From Trichoplax adhaerens (Eukaryota > Animalia > Placozoa), in contig NW_002060964.1 in the NCBI RefSeq assembly GCF_000150275.1, positions 611,643 through 675,642 of the forward strand: DNA of 64,000 nt. The letters run 5' to 3'. This document shows positions 1 through 64,000 of this stretch, piece by piece (position 1 is the stretch's first letter; each line of letters opens with the position of its first letter). The notes below the pieces were generated by a model that was given only the letters and a program-made list of their open reading frames with translations, was not told the origin of the DNA and searched no databases. The translations under genes were made by a program, and so were the position numbers.

Positions 1-3000
1 TCTCTTGAGCATTGAGCATTCTACTCTCCACTTCAATTTAATAATAGCGATAGTTGATTTTTGTTAGCACGTTTCTAGCTGGATTTAAGATCAGAGTCTA
101 GCATAAAACGAGAATCGTGTCAAGCTTAGAATGGGATCCAAATAGTAATGTAGGCGACCATTTTCCTCTTCTAATTCTCTATCTTGGATGGGGAATGGAG
201 CGGCTATAGTAGCAATAAAAACCAGTAATGGCTACCATGGCGACTATGACCAGGGCGTTGGCCAGTAATTACCTATCTGAGTATAAATCTGCGGTACTTT
301 GCTTTCAGTACGTAGTAGATTTAAATATTGGTTGCATTATTATTCAGTTTATTTAAAGTTTGTATGCAAGCAATGGTGATTGATATAAATAGAAGTGATA
401 GCTGTAGTTTCAAATGCAGCTATCGAATCTTCAACAGATTCTATGGATTGCATCTATTGCTATACCTTGACTCACATATCATAAAGACACGACATAGTAC
501 GCTTGGCTAAATCATTTCTTCCTGGAAAATCAATACTAGATCTCGATCAGGATTGGACGCGCATCTGCAAGTTTATTCATTATCATTGGCATTATATCTT
601 GATTGATAATATGTGATAATTTTTATTAATTTGTGCCTTTCTTTGCTAGGGGCGGAGGCGGAGGGGAGACTACTTTGCATTCTAGAATGGCCGCACCTTA
701 CCTACAAAAAATAAGGGATGCTTCTAACTGGAGCATTTTAATTTTCTGAGATATTTTCACAGTCACTACAACCTGTAGCTTTTCTATAACTGACAAAGAA
801 AGCTGTAGTTTATAGCTAGTATCGACAAAATCGTAAGCAACTAGCGTCTACATCATAGAGAATACGAACAAATTATATATTTAATTGCACGACAACTGGA
901 TCCAGGAAACCGCTAGAATATTTAATTGATATAAATTGAGGAAATATAGCGCTATTAAAATATTATTTTCAATTTTTCCATCTTAATAGCATCAAGATCG
1001 ATTATTTCAGTCAATTTATTGATATTACTAATTTAGTTACATATAGGCCACTCTAATTGGGCTAACAATAAATTTAAAAAGGAAACACATTTAAAATTCT
1101 TTAAAATAAGTAGCCTTTTCTATCCAATTCTTTTACATTACGTGAAATAGGGGTGTCCAAGGTTTGTAACGTGCAATAATGCCATTACGTATAAGTAATT
1201 CTTTAAGGTATTAAACTGCTAAGATCCCTAAATGCAATAATTTATCTTAAAGTATTTATTTACAAGCGAATTAGAATAATTATTATTCTTGACAAAATTT
1301 GTTAAATAATCGTTCTATTTAATGCTAGTGTCGTCATCAGTTTACTTACCAGCTTATCATTTATTTCTACTAACATTATTCATCAGAACTGTTTCATTGA
1401 TTAATGGCAACCTGATATTCATTTGCACCGTGCAAGTTCAAAGAGTTCTTTATTAAAACAAGGGGTCGATTAATCCATCTAATCTGTAAATATTCCTATA
1501 ATGTTACTTCAATATGCTGGAACTATTATTGATATTGGATTTCTTTAATCATACACGTAAGATGCCATATGGTTTAATTTCATGAATTTGTACCAGTAAT
1601 TAACCTTTAACATTAGTCTTACGATACCAGAAATAGAACTGCTGTGCTTGATATCTTCTGAAGCCAGATATGTCTAATCATAGCCAATAAATAAATAAAA
1701 ATAGAAAGCCTTCATTGCTATAGCTTTCAGTTAAACTGCTTGATCTTGCTATCATACATTTAGAAAGTCCTCATGTTTTTATACACAACTTAAGCATTAC
1801 CTACTGTAACGTGGTATATAAATTATTTATTATTAAGACACTAATCTATACGCTTTTGCAATCAACTCGTAATTTATAACCTGTAAGCTAAGTGCTACGT
1901 TATAACAGGGTTCAATATTTATGTAAATCTCAACGATACTCGAATGACTATAACCAGTGCAGTAATTTGCAGAATTTGCAATTTAAAAATTGGAAATACA
2001 ATTTCAATATTGGTTAAGTAATTTTTCGTAACGATAACTACTCTCTCCAATTTCAAGTGAAATTGCACGAAGACGAATTGATTGGATACCTAGCAGAAAT
2101 TAAAGCACTTTTTATGTCTCAGATTCTCGGTGATGTGTATTTTGTTAATTAATAAAGTTAACAAGGAACATCTCTCTTAAATATGTACAGTCAGGGAAAT
2201 TTAATGTTTCCACCAATGTAGCTGCACGTTGTTGCAGTGGCTCCAATATACACTATACAGTAATATAAATATTCGAAATATAGTAAATTAATATCGTTGT
2301 AGAATGGAGTACAGGATTAACTGTTTGACAAATTCAAGTGCTAATTATTTGGCGTAAGTCCTATCTCAATGTCTGAAAATTATTTTCAAGTATGGAAATA
2401 GAATGAATGACTCCATTACACTGCTATATTGTAACTATTTTTGTCTGACTTGCCGCAGATGTATTAGTACATTTTAAATAGAATTTAATATCGGAACCTG
2501 AAGCATATTTTCACACTTTGTCATTGTTATGCTGATGTCAAAGCCAGATGGTAACTCCGACCGCTTCTTAGGTCGTAAACAAGAACTGATGAGACGATGT
2601 TTGTGTTAGTAAGGATTTGTCTCGATCAACAATTCAGATTTAGTCTAAACATGCTGCAGAAGTGTTAGTGCCTATGCATTCATTAGCATGTCTTTAATGT
2701 TGAGAACTAGTAAATTGAATAAAAATACTGGTATAAGAATATATGTCAAAGCATTCACGATGGTGTTATTCTATATTTTTCCTTATTAAAATTTCTAGTA
2801 GTAAACTAAACTAGAGTACATACAATTTCATCGCCATTCAATTTAATCATGATACAAGATTGCCGCCTATTAACACCCATAATCATATTATAAACAGATT
2901 GTTTGATCCTTTTGCGGGTGTTAAAAAAAAAATTTTCTTTGAAAAAATAAGATCATTTTCTGAGAAAGATGGAAGCATCCATTTCAAGAGATACACCACG

Positions 3001-4850
3001 CATTTCATTTATATTTAATTTAAATTTTATTTTGATTGAGTTGAAGAAAAATCAGAATCTTTTTTTGACTTTGCACTGCATTGAATAATGTACGCGTATA
3101 CGACAAAAAACATTTAATGTAAGTTTTTTTCATAGATTTATAAAAACATCCAGTTTATGGGGATTCCATTTTCGAATGGAGAATAAGTCATGGCAGGGGG
3201 ACTGATTACTGACGTAGCAATAATTTATGGCAGCCGATAATGATTTGGCTATAAGTAGAAATAACATACAGCAAAAAGCAATATTACTTAAATACAGTGC
3301 TATTATACAAATACATGAAACAGGAATTAAATTTTTGTTGGCAATTATAATCAGATAACATTTTGAATACACTGCAAAGGAAAAAAATTGTGAAATAATA
3401 AAGCAAAGACTTCCGTATAACATACGAGTAGACATCGGTAAATATAACAAATAATAAACCATTCAATAACAATGCAGTCCATTAGTCGAAATTTATAAGC
3501 GGAACATAAATTTTAAAATGTTAAATACAGTATATCATTAAGAATGTTTATAAGGTCCATCCTTCATAATTATTCTTATTTGCATAAGACAGTATTTTCC
3601 TGCCCGAATAACAATTATAAATGAAAATTTTATGTACTTATCTAGAGGTCATACTTGAACATAGGGAAAGAAATAATCTCAGAGTCAATCATTCATTATA
3701 ATCGTGAGAGACAATAATCCATTGATATCATGCGAACCAAGTGCAAAGTCCTATCTTGACACTTGCAACCCACATAGGGTGCACAGATTTTGTTTATTAA
3801 TCAGATGAAGCGATATTATCAATCAATTATGCCATAAGCTGAAAGGAAGTCATTATTCCGATATCTATTTTCTTAACTATGTATTAATCTATCATATGGA
3901 TTTAATGAATCAAAATCACGATGACAATAACCAGGAAACAACTCATTTGCATCATTAGAATTCGTTTAGATTAACATTTAGTACTGATAAGTAACACGAT
4001 TCGAAATTAGGAAAGAGCTCGTAGATTAGCAAAAAAGTTACAGTATAGAATATTTATTGAACCAATTCTATCAGGCTAGTCATCAATGTCATTGCACCTG
4101 ATTTGGTTTTAATATTGTTATTTCCAAAGCGCATAAAAAAGCATGCAGAAGGGATCAAATTAATTTGATTTTACACACTAACAAATGAATTACTCGCATA
4201 CAATTTTTATTGCATAATGTAAGATTGATATGCTAGTATATAGAAAAAAATCTAGGTGTACATTGCATGCTATTATTAATACTTCATACCATTGAAATTG
4301 TTTGAGAAAAAGTGATTGAACCCAGATATGTTAGTAAAATGAAAATTTTTAGTGTTTAAGCATAAACAGAAACATTTATAAATAGTCCTTATATATACGT
4401 TACGATCAAAAGTCTAGAAATAAACAGACTGAGATTGACATTAATCGGAAATTAAAATTTAACTTTCGCCATTACAAGATTGAGCTTCTCTCATGTAATA
4501 GGATTACAGAATTTCTTTCCTTTTTGTGTAGTGTACAATGTACAGTATAATATATAAGCTTGTTGTATATTTTTAAGCAAAGATAGATAATATCCAAAGA
4601 ATACGGATAAAGTCAACGATAGATTTGCAGTTGTTAGACACGAAACAGCGTAATTGTTAAGCAAATAACAGGATGGACCATATAATAACTCGTATATGGA
4701 TAATAATAATAGTAGAAAGAAGGCAGGTGTAATGACCAAGTCTCATTTCTGCCAACCTTAGCAGCAAATAACGGTACCTCTAAACTGTGCAACTTCGTAA
4801 TCTTGCCAACAATCTTGTTTTAAGTAAATTAGTGAAAGGGTACATGAACG

Positions 4851-5387
4851 CTATCTTGTACCATCATTGCTTTCTTCACTAATGGAAGAATGATAGTAAG
4901 TGGTAGTAGTCGTTGAAGAAGTACCTGCCCACCACTGTCTCAATCTTGAAGCAGGAGATTCACCAGAGGATGATGACCTGGTTACTTTAAAATCGACCAG
5001 AAATCGATCGCTAATCGATTGCAACTCTCTTCCAATTTCTATTTCGGTTGCGAGGGAATGACGCCGCGGCCTCACTTCTTCAATTTGATTCTCTGCTGGT
5101 TCATCATCATCATTTAGTGCCATTGCTGATGAGACGCAAGCCATATTCTGAATAATTGGTACAGATTGAGGTCTACGAATTAAGGAGGTTTTCTTTCTCA
5201 GTGATAGACGCTCAGAAGATTGCCGAAATGAAAATGTCATCTTTTCTTCTCTATCATCATCATCATCATCATCATATAAATCGATTTCGAAACGGTTTCG
5301 TCGAATTGATGGAACATCAATTGGATCTGATTGAGGCAATTTTTTGCTGCCATATTTATCTAATGAAAATTGCTGATCGTTTGCCAT
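4851..5387 (-). CDS. Candidate BH3-only pro-apoptotic Bcl-2-family protein (BAD/BMF-like), 178 aa, single coding exon
   Basis: Uninterrupted ORF with ataATGG start context and an in-frame upstream stop. Residues 118-129 IGRELQSISDRF fit the BH3 pattern (Phi-s-x-x-L-x-x-Phi-s-D-x-Phi; cf. BAD YGRELRRMSDEF, BMF IARKLQCIADQF). Also carries RRPQSVP and RPRRHS phospho/14-3-3-type motifs and a C-terminal RLRQWW (cf. BAD FQSWW). The rest is low-complexity, with no BH1/BH2 and no TM segment. Confidence 0.72.
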   Translation of the reverse strand: MANDQQFSLDKYGSKKLPQSDPIDVPSIRRNRFEIDLYDDDDDDDREEKMTFSFRQSSERLSLRKKTSLIRRPQSVPIIQNMACVSSAMALNDDDEPAENQIEEVRPRRHSLATEIEIGRELQSISDRFLVDFKVTRSSSSGESPASRLRQWWAGTSSTTTTTYYHSSISEESNDGTR

Positions 5388-8300
5388 TATGATATGAAAT
5401 GTAGTTTAACATAGAATGCAAAGCAAGAAATTTTACACTGCCTGGCAAATTGTATCCAATTTTTAACGTAGACTGCAAAGTACAGAACTTGTTGTATTGG
5501 AAGTAATTTGTTCCAATGCTACAGATGGTATTCCGTAGTCTCTAGTTTGTGCTGTAATTTCCCAAATCGAAACAATACTAGTATTGTCGTTGATTACTGG
5601 ATTAAATTGTAGTGCGATTTGCTAACTTTAAAATTCTCCAGGCAAAATGATCTTTTCAATAGCAACCGATGCGCTATCTTTTTAATGATACTCGTTGCAC
5701 GGAAAAATAAACCCTATATAGTCCCAAGGTTGTAATCCGGCTTTCGAGAAACTTATTATACAGCTTCTATGATTGTTTACCTATTTGGATAGAAGGAAGT
5801 TATTGATGAGTACTTTTACGATATGAATAATTGAGCAACATTTTCAATTAAAGAATAAGCGAGAAATTGTTCAAATTCTACAAGTACGTACTGCAATCTG
5901 CTAATCGTATCCAATCGAGTCGAATGTAATAACAGTTACTGCATTCAATGCGTTTCTGGAAAGTTGGATGGTTTTATTCGCTACCTAGCTTGAATCACAG
6001 TAGATAAGAATAACAAGACGGAGATAAAAGGTGGAAAAATTGCTTGATCGTTTGAAAAGAAGGTGGTTGTGGACGCCTAATCAATAAAAAGATGATAAAT
6101 GATCGTCAGTGATGGACAGATGATGACATATAGGATCAAAAAACAAAGGTTTTCTCCAGTTAAATTCGGTTGGCAAAGTAAGTTTGTTGACGCAATTTTT
6201 GTATCGTAATTCGGCACTGCTTTAGCGTTATCGAATCGTTTCAACGTATTTACTCACTTCTACTGTATTTGTTGCTTATTGCAATGGTTATTTTTCCTTA
6301 TTCAGCCTTCCATAGGAAGATCAATAACGTACGTATTTATTAGTTCTACTGTAGTCTGGAATTGGTGGTAGAGCACGTTACACGAAATGGAATCTGTAAG
6401 TTGCTATTCATGAACACCACGTTATAAAGATGATGGAACGACCCTGTATCAGGCAATGATGGATGTTGCAAGATGGCTGCACCCGGAAGAGTTTGTTGAT
6501 TCATTTAATTTTAAATACGAGGATATATTTACAGTAAAATCCTTTTTTATGACTACACGAATGTCTATGCCGGCCTTGGTGTTTACAAAATAACTCTACT
6601 TGGCTCTCTGGCCAATATACTGTAGAATCTATACAGTGTTTGTACAGTGCAATGTACAGCCTGTTTCTGTCCAATTTTTTTTCTTGTAACTTTGCCATAT
6701 TATAGGCGTGACAATTCTTGGTAAAGGGCATAGCGTTCAATATATCGAGAACCTTGGGTTCAATCTTGATGGACATGTCCACGAGAGTGGATATGTAACT
6801 CTATAACGATCCTATAGCAGTTTATGAACTCGGTGATGGTTTAGGAAATTGTTGTTTACATGATGTCATGGTGAGTCATAAGATTGATGATGGCGATAAT
6901 CGCCATTATTAGCGTGATTGCAAAAGAGATCAAATGGATAGGATTGAAATCATGGTATCCTAACTTTGATTTCAACTGTCGTCATTGATCCCCTTATTTT
7001 ATATTTTTGAAATCATTACGCTATGAATATTGATAAGGTGATTGTTGCGCGATGATTTTGAGCATTTAAACAAGAAATGAAATACATGAAAAATGAAGAA
7101 ATAGCCATTTGTAAAGCGAACTCACTCCATTTCTTGAATCCCTTTAAGGAAATGTTATGATGGTGAGCTAGCTTGTTTGAACAACTACTTCCAATAAGAC
7201 ATTACTCTCATGACAGTCGTCCTGCTTTAGCCCATTACCTATCATTTTAACTCGTGTTTTTTAATTGGCCGCCCGACCAATAATAACGCCAAGCTAGTGA
7301 AATGTACCGTATCATCAGTTTAATTCATGCCGGTCTCAAGATGAATGTGCTAAAATGATGATTTTAAAAATGACTCCATTCTAGTAAGAGTACGTTCGTC
7401 TATGTATAGCTTACCTTGTAAAAGATACCTGATGAGCACAAGTGTGGTTGAAAATCGGATAGGAATGGCAGTCAATTAATTAAATAGAGATTCTTTGCTG
7501 GAGGTTTGCACTGTTTTTAAAGATGATTCGCCCACGCTCTTTTGGCTTGGTGTCGAATATCGTTTATTAATCAGTGAATCTTTTGGTGAATTTTTATTTG
7601 ATCCAAGCTATTGCTTGATGTTAATCTTGAGGGATTATCGTTCTGTATTTCAACATGTAATTGTTAATTTCGATTCGCGATGATCGTTTCAGCCGTCTTT
7701 TGAATGGCTTCTTTACAAGAGCACCCATGTATCAAGGTCTTGTCAAAATGGGTTTACTGTGATCTTCCTTTTACCCTCTTCTAGTCTATTTCTATTTCTA
7801 TTTCTTGTCGGAAATTTCAACAGCGATGCCAGAAATGATTGCCAGCTCCAATTAGTCAAGTGTAATTCTTCTTTGTGTTTCAAAGCGTCGTCGAGGTTGG
7901 ATCGATGACTTTGCAATGGATGATTGCAATTTGCAAAGTAGAACAGTTTAGTTTGCAATGACCAAGGTGATAGGATGGCGTCTAGTATTGTCCAAGCAGA
8001 ACAAATTGAATGTGTCCCTGCTGGTCTTCTCTCTATTAAATACTGATGATTCTTCTGGTCTATTCTAAGTCTAACTGGATTACATAATCGTTCCTTTATA
8101 TAGTTACTTGTCTGCAGTTGCTCGATTCTTCAATACAAATCAAATAAACAACATGAATGCCACAAAAAGTCTTTGCAACGTTTTGGTGACGTTTTTCAAT
8201 TGGGTTTTGCTTATACAAGACTCGGCCTTGACCAACACCATGGTTACAGTAGAGTATTGTGTAACTGATGACATGAAACAGTATCTTGGACTTTCACAAC

Positions 8301-8956
8301 GACCAGAAAAGTCTGCAACTGGAATTAATATGCAGATTGGTCCAATCTTCATGCTCGTCTAGTGGCACGATATGTGATCCAACATGCATAGAAGCAGCTG
8401 GAAAAGCTCTCGCTCTTCCAATATTCATAACGAGATGCACGCTGTCGGTTGGCCAAGTATCATTCTGCAGCAGCATTTCTGCCAACAGTGCAGCAAATAC
8501 CTGCATAAGTTGCCAACAAAAACCGATGAGAGGATGACAATGCGATGGTATATTATTTTACAAGATAGGCATGAGTGATGGCTATGTCATCATTGCATGG
8601 TCAATAGTGGTCATCATTACATGGCCATGCAGAATAGCTCCATGTTACAGATAGGAAGATGGTAGTCATCGAGGATTCAATCCAGGGATGTTGTGATTGA
8701 ATGATGAGGAGTCAGAATTGTTAATACAACTCGATATTGCAACGATTGGAAATGATCGATCATGCTGTTTCTAAAGTAAGGACAATTGATAAAAGTCTAG
8801 GTAATGAAATGTCACCTGTGCCAGTTAACCTTTCTACTGGTGGAAATTAATTATTCATGATCATTGATTATAATTCATTCCACAATAATGCTGGTATAAG
8901 CAGAATACAGTCATTCATCAATACTTGTACATATCGAATTGTACTTCACTTTCATC

Positions 8957-9328
8957 ATTGCCTATGTCAGCAAAATCTCATTTTATGATGATCAGCATTA
9001 TTTGTATTGAATAGGAAAGCTGTGCTCGTCGAAAGCACACTGTTGATGCTTTGTATCGACGCGTCTATACAGTAATTCATTCTAACGATTGCCTATGTCA
9101 GCAAAATCTCATTTTATGATGATCAGCATTATTTGTATTGAATAGGAAAGCTGTGCTCGTCGAAAGCACACTGTTGATACTTGGTATCGACGCGTTTATA
9201 CAGTAATTGCAATTCATTTTAATGATTGCCTATGTTAGCAAAATCTCATTTTATGATGATCAGCATTATTTGTATTGAATAGGAAAAGGTGTACTCGTCA
9301 AAAACACACTCATGATACTTTGTATCGA
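8957..9328. repeat. Tandem repeat, ~131-137-bp unit, 2 full copies plus 1 partial diverged copy
   Basis: The unit attgcctatgtcagcaaaatctcattttatgatgatcagc...tgtatcga starts at 8957, 9088 and 9225. Confidence 0.95.
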
Positions 9329-9874
9329 TCACAATCATCACTGTACATTGTATAACAACAATTGGAAAGAGCAAATGTCAAAATGCCTTGCCAACCGATG
9401 CAATCGTGTCCATGTCAACAAGTTCATTAGAGCATTGATTTGCACCGGCTCTCCATGGTCCCACACAAGCACTCATGCGACAACGAAGCAAAATATCACC
9501 AATGGCACAATACACCCAGTGGATGCATCATCGATTTCATTCCCATTGAATATGGAATAAGAAGAATTGGAGTGGAATACTCAATTGCATCGCAGTTAAA
9601 ACATGCCAAAGCATGCAAGAGTTGTAGCTTGACAATGGCGACGATGATTAGGATAGCGAGTTGCAACATGTTTATTCATGATTTATCGTGCAATAAACTT
9701 GTTCAAGTTGGACTTTATCCGTACGTCTGTAACGATCGTGAATCGCACCATACAGTATAGTGTACACTAGACAGTGTCAAGATTCCTCATTTCATTCCAT
9801 AGTGTGAGTAATAGAAATCAACTGCCCATGAAACACCTCCCCAATTGCAAATCATTCAATCTTGAATCATAAAT

Positions 9875-10116
9875 ATTGATATTAATTATAAACTTTCCTA
9901 TGCAAGATGTGTCTACGTATTTAAAACCTTCAATTTTCCATCCATTGGATCAAAGTTGATTTCAAAATTACACTATCGAATGAAAGGGATCCCGCAGTAT
10001 GATAGCGATTAAAGATTGATAATAATTATACACTTTCCTATGCAAGATGTGTCTACGTATTTAGATTTCAAATTGCACTATCGAATGAAAGGGATCCCGC
10101 AGTACGATAGCGATTA
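9875..10116. repeat. Direct duplication (~137 bp plus a ~102-bp copy carrying an internal ~34-bp deletion)
   Basis: actttcctatgcaagatgtgtctacgtattta...cactatcgaatgaaagggatcccgcagta.gatagcgatta occurs at 9875-10011 and 10015-10116. Confidence 0.93.
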
Positions 10117-11423
10117 GTCTCTCGAAAGTTGTACAACACCTTTTTCTACCTGTGTACATTAGTGTACATGGATGCAGAAAAATAGAGTAGAAAAGTAGAC
10201 CTTCTCATTTGATAGCAGGAACTATCCATGAATAATAAAAGAAGAGAATGAGAGATGACCATTTGGAGTCATTCTTTTAGTAGTTTCTCTTTCCAGTGAA
10301 CAATTATTCTCTGTCTTTTATCCTTGCTTTTAGTCGTATAATTCAGCCATGTTTCAGTTCTAATACTAAAAAGAAAGATTGCGGGGTAAGAAATGGCCGC
10401 ACAATGCTCAGTACAGTAGGCCACGGTAGTTCCGCCAGACGTGGATGCAACTCTACTTCTGCCACAACGCAGAACCAATATACCTGTCAAAACATAAGTC
10501 ATGGACAATGTTTTACACTGCGTCTTTCATTGCCGTTTAGATACTTTAACTCTGAAAAAAATGGAATTAAAAATGAGCGTGCGAATACCGTAGTTTCTAC
10601 CAATATCGAGCATATGAACAGAATTTTCGAAATATACAGATACAATTATTTGGGTTGACTGTGTGTATATAGATGGTAATAAATTTCATTTATACTTTTA
10701 CTCTAATATCTGATACGAAAATAATGTTGTACTGCATTGTACAGCAACATTGATCAAGTGGTCATGGCCATGCAATCCGATGAGTACACTTTTAAACTAA
10801 AACTGAGTTTTTAAACTAACATGGACGACAGACAGTAAAGTCCTAGAAGAAGACATGGTTCATCACTCCCTCGGATGGACGGACTTTTCTACCCAATGAG
10901 ACCGTCAATAGGCCAAAATAACGCCTTCGTATGGATCTTCCGTGTCTGTTTTTCAAATCACAGGCACTAATTTAAAGAGCGTCTACGACATTATACAACT
11001 GTTTTCAAGGAGAACTTTGTAATAGATAAAATGATTTAATGTAATATTCCTTAATTGAGAAAGCATCAGTCAATTCAATATCGACCGACTGCATCCTCAA
11101 GTACTGCCATAACCAAGTGTTTAGCAACTTCAATTCGTTCCTGCCGTATTTGGACGAATGTGTCTGTCCGTCCAAGAGTGATCAGTCCAGGTCATTCTTT
11201 CTGGCAGTCCACGACAGTACAGTACTGTATACTGTACTGCACTGTACTTAGTACTGTACTCACATGCAAACCAGAAACTGTTGTCAAACTCTAGTTTTGA
11301 ATGAAGGCTAAGCAGGATAACTGATGAAGGAATAAATATCATCGTCTCTATCCAAAGTAAAATCAGCACATACCATGTAGAAATGATTCCATTCTATCAT
11401 ACTAACCCTTTAGCCTATCAATC

Positions 11424-14400
11424 ATGTCTTTATTTACTGGTTTAAATATTAAATCAACTCATGAAGGTGAGCAACGTCAAGATGATGATGGCCAACAGAC
11501 TAGGCAAGAAAGCCATTTGTTGCAATCATCTTTCTCCTTTCTACGCCAAGGTAAGCATAACTCATCACATTCACGTTCTTCCTAGGTTATCATCATGATT
11601 GATGAGTCACGAAAACCATCCTAATTCATACGTATCAAAATTGTACCATTAGCCACTAGCTCTGATAATGAAAGCGCCATAAGTTTAACTCCGGAAAAGA
11701 AGAATCCATCCAGTCATGTCAGAACAACTAAAAAGAAATTCAGAAAGACAAATAAGCTAAAACCTGGTCATGCCCGACAAGAAGCTTTACAAGTCGCTGC
11801 CCAATTTGAAGGTAAGAGAATACCGCTTCAATGATCGCTAAATCATCAAGATAATACAAAGACTGACGGTAGAATAGGAGTATTAAGAACTTTCATAAAT
11901 GAAAACTTACTTATTAGTAGTTTAATTCTGTGCTCGACGTGGGTGTATTATTCGATTTAAAGGGATTCAACAACGATCAGGTGATGATCACGAAAATGCT
12001 ACAAGAAGAATGCCAACAAGTGATAAAGCTAGTCTTCAGGGATCCAAGGAAATGGAGACAACTGATAGTGATAGCCAAATTGAGTTAACGCCAACAAGTG
12101 CTAAAGTGAGTCTTCAAGGATCCGAGCAAAGGGAGACAACTGATAATGATAGCCAAATTGAATTAACGTCGCAGAAAAATCCAGGCAATGCTACTATGAA
12201 TGTTATTCAACTCTCTGAGGAAGAAATAGCTCAATCAAGTAGCAGCAGTAGTCAAGCCATTGCAAATGAAGATTGCAGTAGTAATGATACATCAATACAA
12301 TCGGATATACAAACCATGACGATAAAAGAAAGTCATAATGATTATGGTGTGCAATCGATTAGCGAGTCAAGCTACTCGGATGATAGAAGCTTGGCTGGAA
12401 AGCTGCGTATTCAAGACAATGATACAACCCATTTAGCGGATGATGGGGATATTGAAATTTTACTAGAGACAACCAAACAAAGTTCAACCTCTCATAATGA
12501 TCACGACCAAGATACAAAGGACGATGATTCTAATAAAGGTATACTCGTATACTGATAGCAGCCATTTTCTACATTAAATTAGCATAGGTTACAATATTAA
12601 AGTGTAGTACACAGAGTAGATTGATATTTCTTTATGATCCACTATTAAACAAAATGAAAAAATTATACACCATGGAGATATACGAAATTAAGAAATCCTT
12701 CATTGAGATTTTGACTCCTATAGTCTACAAATAGTACATTTTCAATTTTGTAAATATATAATTGTCAATGAATTGCACTTGATAAACCTTTTTTTTGATT
12801 CCTTGGTGTGTGTAATCATGACTGTTGCAGAGGAATTCATTAGTAAAAAAGTTATCAACATTAAAAAAGTATTGGATTCTAAAGTGAAGCAAAATGAGTA
12901 AGTTATCTTTAAAATATACCTAAGGAAATATTTTCAACTAATAATACGCTGTACTGTACAATACTTGCAATTACGTCAAATCAGCCATGATTCATGGTGA
13001 ATGGATAAGACTTATCTTATCAATTATTGACTATGCAAACTAACATTGGTTTATCCTAGATTCCAACTAAACAAGGTCAAAATCGAGTATGAAACGTATG
13101 TTAAATCGACGACGGAATATTATCAGCAAAGACTAGATTTACGTCATGAACTATCGAAATTATTTGATGAACAAGATAAAGCTGCAGCTAGAGAAGACTA
13201 TGAAATGGCTGAAGAAATGAATAATAAGATAGATGATCTAAGAGATCAATTAAGTATTACAGCTGTAACTCATCGCCACCATCAAGATAATCAACAGACG
13301 ACGTCGATATTAAATAAATACATTGATGCGTATGAAGAAGAAATCAATGCGTACAAAATAGCGGTTGAAGAACTGGTTGATATCGAAACAGAAGAAAAAG
13401 TATTTATTGAGGAGCGACAAAAACAGTTAAATGATGAATTACACCAAATAAAACATTTTATAGAAGCTAAAGAGGATAGATTAAAGCGTTTACGAAGTAG
13501 AGTTGTATTAGATAGGCAACATATAGAAAATGAAGAAAATTTATTAAAGGTAATTTTTACCGATTGGTCACTTCTGGAATGCATTCATTCTAATATCGTA
13601 AAATAGGATAATTCCATTCTGTAATCAATAACTGATGTGAAATACTTTATATTACAGGCAGAAGTAGAAAATAAAACTCAAGTGTACTCTAGTAGAATAA
13701 ACGTACTAACTTTGGAATTATCAGATATAAGAAAAGAAATAGTTAATTTGGAAAAGTTATTAGAGGAAGCACATTTAAAGGAAGTAGAACATGTCCTAGC
13801 AATTGAGAAAGAACAGAAAAATATCGATATTGTTAAAAAAGAATTATCACTCGAGTGGTCAGATCTAAGCGAAGAAAAACTAAAGATCAAATGTCGAGAA
13901 GACCAGTTAGAAGATGAAGAGGTGTTATGGACTTTAATAGATATAACTTAATAAGCGTTATGAAATACCTTTGCGCCTATTTATAGCATCTTTTAACAAA
14001 GCCGTTATTCAAATTAATGACCTAGAAAAAGTTGCAATTATATCAGCGTGAATACGATACAAAAATGGAGGGTTTAGGACAAGCCGGATTCAGGTATTGA
14101 ATGATGATGAAACATTATTTCCACCATAAAATAATGTATATAAGTCGGACTTTCGGATTTAATCCACTTTATTCTATAGAGCTGATTCAGCATTTGGTTG
14201 TATATCCGCTCTTATCAGTGAGAGTAAAACTGATCTTGACAAGAAAAATCTAGAATTAGAGAAATTTAAGACGTTTAGAAAGAAGTGGCCATGCAATACA
14301 TCTCAGGTTGCGCAAACGCTAAGGTAACCACTTGTAACTTTAAATAAGTCTTTCTCCAAAAAGCTGCTGCTTTGCTCTTGCTTGCCTTTTTTGGTTAAAG

Positions 14401-15708
14401 TCATTCCTTAAATCAGTTTTAGGAAGGAGTTGCAAGAACTAACAAATAACGTCGCGAAACTAACCACTGAGGTATGACTTTTGATGATTGTGAATTGTGT
14501 AAAGGTATGTATTTTTTGTTTACAATTTAATAACGCTAATAATAATTCAATAGGTTACCAATAAAGAAGCAATGATTGCCACGCTGAAAAAACGATCAGC
14601 AGAAATACAGGATAAATGCTCTGAGTTACAAACAGCTAAGAAACTTGCAGCTGATAGTAAGTTAATGCGATACATTGAACAATGCAACATGCAAAAAATA
14701 GCAATCGCTTACTCTGGTAATGTAACCATGTATGTAATTGGTATAATGCGGTTTAAATGATGCAGGGAGAAATTTTAGAGAAGCTAAGAAGTTAGCCAAT
14801 GAACTAAAAGCGTTAAATGAAGAACATCAAAACTACAAGTTGCAACTTCAGGCTGTCGAAGTAGATCTAGAAAGCCATTCGGCCGATTTAGTGCAAGCAC
14901 AAACTCTATTAAGTAATCGCCAAAAAGAAGTAAACAGCATCGAAATGAAAGAATGTGAGGCGATTGACTCTACAGAATAGTTTCACTTGCTTTGTTCATA
15001 TCTTTTAATTGACTAACGCTTATTATTTTTTGTATGTGCTCCCTATAGGTAGCAGTCTTTTAGTCATAATCGTTGATTCAATCAAAAAATTAAAGTCCCA
15101 GTTAGAAATGTAAGTCTCGAAATTTAATATTATCTATTTAAGCTGTAATAGTATAATAGTACAGTACTTGTAACGAAATAGAATATTAGCATTCTTTGTG
15201 TAAAATTTGTTGTATATTTAGATTATCTTCAGAAGATCTTCTTAGAACCGTAATTCAACAAGAGTTAACTGTATATATGGTGAGTATGGAGGCGTTCGTG
15301 ACAACATGTTAATATAATTACAGCACTACATTAATCATTACTATATTCGATTAATAGATGATTAAAAATGAATTGGACAGTCTTGTTCCTAAATTAAACG
15401 TTGGCGAAAGCGCATTAAAAATTGATTTAGCTGAATCTTGCAATCCAGAAGAAATTAAATATAAAATGAAAAAATTGGAAAGTCAATTGGAATCAGCCGT
15501 AGTAGAAGAGGATTACGATCTAGCTGATATCCTTCGATGTTTTACCCGAATGATGTTGTAATCTGCTATATATTAATTTTTTAAAGATCATTGTAGTGTA
15601 CCATATTTTCTTTAACAATGCCTAAATGATCTGCATGAACAGTTAAAATCGTTAGGCGATTACCTAGACCAAATGAAACGAGAAGATCCGCAAGCTACCT
15701 CGGCATGA
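11424..15708 (+). CDS. Coiled-coil protein with UVR (UvrB/UvrC)-like motifs, ~868 aa, 15 exons, function unknown
   Basis: Hand-built phase-consistent exon chain: 11424-11550, 11653-11811, 11963-12538, 12831-12897, 13060-13549, 13658-13921, 14026-14093, 14180-14323, 14423-14471, 14554-14656, 14766-14954, 15049-15109, 15222-15279, 15358-15526, 15626-15708 (2607 nt, divisible by 3). Motifs: N-terminal MSLFTGL, basic KKKFRKTNKLKPGHAR, AAAREDYEMAEEMNNKI, AADRRNFREAKKLANEL, AVVEEDYDLADDLHEQL. Confidence 0.85.
12013..12168 (+). repeat. In-frame 78-bp (26-aa) tandem duplication within exon 3 of the UVR-like gene
   Basis: PTSDKASLQGSKEMETTDSDSQIELT / PTSAKVSLQGSEQRETTDNDSQIELT, with copies starting at 12013 and 12091. 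Confidence 0.95.
15527..15625 (+). other. U12-type (minor spliceosome) intron with AT-AA termini (alternative AT-AC acceptor at 15640)
   Basis: The 5' end ATATCCTT matches the U12 donor consensus. A branch site TTTTCTTTAAC lies at 15606-15616, about 10 nt before the inferred 3' end. The intron contains an in-frame stop, and its removal completes the motif EEDYDLADDLHEQL. Confidence 0.8.
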
Positions 15709-16906
15709 AAGACTGCTTTCAACTTTAGAGATTGTGAAATTTCTCATAGCAAAAGCATGAAACTTTTAATATTTAAACTTGGTTGTATAATAAATTCATA
15801 GCCACTCAGTACGAAAGGATAGTCCTATACTGTATTTTCAAATAATCAATGTATTACATCTATGCGTCGTAATCGTAAAATTACGCAAGTAATGAAAGCC
15901 ATACTTTAAACAATTCTATTTTTATTTTCGTACCAGTCATATGTTGAAGACTGGAAGAGGTATCACAGGCATATACCCTATGATTTTCCAATACTGAAAC
16001 ACTATAAATACTGTATCATACTATCGTAAACATATTCTTTTAGGCGTTTCGAATAATCATGCACGTTTACGTTATTTGGATTGCGTCATAGTTACTATTC
16101 CTACCCTATTTCTGAAGATGCTGCAGCGATTTACTATGTTGCAAGTGATATGACGTTATATTAGAAAAAATTGGAAAATTGTAGCTCCTCCATACTGAAC
16201 TGCAAATTTGTTGCTCTTGAGATTAATTTTTTACCGCACACTTAAATTTCGGCATAATTGCGTTACGTAGCTAAATTAAATTTATCAAGTTTTCCATCAA
16301 GATTACTGTCCTAATGACTGAGTGTACACGAAAAATATACAACTTAGGAAAGCGTGAGCCGTAATATCTGTGACCAATTTTTTTTTTGTAGTATCTTTTC
16401 TTTTATTACTTGCATTTATCGATTTACTTCACGCATTGAGTGTCAATGAGACTTTCTATTTAATAAGAAATACTCAAAAATTTATTGAGTTGTCATATCC
16501 TAAATTAATGATCGCGTCTAGTTTACCATACTGTCTAGTGATTGTCGGGCTATGTCATCAATTTACATTGATACTACTCATGAATAAAGAAGTAAAACAT
16601 TTTAAGTATTTTCGCAACAATTTAAAAGAGCAGATTGCTGCTAAGAATCGAAAGGAAAAAAATTGCATAAGTTTGCTGGGGTACATAATCTATCATCATT
16701 TGATCATTACCGTACAACGTTGGTATAGTAAAAGTTCTAACATTGAGCGCTAACTTAAATTAATTACAAAAGCACAGTTATATATCTGATAAATGCTACC
16801 AAGGTAATAAGCAACTTAAGTCAATGATAAATTGCACGTAATATTACCATATATGAGTAAGTCAATGACGTTAAGATAATGACATTTGCAATCAAATGCG
16901 ATAGTA

Positions 16907-19900
16907 TTAACGCTTTTTTCCGAAAAGACCTCTTTTCTTCTTATCTTTCTTATCCTTATCCTTAGCTGCTGCGGCTGATGTTGCTGCTGGTGCAGCCGTT
17001 GGTGCAGCAGTTTGTCCAGGGGGTGAAGGAGCCTCACGACGACTTGGTTTTTCATTTATAGATTCATTGCTTGGAGACTTACGTGGACTGCCAGTAACTT
17101 CTCGGTCTTCATCACCATAGCCACCAGATGGCGTATCACCCTTAATATAATCCAGCCATTTATTCATTTCATCCTATAGATTAAATGAAGCAATGAATGT
17201 CAAGACTTAGTTAGGAAATTACCTCTCAAAGTCTGATAGTAAAATTAGATTGATCCTTAACTATCATAAAAAATATGCCTCTTCTTATTACTCACATTAC
17301 TACCAGCTTGCAATAAGTATCCATTGCCATCAGGGGCTCTATTATTTGCAAGATAAATCAACATAAGTCATCATTTTGCCATAGTTAATCTTTACTAGAA
17401 GCTTAAATTCACTATGTTTATTAGTTTTAGGTAAGGATATTATTTAATATTGATTTCGACATACTTGAATCTAAACACGTTCTTTTTCTTCTTGTAATCA
17501 ATTGCCATACCACACTGGCAACCAGTAATGGAAATTTCTGGAGCATTCGATTTCTGTAATGGACAAATAATTAATAACTCAGATATTTATCGAATAACGT
17601 CACGTAAAAAACAAACATAGGAATCACGATTGAAACGAGGATTCTTACATTTTGAAATTGTTTGCGATCTTTATAGAATATGAGATTGGTACCATTTAAA
17701 ACAACAAAGTATTTGTCCCACGATCTAGTACAACGACAATAAATGAGTTACACGCTCAAAAACATGATAATTGCTTAATAAATATATTCTGCAACTGAAC
17801 CTTTTATCAGCCTTTTTACCACCAGCCTCAGTCTCATGTTTGCGATGTAGCGTACCCATCATGATGGGTTCTTCTTCTTTGGGTTCATCTTCCGCTTCTG
17901 GAAGTGGTTCCACGTCTTCATCACTAGAATAAGGAATTAAGGAGTAAGATAGTGATAAATATAATGAACAGCAGGATCCAGAGTGTGGGGAAACCTAGCT
18001 ACTAGTTTCGTAATGAATAGTCAATGACAACGTAGATTCCAATCATAACAATATTGCAAAGTTGTCGATTATGTAGATAATTATGGCCAATACTTACTCT
18101 TCATCTTCTACTGATGCCAACTTAGCCCTAGGTGGCGATTCATCAGCATCATCATCAGTTACTTTATCATCCGTAGAAGCTTCTTGCACATCTTCATCCT
18201 CTAGGTCTTTCTCAACAGCTGTCTCTGTATTATCTTCTTCATGAGCATCCCCATTCATGTTAACTTCAGCTTCTTCATTGGTCAAGGCAGTTTCTTCTTC
18301 ATTGGTCAAGGCAGTTTCTTCATTGGTCAAGGCAGTTTCATCATCGTCATTCTCAAACACTTCTTCATTACTTTCCTCAGCAACGTGGTTGATCTTTTCA
18401 TCATTTACTTCGCTAGGGATCTGTTCAGACTGGAAAGGGTCATTTTGCATAAAATCATTCTCAAACATCGGATTTTCATATGTATCATCGGATGCAGTGC
18501 TATCTCCAAACGGATCGCTGCCAAAGGCGTTAAGGTGATTATTAGTAGTTTCATCATTCTTAGCTTGTTGGTCGGTAACTTGTTGGCCTCCTTCTTCATT
18601 TTCGACTTCTAATTCAGTTTCTTTAGTTAGACTTTTTACGTCTTCTCGGCTCTAAACCCAAATAGTATTTCAAGAAACAATATTTACAAGCTGTGACTAT
18701 AATTAGTAGCGATCAATGCGGGACAAAAATAAACTACATAATGGAATTAGTGATTTACTAACTGAAAAACTGGCTAATCTGTCTCTGGATTGTTCCAGAT
18801 TTGATAAAAGTTCACCAGCTTTTTCTCTCATTCCTTCCAATTCTTTTTCGGTCTCAGCTATAGAATGTAATAACATCAGCAGTATTATTGAGCACAGATT
18901 TAAAGACCACAAACATGTTGCATACAACATCATTTTAATGACTACTAACCGCGAGAGGCTTCCCTTTCCTTTCTTCGTTGTTCTTCGCGCTCTTTAAACA
19001 TATCGGTATTTCTATTTTCATAAGTATGATTTTGCAAGAACCACATCATATCTTCTTTATCTTGCAAATATTCCCGAAATTGCTGAATATGTAGTTTTCT
19101 GGTTACTTCTTCACGCTTTTCCATTTCTTTTCCTACTTCATCCATTTCTCTTCTTTCAAACTTTTGATGGACAATGATTTGTTTTAATGCCAGCAGTTGG
19201 GAATAAAAATGCATTTATTTCAATTAAACGATATAATAAACATTGATAAAAAAATAAGTCTAATTTCATTTTTTATATTGATACGTAAGCACAGGATTTT
19301 AATTAAAAATAATAAGGAATTCAATAAAACCGAAGCTAGTCACGCCAATGCATATTATTGCATTGAAAGCACAGTTGGGTATTAGTAAGAGTCGATATTA
19401 ATTTTTAATATTGTATTTATGTTCGCAATAAAGACCTATCTGCAATAATATTTGATGACATTATGTAAAGTGTTAACACTGCTAGGTTCTCACATCTGTT
19501 AATTCCATCATTTTCTTAAAACGATCTCGTTGGGCAGCTAAAGCTATTTGCAGCTCACTTTGCTTCTTTATGATGTCTTCAAGATTTGACAGGTTCTACG
19601 ATGAATAAGGGAAAATGAGAACAAGATTATGACACGTACACTAGCCAGCATCCTATACACTGTGGAAGCATATCAATTCTTGTACGCAGCAAATCAATTG
19701 TGAGAAAGTACTCAATTAGGAGTTTAAGAAGTTTCATGCACTTCACATAATTCAGAAAATGTTTAATTTACATTTAAATCCATCTCGATTGGACTAGCTT
19801 CGCAATTAGTGAGCCAAGAATCTCCTTTGTTCATATCTTCTTCAAATTTAAAAGCCTTCAAATCTGTTTTAATAGTATTTACACAATGAAATGTTATTAA

Positions 19901-22900
19901 TCCAATTCACTACCAATTTCTGCTCAAGTTATATATCGCAGTTGCGATAAAGCATTCAGGGGTATTAATAATGGTAACTATAGAATGGCTTACAAATGTC
20001 ATACTCTCGGTAATACATTTCCCATTCGACTTTGAGATCAGCATAGACATTCAATAAGGCTTCCATTCTCACCGTAATCTAGACAGTATTATCACTTTAG
20101 GAAAGCTATTTATGACACACACAAATGTGTAAGAAAGATAATCCAAGTTTTATATATTACTTCTTTCTTGGCGTAATTATCACGTTCAATTAAGGTATCC
20201 CCTTTTTCTTTGGCTGTATTAAATCTTTCTTCATAGCTTTCAATTTCCTCTTTAATGTTCTTTAAACTTGCAATCACCCTCTCACCAGAAGGCACATCTC
20301 TGAAGATGAATATATTTTTAGCAAAGAAAATATCTCAATCACAATACTGAAAGTCATAAAACTTTCTTCCTATTTGAGTACATCACGATTACATGCTAAC
20401 TTAATGGAACACGAAACTTACTCGGGCTCCTCTAAATTATGAATTTCATCATATACATCTGTTATCCACATGATCAAGTCATCAATTATGACAATTAACT
20501 TGAATAAATCTAGAGTTTGCAGGAGTTGTGATCGCCTCCAATTCGATTTATCATTAATTGCTTTCCAACAAGCTTTAACATCATCCATGCATTTTTTAAT
20601 CTTTTCCTCCTCTCCATTGCTTTGATGTTCAGCAGCAAGATTTTTCGATTGTTGGCGTAAGCCATTAATCTAAATTACCCAATGTGTTAAAAATATATCA
20701 ACTATATATTGCACTGATACTACTAAAATCTTGTATTTACCTTGACTTCTAAGCCCACTAAATCATGTTGGAAGCTGTCGTGCTTCCGGTAGAATGCAGA
20801 TGTGGAATTATAGTCTCTACCAAGATCGCTAGGCAAAATTTGATCCTTATGCTTAAAGTAAAATTATATCCAGTTATTAGTTACGTTAGGTGCATAGTAT
20901 TTACATAACACCTCTGATTGCAATCCTGAATAAAATATTGCATTGTGAAGGTTATGAATTTAGTAAATCAGTTGTAACGGTAATCACAATAGCTAGCCAA
21001 TTCTTTTATTGCTATGAATGCAGAATAATTAGTAAAAAGAAAATATTACCAAAATGTGTTGCTGTAGCTCGTTCAGGTCATAATAATATTTGTATAATTC
21101 GCGTGTTCCCTCTAACAGCTGCAATTAAGCCGAGACGATATCCCGATTAATCGTACTTGCATTGAACAAACAGTGCCTCTATGAACATATATGTATAAGT
21201 ACTGTAAAGACAGAATCTTTAAACTTACTTCAAATCGACCATTGATCAACTTCATTAGTACTTCCCATAACTCATTGATGCCATTCTTCCATTCTGAGAT
21301 AGTTGCTGATTCGCTATGGCCAGTACTAATCAACTGATCGGCCATAGTATTAACTTGCCGGATTCGATCAGTACCTGTTGTTTTGGTGTTATCGACCCAT
21401 TTTTCGAAAGCGTCTTGAATAATCTTAGTCAAGTATGAAATATATCACGTATTACTGCAAGTGTTAATGATCCAATACGATAAGTAACAGTTATTCACTA
21501 GCCAAATTTGCACTAACTAGAAATACGCGCATACTCAATTCCTTATCTTTTTTGAAACTCTAACATACCTAACGCATCGTAAACTAAGTATTGTATATAG
21601 ATAGTTATTTACCGCTTAGAGTAGAGAAAAAAAATCAGCTACTGAATCTTACTTTAGAACAATTTCCACACAATTCTTTAGGATGATATAAATTGCAAAG
21701 TATAGAAACGGGTAATTATATATTCCGTTATTTAAGATATACAGTAGTTATGGATTTCCAGAAATGGTTAAATGTAACAAGAAAGTGTAAACTTAACTAC
21801 TGCAATGATTGTGGCCTCATAAGCAAAGGCCACATCTGTCATAATTAAGTATTAAAACTAATTTATCCTATAGAAAGCAGGGGCATGCATGTATACGGTT
21901 CGTGTTTTAATACCTCCAAGTGTTCATAATCAGCGCCGCATTCCTTAGATTTTGCAATTGTCTCACAATCACCGAGCCAAAGCTCCAGATCATCAACCTT
22001 GGTTATTAAATTACAATTATGTGCACAGATTTTTAATTACTCAATTACAGTATCTTATTCATCATTAATATCGCTGCATTACTTCTCTATTAAACTGATA
22101 CAGTTTAATTATTTCATTGAGGCGGTCACGTCTTTCATCAGCTAAAATTTTTAATTGCGTAAATCGATTGTCAGCATCTTCCATTGCATCTCGGATATCC
22201 TCACTACATCAAATAAAGAAACAAGATCTTTAGTTGCCTTTCTTTCATTACGAATATTTTAAGAATGCGCAATTTACAATTGCAACCCTAATAGTTTGGA
22301 AAAATTAAGGAACTTAAACATTTAAAAGATCCACTTACAACCAAATTTAGAAAGATATTCTAGAGAGTAGCCTTTTACCTTATAAACAGTTCTTCCTGCA
22401 CTAAATCATCGGCGCCATTACGTAGCTCTTCTAAATGATTGCGATAATCTTTAATTGATGACTGCAAGTTATTATGGTTCTTCATCATAGTTAGTGCGCT
22501 ATCTTCATCCTAATATTAATGTATCAATCCAACCACAATATACATTGTCAATCCTATTCATATGTAATATTCTGTAAAATACAATTGTTGTTACCTTTGG
22601 TCTATCATCAGAAGTTAAAACGGCAACTTTATCAATCATCCAAGACTCAGCTTCGTCGATCTCGAACAAGTGCTGAATGCAGTAAAGATTACAATATGTT
22701 ATAAGAATATTTAATCAAAGAACATTACTGCAAAGTCTTTATCAATGACAGTATATACCTGATGGGCTTTATAGTATTTGTCTAAAAGACTTTCTCGTTC
22801 CTTGCAATACTGTTCTAATAGAACGAATTTATCTTTCATTAATGCAATACTATTCTGAATATCGTCAGCACTTGGGTGGCCCTCAGCAATTAAAGCTTCA

Positions 22901-25900
22901 CCGGATTGGTAAATACTGTTTAAGATTTGTTCATGGCTTGTGATTTCATTGCATAAATTCTGCAAACAAACAAAAATTAAATTTAAAGCGAGCCATTTCC
23001 ATCGATACCTAAAACATGCATTTCACAACGCACAACATTGATTAACTCGTGAAAATACAGCATAATAACAGAGTTCTCTTATCCCGATCAAGTAGTTATT
23101 CAACGTTGACTTATTTTTCTATTAACCGAGCAGCATTGTATAATATCACAGACAAGTAAATGATCATCACAATACTACAATATTATAAACATTTAACAGA
23201 ATGCAATGCCATTTCATTTTACAAGTTATGCCTTGCTGACCTGGTGTGAAACTTTGTAATTATGGACTTCCGACAAACTAGTACCCACTTCCTCGGACTT
23301 TGCTTGAAGTATTTTTTCTTCTAACCAGCGCTATAAATACGATACAGGCATAATAAGAAATGATATGTTTCAGTTGAGTCATAACATAAAGAGGAGAAAT
23401 ACGCCAATTAAGACATCTAATTTATTGATTTAGATACTAATGCGACTTAGATTAACTGCTGTACTTAGACACAGTTATCGTTGTTACTGTTATACTTACA
23501 GTTTCGTCATCAACATCGCGGAAGAATTGAAAAAATCTTCGCGCAGCTTCTAACTTTTTACGTTTTTCTTTACAAGGTTCATCGAGGTCATTGTACCTAG
23601 CGTACAGTATAGGGAAACGTCGATATAAATTTTAGTTCCAACTGTATATCTACCTAAGTTAAACTACTAAAAGTGTCATCCTAAGACTGCATTTCTTTGC
23701 ATGACTAGCTTACAGATATAGAACACGTTTAATATTAGTAACGATACCTTTGCTTCACGTTATTATATTTTTCATGCATATTTTCCGCATCGTAATGGTC
23801 AGCCTCTTGAAATTTCTGTACTTGTTTCTCTAGCTGATCGATACGATCTTTACGAGCAGCAATATCATTTTCAATTCCCTAAACGAAGAAGATGTAAAGT
23901 AACGGGATGAGTCTATTTGGCGAAATAGTATAAGTACAATACTCGTAAGCAGATGATCCACTTATTTCATTTGAAAATTTTTATGCTAGTTCATTTATAT
24001 TCTTGAAATGAGTTCAATTAACTGCATCTTTAAGCAATCAGCGTTAAAGAAATGAACAATAAGGGCAGAATCCAATCAATTGCCTATTATTAATAAAAAC
24101 CTATAACCTATATTGGCAAAATTAGATCACTTGAATGAGCACCATTTGATCAACAATGTGATTGCATATTGTACGTACTATATGATCATAGTGGCAATGT
24201 ACCTCAACTAACGGTTGGCGAAATTCTAGGAAATAAACTAAGCCTATCACAAAATTGAAGAATACTCTAGACTAAGAGATGGAATACGGTTGAAGAGTAT
24301 TAAATTTAATCCCTTTGCCACGATGCAAGTGCAAAACAGTAAGCATTTTATAAATCAACGGTAGAGCTGAAAGAGAAGAGTATGAACGACTATTGTCTAA
24401 GTTCGTAGATTCTTTGATCATAAACCCTTGATGAACAAGAAGATTGAAGTAATAAACTAGAAAAGTTAAAAAATACTGACTATTAAGTTAATGAAAATAC
24501 CTTGAAGTATACAAACAGAATTCCTTACTACAACAATGAAAATTCCAGAGATACGATGGTCAACGTCAAAACTATCCAAGTAAGAATAAGCTAGCTAATA
24601 ATGGGCGAAAATGTTTGTAACATATGGGAATTAAATGTCAAAGCACCTTGGATTGACGATTTTTATTTGGAAATAGACACTGCCATGCAAGCATAATCGA
24701 CGCAGAAATTGCCTTAATCTTCTTGAAAACTGGACGGCAATAAGCCAATTCTATCGTAAAAGATTGAAACTGTTTCCTAGTGCTTGTACTGTATTTATTT
24801 TGTTCAAAAATAGAGTCAACAACTTTATCTGTCAATGCATTGGGAAGATAAAAAGCAAGAACTCAATATTTGGCGTTTGTAGATACTACCGAATATCGAT
24901 TAGCGTCAAAACTAATGGTTCAAGTCATAGACTACTAAATATTGAGTTGTGCTAATAAGATCTGGAAGGTGTGTGGCCCCATTTTCATCTCTGATTACAG
25001 TAATAATAATAATTTAAAGATATCAAGTTGAACCTGCATCATCACCGTACTGTAGTACATTATAGATTAATTCATTAACTTAATTATACCGTATATATTT
25101 TCGGAAGGGCCCTTGGGATAGTTGATAAGGATAAATTGAGATATCGTTTAATCAATTTTACGAATTCATTTTACTGTACTGTCATGATGGGTTTTCTGGC
25201 CAAACCCTCTTAAGTACAAGTGGTAGAGTAGATTAACGTCCTTTCTAATTGAATAACATGGATCAACAAGAATCGAATGGAGTCTTCCTTTAACTTGATG
25301 TGCACTAGTACTGTGCTTGTAGAAATAGCATAAGAAATGATGCTATGAATCCTACGACTACGTTGGTACAATGTTTCCTTCTGGAAGAGTACGAAAGGAA
25401 ATTCGACTTTGTCGTGAAAGTATCAACTAGTGACTGGATCAATCGTACTTGCATGTAATGAATCACTTATTTGATTGCAATAAATAGATCATACGGCAAT
25501 ATTGCACTCGATAATCCAGTACAGCAGTACACTATTTTCAATTTAATTCCATTGATATTGCTCAAAAAAGCAACTACCAATTAATTATCTTTCTAACCAT
25601 GATCCTACAGTAGAATGAACTTATGCGGTCTGTGGACGAAAGCTATCATTTATTCGGTCTATGAACTTACCATTTGCTGGTTGATTAAATTAGTGCAGGT
25701 AATAAGGTCCTTGCCAGTATCTTCAACCGTTAATATTGATTGGATATGGTCCAACCATACTTCGAGATCGGCTACAGAACGACTAAATTGGACTTGGTTA
25801 TAGACTTCGTTTAACATGCGGCCTTTATTAGCTGATGCTTGGCATAATTTCAACCATTCATTTTGCAATTCAGCAATGCGATCGTCGACTTCACTTTCTG

Positions 25901-28900
25901 CCTCGCTATGATTATCAATGATCGTTTGGCCAACGTCTTTAATACTATCTAATTGATCTTTAGTGGCGACTAATTCAGCTTCAAAGGTTTGATGTTTCTG
26001 CAATTTGCCAGTTAAATTAGTTGGATCACGATAGGCTTCATCGTTGGCTAATTGCTGCTTTTCACTAATCCAGTCGTTCAATTCATTACATTGCTGATGG
26101 AATTGTTGCAATTGAACAGCTTGTTGTAATTTGACTTCAGCATCATTGAATTTACCGTAATTGTCGTTTAAACGCTCTTCAATTGCCAAAGATTTAGCAA
26201 CCAATTTGTCCGAAGCATAGTGATCATTCTCCGACATACGGCGAGCAAATCGTTTAACGTGTGCAACTTTATCGCTGCATAATTCTAAATTTTTCTTGTA
26301 TTCTTTATGCCGTTTGACCAATTCAATTATATTAAACAAGGATAACTTCTTTTGGCGCTCTTTATCGATAATCGTCTTGACGAACTTCTTTAATTTATTG
26401 GCTTTGGCATGATCACGACCAATGCCCATTTCAGCAACAGCTTTGGTCAGAAACATATCTTGCTTACTTAATGATCCTTCCAATTGCTTAACATCACGCT
26501 GAAATAGCATGTGCTCGTAATTTTGTTTCAGTAAGAGTTTACGCTTTTCGCAGGCTTGTAATAATTCTTCCCATTCTTGGACAATTTCATCAACTCGTTG
26601 ACGAAGGCGACGTCCAGTTGTGTCATCAGTGTAATATTGCGGTGCCACTGAGAGAATATTGTTATAAATCATTTGACGACTTTGGACATCATAGGTTAAT
26701 TCTTCATGTTCCTTAGCTAATTTCTCCGCACCCGATAATGTATTAGCGATATCGTCTGAACTAGCATAAATTTGTTGCGTTTTGATCCAATCGTGCAAGT
26801 CGTCCATATCAAATAGTAACTTTTGGTAATCGCTACACTCGCCCAAGGTGTTGCGCTGTTTATTGGCTTTATCCAAGACGTTGTTCCAATTTTGATATAA
26901 TTCAGACACACGATCATTTAGCATAGTCTCGTAATCTTCCTGTTCCTCTATTAGTTGAGCTTTTTTGGCTTCGATAGCATGTAATCGCTCCTCAACAGCA
27001 GGTGTATCCCGCTCGACAGCATTGATTTGACGCTGTAATTGCATAATAACATTAGGATCAGCAGTGGATGAAAGTTCGTTGTCTAAACCGCTTCCCTTTT
27101 GTATCACCCAATTTTTGGTTTCATCAATTTCGTAAAAGAAATCCAGCAGACGTTTCTTATTATCGATAATCTCTTTCTTGACTGCAATAAGAACGACCAA
27201 TTGCTTCCATTTACCATTTAAACGCTCAATTGAGGCTCGTATTTCATCGCTATTACTATTTTGATTGTCGATCAATTCTTGGCCATCGCTTCCAACTTTT
27301 TGATAGCGTTCTTGATTAGTATTGACTTCTTTGTTGATACCTTCAAATTGCCGTGATAATAAATCTGCTTCCGACATATCATTTGGTGCTTCGATGGATT
27401 CCAATATAGCTACGCGATCACCAACCCACGACAGTAAAATTTCATTTTCATCTTGATATTTATAAAATAACTGCATTTCTTTTAGACGTTCTTCTCGTTT
27501 ACTTAGTAATTGAAGGAGTAGGTCGTAATTTTTAGAAATACGAAATTTTCTTTCTACCACATCATCAGAGGCACGATCTTGCGGTGCTAATTGCTCCGAT
27601 GTACTTTCTAAGCCATCAATTTGCTCGCGGTAGGCGCGAATTTCATTACTTAAATCTAAATGAGTTTTCATCAATGATTCAACACTACCTTGATCGACAC
27701 CGTAATTATCGATCGACATCAAGCTAACATGTAATGTAATCCAAGCTTCAATGTTGTCAGCTTCTACTAATAATTGCTGAAGTACTAACATCTCATCGAT
27801 ACGTCGTTGGCGTTTTGCTAAAATATCGGTAACATTTTCCCATCTTTCTTGTAAATTATCGACATTATTGCTAATCGTCGATGATGCATAGTGGCCATTG
27901 TCGATCATACCGCGACCTACTTTTAGGATATTCTCAATGACAGGTTGATGGCCATTGACTTCAGCTTCTAATGCTTTCTGTCGATGATCAAGAAGAGTTA
28001 ATGAAACGTAATCTTGGACTTTTTTCAAATTGGATAATTCTAAGGTTTGCTCCTTTTCTTTCATCCAATTTTGCTCATCTTCACAATCTTGATAGAACTG
28101 CAATAATCGCTGTGAGTCTTCTAGTTTAGATTTGCGATCGGCAGCCAATTGTTGGACCTCATTTAATGCTTGTCCTAATTGATCAACACCATCATGGATA
28201 TCTTCATTTAATGGTTGGCCTACATATCATTTTCATACAAGGATGAAGTTAGTTACAATGAAAAATGTACATTCCAATTAGTTCACCATATTTGACGTGG
28301 AATGAGATAGAATGTTTATGAAAGAATAAGTAAGAAATACAATATCGGAATGCGAGTAACTTTTGCATCTAAATTTCATAGATTTACCGTTTTCATCTTC
28401 TGGTGCCTCAAAGGCTTCGGCTTCAGCAATAACATTCTTAATACGATCCGCATGTACAACGATATCGCTTTCCAGAATACTATGGTTTTGTAGCAGATTG
28501 TTGACATCTTGCAATTCTTTACCATAATCTTCTGATTGCAATAGCGCCTAGCAAAAGATATTAGCATAGTTACAGAAAATTTACTCAGTACACGCGAGGA
28601 ACTGATTCCGGTATGGAATATTACGTTAATACTGGTTAAGCTCGAGCATTTTTGGCAGATCTGATCTACGTTGAGGCATGAGATAACCGGACATGCATAA
28701 ACTGTATTACATTACGTTTAAATGTTCAAGGTAAGAAAATTTTCTACATTAAATACTAGGCTACATGCCCATAATTAATCTTACAGTTCATATAAGATCG
28801 ATTTAACGAAATTAAATTTCACAGAAAATTTTCTTATTACCTTCGTTTCTTTAGTCCAATCGATCATATCTTCTAATTCTTGTAAAATCTTCTGCAATTG

Positions 28901-31900
28901 TAAATGCTGCTCCAGATCATTACGTCTTTGCTTGATCATTTCAATCAGATCGTTCCACAATTCCAAGACATTATCTTTCCTGAAAATTAATATTACGAAT
29001 ATATTGCCTTGTTATGGTTTTATAAAGTAGGAGCATTATCTTGTTAAGGTTCTTACTTTGCTTGAATACGATCAGAATCGTGATAATTTTGTTCTGTCAG
29101 TTCATTAGCTACATTTTCTACAGCTACAACACGTTCATGGTAGGAATTAATATCTGTTTCAATGGCTTCGTGCTTTTTAACGGCAGCTTCTACAGCCGGC
29201 AAAGAATCACCGAAATCTTCACCGCCGAGTATCCCGCGATTATCTGTCAGCCATTGCGTACGTAGCCGAGCCTGTTAATTGAACACATTCCATGTTGGAG
29301 AAAAATGAGCAGTTGCAGTTTCCATAAAAATTAAAGTTAACGTTAAGTAAAATACCTTTCGATCAAATTGAGCAGCTAATTGTTCGAGTCTCTCCAACCT
29401 GAGCAATGAAAATTTTTTACTTTATCAAGATAGTGCTGTCAGATAATCAAATTTACTTTAAAAGTTGCTTTACTGTACTTCGCTTGGCGGAATGCAGCAC
29501 AAGACAGAAGTACCGTACTATAGAAGGTTAACTAAATTTACCTCAAAATTTCCTGTCGTAAAGCTAATTCACGTTCATGTTCAGCCTTTTCTAATTTCCC
29601 CCAAGCCTAAATAAATAGTCATTGATTTAACGCCAATAGCTCTGAAGTAAGGACTCCGAACTTATGGAGCTCAGTTGTACTTAATCTACTGAGCAAATGG
29701 GCAACTTAGCAGTTTATTCAAAAGTCGCAGGGAAATATAGCTGGTACAGTCGTAAATGTATTATTTCTATACTGTTGGAGTTAATTAAAGTTCTAGATTA
29801 CATCTGCAGGACTACGGAAATATGAAAGCTTGGAGTAATCAACAATTATTATGTAGATCATGCCACGGAGGTCAAGATCTGAAGAATTTATGTTGCAAAC
29901 TAGCGGAATAAACAAAGTGTTTTGGCAAGTAACCGCAAGGTTATCGACGAAATCTTATTTTTATGAGTACCCTTTATTGTTACGATAATATGATTTAATT
30001 TACACTACCTTGTTGATTTCAGAGATAGTTTTGCCTTCTTTTGGTGTATAAGCTTTTTGATTGTTTGCTCTTAATTTACTTTGAATAGTAAATAATTTTT
30101 CTTCAAGATCTGCTTTCTCTTGAAATCTAAAGGGATAAAGTAATAATTCGAAATAAATTTGCAAACCTGCTAAAACTCTTTTAAAATTTAAAATATTATA
30201 AAAAGGCAATTTGCCAAGATTTACTTGGGCGGTTTCTCCGTAGTACGATAAGTATTAAATTGAACAAGTTGCTGTTGGACACCACTTAATTTATTATCAA
30301 ATGTTCTGTCGGATAATTTAGCAATCTTATCTTGGACCCAATCCAACAAGTTGCTAGCCAAGGTATCGTACTCTTGCATTAAAGCTTCATTCTCAATGAC
30401 CTCTCCCATAACCTGCAACATGAATAAGGTATAAGTTTATAAAGATATTCAATTTGGTTCTAAAGGGGTAGATATTCAGTGCATAGTCTAACGTCTAGTT
30501 ATCTGCGACTACTTACTTTTCCAATACGACGTCCAACAACATCCTCTGCCTTCATTTTTGAAAAGGTATGGTAATATGACGCAACATAGGTCATAATGGA
30601 TTTTTCGTCGGGATATTCAACATTGACATCTAATAGATGGGAAGTGGAAGAATTGTTTGTTCATGGCTGATATTTAACTGAATATTTTACTATTGTTATA
30701 GCTTTTATTATATAGCGAAAATGAAGTATCATTTTTCTTACCCTCTGCATCAAGTAGTTGTGGTATACCAAAACTTTCTTCGGCTACTTTAAAGGCGTTA
30801 CGTAAATTCTGGAGAGGACTGTTAACGGATAAGCTGTCGTATTTAATAGCATCGGGTCTAAAAATAGAATTAATAAGGTTAATACTGATTTAATATCGCT
30901 TCGATTCCTGTAGCCTTATACTGTATATGCGAAAGAATTATTGGTATATCAATGTTACACATTATTTTTCACTGGTCTCGTCTCATGTGGATAGCTACTG
31001 TTACCTATGCTTATGAATAATGGCATTAAAAGCAAGACCATCACGCCAACTGGAAGTAAAGTTTGTCATTTTGACGTTATCGTAACTAAATTGTAGAAAA
31101 ATTTTTGATTCTGTAAGAATGATGATATATTCATGCTACTGGCCTGCAAAAATGCTATTTTTGATAGTATTATTCGCATTGTGATATACCTGGCGGTTTT
31201 TAATTTACACCACATTAATAAAGCATCTTTAGCCGATTTATGTTCTGCTGAACCACTTCCATCATCGATTTGAATGTCTTGAATCTATGCAGAATTATTA
31301 GTAGTTAGTATACATTAGCAAAGCATACCATGGCAGCTAGCTTTATTTTATAGACGATTGCAGTAGATATTGCTTCTTATACTACCTGAAAACGCAAAAT
31401 AATTGTCCATATCAGACCCAAAATTAATCGGTTATTACTGTCAATGATGTCTTCTGCACCCATATTTTCCAATTTAACCTATTAAAAAATGATAGAAGTA
31501 TAAGACTTTTAGCAACTTGAACGTAGCATAGCTTGCTACATCCGTATGTACTTTATTGATTTGATTTCAGGGTAGAAATTAAATTTAATCTATTCTTTGT
31601 TTAGCTATGATGCATTACATGTTTATTCTTTAAGAACTTCAAGGCGGCGTTAACATTTTGAATTCGATGAATTCGCATTTTGCCTCTGGCTGGTTTAGCC
31701 TAGAATAAGGCGGAATAGGTTGTATCAATGATGTTTGATCAAGAGATCAATACTAAGAGCAACATTTACTATAACTATGTTCAACAAATAAAATTTTCAT
31801 TTAACCATTATATAAATCAGAAAAAATAAAATACTGACCACTTTCTCGCCTGAGAGAACTTCAAGTAGACGTATTAATACAACTCCGTCGGTAACATCGG

Positions 31901-32257
31901 TATATAAATCGTTAACATTAATGGAGACTCTGTTTAAGTAAGAATTCATCCATTTTGTAAAGGTTTTCTTTTGAATTTTCTCACGCTCACCTATGAAATT
32001 ACAACGGTTAAAATACGTATAGACTTGATAATATATTTTTCCATCCTAATTTATTTTATATATCCAGTTTAAACCTTAAACATGAAGCGAAGGCTAATTA
32101 CACGAACAATTTTACCTTAACGCTGAGTGTAATAACGCTGAGTGTAAACTTAAGAATTATATAAATTTAAAGACATTTCCTTACTGGCAAGAGCTTTAAT
32201 TCTTGATTTCTCAAAATGGCCAGCTCTGGCGGCATCAGAGTCTTGTAAATTGGACAT
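16907..32257 (-). CDS. SPTBN: Conventional beta-spectrin, paralog 1 (CH1-CH2 actin-binding domain, 17 spectrin repeats, PH domain), ~40 exons
   Basis: Starts [24 protein letters not shown]|[16 protein letters not shown]2 contains [10 protein letters not shown] and [14 protein letters not shown]. Repeats include [12 protein letters not shown] and [14 protein letters not shown] exons include [21 protein letters not shown] and [11 protein letters not shown]. The C-terminus is [10 protein letters not shown]. Confidence 0.96.
18271..18339 (-). repeat. Three in-frame copies of a 21-nt unit (ETALTNE) in the acidic linker exon of beta-spectrin 1
   Basis: ttcattggtcaaggcagtttc x3 on the + strand; translates as [23 protein letters not shown]. 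Confidence 0.93.
25671..28219 (-). CDS. SPTBN: Giant 2549-nt internal exon of beta-spectrin 1 (end of repeat 3 to middle of repeat 11)
   Basis: Corresponds to the 829-aa ORF 25659-28148, bounded by a gtag|GCC acceptor and an ATG|gtaagt donor, with periodic Trp-containing spectrin repeats. Confidence 0.95.
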
Positions 32258-35200
32258 ATTGAAATAGGACTACTCAAGACCAAAAGGAAGATATATCAAT
32301 TGGTTATCCCGCTAAATTGAGTTCTTTATTATAGAGAGAAACTGATAATTTAATTATTCCAGATGCCTCTTTTATCACTGTCGAGTAGAATATTATATGA
32401 TTATGCATTTTATTTAACAGTATAGCAGCGAAATCAATTATGATTTGTTTTATGTGTTTAATTTTTATATCGTGCAAATTTTCACTATTACCTTCCTAAT
32501 ACTGGTTACCTTAAAATCTGGATTGCATTAACTGTAGTTTAGTGAAAGTGCTAAATTATCTAAAACTGAACCTTGCACTACAAGTTAGGTACTTTAATAA
32601 AAAAGAACGTCGGACTGTCTAGAATTCTGGATATTCTAACTGCAGTTCAAGTTGTAGCCAAGTACTATACTCCTTGTAAATATAACATCGACTTTGAATT
32701 TTAGTATCTACATTGCAAAGTACGCGACAGTCAAAGTACAGCACGTTTGTAAAAAGAGCGTTCAGTTAATTTAGAACTCTAGAAAGACAAGTTGGAGTTT
32801 GTGCTTAAGGTTGATGAAATTCAGTCTATCAAAAAGAATACTAAAATCTAGGAAATAAGGGCTTTATCTTTAAGGGGATCACACTGTTAATTGCTGTACT
32901 TTATGGTAAGAATAAATAAAGCAGAATTTGGTATACATGAGAAAGGAACCCCTGGGGAAGCAATTGAATTCGATTTAAATCAATTGTTGATCAAGTTCGT
33001 TGAACCGATTAATTGATTACCTGCTGTGTCTATCCATTACTTCCCGCTGATTTACATCAAAATATGAATCAATAAGAACTAACAACCGCAACCTCAAGAC
33101 AGAACGACAACATGCAACTTTACCCGAAATCGAAGAAACGTTAGCCTAAACCATCATGTTGTCATGCTGATATCAATGACCATGAAGTTTATTATGGTAT
33201 CAACAAAGAAATGAATAAAATGCAAGATAAAAGGAATCTTCGTTTAACTTAAATTTTTGATATAGCGCGCCCGCTTGGAAGCAATTGTATCGTATAGTTT
33301 ATTACATTGCAAAATTAAGCAAGAACAAAATTCTATACTCTCATTATCCTTACGAGAAGAGTATGGAGACAAGCTTAATAAAACCTGACATTTTTCTGTC
33401 TGCATTTGAAACTTAATATAATAAATTCATCTTCAGTGTATAATCGCCGACGAATTGCATAATACGCTATTAAATTAAGCGAGATGCATATATAAAAATG
33501 CTAAATGTGATCAGAAACGGATGGCAACTTATGTAGAGTTACGAAATATGCAAAGGAAAAATATTCTAGATATATTTGAATATAAGTTATCGTAAGATTT
33601 TCCACTTCCTTTAGAAAGTCCGTTACGGTGCACTCTGTAGTTATCACCTCAGGTAATAAGCCAAGAAATAAAATGCTTTTGTAACTCACAGGTACAGTAT
33701 ATACAAGAAAAACTGCTAAACATGATTTTAACGAATCCTCGACATTAGTACATATTACATAAAGCAGCTGAAAGGGAGGAAAATATAATTTAAAAAAATA
33801 CTGATATCTGAATCTCGGGATGACTTATAACTGCCTCAACGAATAGTAGCCGGATAGTTTAGAGCTGACTAATATGAAAGGTGGTCATCATCCTTTCAGC
33901 GAGCCGTAGCTGGGTGGGTGTTTCCAATCGAATAGTAAGGCACGTATTCATAGCGCAAAAGACTATAAAAGTCTCCACCCCCATTGGCATGCCTCATGAT
34001 CTTATGAAAGCATGATTGCTGCCAGCAAAAAGCCTTTTACAAATAATATTCAGAACATAGGCGATTTTCGTTGTGTAATGATGAGAATTTCTCAACATGT
34101 GCAAAACAATGTAAAGTCATGCAGAGAATAATTTAAATAGATTGTTGAGCTTAGCTAAGCGATAGAAAGAATAGTAGCAGCTATTAGAACTGGGCTGGAA
34201 ACAAAAGATTACAATCCCTGACTGCGTATCGATTGAGCATTTAGAAAAATGAACTGATTGCATTTAAAAATCGGAATATTGAAAATGACTACCAGATTAC
34301 TGCAGTAACATCCGACTTGCCCACATGTATACGTATTTAGATTATTTTAATCGGTTGTATGTAGTAGAAAGTAGCTGCGAGCATTAATGAATATTTTTTA
34401 TACAAAATCAATAACTACATAATCAAGAGAAAATAGGTGATTTAGAGTGAATTGATCTACTCTTCGTCAGATTATATTGCATTAGAGTAGTAGAAGGAAT
34501 ACGACAAAGCTATTTAGAATGATTATATGATGAAGATTACAGAATGATAATAGTAAAAACATTCGTGATCATTCTACTGTATTTAGTCCGTTGCCCGAAA
34601 TACTGAATCAGAACTTAAAAGTCGGTGACGGATATACAAGTTTACTTCAGAATTGATCAAGGAAATTATATGGAAAAGAAATAGACCGTATCGTCTGAAA
34701 TTAAAAATCCTACTATGCAGGTCTAGTAATGAATGTACATCTGAGAGACATCAAGTAACTAATCAAGATATTAAGTGTTGTTACGATAGCATTCTGTAGT
34801 ATACATGTATCGTAGCCATGAGGATGAGTTATGTGGTTTATCTTCCTCGATAGTTCTTTCAATTTTAATAATTCGTATGACGGTCATTGGCTGAAAACAC
34901 AAACTTGCTAGGTAGCTTAATTAATTAGTGACTTCTTATACGTATCGTAATCATTCTTATTAGTAGTTGCGTGATATTAATTTAACTATGTCGCTAATAA
35001 TAGAGTAAGAGAAGGATTCTTATACATCTACGTCGTATCATCCATCTACTCTTATTTATGCGTGTCGGCTTATTTGAAGTGGATTCGAAAGCTAGAGACT
35101 AGTTCAACTCTAGAATTATCGATGCAATAGAATACGAAAGGTTTCGTGCCCAATGACTAAAAGCGGTGATAAATTGAGGATCATTTCTAAACTATTGTTC

Positions 35201-38200
35201 TACAGTATCAAGAAAATATTATTTTTCAAGTTTCTATTTTTAAGAAAAATATAAAAAACTGGAAGTTAACACGATATCGTTATATCAAAATGACCTTGAA
35301 ATCGTGATCTGAATTGATAAACAATTCTTGAAACGTGCTCAAATCTCACCCAATCCATCTGCCTCCCATGACTTTACATACTGTAGATCAACTCCATTAT
35401 AATAACTGATTTCTCACCGATTAACTAATCATGGATAGCAGAGTGTATTGAATAAAGCAGAATAAATTTGTCTAATAGCGTTACACTTTTACAACTACAG
35501 CTTGCAATTAATAAAAACTTTTTTGGCAGGGTGGCATGGTGTTCATATTGGATGGCGTATATAACATTAGCAAAATAAAGTCACGTCTAGATCTATTTTC
35601 AAAATGCATCAATTTCATTCTGTTTATTATAATTTCATATCATACCCGTTTATCGAAAGTCTATTTCTTAATATGTTCAATTGGATGTAGTACAGGCTTC
35701 TTTCTTCTCTCAATTTCAACAGAAGCTTCCGTAATTAGAAGGTCTGCATAGAACGAGGCTAATATACAAATTGAAGGAATCTGTGACCTAACTTGCTTGC
35801 GACAAACCTATTTATTACTATAACAATATAAATCGAGTCGACTCTATAGTACTATAAGCTTTGGATCGAATGTATTTGCTCTTGACGACCTCCTGTATTC
35901 GTATATCAGGTAGTAAGGAAGAACAATAACCAACGAATTGAATAGGATATGTCTAGATTGGGTGACATTTTTATTATTATTTTTACCTTTTTTTCTATCT
36001 TTTCCCTCTCTCTCAGCTAACTGACACGCCCATTTGTCATCAAAAACCAAGACATATATTTACTCCTAATTAATCATTATAGCATACCAATGGATTGATG
36101 AATATCACGCATGCTTAATCAAGAAGTAGTTGATGGAGTATAAATACTGTTAGCAAACATTGAAGAAGTGAATGACAGGTTGAAGGCTAATAGCAATTAT
36201 TCAATAGCCATATATTTTTATCATCTATCATCAACAAGGTGGCCTGTCATGATTTAATATTTTGATGATGTAGCACTAATATGTAGTCTACTTATTGCAA
36301 CTTGCAGTCACTCTTAATAAGTATCAAATAACATCATTTAATCTCTCTCGATGTTCATAACCATGCAAGTACTATAATTTTGCTAATGATTAACTATTAC
36401 CGTGCCAATACAAGGCCTTTCCTTACACTCCAAAATGAGAGACTATGATATTAGCATCTCTATTCAATTGTCTATTAACTTGGACTAATGTATAATGTAA
36501 TAATTAGTATTGAACCGGTGATCAAGACAACAGTTAATTAGTTTATCATTTTATCTTTTGCCGAGGATCAGTTGTGGTAATACGAGTTACTCAAGATAAG
36601 GGTTTAACATCATTATTATCATCTTGCTGATCATTCTAGAATCTCAGAACTACTAACTTCTGATATGCTCCTCAATATTTTACACTATATGCCCTTATGG
36701 GACCTGTCTTGGTTTTGTGCTATTTATTTCTTCGTTTTCCAAATATCAGTCACGCGAGTATATAACGATTAATATACAAGTTATAGAGACACAATTTTAC
36801 TGTCATCTTATTAATTTGGCAAATCCTGAGCTAATAACTACTTACGTTACTGTTATACTCGTACATCTCCTTTACTACAGCCAAGTAGATAATCTGTTAA
36901 ACTCGAAAATTTTACATACGACTGTAACACAGGTAACATTAGTTGACATTTGAACATGGGTTACGGCAAATATTAATTTCATCCATACTTCATAATCAAT
37001 GTTATCATGTAAAGCTCATTCCAAAATGTCTGAGTTATTAGTATAACTAGTCATAGTCAACAATAGCATCTCATTACTATGCAATTCGGATATACAGCAA
37101 GTCATCGTCATACATGCCATTAGTATCCTTCTCTCTTGGCTTATTAACTTCACCTTAGAATCTCTTTTAATTTAGATATGAGTTAACAAATCCAACTTTT
37201 TACACAATTATCTGTTAACTAACCCGATATTTTTGCCATGAATTGGATTTAAATGATAAAATAATCCTGCTGACTTAATCTTTAGACTCTATTGGTGTTT
37301 ACGGTCACAATAAATCCAGATACCTCCACATTACGGTTTATCATGATAGTTATCGTATTCTTGATTAAAATGTAACTCAACAGCATCATCCATGCAGTGT
37401 AGTGGATAAGTATTCAGTACAATACACCTATTTTATAACTAAATCCAGGCTTTCATTTGCTGTTACCTTTTCATCACTTCTATGCTATTGATTTTAATCA
37501 AGGTTGATCCTCACATTTTCTATATGGACATAATTCGAAATGATAATCAATCATTGCTCTATTAGATCACGATCAGTTTCAATAAATGAACACTTTGACT
37601 TGTATTATTAAATTGTTCAACGGTAAATTGTCTATCAAATCAAATTACCGTGTATTATTAATTCGAAAAATTATATATCATATTCTCACTCATTAGCGTA
37701 ATTATAAAGCAAATGTTCGATCACTATATTATTTAATCATAATTACAGTTGTACTAAATCATTAAGCACTCGATTTGGCTAACTATGGGCTATAATCGCC
37801 TGAGTGAGTCAATTATCATGCTGTTGTATCATTTTCGTTACCTGTTGAAACTATTACGCCATTGCAATTAATTGGTAAATAAAAGTCAAACTGTATGACA
37901 TATAAGCCCAATCATAACTATCCATCTCAAAACTAGTGATATAAGAATATGATAGTATCATAGAGCAAATGCATATAAGAATGGATTGTATTTTTAATAT
38001 CGTCTTAATTGACAACCAATAACAAAGGCAACACTGTAGTTGTTTTTCAGTTTGGCTGTTGCATACCATACTAAAATTGCATCACTTCATATTGTACCGA
38101 TATATTAGCTATGGGGTAGAATAACATACCATAATAAGTGTATTAGGATTTAATGCTAGTATAGATTGTAATTCAAATGATTAAAGGCTCGCAATATGAC

Positions 38201-40342
38201 CCTATTGTTATCATCACTTGAATACGTGCCTTGAGGGACTTTAATTTTTAAGTACAAAGCAACTAATTAATTCAAGTACAAATAATGATAAACTCTCTTT
38301 CTAATGGTGTATTAGAGGCATACTTGTACTCAATGTAATAACCTCATGAACTAAACATCATTTCTTACTAGTATTTCTATTACGCTCTTTTCATCGTTTT
38401 AATCATTATTATGAGCTGCTATGGTTTAATAAAATACGGGCTTTGTACTAGCTAACTAGATTGAAATATATGTGTTATGGTCATTCTAAGTTGGCAATGA
38501 ACTGTTATCCTTTTAGACCGCTGTATGTAACATTTTCTCACATTCTTACGACTGATAAACTATTTTTCAAGTTGAAAATCGTAAGAGTAATAACATGATT
38601 CTTTTTTAATGTAAACTAGCTGCAGTATTTCCTTAAGCATGGCCAGTAAAACACCAAATATGAATTATAGTTAATAGGGTTTGATAAAGACGTGCAATAT
38701 AGTCCGATTCTTGATGATGCCAATTCCGAGAAAAAAGAAAGCTCGTCAGTATTCTTGTCCATCTTAGCAATTATATCTATCTATTGACTATTCTACTAAA
38801 AATATTGGTAATAGCAGCTTTAAGCGAAGGTTATCTACGCGTACTTTTATGAGCAATTATGGCCCATTATTGGTTTGCTTTGCTAGAATATTCATTAATT
38901 TTAGAGGAAAGAACGCTCTATTTTACTCATTCCTAAGATGTTTTACTAAAACATTAGTATGTAATTAACATTACGATATTACCGCACTTAATACAGCAAG
39001 CTATATAAGTAATGAGTAATTAATTAATCGACCAAAGTGTTGCGGCTATGAGAGTATTCTACACCCAATCACGAAAATAATCTAATAAGAACATTAATGA
39101 ACTCCAAAGTTAATCCCTCCCTAAAGGCAACTAAGAATTATCATCTACTATTGTGTTAAAGCAATACTATTAGCTATCTACCAGTTTAACAGCTACACAT
39201 TTCGGTGGAATTTGGTAGATAGCGTCCTCAATCCACAATAATAATAAAAGGGAACTAAATATCATTGATTACGTTAGTGTGTCGGCATGATTAATATACA
39301 GTAAATCAACAATAGCATTAATATTTAGAGCACAGTACAGTACGTTCGTATCTATGAAATTATTAAGATCTAAAATGAAAATTACTTGCCTAGTTATCAA
39401 TCTATGGTATAATTATACATGATTCACTTACAAAATAGCATAAATATTTCTCTATACCTCGCTGAAGTCTGCCATACTTTTATGCCTGAATTGCTAATAA
39501 AATATAGGAATCAGACAAGCTCATATAATACTTGCGTATTTTACAAAGTGCAAAGTAGATGGCCAACTTATATCGATCAAATATTAAGGTCCTATAATAC
39601 GGTAATCAAATGGACCCATACCTTAATATTTAACTCTGCAACGATGAATCATCATCCAATCTAGTGACATTGTGACAAACAATATCTCGGTTGCTAACAA
39701 GATTTATCTTCCTGTAGATTCTAGCGATCATATCTTTCTGATTATTCTTAGGTTACTTAATTACATAGTATTAACTCGATTCCGATTATACTCAGACTAT
39801 AGCATGATCAATGTGCAACTTTTTATTGGATGTTCGTTCTCGTCTGCACGAGATTGATTAGGATAAAAACAAGGCCCAGTGCTTCAAACAGATTAAATTA
39901 GGCTGTTTTCTATACGCCACATGTAAAATGTGTTAATTCTCACAATTAATATAAACAAGACTGTCATCGAGGTAATCACTTTGAATATCATTACAGTACT
40001 AAATATTAAACTTACGGTTAAATCACTTAGAATAAATGTATTATATGGGTAATATAAATTTATAAATTAGTAAGAATCTAAAAGCATCGATTTCGCTTTG
40101 CACTGTTATTTATTAATGTATAAAATAAATTGATTTATATAAATCAACAGGAATGTAAAATTAATTTAATATTATGTAGATGCATGATTGCAAAGAAAAA
40201 GATGAAAACAGGCATAATTTAATCATCTAATCAACAAGATCACCCTAAATCGCTATTTGAGTAGGAAAGGCACTCATTACTGTTTATCGATAATGTAGAT
40301 GATGGAATTTCTTATAAAGTAGTTCGGATTATTCGCAGATCC

Positions 40343-43300
40343 TTACTTCTTTTTAAAGAAATTTAATCTCTTTAGCGGGGATTTCTCATCGGAATTAAGA
40401 GGACTAGTAGATGCTGCTTCATCACTTCCTGGTAAGACTACTTCAATATTGCTCGTAGATCTTGGACTACTAGTGCCATCGCCTTGTGACCCGCATCCCT
40501 TATCGTCAGAAGTATCAGTGCAGGTGAGTAATATGTTGTCTATCCAACGGCACATATCCTCCTAATAACGCAAGCATAAATGAAAATGATAAAGAGTTCT
40601 TAAATTTTTAAGTTATCCATAGTGTTATATTATTGACAGGCAGGCCGTAAAACTTACATTATTCGTTGCTTGAAATAGGTACTGACTTCCGTCTCGCAAC
40701 CTACAGACCACCAATACTATATTAATGTAGCCAAAAATTAATATGTAACATCCACAAACCTCAATCTGAAAACATTCTTTCGTTTTTTATAGTCACTAGC
40801 CACGCTGCATCTACAGTCTGTCACCGACAATGGCGATACGTGATACAAGAGTATTCCCTAAATATGCAATAAAATTACGTTAATTTAAGAATAATATCTA
40901 TAACCCACAACAATGCCCCCGATCTAAATCATAAATAGATAAGTACATTAAGGCATACTATAATAACTACCGCATCATGAACATAGCCGTAGTGTCAAAA
41001 ACTGATTCGATTTATTAATTAGAATATAACATTTCGTGATATTAACACATTACAATAGCACCTGAATTGACTTACTTTGTGATACTGCTTTCTGTCTTTA
41101 TAAAATAATATTTCTCTATTCTGGAGTGCCGCATAAAGCCTGGTCCATGATCTGTAACGGAAATTAAAGTTTACTGAAGCTTGTTCATAGAAATAACTTT
41201 CCGGCTTTTGCTTCGAACATCAAACATTAGCGTCAACTTTAATAGATATCATCACCTCTTCTCAGCCCTTTTCCCTCCACTTGCAATTTCATGCTTACGA
41301 TTAATAATGCCACGTACAATCGACTCATCATTATTTTTTTCGTAATCAGATGGCACGTCAGATGATAACTCAGAGCCACTACGACGCCACAAACGATACA
41401 AGAAAATAATATCAACATACAGCGTAATTTCAGCATGCAATCTAGGATACTCCATAATCAAACCTTTTGTTAACTCTTGGCCCTGTCAGCCCAAAAAATT
41501 CATCTTTAGTTTGTTTAATAGTACCCGCGGCATTGTCACTTATGCCGCTATCTTCTGTATCTGTATCCTTAACGGTATCCAGCTGAGGTTTCTTTGAAAA
41601 TCGAGGCTGCATGCTTTTAGATCTACCAAATTTCTTATTAAGCCCTTTCTCAGATTTGGTTTCTGCAACATTTCCATGCTGATTATCAGGAATATCAGAC
41701 ATATCGTCACTTTCGCCTGGAATTTCGATAATCAAGTATTGTTCATCTGGAATCTGCTCCTTTGCAAGTTCCTTATCGGTAGTATTAGAAATAGATGCTT
41801 CTTGATGATCCTGCGACCATTCAAAGCATGACATTAGCTACCTACAATCCCTATCAAATTCTAAGTTTCACATCCTCAAACATAAGTTTACATAACATTA
41901 CCTCCCGAATTTCTTGGCTTTCACTTACAGTATCGAGTTCATTCAATATATCTTGTCTAGCCCTCAGTAATTCTTCTCTTTTCAACGCTAACTCTTCTAC
42001 AGTAATTCGGATGAACAAAACACATTAGAATAACACTGAATGAGTGGTACTATCAATGTTAGGACTACCATTAGCAGCTGCTATAGTATTCAACAAACCT
42101 TCTAAGGCGTTCCTATCTTCATTTAAATCTAACTGAGCAAAAATGTCTTTGTCCCTGTTTTCGTACGTATGAAGCTTCAAAAACTTTTGTAAATCTTCTC
42201 TTTCTTGTAAATAAATTCGATATTGTTCGTTACGGTATTTGGTCATAATACGTTCCTGTTCATCAATAGCTTCCTTTTCGTACTATATTTCAGGATAAAA
42301 TTTCGAAATATTGTTTTTGAACGCAATTCATTACATGTGCTTTTACTGGGTTACTTATGGGTACCTTTGTGATTTCTGCAACTTTATTAAAGCGAGCTTC
42401 TTGTGCAGAAAGGCCAATGGTTAGCTCATAATACCCCTTAAGGATTTCATCAAATCTGTCTAAACACTGTTCATCAATAGAAATTAATGAGCAGGAGAAT
42501 TATCTCATTGAAATACTATACTATAGCCATAGACATGACATGTCCATACCTTAACATCATCATAAATCACGGAATTAGATTCTATTCCACATAACCACTT
42601 ATCTCCTTGACTCATGTCCTCCTCCAATATTAGAACTCCAAGTACTAGGTTATTTTTACAAGCATGGAAGGTTACGCTATAATAATAAGACTGTACTACA
42701 TAAACACAAAACTATCGTACTTAGTTCTAATTCGCGATAATGCAATTCCCAATCCAATCTCAAATCTTTGTGTACTTGCTGCAAAACGTCCAGCTTCTTG
42801 ATAATCTATAGTCGGATTACAAAATAATGTTTGCATATTGATAAAGGTTCAGTAACTGTACACATTTCAGACTTTCCACCCAACCTCTATGCACACTGTT
42901 GGAGTACCTTATCTACCTTCAAATATGAAAAATAGTCTAAGCACTAGCCTCATTTCCTAAATAATGATTCTTGTTAACAAGGCTATTTGCAAATTCTGAA
43001 ATTTCATCCAACTTTACAGTACATCCTTCTATCTCTTCCTTAATAACTTCCATGTAGCTCATTAATTTCGTACAGGACTGTGCATTACTGAAAGTGATAG
43101 AAACCTTCGTTAAAAATTTGGGTAAACATTTTACAAGCAAACAAAATCAAATGAGTGCACTCTGGTAAATCACAAATTATCTTTCATTATTTTGAAAATT
43201 GCACCAGGAAACATGATACTGAAATATCCACAGTAAGAATTTTAGGAAATTATGTGCAGAAGTTCTTATTTAATAATACGGATCAATTGCACAATACTAT

Positions 43301-46300
43301 TTGCTATAAATTCTCTTATAATATGTTTAAAAAGAAATCCAATAGAATAGCTACAAAATCTAGACGGCAACCAGTACCTTGGGTCTTCCAAGCTATTTAT
43401 ATCATCGTACATGTCATTTATCCATAAAGCATGATTCTCAACCAAAAGTAATAGCCTAAATAGATCTAGAGTTTGTTCTAGCTGCGACTTCCTCCAATTG
43501 CACTTATCTTTTAGAAGTTCCCAAGCATCTGAAATTTTACCATGTAGCTCATCAATTGCCTGTTTCTCATTCGGGAAATCCACTTTCAGTTGCGCAGCGT
43601 ATTCTTGTAGGTTATTATACTTATAGCATAGCAAAGAACAAATGTCGAGTTCATGCTAAGTTGTGTGCTTGTTATTATATTTATTAATTAATTTTAAATG
43701 TTAGAATTATAATGATAACTATAATATATGCACCTCTAATTCTATCCCCAGGACATCAGACTGGACAATACTATGACGATGCAATAAGCATTCGGTTGAA
43801 TCAAAATTATTTCCTAAGTCGTCAGGTAAGCACTGTCCTTTTGTCTATAACGAAATATAAAGTATAACAAAAAATATTTGGTCTATCTATTCCTTAGCTG
43901 AGGTAAATGCAGCGCGAGAAACTATTCGAAACAATATCGACGAACCCTAATACGATGTAAGAAGTCGTTACCAGCAGCGTAGTGATCACGAATCGTAGCT
44001 ACATTTTCTATGTTCTACTCCAACAAAATTTGACAAAGTTTTCAAGTATTTTGTCAGTTTACGCGGTATGGCCGCAACTCTGTAAGTATACTGTAGATCA
44101 GAATCTTCAAATTAATATCATTACCTTTGTTCTTTCCTGAATCGTCTCAAGTAGCTGGTTCCATAAATCGTTAATTCCAGACTTCCACTCACAAATAGTT
44201 GCTGCTTCAGGATGACCAGTTATTATAAGCTGATCCGCAATTAAGTTGACTTCTTTCACTTTACTTACACCAGAATTTTTAGTATTTACCACCCAAGAAT
44301 GAAAGGTTTCTGCAATCCGCTGTGGAAGTATAATTCACATAGGTTACAATGTAATGCTGTACAATAATATAGTAATAAATTAATTTAAGTCTTCTACTAA
44401 AACACTTTTCGTACCTGTATTTGCTCTAGATTACTACCATAGTCTTTAGATTTCGAAAATACTTCTCGCTCTTTAATCCACTGTTCAACTTCATCTACCT
44501 ATAAATATAGTACCTCAGTTACGACATAACCATGAAACAATTATGTTTTTCTTTGATTCTATCAATCTTACTTCCGAATTATATCGATAAAACCGTAATA
44601 ATTCATCGATAAAATTTCGCCGCTCTGACGCCAAAATTAGCAAGCTATTATATGAATCATCAATTACGTCCAGGGCTTCTACGATCTCCTTACTATGAGC
44701 ATAATAAGTAGCACGTTGTAATGACCAGTATTTACTTACAACTCTCACTTGAAAATTACTAACCTCTTAATCGTACTTTGGTCAAGAAAAGCTTGGCCAG
44801 ACTGATGGAGTGATTTTATATTTTGTGCATAACTTTTCACAGACTGCTCCAAAAGTTCGTGATGCTTCATCATAGACATCGCTCTGATTTGGTCCTAAGG
44901 CGTTTTGATAGACAAACAGTATTTACATATAAATGATAGAAATTTTGTGAATGAACTTGTGAGGATTAACCTTGGGCTTATCTTTAGTAATCAATATTGC
45001 TGCTTTCTCCATGATCCATCCTTCCATTTCCTCAGTATCGAAGAGTAACTAAGGTAGAGTAATTTATCTCGTATATCAAAAATTGATCGCTTGTGTTATA
45101 TTATGAATCATTAATTAATGAGATTATCAGATTAAAAATATACCTACAATTGCGTACATTTTAATTCAATAATGAACATATTTAAGTTACATTTATAAAT
45201 ACCTTATGAGCCGTAGCCGATTGTTCTATGATTGCTTCTCGTTCTCTACTACAAATTTCTAACTCCAGCCACTTCTCTTTCAATAGTTCAGTATTATGAC
45301 GTATTTTGTCAGCAGAAGAATCAGCATCAGAGATTACTTTAGATCCAGATTTAAATATCTCATTGATTATTTGTTCATGTACTCTTATTTCGTTTTGTAT
45401 ATTCTGTTATGGACAAAAATCATAAATTAATAGATTTATGTTAAGTTAATTATAAATAGCGCAAATAGATATACTTTATTCTACCTGTTGTACAGTCCTA
45501 AGGATCTGCACCTCGTGCAAATTATTACCAGTTTCATTTGATTGCAGTTGTTGCTTTTTATCTTCAATCCATAACTAATAAATTTTTCATGTATTTAAGA
45601 GATCAATTTGGTACCTTACAATTATTTATACTTGTATGAATAGACAAACCAATTCATCATCGACATCACGATAAAACTGAAACATGCGACGCGATGCTTC
45701 AAGTAGCTTTCTTCGTTCTTTAAGTGGTCGCTGTAGAGCTGCATACCTACGAATAAAAAATTATATCACCTCCGAGAAGACAGCTTATACGTGCAGTAAA
45801 TAAGTTCTATTAGCACACCTTTGAGATACGCTTTCGAACAAATCTTGCATATCGTCCGCACCCCGGTGATTTATGTCTAAAAAATTTTGTACTTGTTGCT
45901 CCAGTTGATCTAGGCGGTCTTTACGAGAGATAATGTCACTTTCTAGAGACTTTATTCAAGAATTAATAACAGTAAAAGCTTAAAATGGTTAAGATCTCTA
46001 ATTACGTATTTTTACAATTAATGATAAGATTATACCGTAAGCTTTGTCATTGACTTATTACAAGATGCGAGATCTTTGCAAGTTTCCATATTTGCGAGCG
46101 TATTTTCAGCATCTGACATCCAAGCTTGCAGATTATCAATTATTCGAATGAATTGAACTTCATTATACCTATCGGTTAAAAGTTGACTCCTTGTAGAACA
46201 TGCATCCATTAACGTAATCCATCGATCTTCTATATCAGTAAGATGAATCTCCACTTCAGGTCGCGCATCTGGCTGATCCTGTACAAGAGATTTTCCTAAT

Positions 46301-49300
46301 TCGTTAACAACATTTTTTTGATCTCTAGTGGCAGCAAGTTCAGCTTCGAAAGTGCGATGCTTTTGCAGTAGCCTTGATATATAAGCTTGGTCGGTCACAA
46401 TGTCACCAGAAATTATATTAAACTTTTCATTTATCCAATCTATTAGTTCATTGCATCGTTGATAAAAGCTCTGTAAATGAACAGCTTTATCTAACCGGAA
46501 AGCAATCTCAGTAAAAAGCCCGCGATTTCGCTCGACTCTCTCTGATAATGTAGCTGCTTTCGACATTAAGCTTTCCTTTGCATAATGGTCATCATCCACC
46601 GAAAGCTTTGCAAACTGGTCCGCTTGTGCAACTCGTTGAATGCAAGAGTCTAGTCCTCTAGAATAATCTTTCTGCCGTATAGTAAGTTCCTGCAAGTCGG
46701 CTAACGATACCAGATGTTCAGCACTACTTTTTAAATGTTGATCGTCCTTATTCTTCAACTGATTAGCAGATTTATTCGATGTACCTAATTCTGTCATAAC
46801 CTCAGCTAAAAACACATCTTGCTTCTGAAGGATACCTTCAATATATTTGCAATCACGTTGAAATATTAAATATTGTTGGATCTGCTGTAATAGAACTTTC
46901 CGTTTGTGGCACAGGCTGTCTAAATCATTCCAATCATGATTAATGTCTTCTACACGTTGTTCCAGACGCCTACCAGCCGCATCACCAGTATAATGCATTG
47001 GTGCAGTAGAATTGATTCGATCTAGAATTATTTTACGATTCGTAAACTCCTCTAAAAGTTCATTATGCTCCGCTTGCAGTTTTTCTACATCGGGAAGAGA
47101 ATTTAGACCATCGGTTTCTAAGCTTAATTGCCCTAATTGGAATTTTAACCAATCCTCCAAGTCTTCCACATCAAACATTAACTTTTGAATATTACTGCAT
47201 TCCCCAATAGTCGCTATCTGATTTCGAACCAGATTTCGTAAATCATCCCAGACTTCGTACAAGCTATCTAGTTTATCATTCACAATTTCTAATTTATCAG
47301 GTTGTTCTTCAGCTAATGCGTCTCTTTTCGATTCTACATCTTCAATTCTTTCTTCGATAGCCGGCGTTTCTCTCTCAATAACATTTATTTGTCGTTGCAT
47401 TTGAAGAACTGCTGCAGGATCAGTTGTGTATGAACAACTGCTTAGCCCTGTTCCTTTATCAGCTATCCAATTTTTCACTTCATCGACTTCATAGAATAGT
47501 CGCAATAAAATCAGCAACTTTGAAAGTTCTTCTTTTTTCAGTCCGTGTAATTCCAGTAAACGAATCCATTTTTCATTTAGTTCACCTTGAGCGTTAGCAA
47601 TTTCATCATTACCATCAGTGATTTGAACCGCTAAATCATTTCCAGCTTTCAAAGTGTTATTATACCTATCTTGATACGTTACTATATCTCTTTCAATACC
47701 TTTAAATTTTTGTAATATCAACTCAGCTTCAATTAAGTTAGTAGGAGGCTCAAATGAAAATAGTACGGCTTCTTTATCTCCAATCCAAGAAAATACGATA
47801 TCAATTTCGCTCAAGTATCTAAATAAAGATTGCTGTGCAATCAATTTTTCACGACGATAACCAACTTCAGCCATTAATACTTGGTACTTTTCAGTAATAA
47901 CAGCTTTCTTCCCAAGAGCCATTTCAAAAGATTGATCGTTTGGATTTAAGTCGTCCGCCATATTATCCAGTAAATGCAGTTGGTCTTTGTAGTTTTCAAC
48001 TTCAAATTCAAGATTAGCATGATGCTTTAGCAGAGAATCTATGTTATCTTCATCGATTCTGTTTTGATCTACAGATAATAAACCAGTATGAAGTGATATT
48101 TGGCCTTCTAAGTAATCGGCTTCAGAAAGAAATTGTTGCATCGACAATATTTCGGCGATTCTATCTTTACGTTTGCTCATGGAGTCGACTAGATTATTCC
48201 ATGCTGATGCTAGATTGTTAATTTTGGATAAAATCATAGATGAGTCGTAATTATTATTCTTACTTAATTGATTTCCGGTATCGATGATATTCCTTAAAAG
48301 TGTTTCATTATTATTAACCTCTGCCTCTAATGCCTGATGACTACGTAATTTATGAATTACATAGGAGCAATCCGTTGCTTTAGTAAGGTCTGTAAGTGAT
48401 AAAGATTGATTTTTTCCTTTCATCCAATCTAATTCATCATCTACATTTTGATAGAACTGTAAGAGTTGGCGTGAATCCTCCAAGCGAGTCTTTCTAATAT
48501 AGAGCAATTCCGAAATTTGATCGTATAAACGAGATAACGAATTGATTCTCTCCTTCAGCAGATCATTCATTGGATTGCCTAAGTCGAAATTGATAATATA
48601 AAAATTCAACATCGGAGAAATTTGAAAATAAAGTCGCAGTAGATCATTCTAACTATTAAAAAAGTTCACACCATCTTCTTTTGAAGGCGCTTTAAAGTTT
48701 TCAGCCTCGAGTAATGCTCTCGTTAATGGTTCCTCTTGGGCCAAAATCTCATTTTCAAGAATTAAGTTCTTTTGTAAAAGATCCTCTACATCATGTAGCT
48801 CCAATCCATAATCTTCAGACTCTAATGAATTCTATACCAAAGATAGGTAATATTGATTATTTTGTACTATGATCAAGGTAAGAATATATACGTACTATTA
48901 ATCCTCATACCTTGACATCACGCGACCACCCCATAAAATCTTCTAATTCCTGTATATGATCATGTAGTTCGACATGTTGACTTACTTTACCTTCACGAAT
49001 TTTTATTAGTTCCAATAATTCATTCCACAGTATAATCACTTTATCACGCCTAAATGAGGGTTGCATTGCCATTAAGAATTGTAAACAAATAAGAAATCAA
49101 AAAAAATATTTAGTTCTCACTAACTTGTCCTGAATTTTCTGTATGGCATGATAATTGCCTATTTTTAATTCTTGCACCAGGTCTTCCATAGCGCGTATTC
49201 GCTTTTGATACTCGTATACATCGGCTTCAAATGCCTCCTGCTTTTTCAATGCAGCAGATACGGACGAGCCTGAGTCACCAAATATATCGTTATCAACAAG

Positions 49301-52300
49301 CCGGACACTATCGCATATCCATTGTACTCGCATCTCAGCCTATTAATTGATTACGAATAATTAATACAAGCCTATTGGTAAAGTCAATCAGTATGTCGGT
49401 TGCAAATAATATAACAATATTAATGTTAACATGCATTTATTATATAAAAATTAAAGACATACTTTTTTCGTGAATTTATCAGCCAGGCGCTCAAGCCGCT
49501 CTTGTCTGTCAAAAGCGTGTGATAATATTTTCAGATTATCTATATAAAGGAAAGATTTAACATTGCAAATAGCTACCTTATGATTTCTTCTCTTAACGCC
49601 TGTTCACGATCATGTTCTGCATTTTCTAGCTGTTCCCAGCTCTATACGTAAACATCGATAACTTTATATATAATATGCACTTGTGTTAAAACATCCTAAC
49701 ATGTATTCAATACAACAATTATGCAGAACGTTTACGCTATAACTGAAATGATTCATTACCTTGTTAATATCAGAAATAGTTTTATCCGCTACGGGTATAA
49801 AGCCCTTACGATTGTTTGAGCGCAGTTTACTTTGAATTGTAAAAAATTTCTCTTCCAGCGTCCCCTTTTCCAAGTAACTAGAACGGTATATCGTAAAAAG
49901 AACGTAGATTAAAATTTATCTTTCTTTAGAAAATAAAGAATTATTAAGCGATTTAATTCAGTAATACCGCAGTGGTTTATCGACTGTACGATATGTTTTG
50001 AATTCAGATAGCTGTCGTTGGACTCCATCGAGATTGTTTTCAAATTGTCTATCAGACAATATAACTATCATTGCTCTAATCCATTTCAAAAGATTCGAAG
50101 CTAAAGTATCATATTCTTGCATCATTTTTTCAAGATCCATGATGCAATTCATAACCTTGTTAACGGATAAAAATCAATTTATGAAAACAGGTATACATAA
50201 AAGTAAAACGACAAAACGTGTGAAATGATAGTAAAACTTATGATAAACAAAGCTAGACTTAGCTACGATATATCATACTCACCTTCCAAATTCGGCGTTC
50301 TACTACATTTTCTGCTTTCAACTTAGAAAACGATTGATAATAAGAAGCAACATAAGTCATAATAGATTTTTCATCAGGATTTTCTACGCAGATATCTAAA
50401 GCGAGCCAGCAGAGATTTCGTTAAAAAAATTCCATTAAACGCGAAAAGAAAGATACGTAAACAACAACTAATAAAATCTTAATCAGGTATTCAAAAAATA
50501 TTCTTATAACTGTGTAGTATAACAGTATTAGAAAATAATACATAGCGGTATAGATATAACACTCTCAATGCATTTATCAGGTAGATGACATACTGTATAT
50601 TTTTTATTTATCTACCTTCAGCATCTAGCAAAGGGGCAATTCCAAAGCACTCGTCCGCAACTGTGAAAGCAAGTCGCAAATTTTCCAGCGCGTTATCGGG
50701 TGAAAGTCGATCATAATCAACCACATCTGGCCTAATAAATTTAGCCGAAAGGAATAGTCATAATTAACAGAAGAATAATACCAAATTGTGTATGCGCCTA
50801 AAATATTGTATTAGTGGTAGACGGAAGAAAATATCCTGAGTTGACAGCTACAAAGAAAAATACCGGTGTTTATGAATAAGCGCATTAAATGCCAGTCCAT
50901 TCCGCCAACTGGACGTAAAATTCGTCACTCTTACATTTGTATAACTACATAAGGGATAAAAATTGTAAAAGAATGGGATTAAACAATAAGAAAAATTTAT
51001 GCAAGAACCACCACTGTAATTTTAGTAATAACTAACTTGATTACATAGCAACAAGAGTAATTCTAACACTTAAGGACATGCTAGGCCTTTGTATTAACAT
51101 ACGTTAAAGTAAAAATAGTCGGAGATTTACTTGTGAAACATATTTTTTAATCATAATTGAAGTATTCGTTACGATCTGGTATTTAGACAGTCAATATCGA
51201 AGATTTAAATGAATCGTATAAATAATCGACGGTAATTGCTGTATTATGACGTTGACAGAAAGCAGGTGTATAAAGTTACAGTATAAAAAAGTAAGCAAAC
51301 TTGTAACACTACGAACAACGGTGATATATAAAAAGCTTCCCAGAATCAGCGGAGAAAGTACTCGTATATAAGAAACAAGGAAATTTTCTCATTTGAAGTA
51401 AAAGTATATAATAAATTCTACGGGGATAAAGATACTACGCACGCTGTTTCGTCATTAAAATCGTAAATATAATGCTATACTCTTTCTTCTACTGTGTCTA
51501 TAAATTAGTCATAGGTTCAATGCAAGTTTTTTAAAAGTAAGAGGCGAACCCACAAAAAATTCTAATTCTACTTGTGTTCTTGTTTCTAGATGTATAATCA
51601 ATCTCTTTCAAAGTGATTGACTTCACTTACTTGGCTGTTTTCAATTTACACCAAACAAGCAAGGCGTCTTTAGCAGACCTTTTTTCGGTCGATTCAGTCG
51701 TTTCACCTTCGATACGTATATCCTGAATCTGAATTCAATCATTCCTACGTTACATCTTTACAGTTACACCAAGCTAAACACATCAATAAGCACAGTAATA
51801 TCATTTTTAGCAGTTGTGATTCACCGTAACGGTGTTTCTATCAGGAGATAGTTAAAAATATACATGTATGCCAGGTGGACCAATCAGTTCAACTATAATT
51901 TTATCCTGTTTTTGTAATTGTCTATAACCTAATCTCATCACATTGTACACTATTCATCAACAATAGGAATGTATTGTATTGCATTCGCTTAATTGAACAT
52001 TGAATTCTAAAGCGATGATGATAAAAGAATCACGATTTTATTACTTTAACCTGCAGAGTAAGATTGTTTATTCAAACATTGTTCCACTAGTAACTAATAG
52101 ACTTTCTCCATTGTAGTAAAAGAATTAAATTCCCAGTTATTACTAGATGATAGAGTAAAAGAACATATCAAGTTTACTTGCTTTCTTTTCAGAATACCTG
52201 AAATCTTAAAATAATGGTCCATATTAAGCCCAAAATAATTCGTTGATTTCCGTCGACAATATCATGAGCGCCAATATTTTCTAGTTTCACCTACATTCAT

Positions 52301-54557
52301 TGGAGAGTAAGTTTTGTTAATGCAGGAAAGAAACCCATTTAAAAATAGCATTACTCCTGTGGCAATTTTAAAATGCTAGTTTGGGTAATACATAGGTTTA
52401 GGTTTATAAATATTGCTTTTTTTTTGCCCAACTCGGTGGTCACTACAGAGTTACATGGATATAAAAAAAAAATTGTTATTCCTCTATGAATACCGTAGGT
52501 TAACAAAATATTATACATATATACTGTAACACAATATCGAAACGGTATTAACCAAGTTTTGGAACTGATTCAGACTACTTGATACTACAGAAGAATAGTC
52601 CAAAAAGTCTATAGGATCGATTACAAAGAAAACTATTCAAAAATTTGCAACTGAAATGCAAATATCACTGCTTTGTAAATTTAGAAGACTTGCCTATTTC
52701 TGTTACAATAGAGTAAATAAATAGTTTCAAGGGTATTTGTTTTTGCAATAGTTTAACATTATAATCTAGACATTGGAAAGCGCTGATACAAAAACCCGTA
52801 ACTTATTGATATACGATTTTCAATTGAGTACTACATCTATCTTTGCCTTACATGTTTATGGATTAAAAATTTCAAGACGGCATTCAGATTTTGAATGAGA
52901 TGAATTCGCATTCTACCACGTGCCGGTTTCGGCTAACATATCCATCCAAATGAAAGCAGTCCCAAAATAATTCCATTTCATTTACAAAAATAAAGCAACC
53001 AAACGTGTTTGAAAAGAATTATCAATCATACTCTTGAGAAATTCTAGAGTAACTAGATTAGACGAAGTGATAAGAAAATTTACTGAATCACAAATACTGT
53101 ACAGTACTGCCACTTTGACATCCTGTCATGCCGTTGAACGAATAATAGTTTATAATTTAATGATAGACAGCAGCAATAGATTCAATGAAAAATAGTTTAG
53201 TTTGGGAGATAGTTTATTTACGCTACAGAAAAGTAGAGAGAGGTTTTGCAACACCATGCATACAAGACAAGGCTAGTCATGACCTATTGATTCAACAGTC
53301 TATCATGACTATTTTGTTTCCTACAAATAGGAAAATCAATTCACTATTCCTTAAGGTCCAAACTTTATCAATCAATTAAAAAAAAGGACTACTTTGTTGC
53401 CTACTGTATGCTGCAAACGTCAATTCTACCGTACAAGATTATTTCATCAAAGTTTGAATGGACTATTGGGGGCTATCGATCGATTGGTCATCCTGTCTAA
53501 CTTTTGAATGCTGCTAAGTTGTACTAACATTATCACAACAAATGTATGAATTGGCAATCAAAACATCATTAATGCAATGTGTTATCATAACAAGCGAGTC
53601 CAACAAGCTAATTGAATATTTTTACCAATTTCTCCCCAGATAAAACTTCCAACAGGCGTAGTAGAACCGTTCCATCGCAAAGATCGCTATACAAATTGTC
53701 AATATTTAATCCCACTCTTGACAAGCATGAATTGACCCATTTGGTAAAAGTTTTCTTTTGGACTTTTTCAAGCTCAGCTAAGACATTAATTAAGTTAAGA
53801 AAACAAATACGCATATTATTTATTGATTATTTAAATGAAGGGTAAAATGAGTCTTTGCTCTGTTGACAATGCAATATTTTTTTTCGTCTGACACACGTCT
53901 ATTGCTAGTGCATTGAATCAAAACTACTGTACTATGGTACAATGACTTGACAGTGAAAATAAAGTGGAAAAGCTAATGAAGTCGAAACTGTTGAGAAATT
54001 TCTATTCCTTGGCTCTTCTCTGACTACCTAAAAAAAACAAATTAATACGAAGAAAAGAGCTTATAAAACTAACTAATCCATTGGCCATCCTCATTTTCTT
54101 TCAATTTTAAAAGAAGAAAAACGTATTATATGGCAGTCCATGAAAATGGCGGCACGATAACTATTCAAGTATGACGCGTCAAGCGCCATATTTTTCTATG
54201 GAATGTAGCGTAGTCTTTTAGCCTTTCAAGCAGAGCGTAAAATAAGCCTAAAAAAAAATCACAACATGCATCTATGCTATTTCTAAGTCTATCCTAGTGA
54301 TAGAGTGGATAGTGCTGTATTGGTTTGACTATTAAAACTACGATTAAGTGAGAAAATAGCCTTGTCACCAAGACTGTAAAGAAAACTTGAAATCATTGAA
54401 AATGGTGAAGAAAATGCATTCTTTTGGTCATTGACTGATGGAAGATTATTGGTATTGGTTATCCTATCAATCAACCTGCTAGAGTTCGTATTCTTGCTCT
54501 TTCGAAATGGCTGGCCCTGGATACATCAGAATTAGGTGAAGTAGTCGATTTATTCAT
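40343..54557 (-). CDS. SPTBN: Conventional beta-spectrin, paralog 2 (more divergent; CH1-CH2, 17 repeats, PH), ~40 exons
   Basis: Starts [27 protein letters not shown]|[14 protein letters not shown]. Contains [36 protein letters not shown] and [14 protein letters not shown] exons include [21 protein letters not shown] and [23 protein letters not shown]. The C-terminus is KRLNFFKKK*. Exon boundaries mirror paralog 1. Confidence 0.95.
42806..42948 (-). other. Probable GC-AG intron in beta-spectrin 2
   Basis: The exon ends HYLGNE|gctagt at the position homologous to YAKKE|gtaata in paralog 1. The next exon (IIKKLDVL) needs phase 0, and the nearby GT is out of phase. Confidence 0.65.
46036..48578 (-). 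CDS. SPTBN: Giant 2543-nt internal exon of beta-spectrin 2 (homologous to 25671-28219)
   Basis: Corresponds to the 860-aa ORF 46030-48612, with a ttag|GCA acceptor and an ACG|gtata donor; colinear with the paralog 1 exon. Confidence 0.94.
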
Positions 54558-54679
54558 CGTCAATGCCTGGTCGGGACTATTCTGGACCACTAAAATCCAA
54601 AATGGAAAAATGGATTGGCTTTCAAAGTGCAAATGGCAAGCATACAAGCGCCGGTATTGAACTGTGAATTCAATCAATG

Positions 54680-54950
54680 CTCTCTTGTCGATTGGCTCGT
54701 CTCACTTTAGCGGCTGGACGAGCTTTGAGTGCGCAGGTGCCGCGCTCAACCTGTCCAATGGTCAAAGTACAGTGTACAGTGCAAAGAAAAAGCCTGAGCG
54801 AGAGTATGGCTACCGCTATTTAGTATGGTACTGATACAGTACCGAAAAACTGAGTTTACCATATTATACCAATGAGGCAATGACTACTGAACTAAGAATG
54901 CAAGAGAAAATTTGTCTTGTGCAAGTACAGTGTACTGTACTGTATAGTGT
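54680..54950 (-). promoter_or_regulatory. Putative promoter region of beta-spectrin 2
   Basis: Locally GC-richer segment just upstream of the ATG at 54557, with CCAAT/ATTGG boxes (~54691, ~54755) and clustered GTACAGT/ACTGTAC words. Confidence 0.35.
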
Positions 54951-55599
54951 GATTCATTTCTGATCACAAAACGAAAAATGAAATAAAATGCATCAATATC
55001 GCACAGTTTGGAGTAAAATTTGGATCAATCGATATGTCGTCATGTCAATTTTGATCGGAGTAGTCTTCCAATTACTCCAAGATAGGTGCCGATTTTTCCC
55101 AAAGGAAATTAATCATGCTGTACTGTACAATACTGAACGTGACCAACTACAGTACAATGTACTGACATGTTACAGTGCATACCCACTACAGTGTATTGTA
55201 TATTGTCGGAATCTGGAAAAGGAATACTGCGGTCTCGCGATGTTGAAACCCCTAGCCATGAAAAATATGAAAGTTCTCTTTTAATAATAATATGATGAAA
55301 ATAGTAGCGAGTACTCTCTGACTGTCCTGACAGCTGCAGTACAATTGACAAAAAATTGCCGATCAAATGCATTAATGCACTTAATGTACTTGATCCAAAA
55401 TTTCTCTTTTACTATACTGGATTTAGGCTTCGCTACGACTGTTGACTGCGACTACAATGCCGACTCAACTGCTGTAATGATCTGCGATCTCCGTTCATCA
55501 AGGCTGTAATAATAGGCGTAAGCTTGTTGATGGTCTGGTCTGATCTTAATATCAAGTGGCTTGAAATTTGAAGGCCAGACCTTGAAAAGCGATATGCAG

Positions 55600-56420
55600 C
55601 TGGAAATAAATCCATCAATCTTGCCGACGCTCCTTTGAAGTAAAATACAGCCTGCATCAATACCGGCAAGCCTGATACTTTGAAGTAGAGTATAATAAGA
55701 AAGCCACCTCTGACCGTATCGATGCCGACCATTGGCAGACTAAGCATTTATGGTGCAGCATCGATTAAAGCCAATGATTATTCTTCAAATAAATCAATGA
55801 ATCTTGACTTTGCTAAATTCACAGCCAGCACAAATGCCAATAACGCTAATACATAGAGTCAATTATGATGCAACAACGATTGAAGCCAATGATTAATCTT
55901 AATATAAATAAATATACACGCATAGAGTGTAAGTTAATAAATCTTGCTTCTACAAAAGTGGACTACAGCTGATATTGATGCTATCAACTCTGCTATTGCA
56001 GAGGTACAACATCAGTTGAAGCTAACGATTAATTCGAAAATCAATCAATCAATCTTGTTACCACTAAAGTGGACTATAACCAGCATCGATACCAACCACT
56101 GTGATATGAACGCAAATGTTACAGTGGTGTAACATCTAATGATTGCACTTCAAATCGAGGAATAAACTTGCCTCGACGGAAATAGAGCACAGCCAGCATG
56201 ATGCCGACAACTCTGAATGTCTCGCAATGACTTCTCAATCTACACAATAGACATGGACTATTACAGAACACCCAATATCGAGTAGTCTATGGGCCTACTG
56301 TAAATCGCTCAACTGTTAGAGTGGTGTAAAATCCAACGAAGCTATTCACTGCCCAAATATAATCTAGCCTCTGCGAAAATGGAGTGTAGCAGGTAGCATG
56401 GATGCCGGCAACTCGGGCAC
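55600..56420 (+). repeat. Degenerate array of about 6 repeat units, possibly a decayed coding repeat
   Basis: The core aat(c/a)aatcttgc...aa(g/a)tgga.(t/c)acagccagcat.gatgcc.acaactc recurs near 55604, 55787, 55935, 56037, 56160 and 56360. Confidence 0.6.
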
Positions 56421-59400
56421 TTAACATATTGTCATAATACCCCTTACCCTAACAACATTTTTAAATAATTCACTACACTATGCTACCCTTTTCATCGATG
56501 CCAATTTTATAATACCGAATAACACATCGCATGGCGGTAAAACCGTTATTTAAGTATCTGAGTGGCGTGGTAAATGTAATAATGAGTAATGAAGCTACGC
56601 CAATAACTACTTCACAGTATTCTAGTTGGATGATAGAAATGTTTACTGTAGTATAGCGCTTAATTGAAGCCTGTTTGCATAATCTCTGGCTGCAGATAGT
56701 CCTTGCTAAAAGAGCTAATTTATACAGTATACGCGTAATAAAGTAAGCCTTGTACGGTATTATAGAGATACCTTGCACATTAAACAAGAAATCAAAACCT
56801 TGCCGTACTGTTCTTGAGTCACTTTATCACAATTTGTTGTAACACCGCACCAATTATACTACAGACTCTAAATTTCCATTCCCAAACTACCAGGATATGA
56901 TAAAGTATCTTCAAAATAATAAAACAAGAACTATAGTTTCTAGTAAATTTTACTCTAGTAAGGTAGGGTTCATCTCACAACTGCCAACGACTATCTAGCT
57001 GCAATCAGACCATATCATTTACTACAGTAAAATTCATCATGGATGATATACATTTTAGATAACTGTCATCATAAGCTAATTGGGGACTGCACTATACATA
57101 GTTAAAACTCAATACATCAGGCAATTTCATATTTTACGTATAATCGGTTATAAACAAGCCCAAACAATATCCATCTAGGTATAGATCATAAATCTTTTCC
57201 CTCTACTGTATAAAATATCTGACCTACTACGGTACTTTCCAGTTTACTAGGTGCATATAATGTACTTTAGTTTTAGCAAGATAGAAATATCATCAGAGTA
57301 ATGAACTTTTCCACTTTCGTTCAAGAAGTTAACACTATCATCATAATCGAACACAATTTTACTTCATCATCTAATACTAAATTCCGATGCAATAAATATA
57401 CAACTGTAGGCTATATTCGAGGCAATGCCATACAACTATAGGCTTTCTATCGGATTAATATAACAACGGCCTCCAACCCATCTCTTCACTGGAATAGAAA
57501 CGAAAGAAACATAAAATGTACGCTTTCTTAGCTTGCAGAGGGATCGTCTACCAAGTACATGAATCGATATTACCCTTATATCGGATTCTTTTAGTAGCTG
57601 CATAAAAGTGAATCCGCAGGGATTATCGATTATAAGATTTTCGTCGAGTTTAAAAGATTTACTACCTCAATGGCTACTAAAATAATCACTCCATTGCATA
57701 TTGGCAAAGTCATAAAATGGATCTATATAAGACTAGATCGTTTTCATTCTCTACAATATGCGCTTATCGTTCTACTACCAGTTTGTACTTAATTCTGTGC
57801 AAACTTCGGTTCTATTGCCAGTTTGTACTCATATCTCCGCAAATATCAAGTGGTTATAATGGTAAGTACGAGATATTATTATCACTATTTAAATCGGAAT
57901 CAAAGCCATATCTTCCTACCTTGAAATTTAATATAAGTTTTCACCATTATGAAATGCCGTAGATCAAGTATTATACGCACACTAGCCTTGTAATCTTCTT
58001 TAAGGCAATAACTGTGGGCTAAAGTATGTCACTATTTATCCAACCACGATGACCCTCCGCATCGATTTCGTCGAATAGCAAACTAATCCAAAGGTTAACA
58101 AAGTTTTGTAAATAATTCTTGGGTGGCGTATCTTTATCTTCTTCAAACTTCTAAAGTTTACTAGAACAGAATAAGGTAATTATAGGAAGCTCCGATACTA
58201 GGAAATTTCCAAGCGGTAATATTGCCCGTTATCCGTATGTTAGCTGTGAAAAGTTTAAATTAAAAAGTATACGAGCACAGTAGGCAACTGATGACGTAAC
58301 GCCATGACGCTATAGCGTCTCTTCCGTTTAGAGAAAAGAACTCAGCCTCTGAAGATGTTCAATGTCTCTGTTCATAATAAATTACTATCACATTTTATCA
58401 TACTAATCATGCCACTAAAAGATGAATCAAACCAGTAATTGCTTTAATTTTATTAGGCTGCTCTAGAATATTCCAGGTGAGCAAATAAAACAAAGCAATT
58501 TAATTAAGCCTTCAAACAGTGGCAGTAAATCTGACGATAGAATTGCAGTTGAGGTATTGCTTTCTATACCAATTAAGAGATTAATCAGAAATAACAAAAA
58601 ATGTCATACGTCTGGTAAACTATTCTAATTTATTCCATTAAATACTGCTGCAAATCCACACATTATCATTCCATTTTTACAAGAAGCCTCTTTGATAATT
58701 GTCGAATGACTACTGAACTTCAAAAGCTATACTACTTTTTAATTCAATATGGCGTGATATTTATCATATCTGCATCCACGCTTTATGATTTCAGAATTCA
58801 GCAAGGTTAAATTTAGGATATCGGCCTCCTTCATTAGGGAAATTCGTCGATTTACTATTTTAGAGTATTTTAACAACAAAATACTCCTAAAACGAGCTAC
58901 TACCGTGTACGAGAGGTCTACGCGAGCTTTTATTAAAAGAAAATGATCACAATTGAATCGATCATCTATTTAGCTATAATACTGCACGTATATCAACACA
59001 TTAGTTTTATCAACATATTATTTGATGCAGTTGCAGAATCCTTGAAATTTTGAAGCTGATGTTTACCTATTTACTGCGAACTTAACTGCTGATGATGTAT
59101 AATAAAATTAAGCATTTCTTTGTTGGTGAAAGCCTAATATTATGGATGAACTATAATTAAAGCCTCGATTTCAACAATTTTCTGAAGATTAGAAGTTCTA
59201 TAATATAGTTACATGCAACGTTTGCAATTCTACAACAGGGAGTGAATAATAATATAATATGGCGATGTGAAGGAAATAATCACATGTCTCCATCGATACT
59301 CAGAAAATTAAGCCAGAACTAAACCAATTGCCTATTCGCATACAAGTACAGCAATAACTATAGATCGAGTTTATTCCTATGAAGTAGCCTTCAATCATAT

Positions 59401-62400
59401 TCACTTGATGCGATTTCCGTTTTCGTAAAAGATGTTTTTTGTAACTAATATGACTTTTAAGCACTTTTATATCGGTAGTCACTTATACTGCATGGAGCTT
59501 ACTACGTAACTGTAAGCCTTTTAACAATACACCTGTAGTCCCAGTTTAAAGCAGATAGCGTAAGACTTAAATAGCCTTGATTGTCAATGATGAGCTCAGT
59601 TTTAGAATAAAGACGAATTTCTTATTTTATCACATGTTTGTAGAACTTCTTACAATACAAAACGTACCAAACTACTGCATCCTTAACCAAAAACGAGTAA
59701 ATTCTCGATTTAAATTTCATTTTCAAAGCAAGTCTTGTTAACTTAATAAAGGGACGATACGAAACATTTAACATTTTGGTAATAACTCTTTTGCTCTTTA
59801 ATAAACGGATAAAATCTCCTACTGGACTGTGCTAATTCTTTTCGCTATTTTACTTAGGGAAATACTAGTATCTATGCTCCTACGTGGCCTAGTAGGCATC
59901 AAAAAGATAATAGCTGTACACTGTACTGGCTTACTGTATCTACCAACGCAAAAACTAACGCTTTAAAGTATTATTTTAGAAGTTAAAACCTTTCATAGCC
60001 AGGTAACGACGATCGTTTAATTAATATTCCAATCTATACGTCATAAACTGCAGCATGTATCTAAATGAATTCGTAAAATCCCTCTCGCAATGTATCCTAT
60101 GATACTTCATGAATGAAGGTTGATATAGTAGCAATGATAAATATTTACTTAGTTTAATATCAAATTCACTAATACCTGCAAAATAATATGGCTATGCTAA
60201 GCAATCGAAGCAAATTACTGGTACTCATGCCAGCCATACTAGTGTACAACACAAGAAACATCTATAATTCAGACCGACATACACGCACAAGCTCAAATCG
60301 CTTGATAGCATCGCGTAGTGATCACAAGTATTCAAGTACTGTACTGTATAAAGCAGTTTATTTAGGCTGCCATGAATTATCCTAAACCTCTCGATATCGT
60401 CGACTAGTAATCACAAGCGATAATAGATACAGTATTTTATTTTGGCTATTTAGTAGATTGAATCTAATCAAGATATACTAAAGTTCAATTTATCAAGATA
60501 CTGATAACTCAACTCAGTGTACGAGATTGGGTAGCTTGCCAAGAAACTCAAATCAATTATGACTTCCCAACACCAATAGGCTAAACCATTGCAGGATTGG
60601 CCTTCTGGCACATAACTACATATACAAAAGAGTACATATAAATTAGACAGATTTTGAAATAAAATAATAGTTGTAATTTGCATCGTATTAGCTTTGATAT
60701 GCGAATACACGCTTATATTTATTATATGAAATTTCACATCAATTCAAACCTATCAATTTTAATTCTGCATATACGCATTTCAACCTATAGTATATACTTA
60801 CATTCCAAAGCCTCCACTTATTTGATTATCTGATTCTCAATTACATTATGAGACAAATTCTAATTGCATTCCTCCCGTTTAGCAGTTTTACCCTTAAGTT
60901 TGCAACGCGTTGAGTCAATTACCTTTGCATAGAAGAATGCCCAGGATTGATGCAAACATCTAACTACTTAAATCAATCTTTTATGAAACAAAAGAAAAGC
61001 CTTAAGCTATATTGATGTTTCAGAATATTATAATAAAAAGGTTAAAACAACGATCATCCACTAATCATTTTAGACCATCATTTTATGGTTAGTGAGTCAT
61101 TCATATAGTTAAGCAAATTTTTAATTTAATTATATTTCATTGTCCAACCGTACGGAAAATTTTATTAATTTAATTAAAGGCAAGGCAAAAGACATAGCGC
61201 TGCGATTTAAAAACATCTTACAATGGTATAAATGATCATAAAATAATATTATTACGCATATATTAAAATCTGTAAATTTAAGCATCATTTACGTATATGT
61301 CATATACACGTATACGTAAGTATCATAAAGAAATCAATAGGTATCATCCATTCCAATTTTAAATGATTAGTTATTAATAATTAATTTTTTGTTAAATTCA
61401 GAAAGAAATGGAATGATTTTTCCATTCTTAGAATATGCTCATTACTCGACTAAGCGCATCAAAGTAGTGTTACTGTCAGTTTGATGAAAATCAAATTTAT
61501 TTAAAAGTCTATCTGTGTAGCCAAGATTTCTGGCTGTGCTTATAATAGGTAACTTGATCCTATAGCTTAAGGTTATATTTAATCTATGTTGACGTATACT
61601 TCATTTGGTGATCATTATCATTGTTTTTATTTGCTGCTAAAATTAATTGTTAATTTTGCGAAAGTGACAATTTCCCATTTCAATTACGACTTATTTATAT
61701 CTACTTATTAATTAAAAAATATCAAATATCATAGCAAAGTATAGTGTGATTCTTACTATACTGAGCATGTAGATTTGGCTACTAATTTGTTATTGGCTTG
61801 CACCAAAGAAATTGGTAAGACTATATAAAGCCTTAGAGTTAACAAGTGAGTTGGCAAGCTAGTCGCTAACAGTTGGTTGTAAATACTAAGTGACAAATTC
61901 AGTCAGACATATTAATAAATAGCTTTTAGGATAAACTTTCAATGTTTATCGTGAGTATACTATCATCTAAGACTCGAATCTAGGTTGTGGTAGATTAAAA
62001 AGTGCATGAAGCTAGTTGCTTAGATAGTTAAGGCTACTTTAGAGAAAGAAATTCCATTAATTTTTGTGTTGTAATCTCGGCTGTGATAGTAAAACATAAT
62101 CATTTTAAAGACATAAATATCAAAGTTGCATGCAAGCCATGGAGTTAACCCTGCATCGACTTTAAATCAGATTATCGTCCTATTATTGAGCCAAACTAAA
62201 TAATAGCTGAAAATTGCTGTCGTAATTTTACGTGCAGATGCTAATATTTACCGCTACTCTTCAGCTACCTTCATTATAATAGCATTGACTACGATACTGC
62301 ATGCAACGAGATCCGATAACTGTGATTAACAATAACTTTGCACAAGCTAGGTTTATTCCAATTTATACCAGCAGATCTTGATGACTTTAATATACCTAGC

Positions 62401-62626
62401 TATAATTATGAACACTCCTTATCTGATATTAAGCACTGACTAAGAGCACTTTATACAAAAAAGTGAAAGCTCAAATCTGCATTTGGACAAATAGTTTCGG
62501 ATTTTTTTTACGATTTTATGCTGCTTACCATTGCAAATAAAAAGTTTGCCTATGAATATATCTCAAAACGACAAAATAGGCATCTCATAATAGTAATTTA
62601 CCCAATTATTCTTTCTTAATGCATAT

Positions 62627-62687
62627 GTTACGGGCAAAACCCGATATTCGGCCAATACGCGGGCCAACTTCGGATTTTGGCCGTAAC
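62627..62687. repeat. Imperfect inverted repeat/hairpin (~27-bp stem, ~7-nt loop)
   Basis: 5' arm gttacgggcaaaacccgatattcggcc versus the reverse complement of the 3' arm, gttacggccaaaatccgaagttggccc. Confidence 0.8.
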
Positions 62688-64000
62688 CCATGTCATGTTT
62701 ATACTGAAATTTCACTTCTAGTAAAAGTAGTATTGTTTCGATGATTAAGAATTGCTTTATAATTAATTTTCTATCAACACTATAAGCGTAATTAATCGAT
62801 GATCTCGTCCCAAACTATATAAAGTTTGGCACGCATTCTAATAATTGCTAAATCATATCATGAGGTAGCTTCATTAATTAATTGATCGTAGGAATAATAT
62901 AGAATCGGGTTACTCATCTATGCAATGCCTATATGATACTATTTAATTAACCCACCATTACATACATCTTTACTAAAAAAGAGAAAACAAATTCCTTCAT
63001 TTTAGTCACCAATAGTTAATCAGCACATACAGTATCTAACAAGTCAGGATAGATATTATCAAAAGTGCTTTAATTTCTTTCAATCTGAATAAGTTTATTT
63101 ATCATTTTTATATATTATAAAGCCTAATTGCTTCTTATTTTTGCGATAATAGTAGTATCTCTACTATCTTGTTAATATTACATTAGTAAAGGTAGCTATA
63201 GCAAGGGCGTAAAGATAATTTCCAAAGTAAAGATACATGGAAAACTAATGCACATGATAATCTGGTTATTTCGATACTTTCTAAGCACTTTATTTGATCT
63301 ATTTATTACAAATTCAATATGCTAGTCCTGTAAAAACTCCATAAACCGCAGACTGTGCCAAGGATTTCATTTTCTAAATAGCATTAAATATCGGAAGGAA
63401 TAGGTGCCGATTAGCAATGTGAAAGTCTAGAAACGACTCTAACTATCGGTACACCATTAGAAGAAAATAATAATGCTGTAGATTGAGTCTATCATTTTAT
63501 TGTAGTATATCGTCATTATTGTAATAAATAACATTATTAAGATAGACATGAATGTAATTAATGTACTATATAGTTGGGTAATCATGATAAAATACTTGGA
63601 TATACGTATAACTAAATAATATGTCTTACTACTGCCATATTAAGATGCAGTCCTTTAGCCTAAAATACTGTAGTATTATATGGATATATAATATATAGCA
63701 AATATATTTAGAGATAGTGTATATATATAAGATATACGAGCATATTTTGTTTACAGCGATGAAGTGGATGTTATAAGCGGTATAGTACGCAACTTTGATG
63801 CTTAACTAATTCAATAACGTTATGCTAATACACAACAGTTGTAGGTACTGTAATGGCAGAATTTTATCGACCTTCTATAAAATTACTTCATAATTTTAAA
63901 GAATAAATTCTTTGTTATAATTCCATTCATTGTTGTATTATTGAATTTGTTTTATCCAAGCATTTTCTAATACATAATAGGGCTACTGCATCTCATGTAT

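Follow-up and report, generated by a model that had tools for sequence, protein, structure and literature searches.

A transcribed and conserved gene of Trichoplax adhaerens encoding a candidate BH3-only protein with a BAD-like layout

BH3-only proteins typically consist of a disordered chain that carries a single amphipathic helix. In BAD, serine motifs, the BH3 motif, and a WW element come in this order; in BMF, a WW follows soon after the BH3 motif, and a motif for binding dynein light chain 2 (x-T-Q-T type) lies N-terminal to it. Many proteins contain BH3-like short linear motifs that are not functional BH3s. BAD is phosphorylated by Akt at S136 and by PKA at S112 and S155, and this phosphorylation moves BAD from Bcl-2 to 14-3-3 and thereby inactivates it (PMC3214075).

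In Trichoplax, the BH3 of trBak was found bound to trBcl-2L2 in a crystal structure (Popgeorgiev et al., PMC7527217); trBak (trBcl-2L4) was proposed as a placozoan 'BH3-only-like' sensitiser, and it was conceded that a divergent BH3-only protein might have stayed elusive (Popgeorgiev et al. 2020, PMC7527217). No BH3-only protein was found in Trichoplax by three surveys (PMC7527217, PMC7022251, and PMC8998228), two of which (Banjara et al. 2020 and 2022; PMC7022251 and PMC8998228) reported none in Placozoa or Porifera; a preliminary description of the locus studied here had suggested that none was described in placozoans, in agreement with all three papers. The Hydra BH3-only candidates (Lasi et al. 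2010) were, as far as they are presented in the papers citing them (PMC7022251 and PMC8998228), the earliest-branching ones reported until now. Two ideas rest on the reported absence from Trichoplax: (i) mitochondrial permeabilisation in early animals was controlled by multi-motif Bcl-2 proteins alone and (ii) trBak acted as a stand-in sensitiser. In the literature to 2026, searched by locus tag and for placozoan BH3 with most subscription journals lying outside the coverage, no report of the gene described below was found.

The window, i.e., the whole stretch of 64,000 nucleotides that was analysed, contained at 4851..5387 on the minus strand an ATG-started ORF of 178 aa plus stop, an uninterrupted coding sequence of T. 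adhaerens that was present just as the preliminary description had given it. A search of the T. adhaerens assembly (105.6 Mb in 1414 contigs) found this gene in one copy only. The closest database protein was TrispH2_006090 of Trichoplax sp. H2 (178 aa, 99% identity), and the T. adhaerens protein TRIADDRAFT_61373 (XP_002117369.1, annotated as uncharacterized) was identical to the 178-aa ORF over residues 1–154 and divergent afterwards (see below). Elsewhere in the window, an 829-aa open frame with six Spectrin-repeat stretches (25659–28148, minus strand; Pfam E 3.5e-104) was recognized as part of a large, unrelated spectrin-type gene, and an ORF at 13046–13606 on the plus strand displayed a sub-threshold match to the CCDC-167 coiled-coil model (E 1.5e-4, 22 bits vs the cut-off of 27).

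Logan contigs from four runs were mapped onto window 2800–7800. The contigs of run X1 covered the whole region without joints and were DNA-like; in the contigs of X2, X4, and X11 (X11 was recorded as RNA-Seq, and X2 and X4 were taken as RNA from their splice joints), the whole ORF lay within the last exon of a spliced minus-strand transcript. The joints in these three runs were 5777>5889, 6075>7414, and 6075>6257, all of them reading CT..AC on the plus strand, that is, GT..AG introns on the minus strand. A single contig of 1963 nt was composed of 7734–7414, 6075–5889, and 5777–4321, with the entire ORF uninterrupted in its last exon. The parts of the transcript outside the coding sequence were as follows.

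7414..7800, minus strand: 5'UTR exon 1, with contigs extending 5' beyond 7800
6076-7413, or 6076-6256 with the alternative exon, minus strand: 5'UTR intron, GT..AG
6257-6411, minus strand: alternative 5'UTR exon, from the contig joint 6075>6257
5889..6075, minus strand: 5'UTR exon 2, bounded by joints in X2, X4, and X11 contigs, without a long frame in any reading frame
About 5778-5888, minus strand: 5'UTR intron, GT..AG
5388..5777, minus strand: 5'UTR portion of the last exon, each of its three frames closed by stops
3046..4850, minus strand: apparent long 3'UTR, with RNA contigs unspliced to about 3046-3214 and contigs as such unable to show true ends

The preliminary description had put forward expression as something to be checked, and the contigs of X2, X4, and X11 showed the gene to be transcribed and spliced; its statement that the gene was intronless held for the coding sequence but not for the gene, whose 5'UTR was interrupted by two or more GT..AG introns according to the transcript contigs. 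That the ORF might be a piece of a longer protein fed by upstream exons was ruled out: inspected exon by exon, the 5' exons had stops in every frame, the nearest in-frame stop being located 7 codons 5' of the ATG, and therefore the 178-aa ORF was the only substantial frame of the spliced minus-strand mRNA. The main ATG was in a strong context, with A at -3 and G at +4. On the 3' side, the unspliced contigs reaching to about 3046 suggest a long 3'UTR, and a contig break at about 4321–4331 in one run may represent a shorter isoform.

Two further observations concerned the 5'UTR. An upstream ATG in a weak context at 5412 (minus strand) opened an 18-codon ORF overlapping the main start codon out of frame, and this upstream ORF, together with the two 5'UTR introns and the alternative exon 6257–6411, is a hint that the candidate death gene may be controlled at the level of translation. 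Within window 5513–5652, two alternative contigs of 139–140 nt were found in all four runs, one of them with three differences plus a gap of 1 nt. The assemblies thus seem to have been broken by an allelic bubble in the 5'UTR.

The JGI model TRIADDRAFT_61373 comprised 193 aa, in which the conserved Thr-rich tail of the 178-aa ORF was replaced by a 39-residue end taken from a hydrophobic ORF lying some 1.7 kb further downstream (window 3130–3462, minus strand). The predicted GT..AG intron behind this C-terminus had its donor directly after WWA (4925) and its acceptor near 3248. The JGI spliced C-terminus was discarded and the 178-aa form preferred, because the contigs of the three RNA runs were unspliced at this site and the divergent orthologues (see below) kept the read-through tail; the H2 annotation thus looks correct. 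The preliminary description had the protein ending in WW, which did not hold, since 25 more residues, belonging to the Thr/Ser-rich and partly conserved tail, followed W152–W153. The partial conservation of this tail (T156–R178) favours the unspliced 178-aa form above the spliced JGI version.

The elements of the 178-aa protein, in N- to C-terminal order, were as follows.

5157..5174, minus strand: RPQSVP (R72–P77), 14-3-3 mode-I-type motif (RxxSxP); R, P, Q, S, and the final P invariant
5055..5072, minus strand: RPRRHS (R106–S111), basophilic RxRxxS / RRxS serine motif adjoining the BH3 helix N-terminally; invariant
4992..5054, minus strand: predicted amphipathic helix L112–D132 holding the BH3 (AlphaFold2, pLDDT 84–88); invariant in orthologues except residue 124
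5001-5036, minus strand: BH3 core IGRELQSISDRF, I118–F129
4923..4958, minus strand: SPASRLRQWWAG (S144–G155), BAD/BMF-like 'WW' element; second invariant block with a short predicted helix at 145–154
4854..4922, minus strand: Thr/Ser-rich C-terminal tail T156–R178, partly conserved at H166, S168, I169, and E171–S173

The BH3 consensus h1-small-x-x-Leu(h2)-x-x-h3-small-Asp-x-h4 was satisfied by I118-G-R-E-L122-Q-S-I125-S-D127-R-F129, so that the BH3 residues listed in the preliminary description were all present, namely hydrophobic I118, L122, I125, and F129, small G119 and S126, and D127. The lack of a TM anchor stated there was likewise borne out: the highest 19-residue Kyte-Doolittle mean was 0.88, and no transmembrane segment was found. 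S126 was invariant, yet it was preceded by Q-S-I or Q-E-I and basic residues were absent, so that no PKA-type context (R-R-x-S) was found for the serine within the BH3 in any orthologue. No dynein light chain TQT-type motif was found in the 178 aa. The kinase assignment for RPRRHS and the 14-3-3-type function of RPQSVP are both putative. At window 5280–5294 (minus strand), R-F-E-I-D(-L) followed by a run of seven Asp resembled a TOS motif; this TOS-like F-E-I-D-L was not built on, since the orthologues had F-E-M-E-S and F-E-V-E-S, and only F-E-hydrophobic-acidic was kept.

Two further full-length relatives, P0003 and P0004, one recovered from an ENA contig and the other from a Logan contig, displayed 58% and 51% identity to the T. 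adhaerens protein and presumably represent other placozoan lineages. The conservation was compared across three lineages with four orthologue sequences: 46% of columns were invariant against an overall identity of 51–58%, and the orthologues retained the start, the length, and the invariant blocks. These blocks were R106–Q123 (18 consecutive residues), I125–L130, S144–G155 (12 consecutive residues), and R72-P-Q-S75-x-P77; further invariant short motifs were the MAND start, SxPIxVPS, and RFE followed by an acidic run. The invariant 18-residue run coincided with the BH3 motif, and none of 20000 shuffles of the conservation vector reached that length. A loose BH3 regular expression gave about 0.8 matches per shuffled 64-kb window in six frames; the BH3 motif by itself is thus no rarer than chance, and it is the conservation pattern that exceeds chance. 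The preliminary description had looked to conservation peaking at the BH3 and the phospho-motifs, and conservation did peak on the BH3, on the basophilic and 14-3-3-type serine motifs, and on the WW element. Within 106–130, conservation spanned all helix faces, and therefore the groove-binding face was not singled out. The ORF thus belongs to a genuine gene that is transcribed and evolves under constraint.

The sequence comparison was also applied to known families. Against Pfam, the window protein had BMF (PF15185) as its sole match (E 0.0076, 16.1 bits vs the cut-off of 27, residues 86–129), and the four orthologues, compared with 24736 models, matched only BMF (four of four, best E 9e-4) and BAD (one of four, E 0.014). 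When all six frames of the genome were scanned with the BMF model, this ORF was the sole candidate at a genome-wide E of 0.66, and the same model also gave a sub-threshold signal in a bacterial control genome; the BAD model (PF10514, cut-off 28.2 bits) matched neither the window protein nor anything in the T. adhaerens genome. The 31-aa core, compared with all PDB sequences, gave three matches with E 0.4–1.0: (i) the unrelated kinetochore protein DAD1, which came top with about the same score as the other two, (ii) a BMF BH3 peptide, and (iii) a stapled BAD BH3 peptide, the latter two aligning with the core in the expected register. A profile search of PDB sequences returned nothing. The protein-language-model neighbours, all with scores below 0.9 and thus leads only by the rating of the tool, belonged to BMF, Bim, Bik, and PXT1 clusters for the whole protein and to Bak, BMF, PXT1, Noxa, and PUMA clusters for residues 98–160. 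An exhaustive profile search among 1.8 billion representatives returned relatives only at placozoan-level similarity, with no bilaterian or cnidarian relative; the long repeat proteins P0005–P0007 from this search were rejected as summed-repeat artefacts, since they matched in many stretches and repeats were visible in P0006 and P0007. The protein thus appears BH3-only-like and most like BAD/BMF, yet none of this sequence similarity is significant. Homology to BAD or BMF, to which the preliminary description had likened the protein, was therefore not upheld, with Pfam scores below the gathering cut-offs, the genome-wide E of 0.66, and no bilaterian or cnidarian relative among the representatives searched.

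The AlphaFold2 model, built on the four-sequence alignment, had a mean pLDDT of 57.8 and a pTM of 0.24, with helices only at 112–132 (pLDDT 84–88) and 145–154. No Bcl-2 fold was found in the candidate, either as a PF00452 match in Pfam or in the AlphaFold2 model, and no BH motif other than BH3 was present. The T. adhaerens genome contained four Bcl-2-family genes, none of them at the candidate locus, and all four had the classical intron directly after the BH2 tryptophan (contigs C1388, C1414, and C1412). Two of them, L001, encoding the 6YLD protein, and L002, which was Bak-like, were located on the same contig about 20 kb apart on opposite strands. The first exon of L001 matched chain A of PDB 6YLD with E 2.7e-95, the match covering the chain except for its final 8 residues, and 6YLD is taken to be the trBcl-2L2:trBak BH3 crystal structure of PMC7527217.

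Residues 30–174 of the L001 exon and residues 101–142 of the candidate were used as input for complex prediction. The predicted complex had an ipSAE of 0.76, compared with 0.01 for the best of three controls; in a calibration that included neither peptides nor disordered chains, 51 of the 78 solved complexes had attained this ipSAE mark, as had 2 of the 108 mismatched pairs. The runs had at least 92% of contacts in common, and the partner pLDDT was 65–67. In the predicted interface, T114–F133 of the candidate lay on V79–F132 of the receptor, that is, in the alpha2–alpha5 canonical groove including BH1 N122-W123-G124-R125. The receptor contacts were V79, E82, L83, K86, F87, S90, M94, R97–T99, T108–T119, N122-W123-G124-R125, and V127–F132, and in the predicted pose L122 of the candidate was surrounded by receptor V112, L116, A128, F129, and F132. 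Modelling with a Trichoplax pro-survival Bcl-2 protein, as suggested in the preliminary description, thus passed the controls (0.76 vs 0.01); this pass may be a recall of the solved 6YLD complex, whose ligand resembles the candidate helix.

Compared to BAD, the candidate was likewise short and disordered without a TM anchor, had Ser, not Gly, preceding the invariant Asp of its BH3, shared G-R-E-L ... S-D-x-F ... F-K with the aligned BAD BH3 peptide, and carried basophilic serine motifs including RxxSxP N-terminal to the BH3 and a WW element C-terminal to it. It differed from BAD in that S126 within the BH3 did not have the basic residues making the BAD serine a PKA site, in the spacing of elements, and in its additional acidic run and the Thr-rich tail after WW. 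BMF was its nearest Pfam and language-model neighbour, with similar size and disorder and with the BH3 peptide in register (T-E-x-x-I-x-R-x-L-Q-x-I-x-D-x-F), but the candidate did not contain the TQT-type motif and scored 16 bits against the BMF cut-off of 27. With trBak (trBcl-2L4), the candidate had in common the BH3 core E-I-G-R-x-L-x-x-[IL]-[SG]-D ... V-x-F and, according to the complex prediction, the groove of the 6YLD protein as binding site; unlike trBak, a multi-motif Bcl-2-fold protein with a TM anchor, it had no such fold, no BH1/BH2, and no TM. The Hydra BH3-only candidates were, like the protein described here, non-bilaterian, short, disordered, and defined by the BH3 motif; no relationship to them emerged from the exhaustive profile search, in which nothing beyond placozoan-level relatives was found.

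Taken as a whole, the gene probably encodes an intrinsically disordered candidate BH3-only protein with a BAD-like layout, a reading to which a probability of about 0.6 is assigned. As suggested by the predicted pose together with the established BH3-in-groove mechanism, helix L112–D132 would fold on binding and place I118, L122, I125, and F129 in the hydrophobic groove of its pro-survival Bcl-2 partner. This partner is presumed to be the 6YLD protein, possibly also the paralogue of the latter, with D127 pairing with the NWGR arginine of BH1. Groove binding would displace or pre-empt trBax/trBak and in this way lower the threshold for mitochondrial outer-membrane permeabilisation. A weaker layer of the proposal is modelled on BAD: survival kinases might phosphorylate S111 (in RxRxxS, abutting the helix) and S75 (in RxxSxP), and 14-3-3, for which the T. 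adhaerens genome contained two genes, might hold the phosphorylated protein away from Bcl-2, plausibly blocking groove binding. The WW helix (145–154) might, speculatively, aid membrane or partner contact. That the protein is in addition a true orthologue of the vertebrate BAD/BMF lineage, and that a kinase- and 14-3-3-gated sensitiser was already present in the placozoan–bilaterian ancestor, is considered unlikely.

The same data were weighed against other explanations. The protein might be a conserved disordered signalling protein, e.g., a kinase/14-3-3 client or an mTOR/Akt-pathway substrate, whose helix binds some other partner and whose likeness to BH3 is coincidental; this is a tentative alternative, and a somewhat doubtful one. 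It would accommodate the non-significant similarity to BH3-only families, the frequency of BH3-like strings by chance (about 0.8 per 64 kb), the presence of other invariant short motifs (MAND, SxPIxVPS, RFE plus the acidic run, RxRxxS, and RxxSxP), and the conservation of 106–130 on every helix face, but it does not account for a predicted groove pose that was confident and specific relative to the controls, for weak family and language-model matches that were all to BH3-bearing proteins and to no other disordered families, or for the resemblance of the helix to the Trichoplax Bak-like BH3.

A BH3-only protein acting as a direct activator of trBax/trBak, or as activator plus sensitiser, and not as a pure sensitiser controlled like BAD by phosphorylation and 14-3-3, is rather improbable: the BH3 resembled BMF and Bak-type motifs just as closely as BAD, and S126 was without basophilic kinase context, so that a BAD-type switch within the BH3 is not evident, but a BAD-like layer of control is consistent with the invariant RxRxxS and RxxSxP that precede the BH3. 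An ORF that arose by chance in a transcript which is non-coding or not translated, giving no functional protein, would be compatible with the low-complexity composition, the upstream ATG, the very long 3'UTR, and the failure to detect any domain; it is nevertheless scarcely credible, given that full-length orthologues at 51–58% identity kept start, length, and invariant blocks, that the main ATG was in a strong context, and that the gene was annotated independently in two Trichoplax genomes.

With its expressed and conserved gene, this candidate BH3-only protein is a concrete contender for the apoptosis trigger reportedly missing in placozoans. It suits the established reagents of the group behind PMC7527217, namely recombinant trBcl-2L1/L2, ITC, and Bax/Bak-null cells expressing trBax. 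If the candidate assignment is true, BH3-only regulation, possibly with phosphorylation and 14-3-3 control, would predate the cnidarian–bilaterian ancestor. If the protein were moreover an orthologue of BAD/BMF, the mitochondrial death switch would have been coupled to growth and survival signalling already near the base of the animals, and BH3-only proteins would be neither a cnidarian–bilaterian novelty nor derived from Bak-like proteins as proposed for Trichoplax.
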